A program made the position numbers and the translations under genes. Below the pieces are notes generated by a model, which worked only from the letters and a program-made list of their open reading frames with translations, ran no database searches and was not told the origin of the DNA. 64,000 nt of DNA, taken from Paraspadella gotoi (taxonomy: Eukaryota > Animalia > Chaetognatha). Position 1 is the stretch's first letter. Each line of letters begins with the position of its first letter. Below, piece after piece: positions 1 through 64,000 of this stretch. The stretch spans positions 8,102,683 through 8,166,682 of the forward strand of contig CM119267.1 in the NCBI GenBank assembly GCA_051294375.1, in the 5' to 3' direction.

Positions 1-252
1 GCCGTCATTCGAAAAGTTCCAAAGCTTAAAAACGTTGGTACCCAAAACAAAAAGACATCAAGAGAAAAAAGAATAGAGAGAGAGAGAGAGAGCGAGGGGT
101 TAATAGCAAGAGTTGAAGAAAGAGAAGAGAAAAATAAAAGAAGGAGACAACAAAGGGAAGAGAGTCAAGGTGACAAGTGAGACAGAGAGAGGGGTTGCAT
201 TGGGCAGCAATTACAAATCCTAAAAAGGGCAATCGAAGCAGCTTATCCTCCC

Positions 253-616
253 TGTTAGTAATATTTTTAATTAGCCTCCAATTTAGTAATTAACTTTCGT
301 TCAAATTTTGTCTCTCTAAATTTTCTCAGTTCCAAAGTTTAATATTTCATAGATTCCAGAACTCAGCGCCTATTTTGTAAACATTTTGTCTAAGTAGAAT
401 AAACAAGAAGAGAGACGAGAGGAGGCTCGAGATTTAGTGTATTCCATTTTTTAGATCTCAAGGATTAAGACGCAATATTTTTATCACTGTTTAATTTTCT
501 AATACAACTTTGGCAATCTACAATTATTTCAGGTAACTTTAAAAATCTTAGACAGACTATGCATAGTTCAGCTCTCTATCCGTCATCTTTTGAGGCCACA
601 GACACGTTACCCAACA
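253..616 (+). repeat. 5' LTR
   Basis: TGTTAGTAATATTTT...CACGTTACCCAACA; matches 6891-7253 apart from mostly homopolymer-type indels. Confidence 0.9.
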
Positions 617-628
617 TGGTGGCCAGCG
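617..628 (+). promoter_or_regulatory. Primer-binding site, tRNA-Leu-like
   Basis: TGGTGGCCAGCG abuts the LTR end; it resembles TGGTGGCAGCG, the complement of the eukaryotic tRNA-Leu 3' end, with one extra C that may be a homopolymer error. Confidence 0.7.
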
Positions 629-3541
629 TTGTTCGCTTAACGGACAGCCTCAAGTTTATCTGTTGCGGTACGGATATTTGTTTTTTCCGATTGAATAAGG
701 GCGGTTTAACATTAAGATTTTTTTTTCTTTTCCCAATGAACGAAATGCATTGTTAAAGGTGAAGAAATTTTTTCTTAAAACTTTAGTATATTTTCTGTTT
801 TGTTTTAGCCTCTCTGGACATTAGAATTGATTTATGATTTGGAAAAAGAACAATTTTTTGGATATTTCTTAAGCTCGAAAACCAAACATTAACCTAAAGC
901 AAAATAAATAGAATCACGACTTTCTTTTACGTCAGTTGATACGAGGTCACTAGGGTAGGAACCCGAATATTTTTATTTTCAGTCTCGATCGACGTCCCAG
1001 TCATCCGGAAACGAACGATTTTTCGAGTTTTCTTTCCTTTACATTTCTCACGCACAGAGCATCTCTCCGACTTGTAAAAGAATGTTTTCTCGACTTTCGA
1101 CGATTCAACGAATTTTTTAATGGATAACTAAAAGTTTCGGATTTCTTACTGGACATAAAAGATTAATTTAGTGTAAACGATGTTGATCTATGTTTAACTA
1201 TTTCTGACGTTTTGGGTTTAATTATTTATTTTTGCTCGGTTTCCTATTTAGATTGTTTTCGACATGAAATTTCTTTTCGTGTTATCTTTGCACGGTTGAA
1301 ACGACAATGTATTTTGTGTAACAAATAATGCACGGTATGTAGATAGTATTTTGAAATTGTAGTCAATAATATAAACAAGTTATGGAACGGGAATTTTCCT
1401 TCCTTTGGGCGGAGGTGAAAGCGTACCTAAAAAACGAAAAAATTATCTGAGTAAACAAATTTATACTACTTTTACCAGGATTTACAAGGAAACCAGAACC
1501 GGACCGTTAAGATCTCGAATTTCGATTACGGATTCACGATGGATTGCTCTAAGAGCTACAACCGATCATTTCATTGTCCTCACATGTTGAATTGAATCAA
1601 TGGCCGACGCAAGCGAGCGAACCCGCCGATCGACGAAGGGGCGACTCAGCTCGCGAACTCATTGAAAAATTTTAGAGATTGCTCGCGGGAGATACGACAT
1701 TTTGGGCGCTTCCGGCCGCTTCCCAGCGTGACGACATCGCGAACTGTTTAATCCGCAAATAAGGCATTATCCGCTTCCGCCGCCGTAATTCAAACGATGG
1801 AGAGCCGAATGTGCTGCCGTCCTGCGTTTCTGCTTTCTCCGTTCGCAGCCTTCTGACCAACGAATGTTCCCTCACTGCCGCAGTAACCATTATCCACAGC
1901 CGCCTTTGCCGCCGCTGTATTTCTCGGACAAATGCGTTAGGAGTTCGTTTCCATGTTTAATCCTGCGAATACCCAGAACGACAACGACACGATCATCAGC
2001 AAATGGGGCGTTGTGGGGCGTGGCCGACGCCGTACAAAAACATTTTCATTGAAAGGAGTTTTCAACGTCTTGGGGCTTATCGAATGCTTCTGCCATGCCA
2101 GCCGCCGCCGCGCCAGGATTTGCTTCTCCTGTTCGTAGACTCTGCCGCATTGAGATCTCCGCGCCCGGGTTCGCATAGGCACCACTTGCTTTTTAAATTT
2201 TTATTTATTTATTAATTAGAGCGAATGGTGACGCTGCTGATTGAATTAAAATACATTTAATAATTAAATAATCGTACGAGAGTGAATCGCATCGATTGAA
2301 AGTGAGAGTTTCCTTTTTACTCCCGAGGGAAGCGGGGTATGTAGGAATATCAAGTAAATTGTTCCAGTAAAAAGGAAACTAAATTATACCGAACGGCGAA
2401 AAAAAAAAAAAAAAAAAAAAAAATAAAAAAAAAAAAAAAAGGGATTGGCAAGGAATGTATGCTGGGAATTATTTTTTCTGACATCACATGCAATGACTTG
2501 TCCATTGAAGAAGATGCCTGTAGGCTAACAGCAACCGACTATGAAAACTACAACTTTTCGAACACTGAAATTAACAAACTGAAAGACTTAGACAGCAAAA
2601 CAAAACAAAAGGGGCCTGATAGAAAGTTTTAGGAAAGTGAGCGTTAAAGGTCCAAACTTTGATCAAGAAAAGCAGAAAATTCTTGTTTGAAATGCTTGAG
2701 TGAGAGAGCGACACCAAAGAAAGTGAATTTCCGGGTTGATTTGTTTGAGATTGAATACTGGAAGAAAGAAAAAAATGATAGAAACACTGATGCCGAGAAA
2801 TGAATGTTTGAGATCTAAATTAAACATTTAGAAATTAGCGACGTCAAAGAATTTAATGGAAATTGATATGAGGTGTCGTGTGTCTTCGCAAATTTAATGA
2901 GTTGTTAGATAAATATTTGCATATGTAATGGTAAATGAATGTCCGAATTTTATTAGGTAAGGCATTCAATGACAGTATGATATCAAAAACATATATAAAA
3001 AAAATAAAAGGGTGAAAGGGTTACCTTATTCCGCTTCTCAAGAGAAGCTAAATATAGTAGCTGGACAGACCGACCGAAAACCGGAAATATAAATTTCTGT
3101 TAAAACTCTGTTTTTTGTCGATTTTAGAGTTGTCTTTTATTGGCTTAGATATAGATATAACATTATTGTTCGTTTCATACCATCGACTTTAAATGCCGCC
3201 CAATCAATTATCGAGAAGTTTTGGAACCGGCGACGAAAATTCAAAAAAATGTCAGAGGCCTAAAAATATTTCGCGAATATTTATTAAAATTCCACAGGGC
3301 TGAGGTTTATCCCTAACAAAACCTTCTCTGAGGAGAAACAAAATGAAATGAATTTATTTTTGAAAGGGGAAAAGAGGGCCCTTGGTAAAAATATCTAAAA
3401 TATCTAAAAATAAATTCAGCTGACTCAGAAATCTTCCTTAGAATTCTTTTTGGGCCTGGATCTGAAGTGGAATCCGCTGCACCTCAGGGCGTTGAAACTT
3501 CAAGACATCAAACAAATCCGCTTGCAGGATGGCAGTTGTAC

Positions 3542-3692
3542 AAGGTAAAGGTTTGTGATGGGTTTCCAAAGGTAAAAGGTTTGCGCACGAGGTTTCAAAG
3601 GTAAAGGTTTGCGAGAGGTTTCCAAAGCGTTAAAAGGTTGTTGCGCAGAGGTTTTCAAGGTTAAAGCGTCTGCGAGAGGTGTAAATGTAAAG
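3542..3692 (+). repeat. Degenerate ~27-bp minisatellite inside the LTR element
   Basis: About 5 copies of an AAGGTAAAGGTTTGCGAGAGGTTTCC-like unit. Confidence 0.75.
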
Positions 3693-6600
3693 GACTAAAT
3701 GGAAGCAACGGAGCATTCTCCTGCTGCTGTAAATACTATATCAATTAAAAACGATACAAAGAAAAGTGTCGATAAAACGTCACTTCGACACGATATTTAT
3801 TTAACAAAAGAAAAGTGTACGAATAAACGTCACTTCGGACTGCATGATTTATTAGCAAAACAAACCGAAACTCGAGATTGAGAAGTCGAGTTCAAGAATG
3901 TATGAATTGCCAAACGCTTTCACAATTAGAGAAGCGTCAAAGAATTCTAAAATTACAAAACGCACTCGACCGAAATACAAAGATGGAAATCGTGATCATA
4001 AATAACGATACTCGGCTCCGAAAAGCGACGCTTTACAATTAGAGTCCACATGACTAACGAATATTACGACACATTCGCGCTTTCAAAATAAATAGTCAGG
4101 CAAATTATTTTAGGTTATTTGTAAAGCGAAAATTGGAAAGGTCGATTAAATTAATATTAGTCGATACTAAACAATTGATCGAAAATGGCGAGAAAGTACA
4201 CCACGATACGGACATTGTAATTACCAATACTGTTTTAAAATAATGTCGACAACGCTACTATACACCTGGGAATGAGACGGACGAATCACTGCACGCATTC
4301 GAATGTCATGTTTGTGGAGGTTATAACAAAAACCGGACAGTGAAAGAGAAACCATCGATAAAAATGCCGTTCGCCGCCGAAGACAAATACTTTCCTGCCG
4401 ATCTGTTGGGCCCGATTAGCAAACTCGATCGATGCGTAAATGTGTAACTCAACGAAAAGTTGGATCGAACTATTTTCGAACATTGGAGTACAAGTACAAC
4501 AAAGTACGTACGTCAGTAGACTCAAACAGTACTCGAAGCGATTAAATAAAAATCTTCTGCATTCGGAATTTAGAACATGGTTAGATAAAGAACCGAACTT
4601 ACGAAAATGGGTCGACATTTGAAGAAGTCGAACTCTCCATTAACATGAGTCCCTGCGTCTCGTTAGCTGGCGAAGGAGTTAGTGTTAGACAATAATGTAC
4701 GATGCCGCGACCGGAACTCAACCTGGAATACTCAAGGAACGCAAGTTTAGCGGAACTCGATCGACCGACTGCTGTTCTGCATACTGACAGCCAATTCAAG
4801 AACGACCGTTTTAGTAAGGAAATGTGGGAGTAGCTAAAGTCTCGTAGGAACTATTGACTTAAGTTGATCGATCGAAAGCGAAATTAAAATTATATATTCA
4901 AAGTTAATTCAAATCGTTAATAACATAATATTTGATATGATGAAACGAATTGAGAATGAAACATGCATGTTGTCATGTTGCCATCGAAGTCAACCAACGT
5001 GATAATGGTTGACAAATTAGAAATATGAATATTAATTATTTGATCAATTAATAATTAATAGAACCTAAATAAGACGTGTTTACATTGAAATAACATTCGA
5101 ATGGGTTTACCTAAACTTTGGAGTGATCTTCGATGTCCGCGATTGGTTTTTCGATTTGCGCTGAGGCGCGACCGGACGCTTCTATTCTTGTTTGCAATGA
5201 TTGAGCAGAGACAGGGAACGACAAACGATACATGGAACTTGACGACCCTGAAATCATAATTTGTTTGCACCCTTTTACCTCAAAATAACCTGTTTGCACG
5301 AATCTGTTCGCACTCTGTCATTTCGACTTAAATTGATTTTTGATGTTTCGGCACTTAATTAATTTGCACCTTTCTCTTAACTACCCAACGATGACATTGT
5401 AGGTGACGATGCCGATGAGCAATGCCAGACAGACAGTTGACAATGAACAAGAACGACCAAGTAAAGAGTAGAATGGTCGGGCTGAAGTGTAAAATGCGCC
5501 GCAGACTGAACGAACGACGAAGACGGCGTCGAACTCGAAACAAAGTTCGGAGTTGTCGCTGTCCCGACGCCGCCGTTAAAAGACGGCGTTGCCCGTCGGA
5601 AGGACCGCATTGCGGCACTCGATGGCCCCAGCGAACTGAGGCTGCCGGCACATTACTGCTGAGCCAAGGGGAAGGGCTCAGCACGTCTGAGCTCGCCTTT
5701 GAAAGGCATGGAAGACAAAATGGCGATTACGAAAATCATTCTTATTATCTATTTAGTGATGTGGCGAACGGTCATTAAACGCCAGAACGGAAATAGATGG
5801 CGTCGGTTTCGCCACGTGGTCCACGCCTCTGACTGAGATTGTTTAGGTGAATAATTAAAATTGTTCCAAGACAAAGTCTTTATTTTGTTCATTAATAAAA
5901 CAGAACCTTAATAAAATAAAATCAAAGCATATAGATATTCTATATGCATTAACAAGAATACAAAATATGCAATATTGCTAAATGGCAATAAACATATTAA
6001 TTAAACATTAATCAACATTAATAAACATAACGTTAATAGACATGAACGATGGTAGAGATGAATACTTTGTGAATGAGTTAGGAATGAACTTGGAAAGGTA
6101 ACAGGAATAAAGAAACCAATAATAAATGATACACTAGAGTGATCTACATAACTATACATAATTATAGTGTTCACTTGTTTTCAAGTATGTTATGCTACAG
6201 AACTTATATAAGAAACTTCTTGTGTGGGTCTGCCACTGAGTCCGTGATCGTGGCTGGGAAAAACGGGTTCCAGCCTACCAGTGAAAATAAAGAATTATAG
6301 TTATCGAAACTGAATTTAAATTTTGAATTTTAATAAATAAATTTAAAATTTATGAAAATTATTATGAAGCGAATTCTAATTATAATTTGCTGAACTGACC
6401 GTTCACTTACCATTTTAGGATTGGGAGCAGGAAGAGCAGGATTGAGTTCTTTATATCGAATATTGTGAACCGATGAGATCATTAAAATTGATTGATGTTT
6501 TAGGGAAAAGATATCGAAAAAATAGATCAAGCGACATTAATGATTGCCATATTCCGCGCGGAGGAATTGTTTGTTTGATGTTTGTTTATATATTGGTTCC

Positions 6601-6880
6601 CGATATATATATATATATATAATTAATTTTACATTTTAGTTCGACTGTTTGGACGGCAGTTTCGACTCATTTTCAAAACAATTTTATTTTTGTACGTTTT
6701 TTTCATATTAGATGCAGCGCAGATTTATTTTTGTCCTTAATTTACTTTTCCCCAATTTAGCTATATGTGATCTTGTAATACTGTTTAAACATTAGATTAT
6801 TTGTACTACTGCTTTACATGTGATCATTTGTACCACTGTTTCGCTTACTCATCTATTTGCCATTTAACAAAATTTGTTTT

Positions 6881-6890
6881 GGGGGGGAGA
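6881..6890 (+). promoter_or_regulatory. Polypurine tract (PPT)
   Basis: GGGGGGGAGA immediately 5' of the 3' LTR, preceded by a T-rich run. Confidence 0.85.
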
Positions 6891-7253
6891 TGTTAGTAAT
6901 ATTTTAATTAGCCTCCAATTTAGTAATTAACTTTCGTCAATTTTGTCTCTCTAATTTTCTCAGTTCAAAGTTTAATATTTCATAGATTCCAGGAACTCAG
7001 CGCCTATTTTGTAACATTTTGTCTAAGTAGAATAAAACAAAGGAAGAGAGACGAGAGGGAGGCCGAGATTTTTAGTGTATTCCATTTTTAGTCTCAAGGG
7101 ATAAGACGCAATATTTTATCACTGTTTAATTTTCTAATACAACTTGGAAATCTACAATTATTTCAGGTAACTTCAAAAACTAATTAGACAGACTATGCAT
7201 AGTTAAGCTCTCTATCCGTCATCTTTTGAGGGCCACAGACCACGTTACCAACA
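6891..7253 (+). repeat. 3' LTR
   Basis: TGTTAGTAATATTTT...CACGTTACCAACA; copy of 253-616. Confidence 0.9.
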
Positions 7254-8104
7254 TTCCCCGTCGTCCAATACAGAACTAATAATAAATTAAGAATAAGAGA
7301 AAATTGCAAAGACTATGATTTTAGAGCAAGCATTAAAAATTCTTTGTAAGCGTAAACAAGATATGAGCCGATGACGAAAAAGGAAATTTTAGCTTCTCTA
7401 ATTTACTCACCATTTTGCCGAAAAAATATCGATCGATGACCCGAAAAAAAAAGCGGGAATTCTCGTTTTACGTTGTTTCAATGTTTCTGAAACCAAATAT
7501 TTGTTTCTCCTCACTATGGCGGACGATGGCAGATTTTTTAAAGCTACAATGTTCAAGAAATTTTTTTTATTCAATATTCTTCTTTTTCTTCCAAGTATTT
7601 TTCCATATTTTGGTGCGAGTCCAAGTTCGGAATCGAAATGACGAGAATAAGAGAAGAGATTCCGATCTTCGATCAGACCAGACCAGACGCGGCCGGAGGG
7701 TAATAACCGGTTGAAGAGAGAGAGAGAGGGAGAGAGAGAGAGAGAGAGGAGAGAGGGAAGGAACTGCCGAGATCGGCGAGGGTCTTAACAGATCTGTGCG
7801 TCAAGAAGGTAGTATTTTAGGTGAGGTAAGGAGAGTCGGAAGTGATCATCTTCGCCCCGGCGCGGGAACTGAAAAGGTTAGGAGAAGGCGTTTAAAGGGT
7901 GACGCGAGTAGGAGAAAGGGGGGAATGAGGGAAGTAATTTCGGTGACATGATAAATCAATTTTACAGCAATTATACACTATGTACTAAACAAATTAATTT
8001 TGAACGAAAAGATCAGAAAGAAACGGAGTGAGAGAGAGCGCTTTGATCTGATTCAGCCATAGACTGGATGAGGTACTAAAAGAAACCTCGACACCGACAC
8101 CATC

Positions 8105-8109
<5 letters not shown>

Positions 8110-8173
<64 letters not shown>

Positions 8174-8736
8174 GAACCAGCGTGGTGAAGCGACAAGTAG
8201 AAGCAGAAAATAAGACTTTTTTTTTCCTCCTGAATTTCGACGATTGTTCAGTGAATTCTGGTTGTTATTGAAACTTCTTTCACCGTGAAAATCGCAATTC
8301 TAAAAAAAGAAAGAAAAAAAAACCTCAGGAAAAAAGAAAAGAGAGAATAAGAAATCTCTTTGGGAAAGAACGGAATCAAAACTCTCACATAATTTTGTAT
8401 GTGTATTCAGCGAGCGTGATTGATATTTCAACTTTTTACAGGATGTTTGTTTGATCAATGACGATGCTCTTATGTCTACTCGGGCATAGAAAAAAAGCGC
8501 GAAAGCAACATCGTTAATCTTTGAAGATAAAGATTCGTGTTGACGACGATAGAAAACTGACGACGACGACGAAAACAACGACAACGACGAACGACGACGA
8601 CAGTAAACTCGTTTCTTCGTGAAATCTATGTCGTGAAAGTCACCTGAGTCGAACTCGAGGTTTATCCTCTTCTTGCATCTCTTCAGCGGGGATCCTTTCT
8701 GTTGCCATTCTTTTCTTTTCAGCCTCTCAGCTCTCG

Positions 8737-8804
<68 letters not shown>

Positions 8805-9085
8805 ATCTCTCTCTCTCTCTTCTCTCTCTCTTTTCCTTTCACTTTCTCTCTCTTAATTTCTTTCTCCATTATTCCACCCTTTCCTTTTCTTATTCTAAAA
8901 GCACCTTCGCTTTTTTCTCCCTCTCCTTTTCCTCATTTATTTTTTTACCTCTTCTTTTACTCCTTTCTTTTTCCTCCTTTTTTCCTCGCTTCCTCTTTTC
9001 TTGGCGGTAAATAAAAGTCAAACCTCTTTCGCTCTCTCCAAGGCTTTAAAGAGGCATCTTGCCTTTATTCAGTCTTCGCTCTCAT

Positions 9086-9158
<73 letters not shown>

Positions 9159-12117
9159 CTCTTTCGGCGTTTTTATTTTATTTTCCTTCCGACCGGTAAG
9201 TCTCCTTTTTCCTCTAAGAAAAAAAAGACTTTTCGCGAAACAATTTTGTTCTTTTATCTTTAAGCTTAAAATTTCCTTTTAAGGGAATACATGTGAAAGG
9301 TACAATATCTAGGTACATGTGAAAGGATATGGAAGCGCCTGCATTGATAACTCCTTTACTTTAGTCATTCAATGCATTTTTTTCAATAAACGCTGGCAGG
9401 TACAATGTACATCAACAACGAAAATCATCAAAAAATAATAGTTTACGGACTTTCTATCCAATTCTTCTGATATTCATTTCTTCAGTTATTTCCCCCCTTT
9501 CTGATTCATCCCTCACTTCTCTCTCCCATCTCAATCTCTCTGCCCAGACCCAACCCTTTAATATCTCATCTCTCAGCCCTCTTGACCCAACTCCTTTCAA
9601 TTCTCCGTCCGCTTTTTTGTTTGTCTTTCCTCCAATCCGCCGTTCTTCGCCATCTCCCTCTCTCGGCAAATCCCGAAACAAATTCCTTGGCCATCATTGC
9701 CGATTTCCTTTTATATTTTCGGAGGCTTTCTCCGTTAGAGACGACATTGCATGGATTCCCATTTTTTTTTTCACATCTGTTTTTAGGGGTTGAGCGTCGT
9801 TTTAAGTTTTCTTTTGCTGCCATGATGTCTAGAGAAAACAAAGGGATTGTGAAGTTTCAATGTTTGTTAAAATGTTTTTTATTCTTCACTTAAGAAAACA
9901 ACCGTTATTTTCATTCTTTTTTAAATCGTGTGAGCTAAATAAAAACGAATACGTAATGTTCTATATCAAAAATACCTTTCATTCACACAAAACTTACTTC
10001 CTTTCGGTTCTCTATATTGAGACCCTCTCTTTCCCTCACCTCACACCCCATTCCATTTTTCCCAAAACGCCGCTCCATTGNNNNNNNNNNNNNNNNNNNN
10101 NNNNNGAGAGAGAGAGAGAGAGAGAGAGCGGAACCAGCGGGGTGAAAGCGACACGTAGAAGCAGAAAATAAGACTTTTTTTTCCTCCTGAATTTCGACGA
10201 TTGTTTCAGTGAATTCTGGTTGTGATTGAAACTTCTTTCACCGTGAAAATCGCAATTCTAAAAAAAGAAAGAAAAAAAACCTCAGGAAAAAAGAAAAGAG
10301 AGAATAAGAAATCTCTTTGGGAAAGAACGGAATCAAAACTCTCACATAATTTTGGTGATGTGTATTCAGCGAGCGTGATTGATATTTCCAACTTTTTCAC
10401 AGGATGTTTGTTTGATCAATGACGATGCTCTTATGTCTAACTCGGGCATAGAAAAAAAGCGCGAAGCAACATCGTTAATCTTTGAAGATAAAGATTCGTG
10501 TTGACGACGATAGAAACGACGACGACGACGAAAACAACGACAACGACGAACGACGACGACAGTAAACTCCGTTTCTTCGTGAAATCTATGATCGTGAAAG
10601 TCACCTGAGTCGAACTCGAGGTTTTATCCTCTTCTTGGCATCTCTTCAGCGGGGATCCTTTCTGTTGCCACTTCTTTTCTTTNNNNNNNNNNNNNNNNNN
10701 NNNNNNNNNNNNNNNNNNNNNNNNNNNNNNNNNNNNNNNNNNNNNNNNNNNNNNNNNNNNNNNNNNNNNNNNNNNNNNNNNNNNNNNNNNNNNNNNNNNN
10801 NNNNNNNNNNNNNNNNNNNNNNNNNNNNNNNNNNNNNNNNNNNNNNNNNNNNNNNNNNNNNNNNNNNNNNNNNNNNNNNNNNNNNNNNNNNNNNNNNNNN
10901 NNNNNNNNNCTTTCACTTTCTCTCTCTTAATTTCTTTCTCCATTATTCCACCCCTTTCCTTTTCTTATTCTAAAAGCACCTTTTCGCTTTTTTCTCCCTC
11001 TCCTTTTCCTCATTTATTTTTTCCTCTTCTTTTACTCCTTTCTTTTTCCTCTCTTTTTTCCTCGCTTCCTCTTTTCTTTGGCCGGTAATAAAAGTCAAAC
11101 CTCTTTCGCTCTCTCCAAGGCTTTAAAGAGGCCATCTTGCCTTTATTCAGTCTTCGCTCTTCATCTTTTCTCTCTCTCNNNNNNNNNNNNNNNNNNNNNN
11201 NNNNNNNNNNNNNNNNNNNNNNNNNNNNNNNNNNNNNNNNNNNNNNNNNNNNNNNNNNNNNNNNNNNNNNNNNNNNNNNNNNNNNNNNNNNNNNNNNNNN
11301 NNNNNNNNNNNNNNNNNNNNNNNNNNNNNNNNNNNNNNNNNNNNTCTCCCTTTTTCCCTCTAAGAAAAAAAAGACTTTTCGCGAAACAATTTTGTTCTTT
11401 TATCTTTAAGCTTAAAATTTCCTTTTAAGGGAATACATGTGAAAGGTACAATATCTAGGTACATGTGAAAGGATATGGAAGCGCCTGCATTGATAACTCC
11501 TTTAACTTTTTAGTCATTCAAATGCATTTTTTCAATAAAACGCTGGCAGGTACAATGTACATCAAACAACGAAAATCATCAAAAAATAATAGTTTNNNNN
11601 NNNNNNNNNNNNNNNNNNNNNNNNNNNNNNNNNNNNNNNNNNNNNNNNNNNNNNNNNNNNNNNNNNNNNNNNNNNNNNNNNNNNNNNNNNNNNNNNNNNN
11701 NNNNNNNNNNNNNNNNNNNNNNNNNNNNNNNNNNNNNNNNNNNNNNNNNNNNNNNNNNNNNNNNNNNNNNNNNNNNNNNNNNNNNNNNNNNNNNNNNNNN
11801 NNNNNNNNNNNNNNNNNNNNNNNNNNNNNNNNNNNNNNNNNNNNNNNNNNNNNNNNNNNNNNNNNNNNNNNNNNNNNNNNNNNNNNNNNNNNNNNNNNNN
11901 NNNNNNNNNNNNNNNNNNNNNNNNNNNNNNNNNNNNNNNNNNNNNNNNNNNNNNNNNNNNNNNNNNNNNNNNNNNNNNNNNNNAATACGTAATGTTCTAT
12001 ATTTAGAAATACCTTTCATTCACCAAAAACTTACTTCCTCTCGGTTCTCTTATATTGAGACCCTCTCTTTCCCTCACCTCGCTCCCCATTCCATTTTCCC
12101 AAAACGCCGCTCCATTG
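8110..12117 (+). repeat. ~2-kb tandem duplication across a 25-N gap (likely assembly redundancy)
   Basis: ~8150-10080 is repeated at 10106-12117. The first copy stops at the 25-N gap (10081-10105) and differences are mainly single-base indels. Confidence 0.85.
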
Positions 12118-12524
12118 ATTCATCCAAAGTCATTCTTCGTTCCATAAATTCGCGTCGATGCCTTTTGTCTGCGAAAATCGCAGCTGGCTCTCGCCGCGCC
12201 GAGGTCGGCAAGCGGTTTTTAGCGGAATTAAGTTCATTTGAGGAATAAAGGAACATTTATGGAACGAGTTTGAGAGGAGAGATCGGAGAGAGTTTCAAAA
12301 AAGGATTTCAAATCTATAAAAAAAAATCAACAAATGACGAAAATTAAGTGGTTTTTAATGTTTGATTTCGAGAAAGTTTCTCTTCAAAAAATAGATAATG
12401 GGCTTGTCAAATAAGCAAATAATCAATCGTTAACGAATAACGATTGAATAAAAAATTTTCGAGCTGGATTTGGAACAAAGAAGGATGGATTAAATAGAAA
12501 AGAAAGATTTCATTCGATGTTTGC

Positions 12525-12622
<98 letters not shown>

Positions 12623-13265
12623 TGTCACTTGGAGAGACCCCCTCTGGTCTACGGTCCACAATGGAGGGAAGAGTGATCTAACTAATTTCAAAAGATAAAT
12701 GCTCATCATTTTTACATCCGTATTACAGTTATCTCTCTCTCTCTCTTTCTTAATCTCTCTCTCTCCTGCTCCCCGAACAAAGTCCTCATTATATTAGACC
12801 CTGACAGGCCATGGACCTAGACAGCTCAAAGACCCAGATATCCCTCTGAACTGGAGTTATTTCGATTTTTCTCACCGAAAAGTGATGAGATTCATCAAAT
12901 TTTTAGAGCATGAATTTTTGTCACACTTTTATCTCAGAATATCACATAGAATTCTCTTNNNNNNNNNNNNNNNNNNNNNNNNNNNNNNNNNNNNNNNNNN
13001 NNNNNNNNNNNNNNNNNNNNNNNNNNNNNNNNNNNNNNNNNNNNNNNNNNNNNNNNNNNNNNNNNNNNNNNNNNNNNNNNNNNNNNNNNNNNNNNNNNNN
13101 NNNNNNNNNNNNNNNNNNNNNNNNNNNNNNNNNNNNNNNNNNNNNNNNNNNNNNNNNNNNNNNNNNNNNNNNNNNNNNNNNNNNNNNNNNNNNNNNNNNN
13201 NNNNTTTTTTGGAACAAAACGACGAATATAAAAACCAAACAAAAAATAAATGAAAGCAACGAAAC

Positions 13266-13301
<36 letters not shown>

Positions 13302-13432
13302 TGTCGCGTTCTTATTCAGTTACGCAAGGGGAAAACTCGGGAGAACAGAATTTTATTGGATTGCCGCCAATGTGACTCTAATTTGTCTCCATTTCGCTCT
13401 TTTTCCGTTTTTCTTCTCTCCGCCTCCATTCA

Positions 13433-13480
<48 letters not shown>

Positions 13481-16400
13481 CCTTTTTATCACTAGCTCAC
13501 CCTCTCCCTTTTTAAAATAATTATTTTCCCCGGTTAATTTTCATTTGGTCTCCATGCGCCATTTTCCAAAACGATCTCCACTTGGCTTGTGCCCGGCAGC
13601 GAAGACCACGACCAAAAAAAAACGCGCTGTCTATTTTATTTTGCTTTTTTCCGATTAAGAAAGCCTTTAGCAGGAGCAGACGCATTTTTACCCGTCTCTA
13701 TGGAATCTTTGTCCGCCTAACCAGACCAGACTCCACTAAAAATTAGAGAGCCATTTTTGAAAATTTATTTGTCCTGGTTTGCTCAATTACATTTTGTTGA
13801 ATAAAATAAAGCTGTGGAAATCCTAACTGATAGCTGTTAGAAAAATACTTTTTGAAATTCTTCTTTCTCTGCCTATTTTTAATAGTGTGAAGGAGTGACA
13901 TATTCAGTCACGTCTCACCATCGTCATCTGCGCTCACCATCATCTCTTTCGACGTTCTTGTATGTCAGTTTTTCTTCTCGACATGGAAGTCAATATGTCC
14001 CTCGCATGCCCATTCTCTCTCTCATTTCTTCTTCCTTTCCTCATCGCATTCTCTCTCTCGTCTCATCTCGCATCCTCTCTCTTTCTTCTCTCCTTTTTTT
14101 TCCTTTCCTCTTTCTTTCTTTTCTCGGTTCTTTTCGCTTTTTCCCTTCTTGATCTCTTTCTTCTTGTCTCTTCTCTCCTTTCACATGATTTCTTTCCACC
14201 TTCCTCGGCCAGCATGTCGTATATACCAATTAGTTCCGGGTCATTTTCTCCACTTTTGGCCAACGCCAGCTGCCCTCGAGGCGGCGACGGAGCGCCGCGC
14301 CCATTTCCGGTTTTCGACGACGGAATTCTCGCTCCGACTTAACGAGGTCTTGAGTCCGAAAAGGATCTCGCTCTCGCTCTCGCTCTCGCTCTCGCTCTCG
14401 CTATCGCTCTTGCTTTGGTTTGCTCGATTCAAACGGCTCGAGTTGGATTCGCCATTAACCGGGATCGCCGGATCGAAATCGTCGCCGAAACTGATCAGCG
14501 TCAACCTCGTTGCTGAAAGGCAGCGTCCGACGCAAGTGGCCTCGTCGATCTTGCGTCAAAAAAACTGGCACCAACATTGCGGCAAACGACAGGACGGCAA
14601 ATATCTGCGACAGCGTCAACAGTGCGGCAAAAAACACAAACTACGAAGCAACGTTGTCAACGGGGCAGCAAATAATATCGTAAGCACCAACAGCAAAGGA
14701 AATAACAGAGGAGCAAATAACATCGTCAGTATCAAATGCGCATATCAGCGCAAACAGCATGGCACCAAAAGTGCGGCAAATAATATCGGGACCAACATTC
14801 AACAGTGCAAGAAACATCTGCGATTGCACCAGCAACGCGTTAAATAACAACCCTGGCACCAACAGCAATGGCATCAACAGCAATGGCATCAACATCGTCA
14901 AACGAATTCTGGGCGGAAAAACGCTTTTAATCCGATTTTCTGGTGTCGATTTTCGCGTCTCCGACTCGTCGGTCACGACGCCGCTACGATATCCGGCGAC
15001 CGACGGAGATTTCGCCGGAGAACGAGAGCTGAGGCGCCGGAAAAGGCGCAATATCGGCCAACAAGAGGCGAAGCTGGATTCGGATTTAAAGGCAACGTTG
15101 AGAGGGAGTTGGGGGGGTCTTCTCAGGGAGGCTATGACGTTGGAGGCCGTCTCGAGGGGGCGGTGGGTGTAGGGGGTCGTCCTAGGGTGCAGAGAGAATG
15201 GAGGTCTTTGCGTCGCTTCGCAAAGAGACCATAGAATCGAAAGCGGAGAAGAAACAGAATAAAACGAGAAAGAATCGCCCCAACCGTCTCTTTAAAAAAA
15301 AAAAAAAGGGAGAGAGAGAAGAAAAAAGAAGAAAGCGATCAGTCTCCTCGGCGCCTGTTAGCGCCTCCACGCCCCCTTTTCCTCCTTTTTCGGCCCTTCC
15401 TCCTTTCCTCTCCTCCTTCTTTCCTTTTTTTTTCCTTCCTTTCACTCGGGTTCTTTTCGGTCCAACGTTTTGTTTCTTTGTTGCTAAGCAGCCATTTTGT
15501 CTGGAGGCGACGAAGCGGTGACGTCACGTCGTCGTCGCCGTCAGCGGCCGGTGGCGAAGACGACGACGGAGACGACGAGCGAGACGATGACGACGACGAC
15601 GACGAAGACGACAACGGAGCTGCCGATTCTTCTTACTTTACATTTGGGTCTCTGGGAGAAGAGAAAGAAAGAAGAGGCTGGTAGAGGGTGAAGTGAAAAA
15701 AAAAAACACGAAGGAAATGAAGACAAAAGGAAAAAGAAAAAGAAAAAGAAAAAGAGGGTAGTAAATAAGAATAAAGAGAGGGAAAAAAATATGAAGAAAA
15801 NNNNNNNNNNAAAAAAAAAAAACAGGAAGTAAAAAAAAATGAAGAAAGTAAAAGCGACGTAAGAAAAGGAAAGAGAGGAAGAGTGGTTAAAAGAGAGTCG
15901 CGGTCGCATGAATCGTTACTTTGTTAATAAATAGTAAAAAACAGTCATCTTTTTTAAATGTAAAATTCATTTTTTGAATAAAATTATGCCCGAGTTTTAC
16001 TCAACCGCGAATTATTTTACGCAATGAGGTGGGAGAGGAAGACAAAAAAATACACTGATATAAACTTTAAGCCAGTTAAACAATTTAGAACAACCAACTG
16101 GTTAAATTCGAATTTAAAAAGTCCCCGACTCTGAATATATCTCCCACTCTCTCTAGTTTCCACCGAGGTCATCCGCCATCGCATATCGCCGTTTCGCCCG
16201 AAAACCGCGCCAAATCCTTTTCCAGAGACGAAAAAGAAAAGTGAGGAAAAAATTTGTTTGCGACCTTCGTCGACCCTTCGCTCTAGCGGAGGCGACCCGA
16301 ATCTCCGACGTCACCTCCTGTCACCATTCCTCTACCACAGCGACGCCGCCTCCGCCGCCGCCGCCGCCGCGCCCGCAGCGCCGAAATGTCATGTCAACTT

Positions 16401-17763
16401 GTCCAATGTCGTGTCAAAGAAACGTCAGAGGTTGACGTCGCCACCGATGGCGCCACCGACGTCCATCGGCGTCGCTTTGGATTCCTCGTCCGCGACGACG
16501 TGAGAGATGTTTCATGTCAGCGAACCCAGGACGGAGGCCAACAGGCGACAGAGCGGCAGCGTAACAAGTATCTAAATACATATATTAGGTATAACTAAAC
16601 CGAGTCAAAATGTAAAAATCGGTTGATATCACAAAAAACTGAAGACTTGGAGTTTATTCAGTTTCGAAAAACCCGGATGTGATTGAAACGGATGCGGAAG
16701 TCGGCGGAGATTTTGAAATCGCGTGACTGATGACTTTTTTTTCTTTCCCTTTTTTTTTACGCCTCGTGTTTTTTTTTTAAGAGGAAAAATGACTTTTTTC
16801 CTGCTTGGTTCTTTTTTAATGCATGACGAGAGAAATTTTAATGGTAATGGTCGTTTCATAGCAAGTATGTCGTTGGTTCGACGATAGAATTCGGGAGTGA
16901 AGGCGAGCGCACGAAAAAAAAATTCAAGCTCCCTTTCGAGCTCTACTTTAATTAGTGTCATAATTGAGCCCATAGTTTTACTATATTTTAAGAATTTAAA
17001 TCGTCATCATAACATCTTTTCATTTTTTATTTTGGGTGGTTTTTTTTCCCCCCTCTTCTGTGACCAAAAGGAAAAAAAAAAAGAAAATTGGGCAGAAAAT
17101 CCTTTGGTCTTAACGCCTCACGTTGGTCGCGCAGTCCGCTAGGATCAGAGCCTCTACGACCTTTTGGATCCGAGTCTCTTGAAGACATCTTGGAGCCAGA
17201 CCCTTGACGACCGCGTGAACAACCTCCCAATCAACGAACACGTAATTTCAAGTATTTTCGTCCGATTCTCAAATCAGGAGGTCTCCGCCTTCGGCTCTCC
17301 CTCGTCGCTATGCTCTACCGCTTTGGTCCTCTATGTTCCGATCCTTCTCGACCTCCTAATAACCGCGTTAACGCCCTTTTGCCCGCCCTTTCACACACTT
17401 CCCCCCTTTCACCTTTCCACCTCACAGTCCTCACACTTCCGCCCCTACATCGTCTTCCACCCCCGCCCCCCTCGACTCTTTTATTCTCGTCCTCGAGGGA
17501 AACTTGAAGAGGGAGAGGGCGATCCCAAAATACTTCGAGGGCGGGTGGGCGGAAGGGTGGGGCGAGCGATTGGAAAGGTGGGCAGCCGGGCGGGCGGGCA
17601 ATCTAAACCTACATAAATCTAAGAATTCAATTTTTAGTGAAGTTAGGCAACTTGTTAATTCGAATCTCAAAGCTGAAGAATGATAGCCATAAAAGTTGTT
17701 AATTTTACAAAAAGTAGGATATTTTCGGTGGATCCTTCATGAGGCACGCCGGTAAGCTCGCCG

Positions 17764-17833
17764 TCGCCTGCCTTTGGCCTGCGATCGCCTGCCTTTGGCC
17801 TGCGATCGCCTGCTTTTGGCCTGCGATCGCCTG
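17764..17833. repeat. 21-bp tandem repeat, ~3.3 copies
   Basis: TCGCCTGCCTTTGGCCTGCGA unit repeated three times plus a partial copy. Confidence 0.9.
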
Positions 17834-17889
17834 GGAGAAACGAAAATCACTGTCCTTCCCCCAATGTTCTATCGCTTCTGCTTCGATTT

Positions 17890-17920
<31 letters not shown>

Positions 17921-18756
17921 GTCATCGTCTCTAAAATCGCTGTCGTCGTCATCTTTGACGTCGCTCTTGTTTTGGATATAAATAAAACAAANNNNNNNNN
18001 NNNNNNNNNNNNNNNNNNNNNNNNNNNNNNNNNNNNNNNNNNNNNNNNNNNNNNNNNNNNNNNNNNNNNNNNNNNNNNNNNNNNNNNNNNNNNNNNNNNN
18101 NNNNNNNNNNNNNNNNNNNNNNNNNNNNNNNNNNNNNNNNNNNNNNNNNNNNNNNNNNNNNNNNNNNNNNNNNNNNNNNNTCCCTCAATAACGAAATAAC
18201 AAATCTAAACTTGAGTCTGGACCTGAAAGACCCAAATTCTTCCTGAGTAATCTATGACTAATGAGAGAATAATTTTTAAATCCTCTTATTTACGTTCATC
18301 GATATAATATAATATATATATAATCAAATTTGAAGACTTTAATCTTTATTAATAAACGATCGTCTCGGGATCTCAGAATATATTCTGTGTCAATCGCAGT
18401 AAGAAACTCAAAATCCCCGAATTCTGTCAAATGAAACGAAAAATGAAGAAAAACAAAAACAAAAAAAACCGGGGAAGTATGTAAACAAAGAAAAGATCGA
18501 CTCTGGAGGCAAGAGGAGGAAGGCTTCTTAATTCTTAAACCCCGCTTTTTCTTCTAAGGAGATTTTTACGCGATTTTGCACCGTTTTTTTTTTGGTAGGC
18601 TTGGAGGGGGAGACCCTTTGAGGATTTTATTTGTTATTTTCTTTCGCATTTACGCAGAATTTGGCCTTACAGCGACGAAAGCAGAGCGATCACGTGAACT
18701 GGAGAGAGGAGAGAGAGAGAGAGAGATGAGAGGAGAAGAGAGATGAGAGAGAAGAG

Positions 18757-18802
<46 letters not shown>

Positions 18803-19114
18803 CAAGGCGTGAAGACGAAGACTAAAAATACATCTGGAACAATCTCTCTCTCTCTCTATTTCTCTCCCTCTGTCTCTCACTCTCTGTCTTTCCCTCCCAC
18901 TTTCTTTCCCACTCCCTTCCACCCACACAACATCGAGCCTTAATTCAAACAGTGACTCTTAGCTTAATTTAATTTAGATTTTGCCATTTTTTCGGTCATC
19001 CTAAATGCGTTTTTTGTACAAATAAAAAACCAAAAGGAAGACTCAAAAAGTTCGGCCGTCGTATGATTGCGCCACTTTGCATGAAACCGATCTTGTCGCC
19101 CTCTAAAATTCTCC

Positions 19115-19165
<51 letters not shown>

Positions 19166-20552
19166 CCCCCGACTTTTCATAATTCTCTCTGCCCCTCTCC
19201 TTTCCAAACGCTACGACTTCTCATCATCTAACCCAACGGAATCGCAATGTTTTGGGGGTCAACAATGATTCTGTTTTGTCGGAGGCGCATTTTGGTCTTT
19301 TCGTCGACGTCGTTGTTGTCGTTGTTTTTTTCGTCGTCGTCGTCTTAACCGTTTCGTCATCGTCGTCGTCCATGTCGTAGTCGTTGAGATCCTTCGTTCA
19401 CCTCCGAGCAACGAAGACGGTCTGCAGTTTGTTTCGAGAAAGAAACTCAGGAGTCAAAGAAAATTAAAATAAAATGAAAGATAAAGAGAGAAAATTAAAC
19501 AAAGAAACTAAAATTGAATAAACAAATCTCTCGCTAAAATCAGAAAAAACTAAAAGGCCTTGTTTTGTTTTCATTCCGCGTCAATTTTTCGAATCCACAA
19601 AAGGAAAACAAATTTTTATTTCGAAAGTTCTAAATTTAAAACCCGGTTAACTCAGCCTCGATCCATTTCCAAAATTTGACTTACCCCTTTTTTTTATCTG
19701 TTGCCTTTCATCTCTTTTTCTGATTCTTCTCTTCTTCTTACATACCATCCCTCTTCTCAGTTCTCCACAACTCCCAATCCCTCTTTTTCTTCGATGCTTA
19801 ATCAAACTTTTAATCACATCAAATTTCTTCGCGCGGAAAAAAACGAATTCTTCACCCATTTTTCTTTAAGATTTGTTCAAATTTTTTGAAACGTGTATTT
19901 TTTGTATATTGTTTTACCATTTCTGAATGCCGGTACCTAAGATATTTCGGCCAAAATGACGTACAACAAATTGATTTAATTGTCACCAAGTGAATAAAGC
20001 AAAGTTTTGTGGTTCTTTTAGTTCTCTTTAATATTTTCAGAATTCCTCCCATTTCGTACAATTAGTTTTTTCTGCTTTAAACGATTGAATTTTTTAAATA
20101 TTTTTCTTTCAAGTAAGTTTACGATTTAAGATTAAGAATATGAAAATCTCAAACGGGAAGACCAACTCTGACGTATTTTTCCGCAATCATCCAAAAAAAA
20201 ACGATAAAAGAAAAAAATTCGGGATTTTTGAAAATTCCGCGTCGCTTACTACCTTCTTCAAAACTCACTTGAAGCGGAGCTGAGAGGACGTAATGAGATT
20301 TGACGTTTCCCAGCGATGATGACGAAGTCGGAAAAAAACAACGACAACAAAGAAAGAAAGAATGACTGCGACGACGACGACGACGACAACCACAATAAAC
20401 AACCACGATGACGACAAAGACGATTTCGAACTGAAACTACGACATAATAATACAGAATTCAGAATAAAGAAGAATACAGAATAATACAGAATGTACAGAA
20501 TAAAATTGATAAGCAACTAATATGTAAAACAGACAATCACGAAGTTACATAA

Positions 20553-22150
20553 ATTTTTTTTTTTAATATTGTAAGTGTTGGTTTTTTTTGTTTTTTTTTT
20601 TTATTATTATTTATATTGTTTGCTTTATTTTTTATTTTAGTTTTTTATAGGTTTAGCTTTTTTTTTTTTATTTTATTCGTGTCTTTCTGGTTTTTTTTTT
20701 TTTTTTATTTTTTTTTTTTTATTTTTTTTTTTATTTTTAGTTTTTTTTCTATTTTAATGTTTTTTTTTTGTGATGTTTTTTTTTGTTTTTCGTTTTTATT
20801 TATTTTGTTTTAATTTTTGTATTCATAGTTTGTCTTTTAGTTTTTCTTTTTTTTATTTTTTTTCTTTAGGATTTTTTTTTTTGTTTTTTGTTTTTGTATT
20901 TTGTTATATTTTCTTATTTTGGTTTTAATTCTTATTTTTTTGTTGTTTTCTTTATTTTTTTTCTTTTTATAGTCTTTTGTCGTGTTTTATTTTTTTGTAG
21001 TTTATTTGTGTGGTATAGTGTTTTTTTTTGTGTTTTTTGTGTTTTTATGTTTTATATCTTTTTAGTTAGGTTTTTTAATATAGTTTATTTGTTTTTTGTT
21101 TTTATTTTTTGATTACTTTATCTTTTTGTTTAGGTAGTTTTTACTGTTTATTTTTTTTTTTTTACTTTTTTTGTTTTTTTTTTTTTTTTTATTTTTTTAT
21201 TATTTTTTTTATATTGTTATAGTGTTTTTTTTTTGTTAGTTTTTTTTTTTTTTTTGTTGTTAGTTTTTTTTTTTTTTTTTTTTTTGTTTTTTGTTTTTTT
21301 ATTAGTTTTCTTTTTTTTCTTTTATTTTTTATTTTTTTTAGACTTAGTTTTCTTTGTTTTATATTTTTTTTTTTTATTTTCTTTTTTTTTTTCTATCGTA
21401 TATTAATTTTACTTTTGTATTATATTTAGGTTTTTACTTATTCTTATATTTTAGTTTATTTTTATTTTTATTATTTTTATCTTTTTGCTATTTTTTCTTT
21501 TTTAGTTTTTTTAATTAGTATATTTTTTTTATTATTTTATTTTTTCTTTTATTTTTTTTCTTTTTTTTTTTATTCTTTATTTTTTTTTTTCTTGTTTATT
21601 AGTATTAGTTATGTGTAGTTTTTTTTGTTTTTATTTTATAGTTTGTGGTGTGTTTTTTTTGTGTTTAAATATATTTAATAGTATTTTTTTCTTTAGTTTT
21701 TAATTTTTTTTTTAGATCAGGTTGTTTACTTAGTAATTTTATAGTTTATTATTAGTTTAGATTTAATTTTTTTTAGGTTTATTTTTTCTATAATTTTTAG
21801 TTATAGTATAGTTTTTATGAGTAGTTTACACTCTTTTGTATTATTTTTTTTTTTATTAGATAGCTTATAGTTTTATTTAATTAGTTTAGTTTTTATATTT
21901 TTTAGTTTTTTTATTTTTCTTTGGTGGTTTTAGTGTTGTTTGTTTGGTTATTGTTGTTGTTCTTTACTGTTGGTATTTATTATGGAGGTACTTTTGTTTA
22001 TATGGGTATTCTTTCTTTTTTGTTTGTTTTTTTTTTTAGTTTGTTAAGAGTTTTTGTTTGTTAGATGGGTTTTGGATTTTATTTATTTTTTATTTAGTTT
22101 ATTTTTTTTGTTTATATTTATTTTTATTTGTTTTTTGTTTTTTTTTATTT
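20553..22150. other. 1.6-kb aperiodic, extremely T-rich low-complexity block
   Basis: Very strong T skew, C nearly absent, no periodic unit; resembles low-quality raw long-read sequence. Confidence 0.7.
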
Positions 22151-25100
22151 AGTTTGGGGTTTGTGGTTTGTTAGGAAGGACGAAAGGGAGAAAAGCGTTA
22201 AAAGAAAAACTGATTCAGAGTGAGAAAGGAGACATCGCCTTGAAAGTCGAAGCGCAAACAAAGAGATTGTTTGTGTTTTTTGTTTCGTTTTGTTTGTTGT
22301 CTTGCTTCTCGGTGTCTCTTCTCTTCCTCCCCCCTTCCTCCTCTCCCCTGCTCTCTCTCCTTGCTCCCCAAACACAATTTTATCTCTTTTGTTCTCTTCT
22401 CCTCTCTCTCCTCTCTCTCTCTCTCCTCCTTTCTCTTCTCTCTCACGTCATACATACATATCTTTCAATTATTTTCGTCTTCGCGATCGGGTAGACAAGT
22501 CTGAAACCTCGAAAGATATTAGTTGGCCACACTTCAACTGCGAATTTTTATTTTCTTTTTCCACCCCCCCGCACCGAAATATTTCTTACTCTCTTATCTT
22601 TCTCTTTCTTTTCTTTTAAAACGAATGGTCTTCACTCGAATGTTATGAAAGTAATTTTTTTTTAAAACTCCAATTACCTTAATTGAGAATTGCTTTCTAG
22701 TATCTCCTTATCTTTTTCGACCCATTATCGTTACCACAAAGTATGTGTCAACTTTAATTGTCGGTGCGAAAACGCCTCGCATCTTCTTAAATTCGTTAAT
22801 CTCTCATTCGTCTTCTCATTCTACGTCAAGACAAAAAGTTTTTCTCCACTAAGACCACAAAATAAAAATAACCAAAAAAAACAGCTTTGGATTTTGAAAG
22901 AAAGAGACAACCTTGCTCCAAAAAAATCTTTTCGTTATATTGTAATAAAATAAAACAACGAAATTTGGAACGAAACGTTTTTAATGTCCAAAATAGAAGA
23001 AAACAGGGGACCGGCCTCTTAAAGAAAAAGGAAAATAGCGCTTCCCGACAGGCGGTAGGGCGCGCCCAGGCGTTAACGCCAGGGTCATTTCTAACGGCTA
23101 TATTCACCAATCACCAACACTCCAATTGAATCACTCGACTCCGAACTCACCACTTTGGTTGACGCCGATCACGGATCCTGTAGGGCGAAGCTTTGAGTCG
23201 CTGAAGTCGTTTGTTATTCAAGGAAATCCATTTCTCTGTTAGTAGACATCAAATTTAAAGTCTGAAGAATTGGTGAGACTGTAAGGTTGANNNNNNNNNN
23301 NNNNNNNNNNNNNNNCTTACATAAAATTAACCTTCAAGAAGTTTTATTTAAAGACGGCATCAACGCATATAGAAAAAAAAAAAAATCCCCGCCTCGTCTG
23401 AAGCGCATAAGCAGCGAAAAATCACCACACACAATTAGTGTATCAAGATGATTCAGATTTCAAAAACTTCACACAAAGTGATCACACACAAATATATTAA
23501 TAATTACCCCTTTATATTCAATGAAATTCTCAACATGAGAGATCCCGGTCGATTATTATCGGCTCCTAAATTATGCAAAATTAGCTTACGATCGATATTT
23601 GTCAGATAACGATGACGCTCTTATTCGCGTATTTTAAACGTTTTATTTATTGTAATTTAATAAATAATTGAATATATAGTTTTTAGAAAATATATTTATA
23701 AATATAAATAGTTATACAATTATAAATGAGACAAAATAGCAATTAAATGAGAGCTTGAATGCTTCTTTTCTTACAAAATGAGGAATTCAAAGAGATTTTT
23801 GCATAAAATTAAAAATATTAAACTATTTGCTTGCTTAATTCCTTATAATATAATATAATTTAAAGTATCATAAATTGTATAATTCATTCGTTTCAGTCCA
23901 TTATACGTGCTGTTAATAAATAGGTAAATATGGAAAACTTGATAACAAAGAGTTAAATAACTATTAAAAGTAAAATTAAAAAAAAATAATAATACTAATA
24001 TTTAATATTATTATAATATTTAATAATTAATAATAATAATAAATTTTTAAAAAAAAATACTGCAAAGAAGAATTAAATTATTTAAAATTATTAATGAATA
24101 TTTCTATATTTTTTAAAGAATTTTAATCAACTATATCTTAAGAGGAAATTTGGTGTTATTCTTTCGGTTTCGTTGCGTAAGTAGTATTAAAATTTTTTTT
24201 TTTTTCAGAAACAAAAAAAAAAAACTGGAAATTTTAACATTTTAGAACAAAGCCTTGCGAAAGCAGTGGCAATTTTAGTGGTTAGTCTAATCTTACGTTC
24301 ATATACTCATAATAACAGACTTTTACATAAACTGGATTATATTTTACATAATAATTTGCGAAAAATATTGTTTCTTCAGACGAAAAAAAAGTTTTATAAA
24401 AGCTACAAAACTGAAAGCCTAAATTCCAATAAATTGATAAATTTCTTAGGCTATTACATAATAATAAGTGAAAAGATCAAGTTTCAATATCAAGAATCAA
24501 TGATTAAGTTATGATTATGTTTGAATGATCGGGACAGAAAATTCAAATTACGATCTAAAGAAAAATATACTAAATTTGGAATAGCAATAACATGATTGGA
24601 CGACTTGGATCCTTTGTGGTTCGAGTCGCCGTGCATAAACCGGACTCATTTCTTTGATATGTAGCTGCCAATCACTCCGTAGTGCCGATTAACTCATTGA
24701 TCTGATATTTCTTCCTGATCTTATACTCTCTCGTCTTTTTCTGAAGGGTGAAAAGCGATGGATAGTTTGAACGTTTGTCGCCCTTTCTCTTTAAACTTTG
24801 CACGTTCTTTCGTTTTATTCCTCTTTCAATATTGAACGTTCTTTCTTTTTTTAAATTCCTTTTATTTCTCTTTCAACCTTTGTCGATTTCTCTCTTTATT
24901 ATGTTTTGTTTCGCAGTCTTGTGTTTATTCGGCTCCCGCACGAAAAGGGGACGAGAAGAAGATTTAAAGTCGACCCTTCTTAATTTCGTGGGTCAAATTT
25001 CTTTTCAAACTTTTTTCGATTTGATTTTACGAAATCCCGTTCGTTCGTTTCCACGTTTGTACGTTTTTATCAAATGTTTATTTCGACAATTAAGCTTTTT

Positions 25101-27339
25101 TCAACAGCCTTTTTTTATGTAGTAGCGACGGCGGGACTATTTGTCGTGACGATGGGAGTTTTCACGTTTCGCCAAGAATACTGACGAGTGACGAGTAAAG
25201 TAATGACGTTACTACGAAATCAAATACAATAACGATGCAATTAAATCGTTGCGATCGATGAAGTGAGCCAAAGTTAATTTTTAAGGAAGTCACGAGTCAT
25301 GATTATTTATTTGGGTTAAGAGCCTATGCTTTGTAAGAAGAACGTATTTATGATGAAATTTATTACGAAAATTTCACGCAATTAATACTGCAAAGGTGAT
25401 ATTGAGTCAATCGATCGTAATTTTGAGTTATTCCCCGGAAATTTTTTTTTTTCGCTTCTCTTCGCTTAACTTAGAAAAGAAAACGAAACGAAAGAATTTT
25501 CTTTCTCTCTCTTTCTCTCGTTCTCTCTCTTTTTCTCCGGGACCCTCGAGCCTTCGATCGGCTGGGCTTTTTNNNNNNNNNNNNNNNNNNNNNNNNNNNN
25601 NNNNNNNNNNNNNNNNNNNNNNNNNNNNNNNNNNNNNNNNNNNNNNNNNNNNNNNNNNNNNNNNNNNNNNNNNNNNNNNNNNNNNNNNNNNNNNNNNNNN
25701 NNNNNNNNNNNNNNNNNNNNNNNNNNNNNNNNNNNNNNNNNNNNNNNNNNNNNNNNNNNNNNNNNNNNNNNNNNNNNNNNNNNNNNNNNNNNNNNNNNNN
25801 NNNNNNNNNNNNNNNNNNNNNNNNNNNNNNNNNNNNNNNNNNNNNNNNNNNNNNNNNNNNNNNNNNNNNNNNNNNNNNNNNNNNNNNNNNNNNNNNNNNN
25901 NNNNNNNNNNNNNNNNNNNNNNNNNNNNNNNNNNNNNNNNNNNNNNNNNNNNNNNNNNNNNNNNNNNNNNNNNNNGAGAGAGAGAGAGAGAGAGAGCGAG
26001 AAATATGGATCGGATTTGCTTCCATGTGAGAAAAAATGAAAACGTCAATATGTGTGTGTGAATATGTCACTCCATTCAACTATAAAAAATAGAATAAGAT
26101 CAATGATCAACAAAATTATGAGCAACCAGGACAAATAAATTCAAATGGTCTAATTTTAGTGAAGGCTGAAGGAAGAGACGGAAAAATGAGTCTGTCGGCT
26201 AAAGTTACGCGTAATCGAAAGCATAAATAAAGCGTTTTTTGGTCTGCGGAGCCTGTGGTGTTTCGTCTTGGAGAATAAGAAGAGTTTTTGAGAAATAAAG
26301 GAGACGGCGAACCCTTGCCCTCTTTCTTAAAATCTCTATTGTCTAAGGGGCCAATCGTCCCATCGCCTCCGGGTTTGTTGATCCTCATCCGGGCTCACTC
26401 GAACACGTATTCTCCTCGAGCCACCATCCTGGGCTCATGGCTCCCAGAATCGCGGGTGCCAAAGGTTAGGAGCGATGGATAAAGGACTCTTCTTGCCCAA
26501 CCGACCGACCGACCGACCAAAGATCCTCGCTCGAACGAATCTCGTTGCTTCGTCTTTTCGGAGAAAGATTCTCTTTATCCTTTTTTTTTTCGGACGACAG
26601 AAGATGCGACTTCCGCCGCCGCCGCCCTCATTGTCATCCTTCCTCCTCTTACTCTTCCTCCTCCTCCTCTTCCGTCGACCGCATGTTCGAAAAGGCTTCC
26701 TCCTCATTGCCTCTCCGGATACTACAAGACTACGGTTGACGGCTTTGGCTAATTGACCTTCAATCCAGACGAGGACGACGACGACCGCGACAAAGACGAT
26801 TCTTTGGAAGGGAACTTATTTGCCCGCAGGTTTTTTTTGGACTTGCCCAGTCAAGTTTTTAATCATATTTTCAAGAAAATTACGCAATTTTTTTTAAATG
26901 ATCATTTTTATTAGGATTTGATAAGAAAATAAAGTAAAGTAAAGTTTTATACAGAAGTGTTAAATATTTTTAAGTGACCCAGAAAATTTAATATTAAGCT
27001 TGCCTTTCCTGTTCATTTGTTACTTATACAGATACATATATATATATTAGCTACGTGTATTTTTACACTCAATCTACCGAAATCTGCCGAACGCGTTCAA
27101 ACCGATAGCCCGATTGTTCGAAAGTTGCCATTCACGCGATGCCATCCTCGTTTTCGAAAAAAAAGTGAAGCCGTGGGAATGAGTCTGGAATCGTCGTCGT
27201 CGTTTTCGTCGTCGTCAACGTCGTCGCGTTTTTCCCCGCGGGCGAAGACAGAAAAAATCGCCGATCCAAAAGTGGAATGAGCCTTCATTGCCAAACGAGT
27301 TAATTTCCTATTCGTGACCCAGGAATATTCTCTTTCTCT

Positions 27340-27393
<54 letters not shown>

Positions 27394-30300
27394 TTTTCTG
27401 TGTGTCAGTTTTTGACCCCTCTTTGTCTCAACATATCTTTTCCCACACCGGGGAGGAGTCGAAATAGAGGCGCCCCGATTTGTAAACGTGTTTGGATTCG
27501 TTTTCCTGAATAGATTTTATCAATGACGCTGAAATTATCAGAGAAAATACACATAAATGAGAGAGAGATGGAGATAAAGATAGATGGAGACGGAGAGAGA
27601 TCCGTAGATCGATGATTATTAGGTGATAAAGATTTTCCCCAATGGATTCTCTGAGTTATTTTCTTAGTCTTTTTTTCGATTTCACTTTGGTATATATTTT
27701 TTGTTTTAAAATTCGTCGCAATTATGATTAGAAAATGATTTCAGAGAACAATTGTGTACATTGAACAGAATTTATGAATAATAAACTGCAATTAACCACG
27801 AATTAATAAGGAGGCTAACGTGCAATACACAAATCAAATTCGATCTTTTTTCCCCTTTCTTTTTTATTTGCCAATTGGTTTTCACGTCTTCCTTAAAAAT
27901 TCTTTATTTCTCAAGTACTTTTTTATTCCTGGTCCGTCTAATTTCTATGGGAAACTAAGAAAGCCAGACTGAATTTGTTTTTTTTTCGAGTTCCGCCGTT
28001 TTATTTTTTTACATCGCGGACCCCGATTGCCGGAAGGGCGAAAGATAAAAGGACAAAAGCGAATAAAGTCCCACTATAAGACTATATAAGTATATTCCTG
28101 TTAAGTTGTCGGGATTTAATCAATATGTAAAATAATAATTTAGACTTTTGTAATCGATTGATCGAGGGACAATTGCATTTAAGAACCTAACCTTCCAAAC
28201 CGACGTATCGATCGACCGAGAGACGAACCGACCGACAGAACCTTAATGTCTCGAGGCAAAAATAAAAAACCGCGAGGATTCGGTTCAACTGATTTTTCTT
28301 TTTCAATCGCCTTTTCAGCTTCTTTTTTTCTTTCTTTCTGCTCCGCTCGGTTTCGTTCGGATGGACAACGATAAAGGCGACGTCAGGATTTTTTGGGAAA
28401 ACTTTTTTTGCGTCAAGAGGCAAAAAAAAAAAACAGGACGGAATCATTTTTGACGTGAGATGAACAAAAACTTGCGTAATCGAGTTTTTATGTACTAATA
28501 TTTTTAGAAATTCGCCTATTTTTGATAATTAATTAGTCGACAATTTCTTAGTATTTCTAATCACTCTTAATCATCGTGAAGGGGCATCGAAGTGATCGAA
28601 GAAATCGACGACGATAACGACGACGACGACGACGAAGACGACGACCCCCAATTATCCACCAAAGATCCCCCTCTCCCGAATCACCCGCCCCTCCCCTAAC
28701 CTCTATCACCTTCACAATATTAGTCGAATCCTTCAGAAAACTCTCCGGCCAGTCCAGACACGTCGGCCCTCCAGCGTGTCGTGGGAGATCACGACCGCGA
28801 TGATGAGGATGACGACGATGATGACGAGGCGGAAGAGCGAGGGATCATCCGGAGTCCGAACAAAATCGTAAACACATCGCCCTAAAGCCTCGAAGCCTCA
28901 AAGCCCTGGCGAGAAAATATGTTCGAGAAGAGGAGAGAGATTTATGCGGTATTAGGATGAGTCGTAAAACGGAGGTCCTTGTAAATCGAGTAGAAAACGC
29001 GTTTCATGATTATTTGCCGAATTCGAGCTTCTTATCTCGTTTTAACCATTTATTTTTCTTTTCTCTTATCTCATTCTCCAGACAAAGTTCTTGGAACTAC
29101 GTAGATATTTTTTTTTCTCTTTCGCAATCGGGAAATCTTTTTGAAAATTAACAAAGAATGATGCAACGTCAGAGTTTTTGGATTCAAAAAAAAAATTAAC
29201 ATTTAGTAACAAAAAATTCTTAATTGAATTTAAAAAAGTGAATTTATATTACTTGTAAATCCCACTACGAATCGTTTAATACCAATTTATAGTTTCATGC
29301 ACATGTGATGTCGAATCAACAACTAATAAGTATTTAACAATTTGATCGCAAATGCCGAAACAAAGAATTTCCTCGAGTTAATCATAAATGCTGTCATTGC
29401 GGTGCCCTGCCCCAACACGGCCAACCCCCCTCCAATCTCCCCCTCAGCTTCGACCTTCATCGCCGCATCTGGAGCCCGGTAGGGTCACCAGGGGCGCCCG
29501 GCGGGTCCCGACGTCCCTCGATTGTGGCTTAAAAGCCCGCGGCGTGGCACAAACCGACCGCAAAGGGGGAAAGGCTGGATCGCCCGGCGCTTTTTAGGGC
29601 CGAGACTAAATTTTGTTGTTTATATTTGAAAAGAAAGATGAAAGAGACTCTGTTGGAGAGAAAAAGGGAGAGAGGGACCGAGGTGAGTGAATGTTTTGTC
29701 AGGTGAGAGCGAGGTCGACAGGAAAGGGAAGTTCAAGCGGTTTTGTTATATCTCTTCTCAATAATCACGCGAAAGTAAACGAAAAAAGCTGCCGTAACAA
29801 TATATTTACGAAAATCTAGGGTCCTGGTTCGAGGTACGTATTTATTTTCAAATGATGACTTCAGCTCAAGACCAAACATTTTCAGAACAAATTGATGCCG
29901 ATTTTCTTCGATGGTTAGACCTCCCGGGGACGGACAAATTCTGACCGAAGAAATTCCTCTCTTCTTCGGTCAGAAAACGTTCATCACGACTCGTATTTTT
30001 CGTCGGAAACTTTCCGTCTGCTCTCTAATTGTTGGTTATAGATAATTATCCACCGGCTTGACGATAGATTAGCGGCGACGTCCTTGTCTTTTTTCGACGT
30101 GAGATTCGCCGAGACTCTTCCTTAAATATTTCGTTGGGAAATGTTGAACACGAATCGCTCAATAGTAAATGTAGCTTTAACGTCTCGAGAAGGAGTCTTG
30201 CCAACGGGTTCACACATTAGGTAATAGGTATTCTCGACGATTCTTTTTTGTGAAGCCTTTCGAGAGAACTGGTCAAAATACATGAATAAAAATTGAATAT

Positions 30301-30873
30301 GTATTTGAAGAAAAACAGAACATTTATGATTAATCAAAATGCTTTTAAAATTTAGGTATTTTTAACATGAGTAAGGGCTTCCGTTTTTTTTTTACTTCTC
30401 ATTCTTATCCATTCTAGAATCTAAGATGAAACTTGAATAATTATATGAAATTGCTCCTATCGATAACTCTCTTCCGCTTGTGGGCGTGGCTGTCATCGGT
30501 ACCCGACGCTAAACAAGGACCGAATCGTTCAAAACTCAATTTTTTTCCTTTTGAAAGGAAAAGAGGCTGCGGCGGCCGTCGACCGAAGGCGCCCCTCCGA
30601 GATCTCTCTCCCGCCTGCCCCCCCTCTTTCCCTGCGAGAAGAAGAGACGTCAAGAAAGAATTTCATGACGGAAGAAAGAAAAGACGCGAAACAAAACGAA
30701 ATGGCGCCGAAAAAAAAATGGCGTCGATGCAAATGAAGACGAATCGATCGACCGACGTCTTTGGGAGCGAAGAAGGGCGAAAGAGAATGAGGGAGAAAGC
30801 GTGACAACTTTTAAAAATTTCTTTTATTTTGTAAGGAAAATAGAGAGAGAGAGGAGAGCGAGAGAGAGAGGAT

Positions 30874-30926
<53 letters not shown>

Positions 30927-31035
30927 TTGAGTGTGACCCCGCTAACTTGTTTCCGTGCCATTTGAATTTCTTTATGTAGTTTTTACTACGACGATCACTG
31001 TTTCCCCTGCCACACTCGCCTCTCTCCTCTCTCTC

Positions 31036-31082
<47 letters not shown>

Positions 31083-31124
31083 TCTCTCTCCTCTCCCTCT
31101 TCTCTCTCTATCTCTCTTCGTTTA

Positions 31125-32935
31125 GCTGTGTGTCGCAAACGAATAAGTATCCGCGTCGACCTCTCTACCTGACCCTGAGTTCTATGGTGAGAAAGATGAT
31201 CAAGAAGAGAATAAAAAAGAAAGAGAAGCGAAAAGAAGATGTGAACGAAGATTAAAAGAACAAAACATTGTAAAAACCCTTTTAAAACCGCATTTGCCTT
31301 AATTTAATGTGACGCCGAAAACGAGGCTCGTATTTTCTGAGTCTAGAAAACGATCAACCGGAAAATCACTCAAAACCTACGGCCGAAAAAAAAAATCGCG
31401 AAGGATGAAAATTCTTTTTAATCCAGTGGACGAAAAAAAAAAAAAAAATAAGACGACTCATTTACTCGACGGCGCTGAAGGGGAGTTGATGTTAAGCAGG
31501 AGAGAACGAAGGGTTTTCTTTAAATTTCTTTCCTTTGGTTAACGACAATTCTGCCTCGCGTGTCTTAGCTTAATTTCAACTTTCTCATTTTCTCAACTTT
31601 AAATATGTAGTGCCATTCAGTTAAAAACCCCGCGAACGAGAAATCATCACCACGACTGGTCCTCTACCCGTCTCTCTCTCGCTCTCTCTCTTTCTTTTCT
31701 CCCTATCTGACTCCCTCTCTCTCGTTTTGAAGCCAGATGTGAAGCGGATATTTTTTGACAGATTTCTTTCCCTTGATGGAATGGAAGTGGGAGAAAGTGC
31801 AATAAATCATGAAAGTAACGACGGCGACGACGACGACGACGACGACGCCGACGATGCCGNNNNNNNNNNNNNNNNNNNNNNNNNTTTTCCCTTTTTTTTT
31901 TGGGGGGGCCGCCCTTTTTTAAATTCCGTCAGGGAGATTAGCTGCGTCAACGTGTCTTCTCATCTCTCTCTCTACTCGCTCTCTCTCTCTCTCTCTCTCT
32001 CGTCTCTCTCTCCTCTCTCTCTCTCTCTCTACTCTATCCTCCTCTTCCTCCATCGCCGGAGAATAAAAACGTAAAAAAAAAAAAAGAAAATTCCCGAGTG
32101 ACTCGCTGAGTCGGGGAGTTGGTGGCAAGGAAGGCGAAACGCCGAAGAGCGCGCATCTGTCGCCGTCGATCGTCGTCGTCGTCGTCGCGTCGTTAACTTT
32201 CATGATTTCATGCGCACTATTCTCCCACTTCCATATCCATCAAGGGAAAGAAAATCTGTCAAAATATCCCGCTTCACATCTGGCTTCAAACGAAGAGAGA
32301 GGGAGTCAGATTAGGGAGAAAAGAAAGAGAGAGAGCTGAGAAGAGAGACCGGGTAGCAAAGGACCAGTCGTGGTGATGATTTCTCGTTCGCGGGTATCTT
32401 ATTGTCTAACTGATGGCATACAATTTAAAGTTGAACGAAAATGAGAAAAGTTGAAAATTCAAGCTAAGACACGCGAGCGCAGAATTTGTCGTTAACCAAA
32501 GAGAAAGAATTTAAAGAAAACCCTTCGTTCTCTCCTGCCTTAAACATCAACCCCCTTCAGCGCCCGTCGAGTAAATATGAGTCGTCTTAAATTTTTTTTT
32601 TTTTTTCGTCCATGGATAAAGAAGAATTTTCATCCTTCGCGATTTTTTTTTTCGGCCGTAGGTTTGAGTGATTATTCCGTTGATCGTTTTAGACTCAGAA
32701 AAAATAACGAGCCTCGTTTTCGGCCGTCAAAATTAAATTAGGAAATGCGGTTTTAAAAGGGTATTTTTACAATGTTTGTTCTTTTTAATCTTCGGTTCAC
32801 ATCTCTTTTCGCTTCTCTTTCATTTTTTATTCTCTTCATTGATCATCTTTCTCACCATAGAACTCAGGGTCAGGTAGAGAGGTCGACGCGGGAATACTGA
32901 TCGGTTTGCGACACAAACAGCTAAGACAGGGAGAC
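31125..32935. repeat. Inverted duplication around the 25-N gap at 31860-31884 (probable mis-oriented contig)
   Basis: ~32150-32930 is the reverse complement of ~31125-31860. The second copy of this locus (43400-43790) joins the 31.8-kb sequence to rc(31885-32200) and then to the 33047 sequence with no inversion. Confidence 0.8.
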
Positions 32936-33046
32936 GAGAGAGGCAGAGGGAGGAGGAGTGAGCAGGAATGCTGAGAGTGCAGAAGCCGGGGGTCAGAGAG
33001 CAAGGAACCAGCAGGAGAGAGAGAGAGGAGGATGAGAGAGATGACC

Positions 33047-50632
<17,586 letters not shown>

Positions 50633-51115
50633 AAGAGAGAGAGTCAACAATTCGCAGCCACATTTTTCTTTTTTTATCCCTCGTGCCATTTTACATTCGA
50701 CTGCTCTCTTCCACTGAATTGGCAATGAGTGGTCGTAGAAAAAGATTTTTCTGTTTCAGAGCGAGGATATCATTAAGCACGAAATGTCACCGGAAACCAT
50801 TTTTTTTTATCGAATCAGACAATTTTCAACGAACTCAACAATATTTTGCGACAAGTCCGTATTATTTCTATTGCCCATCTATTTAATCTCAGTAAATGAT
50901 TAAAATGATAGTATTTAAAAAATATTGTTTTTAATAAAGCTAAGAACATGCCTATATACTACGCATAAAACAAGATATATTCTAAAAATAGAATAAAGAA
51001 ACCGAACACCCGCGTGGCCATCAATAAAACATAAATAGAAAAAATAGATAGTGGTAGGCAAGAATATGGTAATAAAGTAAACTAAATGTATCTATTAACA
51101 GAATTTAAGTAAAGT

Positions 51116-51545
51116 CTAAACATCTACGACAATGTCTTTCCCAACATCCACGTCGGGCCTTTCGGCTGCCCCTTGATTAAGGACGGCTTCAGAAGCTTTG
51201 TGCAAGAGACTGGAGTCCCTGAGGATGCTGCGTTGAGTGTGGTCTTTGATCATCGCCGGACACACGATGATCTCTTGAAGGCTGGAAGGTCCCGTCCACT
51301 TGGCTTCTATGCCTTCGCCGATCTCGGCCAACAATAGGATGTGACCTGTGGTAAACAAGAACGAGTCTTTAGAGGGAGATGCTTTTCTTTTCGTGCAAAG
51401 TGAGTTAAAGACCAATACCGGGTTGGTACAGTTTCGGTTCCTCCTTCAGCGAGATTCTCACGTTGGCTTGATGATTTGGATCGTTGAGCAAAATTGACGT
51501 AAGTTCGCCTATAAACATTGGATTTATTAGATTCCATCATGTTGC
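51116..51545 (-). CDS. DAGLB: Diacylglycerol lipase (DAGL-beta-like), last exon with catalytic His; 5' boundary approximate
   Basis: LFTTGHILLL and EIIVCPAMIKDH match the DAGL LYPPGRIIHL and EVIISPAMxxxH motifs. Stop codon at 51116-51118. At least one frameshift and no clean acceptor, probably sequencing errors. Confidence 0.75.
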
Positions 51546-51595
51546 AACATGAAAAAACCAAGCCAAAAAAAAAAATTAAGAAAACCAACTCTCAC

Positions 51596-52022
51596 TATCT
51601 TGAGGGAGTTCCAACGCGTCGTCGCCGATTCCTGCCAATTTAGTCGTCAACGTTTCTTGCAATCCTTTCTGCGAGTCCATTTGTAACGCCTCCGTTGCCG
51701 AAGGCATCTGCCGATCGAGCATCTTTTCTCGCTCCTCCTCAATACTTTCCTTCCGTTCCTCTTTCACTTCCTCTCCCTCCCTCGATTCTTCCTCTCCTTT
51801 CTCCTCGACCACCCCGGCCTCTTCCTCCTCGTCGTCCCTCGGTTCCACAGTGACGAGGCTGTGCCCACCGCGGCAGCAGAGATCCCGCAAGGCGGCGCAG
51901 AGGCCCCGGGAAATAATGCGATACTTTGGTTCTTTGGAGGTGCGAATTTCTTGGACGATTTCAGACTTGAGTTGGACAAAGGATTGATAACTGAGGCGGG
52001 TGATGATATCGTTTGCCGACGA
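51596..52022 (-). CDS. DAGLB: DAGL-like exon 3 with catalytic Asp
   Basis: Acceptor ttattcag| then (I)VG[N]DIITRLSYQSFVQLKSEIVQEIRTSKEPKYRII, matching the DAGL VVGKDxVPRL...PKWRI region. Needs removal of one A from GGCAAACGAT. Putative donor A|GTGAGA at 51595. Confidence 0.75.
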
Positions 52023-52064
52023 CTGAATAAGAAGAGAGAGAGGAGAGAAGAGAGAAGAGAGAGA

Positions 52065-52099
<35 letters not shown>

Positions 52100-52342
52100 G
52101 AAGAAAAGAGAGAGCAAAGACTTTTCAGTTACAAAGAGCATCTCACCCATCCGTAATTTTCGCTTCGTCTCACTCTCAACCAACCCTTCTTGCCTTTGGT
52201 CAAGCATACAAATTACACAATACTCATGGCATTGTGTCCGTTTGTACATATATCATTTTGTGCCGTTGTTTTTTTTTACCAAAAGTTCAGGATCAACGAT
52301 ATCGCGAGAGACATATGGCATGTAGAACATGCGTCAACTCAC

Positions 52343-53363
52343 TTATGCTAAGAACGCATTCCTTTGACAGCTGAACGGCTTTTTCGCTCATCAAACCCCC
52401 TGGCGGAGAAAAGGCGAAGCAGCGAATCTCCGGCGCCGTCGCCCGTCGCTCCGGCGCCTCGTAAAATCTCTTGAGCTTCATGGCAAGAATTGGGGCGACG
52501 CCGCCGCCCAGCGAATGCCCCGTCAGCGTCACGGCGTAGTCCTTTCGATCGCCCGATCGCAGCCTCTCGAGGACGCGATGGCCGACGAGCAACTGGAAGA
52601 TCCTGGCGGCGTTGGTAGCGATGCCGGTGTGGCCCACCAGATCTTCGTCCACGTCGACCTCGTCGGGAAACAACGGGGTCGTCGTCATGACAACGTCGCA
52701 GAGGGCGTCGGCGAAGGAGAGACTCCCACGGACGGCGACGACGATGGACCGAGCGTCGTCGTCGACGGCGACGATGAAAGGCGCCATGTAGATGTCGTTC
52801 GGGAAATGACAGAGAGCGAGACGAACGCCGGGTAGTTCGATCATGGCGCGGAGTCCTGCCACGTCGCAGCTGCAACAGTCCGCGTCGACGACCACTGGCA
52901 AAGAGAGGTCGGTAAAATCCGCCTCCTCCAACGTGGAGCGGCGTTGACCGGCGCAGCAGCAGCCCCGTCGCAGAAGCCTGCAGCCGCCGCAGCAGGGATC
53001 CAGCGCCGTCAATAGAACCGGCCAGTTGTAGCTGGCGATGGCGTATTTAGAGAATCTGGCCACGTTGGCCGGGGTCATCCAAGGGAGAGGAAGGGGGCGG
53101 GTTGTGGATTCTCTCGGAAGGGAGGGTCGTTTCTCTTGCAGATGGTCGAGTTGGCGGCGTCTTTGTTTACTTGCGACGAGGATGAGACCCGCGGCGACGT
53201 CGCTGAAGATGATGTCGTCCTCCACGTCGAACATCTCCGTCATCATGGCGGCGACGTCTCGAAGAGTGCGATCGCTCTCGGCGGAGAAGTCGAGGAAGGA
53301 GCAGCAGACGAGTTGGAGACAAGTCCAGTAGGATTTCGTCCGGTCAATTTCCAACATTATTTC
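52343..53363 (-). CDS. DAGLB: DAGL-like exon 2, lipase class 3 domain with the nucleophile elbow
   Basis: ORF contains SDVAAGLILV, PFIVAVDDDARSIVVAVRGSLSFADALCD, GHTG, TGHSLGGG and CFAFSPPGGLMS. Acceptor ttccag|GAA, donor A|GTGAGT. Confidence 0.93.
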
Positions 53364-53787
53364 CTGGAAAGTTGAGGAACAAGATGATTCACGATTGATG
53401 AGATTTCTCCTGGGTTTTCTAAATTTTTCTTTAAATAATTCCTTGGAGTTACAATACCTCTTTAGATTTTTCTTTCAAAGCATCTTTTTTGTCATTTTAT
53501 CAATATGTAAATACTATATTCTCAATAACTTTTCCGACTTTTTTTTTAGATCGAGAATCAGGCGCCGTTTCCTGGTGTCTTTTTTCTACGTTCCCAAATT
53601 TTGATATTTTGAGAATTTTGGCATGCAGAGCTCGCCAATTATTGGGTCATGCTATGCGTGTATCTGCATTGTGAAATTGATTGTATTAGATTGATAATGT
53701 GATATTGAGAGAGATTGATTGAATAAACTCGGTTTATTTTTTTGGTTAATTCGTTATATGTTGTTGTTGTAGATGTTGTTATCTTAC

Positions 53788-54453
53788 CTTCCCTCTCTCT
53801 CCTCCTTCCCATCATGCTCTCTTCAGCCTCTTCGTCTTCCTCCCTCTCCTCCTCTTCCCCAACGGATCGTAGATACAAGCAACACCACCGGCGTCTGCAT
53901 CGTCAACAGAAAACCAAAGACGACCCGGCTACGCAGACACGCCCACGATTCCCGGACACGCAGATCCCGGCGCTGCGACTCCGGAAACGCCGACGGCTAC
54001 GGCGCCGAAAATGGCGAGGAACAACTCGACGATCACCAGCGCCGCCCGCGTCGCCACGAAGGGGGAGATGCGACGCCGCGCGCCGGGTGCCGTCATGGTT
54101 CCACGCGAGGAAAGGACGGCGATGATGACGGAGTCGATAAGGACGAGCGAATGCAGCGCCACTGACGCCAGGAGAAAGGCGTCGACGAGGCGGTAGGAGG
54201 TGCCGCAGACAAAAGGGGAGGATAAAGACGCAGCGGAGGCGACGGACGTGACGTTGGACGCGTCATTGGAGGAGGAGGTCGAGTCGGTGACGTTGGGCGA
54301 AGGGCGGGAGGCGGAAGCGGAAACGACGGCGGCGTAGGCGGCGGAGACGCCGGCCAACCAGAGAGCGCGAAGGACGATTTCGCAGATGGCGGGAAAAATG
54401 AGGATGTCGGTGGCCAGGCGCCAACGCCGACCGAACAGGCGCGTGCTCGGCAT
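53788..54453 (-). CDS. DAGLB: DAGL-like exon 1, N-terminal transmembrane region
   Basis: MPSTRLFGRRWRLATDILIFPA matches the DAGL N-terminus, followed by SSRGTM...RRRI, hydrophobic helices, and YDPLG in a shifted frame near 53860. Donor GTAAG at 53787. Frameshifts in the 3' part are likely sequencing errors. Confidence 0.85.
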
Positions 54454-54687
54454 TGGTTAGACGTTGTGCAACTGCCGAATATATTAACATTATTTGAGGC
54501 ATTTTGTCCTTAACTCCTTTCAAATATAATTATTGAAAATATTTTTTTAAGAATGGATTATAATTATTATCCTTGACATAAAGAGTGTTTTCCGTAAACT
54601 AACATTTTNNNNNNNNNNNNNNNNNNNNNNNNNTATTATATTTAAAAAGTTACGAAATGTTTAGTTTACGGAAAACACTCTTTATGC

Positions 54688-54955
54688 CAGGATTCTGGTG
54701 GTCTATCACCACAGATGGATTTAAGCTGTTCTTTCACAGCGCGTCAGTGGCTCAGTGGACTAATGCACATCCCATGTGGTTCCCTGTCACCCTGAGGTTG
54801 TCAGTAGAAAGTGGGATGGACCGGCGTAACCCGCCTGTAGGCATGGGCCTACTGCCAGATCCAAAAGCTCTGACTTACAGAACATGCCTGTCCTCGCTGT
54901 CGCCACGAGGTGACACGCTGCGGGTGTGGCCCTGTAAAACCAGCCTCTTCAGGAT
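54688..54955 (+). mobile_element. Short twister-ribozyme-bearing insertion (copy A) with CAGGAT target-site duplication
   Basis: The empty site in the other copy reads (rc of 54560-54585) CTCTTTATGTCAAGGATAATAATT. Here CAGGAT occurs at 54688-54693 and 54950-54955 around 256 bp of GC-richer structured sequence. A-box-like TGGCTCAGTGG at 54748-54758. Confidence 0.85.
54798..54880 (+). ncRNA. Putative twister ribozyme, circularly permuted type P5
   Basis: P5 UUGUCAGU/ACUUACAG; AGAAA; P2 3' GUGG; GAU-GG; closed short P1 region; UAA with predicted scissile U54827|A54828; CCC; GC; P3 GUAGGC/GCCUAC; P4 CAGA/UCUG with loop UCCAAAAGC. There are 1-nt deviations in P2, L4 and the P3-P4 joiner, in a noisy-sequence region. 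Confidence 0.7.
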
Positions 54956-57444
54956 AATAATTATAATCCATTCTTAAAAAAATATTTTCAATAATTAATT
55001 TGAAAGAGTTTAAGCGACAAAATTGCTCAAATAATGTTAATATATTCGGCAGTTGCACAACGTCTAACCATTTGCGAGCACGCGCCTGCTTCGGTCTGGC
55101 GTTGGCGCCTGGCCACCGACATTCCTCATTTTTCCCGCCATCTGCGAAATCGTCCTTCGGCTCTCTGGTTGAGCCGGCGCTCTCCGCCGCCTTACGGAAC
55201 CGCCGTCGTTTCCGCTTCCGCCTCCCGCCCTTCGCCCAACGTCACCGACTCGGACCTCCTCCTCCAATGACGGTCCAACGTCACGTCCGGTTCGCCTCCG
55301 CTGCTCTTTATCCTCCCCTTTTGTCTGCGGCAACCTCCTACCGCCTCGTCGACGCCTTTCTCCTGGCGTCAGTGGCCTGCATTCGCTCGTCCGTTATCGA
55401 CTCGTCATCATCCGCCGTCCGTTCCTCGCGGTGGAACCATGAGGCAACCGCGGCGCCGGGTCGCTCTTCCCCCCTTTCGTGGCGGACGCGGGCGCGCTGG
55501 TGATCTCGAGTTGTTCCCGCCATTCGGCGCCAGTGCCGGTCCGCGTTTCCGGAATCGCAGCGCCGGGTCTGCGTGTTCGGGAATCGTGGGGTGTCTGCGT
55601 TAGCCCCGGGTCGTCTTTGGTTTTCTGTGACGATGCAGACGCCGGTTGGTGTTGCTTGTATGCTACGATTCCGTTGGCGGAAGAGGAAGATGAGGAGGAA
55701 GACGAAGAGGCTGAAGGAGAGCATGATGGGAAGGAGGAGGAGGAGGGAGGTAAGATAACAACATCTACACAACAACAAATAACGAATTAACCAAAAAAAT
55801 AAACCGAGTTATTCAATCAAATCTCTTCACATATCACATTATCAATCTAATACAATCAATTTCACAATCAGATACACGCATTAGGCATTGGACCCAATAA
55901 TTGGCAAGCTGCTCTGCATGCCAAAATTCTCCATATCAAATTTGGGCAAACGTAGAAAAAAGACACAGGGAAACGGCGGCCTGATTCTCGATTCTAAAAA
56001 AAAAGTGCGGAAAAGTTATTGAGAATATAGTATTTAATATGTAAAAATGACAAAAAAGATCTTTTTGAAAAAAAAATCTAAAGAGGTATTGTAACTCCAA
56101 GGAATTATTTAAAAAAATTTAGAAAACCCAGGAGAAATCTCAAATAATCGTGATCATCTTGTTCTCAACTTTCAGGAAATAATGTTGGAAATTGACCTGA
56201 CGAAATCCTTACTGGACTTGTCTCCAACTCGTCTGCTGCCTCTTCCTCGACTTCTCTTTTCATATGATGAAGTAATAGCAAACGAAACTGACAGCTTAAA
56301 AAATTATTTTTGAAACCACTCTGGTCTATCATGCAGGTTCCGAAGAACCAGCACAAATTGAACAAATAAACGAAAGATCTTCACAACAAAATAGCATCGA
56401 AAATTTTGAGAATAATTCCTTTTTTTGTTTATTCAATTATATTGTATTATGGTAAATATTTTTAAAATAGACGAGTTCTAAAGAAAATTTTTTAATAAAC
56501 AACTTGTTCGAGATCGAGCGCAGCTTTTTTTTTATCTCCTTCACGAACCTCACTCTCTCATTGGTCGAATTCTTCGGTCGAAGCAGAAATTGAATTAAGA
56601 AAAAAGAATTTGGGAAAGAAAAGCGAAACTATCAAAACATTCTCGAAAAGTAAAAAAAAAATTTTCTGCTTTTCGACTCTTTAACTTTCCTAATGAGAAT
56701 TAAGCGATAAATATCTGGTTTAGTGAACGGAATAATTCACGAATGTTGCGATTGAAGCATTGTGAGATTCTTTCTCACGCTAGCGATATCGAGTTCGAGT
56801 TTCGCCCGTTTTGGATGTTTTAACGTGAGATTTCCGACAAGTAAATAAAACGACAAGAAATGAGTTTTAATTATTTTTTCTTTATTATGTTGATACGGAA
56901 ACTCGTGAAAACAGAGTTTCCAAGCGGACGAATGAGTTACACGAATATTTTTATGGAACTAAAAAAGATTGGGAAATTTCTCTCGACTTTGAGAAGAAAC
57001 CATCTGAAAATTTAAGGTCAATTGGTCAAATATGAGGCAACATCTTTCACAAGCACGAAAGCATCGGGTAAACAAAAAAATTTTGAACGATCCATCTCTC
57101 TAAAATTATTCATTTAATTTTTTTTTATTACCAAATAGTAAAATATTAAAAAGATAAGACAGTTATTCATTTCATGAGCCCGACGTTTCATAGTCGTCAT
57201 CGGTTTTGTTTATCCGCTTAGTTGCAAATTTTATCTGAGAGGATGAAATTTGCAATTCCTCCCAGTTCATGGATTTGAAAACAAAATGATGTCCAGTGAA
57301 AATTATACGATCTAATTTGTCGATTAGTTTTTTTGTTTTTGTGAGATAACTGTTGTTATAAAAACGAAAACGACCGTCTTAAAAAGAAAATGAAGGGCGA
57401 GGGGAGAATGAGCTAGAGAGACGGAGAGAGAGAGAGAGAGAGAG

Positions 57445-57515
<71 letters not shown>

Positions 57516-58543
57516 ATTTTTCAGAGGAAATTGAAGAAGAGCGGGAAAAATGCGTTTCCCTTCCCGCTGTTGACTTTTCGCTAAGTCCTCTCCTCTGTGA
57601 ATTAGCGGCTGTTCATTTGTTCTTCCAGCCAACGACCTCTGGGTTGAAGGGGAGACGATGGTTTGTAGTCGTGGGAAGAAACGAGGTTGACGAGACTTTG
57701 AAAGGATACTACGATAGGTCCATCGGAGGTAAAGCGATTTAATGGGCGAGAAAGGTTTTTTCTTAGAATTTGACAGATTGAAACTTGCGATTTGATTTGT
57801 GACATGATTTTTAATTTTTAACTTTATTTTCTGTCAGATTTTTTTCGATAATTCAAATTCCGGCTTCGAAATGGAACGAGGAAAGAATTGACAAAACTTG
57901 TGAAACGAGGAAGAGGAGAGAAAAGTTTGTAGCGAAGGGAAGAGAGGGTGAAAAAAAAAGCTAATTGGGATAAGAGATGGTGAAAGGAAAAAAGGGATAT
58001 CTGATATGATAGAGAAATATAACCGGAGAGGGGGTTGGGGGAAAAAAAATCTAAACATAAGACAAGAGAAAGTTAATTAAAAAAAGAGGGAGAAAAGAAA
58101 GAGAGGAGGGGAAAAGGGGAAAGAAAATTTGAGAAGGAGAGAAGGAGAGAAAAAGAAGAAACATTTTTTTTAATTTTAAATAACGAGAGGGAGAGAGAGG
58201 GGGGGGAGAAGGCGAGAAGAAGAGGGGATTTATGAGAGAATAGATGATTTGGAGACAGAGGGCGGGGGGAGAGTCGAAGAAAGGGAAAGACGAGCTTCCA
58301 TCAATATTTGCATGAAGAGATGAAACAATCTATGTACGCGACGACGAGAGGCTGTGGAAAGAGGGCGTGTGTGGTTGAGGGGGAGGGGGGCGCGAAAGAG
58401 AAAACGCAACGAAACCAATTCCACTTTTTATGCGCGTATAAATCGCCTCAAATGAAGCGAGAGAGAAGAGGAAGAAAGGATGAAAAACGCCGGAGGGAGA
58501 TGGGGGGGAGGGAGGGAGGGAGGGAGGAGAGAGGAGAGAGAGA

Positions 58544-58611
<68 letters not shown>

Positions 58612-59001
58612 GAAGAGAGAGAGCGAACGCGAATGAGAGATTGAGTGTAAATTAGTTTTGCAGATTTTTTTTTCCTCCTTTTTTTTTTCCATTCCGCTCA
58701 TAATTTTTTTTTTTTCGAGTGAGTATTGATTATTTCCTTCCTTTTTATAAAAACTGCGCATAAGGTTTACAGTTCATCTCGTGGCGACGTGAGTTTAATA
58801 ACCAATGATTCGCGCCAATCTTACCAAACCTCGCGAAAAAGAAACGTCCTTCGCTTCGTTGGAAAAGAAAAAAAAATAATCGTCACATCGGGCTAAGAGT
58901 GGCGTAAGAAAAAAGAAAAAAAAGAAAAGAGTTAAGATTAAAATCGTTCTAATCGTACATTAATTCGAATGCAAAATATATTAATATATATAGATTATTG
59001 A

Positions 59002-59238
59002 TTAGCTAACTAATTCGGCCTTATCCCCGTCTCCGTCGGACAAGGAGGACATGATGGCCTCGAAATGTCTCTTCCCGTCCAGAAACATCATGTATTCGGC
59101 GTAAGTCTTGGGCATCACTACAGGAACGCGTTCGTCTTGCTGCGTGGAGAAAGTGAAGTAGAAGATGTTGCTCGTTTCTGATTTCGCCTCCGTCGGTTGA
59201 CTCACTTCCGCGTGAACTCTGATCTGCATGTAGGAGTT
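59002..59238 (-). CDS. ACOT9: ACOT9-like exon 6 (last)
   Basis: NSYMQIRVHAEV...TSNIFYFTF...VPVVMPKTYAEYMMFLDGKRHF matches the ACOT9 C-terminus; TAA at 59002-59004. Confidence 0.9.
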   Translation of the reverse strand, partial: NSYMQIRVHAEVSQPTEAKSETSNIFYFTFSTQQDERVPVVMPKTYAEYMMFLDGKRHFEAIMSSLSDGDGDKAELVS

Positions 59239-59517
59239 CTTTTTTTTTTTTTTGGAGGGGGGGGGGAGAATTTAGGAAAGTCAATCTTTCGTAAGGCTCG
59301 GATAAGTTATCAGTTGATAATATTAATATATTATAGTAGAGCATTTTTTATTTTTACTTAGAGACATTGTATTGAGACTTCCTTAGCTTCGATTATAAAT
59401 TTGTCAACAAACGATTTGTTTTTTTATTTGGGGAAAAAAGTACACGTTTCGACTCGTGTTGCGATCCTTCATAGTGAATTTTTACTTAAAAATTGTGAGA
59501 GTTTAAAAAGTAGTTTT

Positions 59518-59665
59518 GCAAACTGATATTGTATATATGTCAGTTGGTTTCTTGTCTTGCCTTGTCTCCTGCCTCTCCAAACTGATACTGTATGTCAGTT
59601 GGTCTTTCGTCTTGTCTTGTCGTGTCTATTCTTGTCCCTAGCCTCTCCAAACTGATATTGTATGA
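59518..59665. repeat. ~60-70-bp tandem repeat (~2.3 copies) in ACOT9 intron 5
   Basis: CAAACTGATAYTGTAT...GTCAGTTGGT...GCCTCTC units, each with an AACTGA/TCAGTT hairpin. Confidence 0.75.
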
Positions 59666-59820
59666 AATTGGTACGACCAATATAAAAATTATCCATTCAT
59701 TTAATAAATAAGCTATTTTACCCCTGACTTTGGACAGGCTTTGGTGGTTTAAGGCCTCCATCACTCTTACTCTTAATGTCGGTTGATCTCTCTTGTCTTA
59801 TCTCTCGCCCAATTCCAAAC

Positions 59821-60009
59821 CTTCGTGAAGACGATGACGCTGGAAAGGAAGAGGAGTGTGCCGATCTCGACGGGACGTTGGAAGACGATGTCGTCGATGG
59901 CGATCATGACCGGAAGCTTCTTCGCGTAGCGGACGGCGTTCGTCCACGCCAGCTCGAAGGCTTGACCCATCAAGTAACCGCCGAATATTTTGTTGTATAG
60001 GTTACGGTT
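59821..60009 (-). CDS. ACOT9: ACOT9-like exon 5
   Basis: NRNLYNKIFGGYLMGQAFELAW...IDDIVFQRPVEIGTLLFLSS is the second hotdog domain. Acceptor ttttcag|, donor |GTTTGG. Confidence 0.93.
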
Positions 60010-60041
60010 CTGAAAAAAAAAAATATTTGTTATTATTCTTC

Positions 60042-60173
60042 TGATTATTACGTTCTTCAGCGGCCATTGGTTCAGGAGGCAAGTCATTCCGGGGTTTTAG
60101 CCTGATGGCCACTTCGCAGTTAAAACGGACGGGGCGCTAAATCTGCCTGTAACATGGTGTTACAGCATGATTA
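60042..60173 (+). mobile_element. Truncated copy (B) of the twister-bearing element, in ACOT9 intron 4 and antisense to the gene
   Basis: GTTCTTCAGCGGCCATTGGTTCAGG aligns with copy A GTTCTTTCACAGCGCGTCAGTGGCTCAG. GGACGGGGCGCTAAATCTGCCTGTAACATGGTGTTACAGC aligns with copy A GGACCGGCGTAACCCGCCTGTAGGCATGGGCCTACTGC. Flanked by TGATTA at 60042-60047 and 60168-60173; P4/L4 missing. Confidence 0.65.
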
Positions 60174-60319
60174 GAAACAAAGGGACTATTTATATTGAAC
60201 GGTTCTGTCACAAACTCATAACAATTATTTCTGTCTTTTCTGTTAAATTTTCTCAGCAGAAATAAAAATCAAGAGCCAAAATTTGGTATTGCTGTGCAAT
60301 TGTATTTGCGATGACTCGC

Positions 60320-60475
60320 TTGTGGATGGTTGATGAGGACGTTTTTGAGCATCGTCGAGTGCATCCAGACAGAATTCTCCGGTTTGTATCGAACGCTGAA
60401 CATCTTCGACTTTTCGTCCATCGTTTCCAGGAACATCGAGTGGATGAGTCGCGATTCTTCGGCCGATGGTGACTC
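60320..60475 (-). CDS. ACOT9: ACOT9-like exon 4
   Basis: ESPSAEESRLIHSMFLETMD...KPENSVWM...LKNVLINHPQ (52 codons); ends at a GC donor, CAA|GCGAGT. Confidence 0.88.
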
Positions 60476-60636
60476 CTTATCCGAGAAATGGAAAAGTAAT
60501 TGCTGTTGGTAAAATTACTGTCATCTTCGTCTTTGCTTTTTTGTATGCGCTCGTATTAAAACAGAGCTTTACTTCCTTCAACGTTAAAAATGACATTTAA
60601 CCGTCCGATTCTTTCGAAACTTTCCATTTGCCTTAC

Positions 60637-60825
60637 CTTGAACAGTGACTTAATTCCCTCTCTATGCCTCAAGATCTGTCGGCGCTCCCCCTCCAAGAAA
60701 ATGAGTTCCTCGTCTTTGCCCTCGGGTCGAAGCGGCGCGACAAAGGCCGACCCTCGGTTGAAGGGATCACGCGCCACCATAAGGAAACGCGCCTCTAGCG
60801 TCGTCTCGAATCTTTGCTTGGATGA
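60637..60825 (-). CDS. ACOT9: ACOT9-like exon 3
   Basis: SSKQRFETTLEARFLMVARDP...SAFVAPL...EGERR...SLFK; cag| acceptor and |GTAAG donor. Confidence 0.9.
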
Positions 60826-60890
60826 CTGTTGATCACAAGGGCGTCATCCCAATCCATCATCCTATTTCGATTCACACTGCGCGGACCTAC

Positions 60891-61063
60891 TTGCTGCTGT
60901 TGCTGCATTTGCATCGTCACTTCCATCGAGGACCGTCCGACCCACGAAACGTAACCGATGATTTTAATGTCCATATCGGAACGAATAGTTCTTCGCTTCA
61001 AGATGATTTCGTCTACCATTGCGGTGACAATCACTAGAGGAGACTTGTAATCATGGACTTCGT
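60891..61063 (-). CDS. ACOT9: ACOT9-like exon 2
   Basis: SPLVIVTAMVDEI...DIKIIGYVSWVGRSSMEV; cacag| acceptor, |GTAGG donor, phase compatible with exon 1. Confidence 0.92.
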
Positions 61064-61676
61064 CTGTGAAGGAGGTTGTGAAATGTGAATGTTATAATGG
61101 TTCTAGAGAAAAGGTTTTATTACAACAACGATAATATTTTACAAATAAAATATACATTTTCGACTTGTTTCTTTTTACGCGGCTGAAGACTTGTGTTGTA
61201 ATAAAAATCGTAACAAAATAAGTTTCTCTAATCGCAAAACACAACGAAAAGAGAGGATACTAAACGATATATTGATTTTGAGGCGACTTACTACCGGTCT
61301 CTCTCTTTAAACCCTTTCTCTCTCCTCTTTCTCCGAGCCGGTCAATCCACAAGGTCCTTTTACCCTAGCTTTGGCAATGAACTTAGATTGACCGGACACA
61401 GTAATAGGGCCGAGGAGACCGTAAGGTCAAGTTGGTCCGGGCGATGATAAAAGTGGATCAGGAGAGAGCTCGTCTTACTCTTTTTCTACTTCTCTTACAT
61501 CGTCACAATTCTCAACTTCTACTTACTTTTATTATTACTATTTTTACCGCCTTCTACAATTTCAAAATTAGTATTAAAAACAAGGAACGGCAGCTAGAAA
61601 TTATAACAGACAATTCAATTAAATCAGTGGATAAGATAATCCACCTAACAACGCGACCCCATACTGCCTTACATAC

Positions 61677-62109
61677 TCATTTTGTTGTGCATGTAAGCGA
61701 CCCAAACGGCGAGCGTGTCCAAATCCTCCAAGATTTTCCCGAATCTCACGGAAAACATAAAGTTGATGTATTTTTCCCTGATTTTCTCGTCGGAGAGTCT
61801 GACCCAGGCCACTTGCAGTCCCTCCCCAAGCGTCTTGTCGTGCATGTCCCCTTGCGACTTGGACAACAGGCCCAAGAGCTTCTCCCGGTTGCCTTGATCT
61901 TCGGCAAAGTTCGTGGCTCCGACGATATCGGCCAAGCGACCCGTCAACTCCGCCATCTCGAAGGAGGGCGCGTTGGGCGGCGGAGAGAGAATGGGCGTGG
62001 CCTTGCGAGCTGGCGGTTCGTAGGGCGGAGGCTTGGAGCACAGCGTCCGGGCAAAGTCTTGGGCTACGTGTTTAGGAAGGAACGCGCGTGAAAAGATTCT
62101 CGTGGTCAT
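61677..62109 (-). CDS. ACOT9: ACOT9-like acyl-CoA thioesterase exon 1 with probable mitochondrial presequence
   Basis: Arg/Ser/Thr-rich N-terminus MTTRIFSRAFLPK, then REKYINFMFSVRFGKILEDLDTLAVWVAYMH, the ACOT9 hallmark RFGxILEDLD. Donor A|GTATGT. Confidence 0.92.
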
Positions 62110-62464
62110 TTTCGAAAATTAAGACGGATTCTTTTTTTTTTCGTAATGGGCGGTTCATTGAATATCGACTCGTATTAAGATCCTAATTTAGAACGTCATT
62201 ACTTAACCAATTACCAAAGTAAAATAAGTTAATTAACTAAAAAAAAATGCTAAAATATAGATTCGATTGATAATAAAAAGCTGTGGCCAATACACCTTTA
62301 CCGACGTAGAAGTTTCCGGCTGCAGATAACGACGACCCCCTGTCGATCCCTGCCACAGTTTTTTCGAAGCGGCGAAAACGGCCACGTCGAAAAAAAGCGA
62401 TTCGGGGGAAGAGACTGCATTTTATTGGGTTTTAAAAACCCAGAATTGGTCGCTCCTTTTTAAT

Positions 62465-62721
62465 TCTTTATGGTAACAGCCGGGTTGCCTGTGATGCCCA
62501 TTGGGGTGGGGCGTCTCACTGTTGACTTCGGAGGCTTCCGACCCTCAGTGACGCCTCCAGTCACTGGCGCGGTTACCCTTCGACGGTCTCGCTTTGCCAA
62601 CGCAGAGGGAAGTCGTTACGACTGTGGATGGAACACTACGCCTGGGATGGTGTGTTACCCCTCTGAGCCAATAGATTTGGATGTAGGACGTGAGGCGGTG
62701 TGAATATACCGCCACGTCTTT
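62465..62721 (-). mobile_element. Short twister-ribozyme-bearing element (copy C), divergent family member
   Basis: GC-rich island in AT-rich DNA. On the minus strand: a 5' hairpin, then A-box-like TGGCTCAGAGG-GGTAACACACCATCCCA (copy A has TGGCTCAGTGG-ACTAATGCACATCCCA), then the twister. Possible TCTTT TSD at 62465-62469 and 62717-62721 (weak, low complexity). Confidence 0.7.
62521..62601 (-). ncRNA. Putative twister ribozyme, circularly permuted type P5
   Basis: Minus strand reads GUUGGC-AAA-GCGA-GAC-CG-UCGAAGGG-UAA-CCGC-GC-CA-GUGAC(UGGAGGC)GUCAC-UG-AGGG-UCGGAAGC-CUCC-GAA-GUCAAC. This gives P5 GUUGGC/GUCAAC, P2 GCGA/CCGC (3/4), P1 hairpin UC-GAAG-GG, P3, and P4 (3/4) with an 8-nt L4. The T1 pairing CCG/CGG is intact. 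Predicted cut U62575|A62574. Confidence 0.8.
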
Positions 62722-64000
62722 TCGTTATTTGCTATTTTTAATTTTTTTTATAGTTTACAATAGCAATGATTTGTTCGTTGTGTTTGGATTCCGTTAGAGC
62801 ATTAGTTTAATTAGCAGTTATTGACTTCGTTGTTAAATGTCATCACCGCCATAATAATGTATTTTTTTAATTGTTATCTTAACATCTCTCCCCTTTTATT
62901 TTTCCCCGAATGATTGTCCCCGTTCCGTTATCTTCGTTTTATTTGTTTGCATCATGAATAACCAATGACAACAAACGTATTCGTGCGTCGTGCATCGTGA
63001 CAAAGTTGCATCTTTATCTCCAAGTTAACTTCGTCATAGTAGTTTGAAAGTACACTACCTGCAGCCACTCGGATGCCACATCTCTCCCTAGACAAAATAC
63101 CAATCGTATGAAGGCCGTGACGCTGCGTCACGGATCTCAATAATAGCGCCGCCTCAAAGATATAAGGGATGCAGCAACCTCACGTATGTAATTGGACAAA
63201 CGGCGTTCGAGATCCCCGTCATCCTGAGACGGTCGCCGCGTGAAATCGACAAACGCCTTTTCATTTTCCCCGACGTCGATAAAAAACGTCGTAAACGAGT
63301 ATTTTATGGCGCGAGATTCGATAAAATGAAATAAATAAAAAGAGAAAACTGTAAACGAGCGACGTTCTTTCTTCTTTGTCCATCGTCCTCGTCAGCCCGT
63401 AATTACGCGCCATGTTAATTCCTTTCGATCGGAAATTATTAAATTTATGCATGGCCGTGTTAATCTTTTTCGCCAAGAAACGCCGTTGGCTTTTCTCTCT
63501 TTCTGCTTTTCTTTTTTCTGTTTTTTTTTTCTTATCACCTCTTTCCTTTTTTTTTCCTTTGCCTCCCTTTCAAGACGCCCGAACTCGCTCTGTGAAAAGA
63601 GATTAAGATTAATTTTTGTCTCCTCGTTTTGTTCTCGTTTCTCGATTCTTTTAATACGGAATGTCATATCAGAGACCGGGAGAAAAAGTATTTGTTGGTT
63701 CATGTCTACTCCCCGCCGTGTTTCCGTTTATTTGTAAAGAAAGGGAAAATATGTGCATTGTGCGCGTGCAACTATTCTGTAGAACGCCACTTCAAGCATC
63801 CAATTATCAATCGACTGCGTGCGGCCTCCTAAAACGATTTTCAAACCAGACGCGAATCGAGAGCGCGCGTACATTTTTAATTCAACGATCAACTTATGAA
63901 AAGAGCCAATCAACTGCTTTTCTTTTTTCATTTCGCTTTTTTTTTCTCTCTAATTTTTTTTCCGGCTTATCTACTTGATATTCTGTCTCCCTCCTTAGCT

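Follow-up and report, generated by a model that had tools for sequence, protein, structure and literature searches.

The DNA analysed here, a 64,000-nt window of Paraspadella gotoi (GCA_051294375.1, CM119267.1, positions 8,102,683-8,166,682 of the forward strand), contains four copies of twister-like repeats (A, C, D and the decayed B). Our preferred reading, to which we assign a probability of about 0.5, is that they represent dispersed non-coding retroposon families that carry a predicted P5 twister in which P1 has given way to a palindrome, that are headed in A, B and C by a tRNA-like, likely RNA polymerase III (Pol III) promoter, and that would spread by the cycle proposed below. An earlier note on this DNA had counted three copies and overlooked D; the tRNA-like head and the palindrome replacing P1 in every copy are new here. 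The features are listed below.

54688..54693, plus strand: left target-site duplication of A, identified by the empty site; right copy at 54950-54955
54694..54951, plus strand: element A, full-length, 258 bp, delimited by family 5' and 3' boundaries (loose contig ends, depth) and sequence; 5' hairpin, tRNA-like head, P5-type twister and structured 3' domain
54695..54723, plus strand: 5' terminal hairpin of A, from folds
54741..54798, plus strand: tRNA-like head of A, with an acceptor-type stem (54741-47/54792-98), an A box starting at 54748, an anticodon-like loop near 54768-74 and the position of the B box near 54785-91
54808..54872, plus strand: predicted twister core of A; P2 54812-14/54830-32, GA 54815-16, T1 54817-19/54861-63, palindromic linker 54820-26, predicted cut 54827/54828, T2 54833-34/54867-68, P3 54837-42/54847-52 (from sequence), P4 54856-59/54869-72
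59661..59770, minus strand: element D, 5'-truncated, minimal P3-less twister, fixed 3' end at 59661; predicted cut 59751/59750, linker 59757-59752 a perfect 6-nt palindrome
60051..60240, plus strand: element B, 5'-truncated, decayed, co-linear with A, with a 19-nt internal deletion after 60089
60061-67/60105-11, plus strand: acceptor-type stem of the B head, with the A box from 60068
60138/60139, plus strand: predicted cut of the B twister remnant; P3 60147-53/60159-65, L4 degenerate
62468..62715, minus strand: element C, full-length, 248 bp, with a 5' hairpin, an A box starting at 62670, two hairpins resembling an anticodon arm and a T arm, and a twister
about 62595-62530, minus strand: predicted twister of C; predicted cut 62575/62574
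62717..62721, minus strand: upstream 5-bp direct repeat of C; downstream copy at 62469-62465

The families were mapped on contigs assembled from four runs (public assemblies of Paraspadella gotoi). All four copies belong to families that are abundant and dispersed and whose 3' ends are fixed: in run X1, the contigs that run from a single fixed 3' base into unrelated flanking sequence numbered 350 for D, 108 for B, 87 for C and 6 for A. The 108 B contigs exit at 60240, and the end formerly placed at 60173 is therefore wrong. The family boundaries of A and C agree with the length of ca. 250-260 bp given in the earlier note for full copies, and the folds confirm that both open with a 5' hairpin; its description of the copies as GC-rich islands is right for A (55%) and C (57%) but fits B (43%) less well. 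Tandem arrays or permuted starts are so far not supported as the usual form; most copies are monomers whose ends are fixed. Among the joints listed, head-to-tail ones occur for D only, in 1-5 contigs per run, in short-read contigs that collapse tandems. For A no such joint was present in the four runs (all three joints listed are skips), and none was found for B or C among the best 15 of 152 joints. Circular RNA was not seen either, in the assembled contigs of the one run that is probably RNA. Contigs of the A family stop at the 5' hairpin, and the upstream continuation of the B family is the same short hairpin. A coding function is absent, as had been claimed: reverse transcriptase or endonuclease Pfam matches occurred in 0 of the 63 window ORFs scanned, and neither a partner element nor an attached reverse transcriptase plus GIY-YIG ORF was found in the 64-kb window. 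None of the four copies has a poly(A) or microsatellite 3' tail, their four 3' ends differ, and there is no T4 run inside A or C.

A 5-6 bp direct repeat had been reported around each of the three islands. For A, the repeat is a target-site duplication: A sits in one arm of a 1.3-kb inverted duplication whose second arm is free of the element and contains the target once, and assembly contigs from three of the four runs join 54686 to 54951, as expected of an A-less site. The duplication measures 4-6 bp because the first two letters of its right copy are also the last two of the A family. The repeat at C, whose downstream copy likewise shares its first two letters with the last two of the C family, is likely a target duplication as well, though a weaker case than A because no empty site was seen for C. 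The claim fails for B, where the proposed duplication (60168-60173) lies inside the element because the B family runs to 60240; no target duplication was found for B or D.

All four families carry a predicted type-P5 twister fold, decayed in copy B. The cores described in the earlier note for A and C are complete, with predicted U^A cuts where it had placed them, and the anatomy is complete in three of the four copies. In the P5 strand order, P2 has one mismatch each in A (2 of 3 pairs), C (3 of 4) and D (2 of 3), and P4 pairs at 4 of 4, 3 of 4 and 4 of 4 positions, respectively; in B, P4 is formed only with the family-majority bases at 60167 and 60180. Both pseudoknots, T1 with 3 bp and T2 with 2 bp, are entirely Watson-Crick in A, C and D and broken in copy B. 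GA and UAA, the motifs that contain the catalytic G and the A of the cleavage site, and the L4 motif U..AA-G(C/U) are present in A, C and D; B retains GA and UAA, but not L4. Two-sided changes are found in T1 (A/D versus C), in T2 (A/C versus D), in P3 (A, B and C all different) and in P4. Damaged parts, namely P4 of C and B and the acceptor-type stem and L4 length of A, are mended by family-majority bases. The closing pair of P4 in A is A-U, while in twisters this pair is described as an essentially invariant G-C. Dispersal, the empty site and the covarying pseudoknots together support the earlier proposal of a non-autonomous mobile family with a P5-type twister fold in mid-monomer; the predicted cut lies 134 nt (A) or 141 nt (C) inside the element, and the fixed 3' ends about 90-125 nt beyond.

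Against the twister assignment, the Rfam search produced no gathering-level match on any locus. D alone matched Twister-P5 (RF02684), with 25.8 bits and an E of 0.044, below the gathering cut-off of 37.6 bits; A and C had no twister match even at E 10, and B likewise had none. Scans with the Rfam models returned no hammerhead match. A loose twister descriptor was not significant (3 window matches versus a mean of 3.2 in 30 shuffles). A strict one, with T2 pairing, an upstream AA and a conserved C added, gave 3 window matches versus 2 in 200 shuffles, the descriptor having been tightened after the matches were known.

At the position of P1, the linkers (5-8 nt) are loop-less palindromes. An ordinary P1 hairpin is impossible in A, B, D and the majority of the C family; in the window copy of C, nested folds place a weak hairpin of three pairs at this position. 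A 4-mer palindrome occurs in all four linkers, each time a different one, at a background of 0.14-0.24 per linker. By analogy with Penelope hammerheads, palindromes instead of P1 suggest pairing between two copies. In a D-D cofold the linkers pair between copies and both P4 stems are kept; A-A, B-B and C-C cofolds contained no linker pairing between copies. According to PMC5408937, twister P1 is conserved but dispensable for cleavage, and dependence on a dimer may therefore be unnecessary. Nested folds of full monomers, made with a program that cannot model pseudoknots, do not favour the twister stems. In the nested fold of A, the anticodon-like loop pairs with the 5' strand of the ribozyme in a 7-bp helix (probability 0.95) that is missing from C.

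The A-box-like motif reported earlier is borne out in A and C and is present in B as well; the CATYCC that was said to follow it is not homologous in B to those of A and C because B is 5'-truncated and has the internal deletion. The acceptor-type stem of A, unrelated in sequence to that of B, has 6 of 7 positions paired, and the base that most of the family carries at 54743 completes the seventh pair. The B box of A is degenerate in the window copy and canonical in a family variant; more generally, loose contig ends reveal canonical or near-canonical B boxes in variants of the A and B families. ARAGORN and the Rfam tRNA model called no tRNA in the A copy, and the window copies themselves are not called as tRNA. 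The head is absent from the window copy of D. The A boxes of the copies and the B boxes of the variants support a Pol III-type head, and we consider the heads of A, B and C likely Pol III promoters. Pol III starts about 10-20 nt before the A box; at 54 nt (A) and 45 nt (C) from the 5' end, the A box lies too far inside for a self-regenerating SINE, and a transcript would not cover the whole element.

The families probably move through an RNA intermediate that is reverse-transcribed into DNA. They are best read as a twister counterpart of Schistosoma SM-alpha/retrozyme elements, likely moved by Penelope-like (perhaps Naiad) enzymes. In the cycle that we infer, the tRNA-type promoter of rare master copies arranged head to tail would drive transcription, presumably by Pol III. 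Two twisters would then cut, likely aided by an intermolecular P1 formed by two palindromes, and would release a unit-length RNA that is probably ligated into a circle. Reverse transcription by a Penelope-like, perhaps Naiad, enzyme that also has an endonuclease would be primed at one fixed point close to the 3' tail by about 2 nt of microhomology with the nicked target, copy one unit and halt at the 5' hairpin. Priming at a fixed site and a stop at the hairpin would lead to monomers, fixed ends and 4-6 bp duplications. The monomers would mostly be dead ends because a promoter 45-54 nt inside cannot transcribe the 5' hairpin. Parallels are described in several papers: Schistosoma has SINE-like elements with a hammerhead and a Pol III promoter, in which monomers are dead and tandems serve as the source, while hammerheads of Penelope-like elements (PLEs) are palindromic and act as dimers (PMC6765202); PLE-derived retrozymes have dispersed monomer offspring (10.64898/2026.07.22.740005); and PLE reverse transcription begins at fixed internal RNA sites (PMC11167929). 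In the PLE tested in the last of these, insertion did not require hammerhead cleavage and the main template was uncut RNA, which counts against the proposed cycle.

Several other explanations have to be weighed. A possible one, which we hold to be less probable, is that these are ordinary tRNA-derived SINEs moved by a LINE, with uncut monomer RNA as the template and the twister either mostly off, for example through the loop-to-ribozyme helix of A, or serving as a brake or a passenger. It would account for the fixed-end monomers, the short duplication, the 3' microhomology, the A and B boxes without a T4 run in A or C, the rarity of tandems and the 0.95-probability helix of A, which would be inhibitory. 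The interior A box, the tail-less and differing 3' ends and the absence of that helix from C speak against it, as do the pseudoknots, since their covariation across four diverged families implies selection for an active fold. We think it unlikely that the copies, instead of forming an independent family, derive from autonomous Naiad/Penelope-like elements, as their solo terminal repeats (pseudo-LTRs) or 3' stubs, or are the solo LTRs left by a small non-autonomous LTR element with an internal Pol III promoter. B and D are 5'-truncated, like most PLE insertions, and an internal promoter fits LTR-like logic; however, A-family contigs end at the 5' hairpin with no common upstream sequence, the B family continues to the same hairpin, and there are no TG...CA termini, no fixed duplication length and no nearby ORF.

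It is very improbable that the copies are remnants of the 5' part of long RTE-type LINEs that use a twister to trim this end, even though twister variants head Perere-3, an RTE element (PMC8501958), and twisters in RTEs generally are stated, as unpublished, in PMC7761336. This reading is largely refuted because the 3' ends are fixed and the flanks unrelated in hundreds of contigs. Moreover, the cut falls in mid-element, not beside the duplication as in Perere-3, and the P5 order would leave half of the ribozyme upstream of the cut, where it would be lost. That the twister likeness is a chance outcome of GC-rich hairpins in old repeats is hardly credible: the lack of a gathering match, the chance-level loose descriptor and the later tuning of the strict one would suit it, but order and spacing are alike in four diverged families, both pseudoknots change two-sidedly, the Rfam match on D is independent, and shuffles rarely satisfy the strict descriptor.

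The predicted twister retroposons can be compared with known systems from the papers cited. Like SM-alpha/Sj-alpha, they are short and non-coding, with a Pol III-type promoter and an embedded ribozyme (self-cleaving in SM-alpha, predicted here), and the prediction that single SM-alpha/Sj-alpha copies do not propagate and that tandems are the source resembles the cycle proposed here (PMC6765202); those elements are hammerhead-based and often tandem, whereas ours have a P5-type twister, a 5' hairpin and mostly dispersed fixed-end monomers. Non-LTR retrozymes share a non-coding unit of 150-450 bp with an internal ribozyme, dispersed monomer offspring, proposed mobilisation by PLEs and, in some, palindrome dimers; they differ in having type I hammerheads, tandem repeats, a GC content below 50% and demonstrated circles (PMC7229834; 10.64898/2026.07.22.740005), as opposed to a twister, a tRNA-like head, 55-57% GC (A, C), few tandems and a presumed circle. 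The type-P5 twister (RF02684) has the same strand order, P2, P4, optional P3, T1, T2, GA/UAA and L4 (PMC5408937), but a P1 hairpin in place of the loop-less palindrome; the sub-threshold score and the A-U closing pair of P4 in A also set our copies apart. The hammerheads in PLE pseudo-LTRs likewise substitute a palindrome for a weak stem, which suggests that they cleave as dimers, and PLEs share a fixed 3' start of reverse transcription and frequent 5' truncation; Naiads are devoid of hammerheads, which leaves room for another ribozyme, and no tRNA-type head is described for pseudo-LTRs in the text consulted (PMC8557442; PMC11167929). The repeats, in turn, have no attached ORF in the window, and the (TA)n targets that Naiads prefer according to the same sources are absent from the four sites. 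Perere-3 T-variant twisters also lie within a retroelement, but they head an autonomous RTE LINE and are cut right beside the duplication (PMC8501958), rather than inside a 250-bp non-coding unit; here the cut site is not at the 5' end and no long ORF follows.

We found no published description of a tRNA-like promoter and a twister in one mobile repeat. In the literature that we found, the small animal retroposons that carry a ribozyme (SM-alpha, non-LTR retrozymes, PLE pseudo-LTRs) are hammerhead-based, and retroelement twisters in print are located at LINE 5' ends. A bolder version of our reading, which we advance tentatively, is that the families form a superfamily of Pol III-driven "twister retrozymes", parasites of Naiad-type PLEs that would cut efficiently only through a two-unit palindromic P1. 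If so, the palindrome would be a copy-counting switch, by which tandem transcripts yield replicating circles and single copies stay uncut, and the families would provide a natural dimer-dependent twister and a hammerhead-free retrozyme, neither of which we found in the published literature. A mid-unit twister in at least four diverged, abundant, tRNA-headed families of one genome would show that the design of circle-making retroposons does not depend on the class of ribozyme and that the substitution of a palindrome for a stem has arisen in a second ribozyme; it would also offer a testable handle on RNA processing by hammerhead-less Naiads and their satellites.

At the family level, the repeats were followed in assembled contigs of four public runs that share one organism label and stem from three studies (X1, X3 and X9 are among these runs); the best of the four may itself be the source of the window. 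The repeats considered are:

54694-54951, plus strand: repeat A, predicted cut between U54827 and A54828
60051-60240, plus strand: repeat B, 5'-truncated
62468-62715, minus strand: repeat C, predicted cut between U62575 and A62574
59661-59770, minus strand: repeat D, 5'-truncated, predicted cut between U59751 and A59750
about 61284-61531: repeat E, a fifth high-copy repeat

Summed contig depth in X1 was ca. 80-100 on unique flanks, and peaked at 2.2e5 over A, 2.6e5 over B, 1.3e6 over C and 2.2e6 over D; the resulting ratios (ca. 2,600-fold for A and B, 14,000-fold for C, 23,000-fold for D) are not taken as copy numbers, because overlapping contigs were summed. Contigs of X1 left each repeat at one fixed 3' base (350 contigs at 59661 for D, 108 at 60240 for B, 87 at 62468 for C and 6 at 54951 for A) and continued into long unrelated flanks; the same points were found in the other runs where listed. 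Within the window, blastn and nhmmer revealed no further copies of A-D. A aligns co-linearly with B as a homologue for ca. 160 nt (score 45, equalled in 0 of 200 shuffles), A and C have a common head and C and D a common core (p ~0.01 each), and some contigs join D-type with C-type parts.

A 1.3-kb inverted duplication, whose arms are 91% identical and separated by an N gap, carries A in one arm. The other arm lacks A and contains the target once, and contigs of the empty form were present in three of the four runs. The direct repeat that the earlier note had reported around A is therefore a true target duplication, whose length can only be given as 4-6 bp since the last two letters of the family match the target. 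A 2-nt overlap with the flanking 5-bp repeat is seen in C, as in A. The ends and duplications of A and C fit target-primed reverse transcription, as we infer it. B and D had no clear duplication, and the one proposed earlier for B proved to be internal to the element, which extends to 60240. A MITE or Helitron was rejected, terminal inverted repeats being absent and a duplication present; a solo LTR with TG...CA termini was not supported. The arms of the inverted duplication (53284-54607 and 54655-56256) cover the 5' part of a lipase gene, and in X1 and X3 the left junction of A was covered by the empty form only. The arms may represent two haplotypes that were scaffolded head to head; A would then be a polymorphic insertion.

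Tandem arrays and permuted start points were among the features that the earlier note proposed to look for; the copies were mostly monomers. Head-to-tail joints of D were observed in one to five contigs per run, while none was found among three joints of A; for B, C and D together, the best 15 of 152 joints included head-to-tail joints of D only. Signs of copies with permuted start points were absent in the contigs. Three or four imperfect tandem units of 40-70 bp (59500-59665) adjoin the 3' end of D.

An A box is present in A, B and C; the 5'-truncated copy D lacks the head. Loose contig ends reveal a canonical B box in an A-family variant (behind 54768, after a CCC-centred loop), and in the B family (behind 60089, at the place of a 19-nt loss in the window copy) a near-canonical B box together with an anticodon-like loop. 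The head is flanked in both A and B by acceptor-type stems, unrelated in sequence. Six of seven positions pair in each, and the family-majority base at 54743 brings the stem of A to seven of seven. The head may resemble tRNA-Gly(CCC). ARAGORN reported 0 genes, Rfam made no tRNA call for the decayed copies, and no T4 run is present within A or C. The A box is located 54 nt (A) and 45 nt (C) in from the 5' terminus and is preceded by a hairpin with which the B family begins as well. Transcription from type-2 Pol III promoters starts ca. 10-20 nt before the A box, so a single copy would be unable to transcribe its own 5' hairpin.

An Rfam scan of the whole 64 kb gave 0 matches at gathering score. 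In E-value mode (54300-63000), a Twister-P5 match was obtained (minus strand, 59765-59723) with E 0.044 and a score of 25.8 bits, below the cut-off of 37.6; this is copy D, overlooked in the earlier note, which had counted three copies. A and C, scanned alone with Rfam to E 10, gave no twister match, possibly because both have a long stem P3 in place of the model's short linker. MAFFT was unable to register the diverged cores, and pairs were therefore counted by coordinates. Pseudoknot T1 has three of three Watson-Crick pairs in A, C and D, with both sides changed between A/D (UGG/CCA) and C (CCG/CGG); T2 has both of its pairs in the same copies, GC/GC in A and C versus AC/GU in D. Stem P4, of differing sequence, is complete in A and D (4/4) and has 3/4 pairs in C, P2 contains one terminal mismatch in each of the three, and GA and UAA motifs are present in all four copies. 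P3 comprises 6-7 bp in A, B and C, unlike in sequence in each; D is without P3, an absence permitted in twister according to the available text of PMC5408937. Of the twister cores described earlier for A, B and C, those of A and C are complete and that of B is decayed, keeping GA, UAA and P3; all three fall short of Rfam significance.

The majority base of the assemblies restores a damaged P4 in C (62532) and B (60167, 60180), and mends an extra A in the P4 loop of A (54866). The closing pair of P4 in A is A-U; a closing G-C is described as essentially invariant in the portion of PMC5408937 consulted. A loose twister descriptor gave three hits in the window versus a mean of 3.2 in 30 shuffles, which is not above chance. 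A strict descriptor, tightened only after the hits had been seen (T2 pairing, upstream AA and conserved C were added), finds A, C and D, and gave 2 hits in 200 block-shuffled windows. Twister stems were not favoured in nested folds of whole monomers by a program without pseudoknot modelling. Whole-element fold z-scores were -2.6 (A), 0.7 (B), -0.7 (C) and 0.5 (D), only A being remarkable, and the circle was not more stable than the linear form (-93.3 versus -98.7 kcal/mol for A, -73.8 versus -79.0 kcal/mol for C). In A, an anticodon-like loop (54768-54774) is exactly complementary to the P2/G/A/T1 strand (54812-54818); this is not conserved in C, and in A it could possibly be a built-in off state. 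Other ribozyme readings were rejected: a weak antisense CPEB3/HDV match in the 3' domain of A (12.8 bits, E 1.1) has U at the catalytic C position and an unpaired P2, and a hammerhead reading, by eye, of the sequence CTGA...GAAA that occurs in A and B finds no NUH site with helix III. Pattern matches at four metagenome and six viral loci lacked the stems on inspection by eye, and all 10 were taken as chance.

In the place of P1, only 5-8 nt separate the T1 strand from the scissile U, and these linkers do not fold alone. Each has a self-complementary core of its own: CCGG (A), GCGC (B), AGGCCU (D) and, for the window copy of C, UCGA; the majority of the C family has CCUAGG through two changes at 62580-81. 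A 4-mer palindrome is expected in 14-24% of random linkers of such length; its presence in four of four is suggestive and, as the four families are related, not a formal test. In a D-D cofold the linkers were paired with both P4 stems intact (-28.1 versus 2 x -8.2 kcal/mol); A-A, B-B and C-C core cofolds took other pairings instead. Hammerheads of Penelope-like elements (PLEs) carry a palindromic short loop and cleave as dimers (PMC6765202, in its available sections), and the linkers of A-D resemble that loop in this use of a palindrome. P1 is dispensable for twister cleavage in what was available of PMC5408937, so monomers of A-D might cut as well. We predict from sequence that the ribozyme of A-D is a P1-less P5 twister.

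We conclude, with a probability of about 0.85, that these are twister-bearing mobile repeats with a tRNA-like head, which is seen in A, B and C. A circle- or tandem-based cycle moved by a PLE-type enzyme, proposed by analogy, has roughly even odds. The internal promoter and the P5 ribozyme in the middle of the element both point to a multimeric or circular template; in a circle or tandem, the open P5 arm would be closed by the remainder of the unit. A PLE enzyme initiating at a fixed site on the circle would produce fixed 3' ends; PLE reverse transcription begins at fixed internal RNA sites (PMC11167929, available text). The logic would be that of Schistosoma hammerhead SINE-like elements, whose source is tandems, single copies being unable to propagate (PMC6765202, same sections). 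It would also fit retrozymes derived from PLEs, among which the fraction of monomers varies between 0 and 1 in the accessible part of 10.64898/2026.07.22.740005.

The chief competing explanation is an ordinary SINE, with uncut RNA being copied. It agrees with the tested PLE, for which uncut RNA is the main template in the text available (PMC11167929), and with the 7-bp helix that A can form between its anticodon-like loop and the ribozyme 5' strand (probability 0.95), but C lacks this helix. Run X9 is probably RNA, since its contig of a neighbouring gene is spliced. All four families occur among its contigs, many of which have long flanks; the joints listed include no circle junction, and such contigs give no strand, ends or level.

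The literature searched, partly available as text and with most subscription papers and repeat databases outside it, contained no description of a SINE, retrozyme or Naiad (a PLE clade) that carries a twister; within this scope, nothing was found on twister with Naiad or with tRNA-derived SINEs, and one 2026 preprint names twister in its references only. Known retroelement twisters sit at RTE 5' ends (PMC8501958, PMC7761336), and further twister permutations were searched for and not found (PMC10085705), as far as the available parts of these papers go. A-D may work like SM-alpha, a hammerhead SINE-like element of Schistosoma, or like a retrozyme. Both are defined by a hammerhead, and on that criterion A-D belong to neither; new here would be the predicted P1-less P5 twister in such an element.

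The window comes from a draft animal genome, in which N gaps and AG microsatellites occur. A scan of 63 window ORFs gave no reverse transcriptase or endonuclease domain; the 64th, scanned separately, is the lipase. This intronless ORF near the elements encodes diacylglycerol lipase beta and is only ca. 26-39% identical to its 81 matches, which marks the host as a divergent metazoan; the intronless stretch at 52296-53474 (minus strand; Lipase_3) has ca. 30% identity to other animals. Several large duplications, direct as well as inverted and diverged to 80-96% identity, are also present (33045-36674 versus 42472-46337, 37243-40083 versus 47982-50642, 31081-32965, and 8149-12117), with coding domains recognisable in none.

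E reached a summed depth of ca. 1e5 in X1 and is not homologous to A-D. Its minus strand forms a long hairpin with an 11-bp stem, followed by UAA, a second stem and an AAAGC-containing loop (fold z ca. -2.1 to -2.4), faintly like a P1-type twister without the GA/T1 motif. The four or five repeats are confined to 8 kb, with none of these families in the remaining 56 kb. B, D and E lie inside introns of a spliced host gene (59024-62141, minus strand; weak OB-fold match), whose exons are joined in an X9 contig, and C lies just upstream of it.
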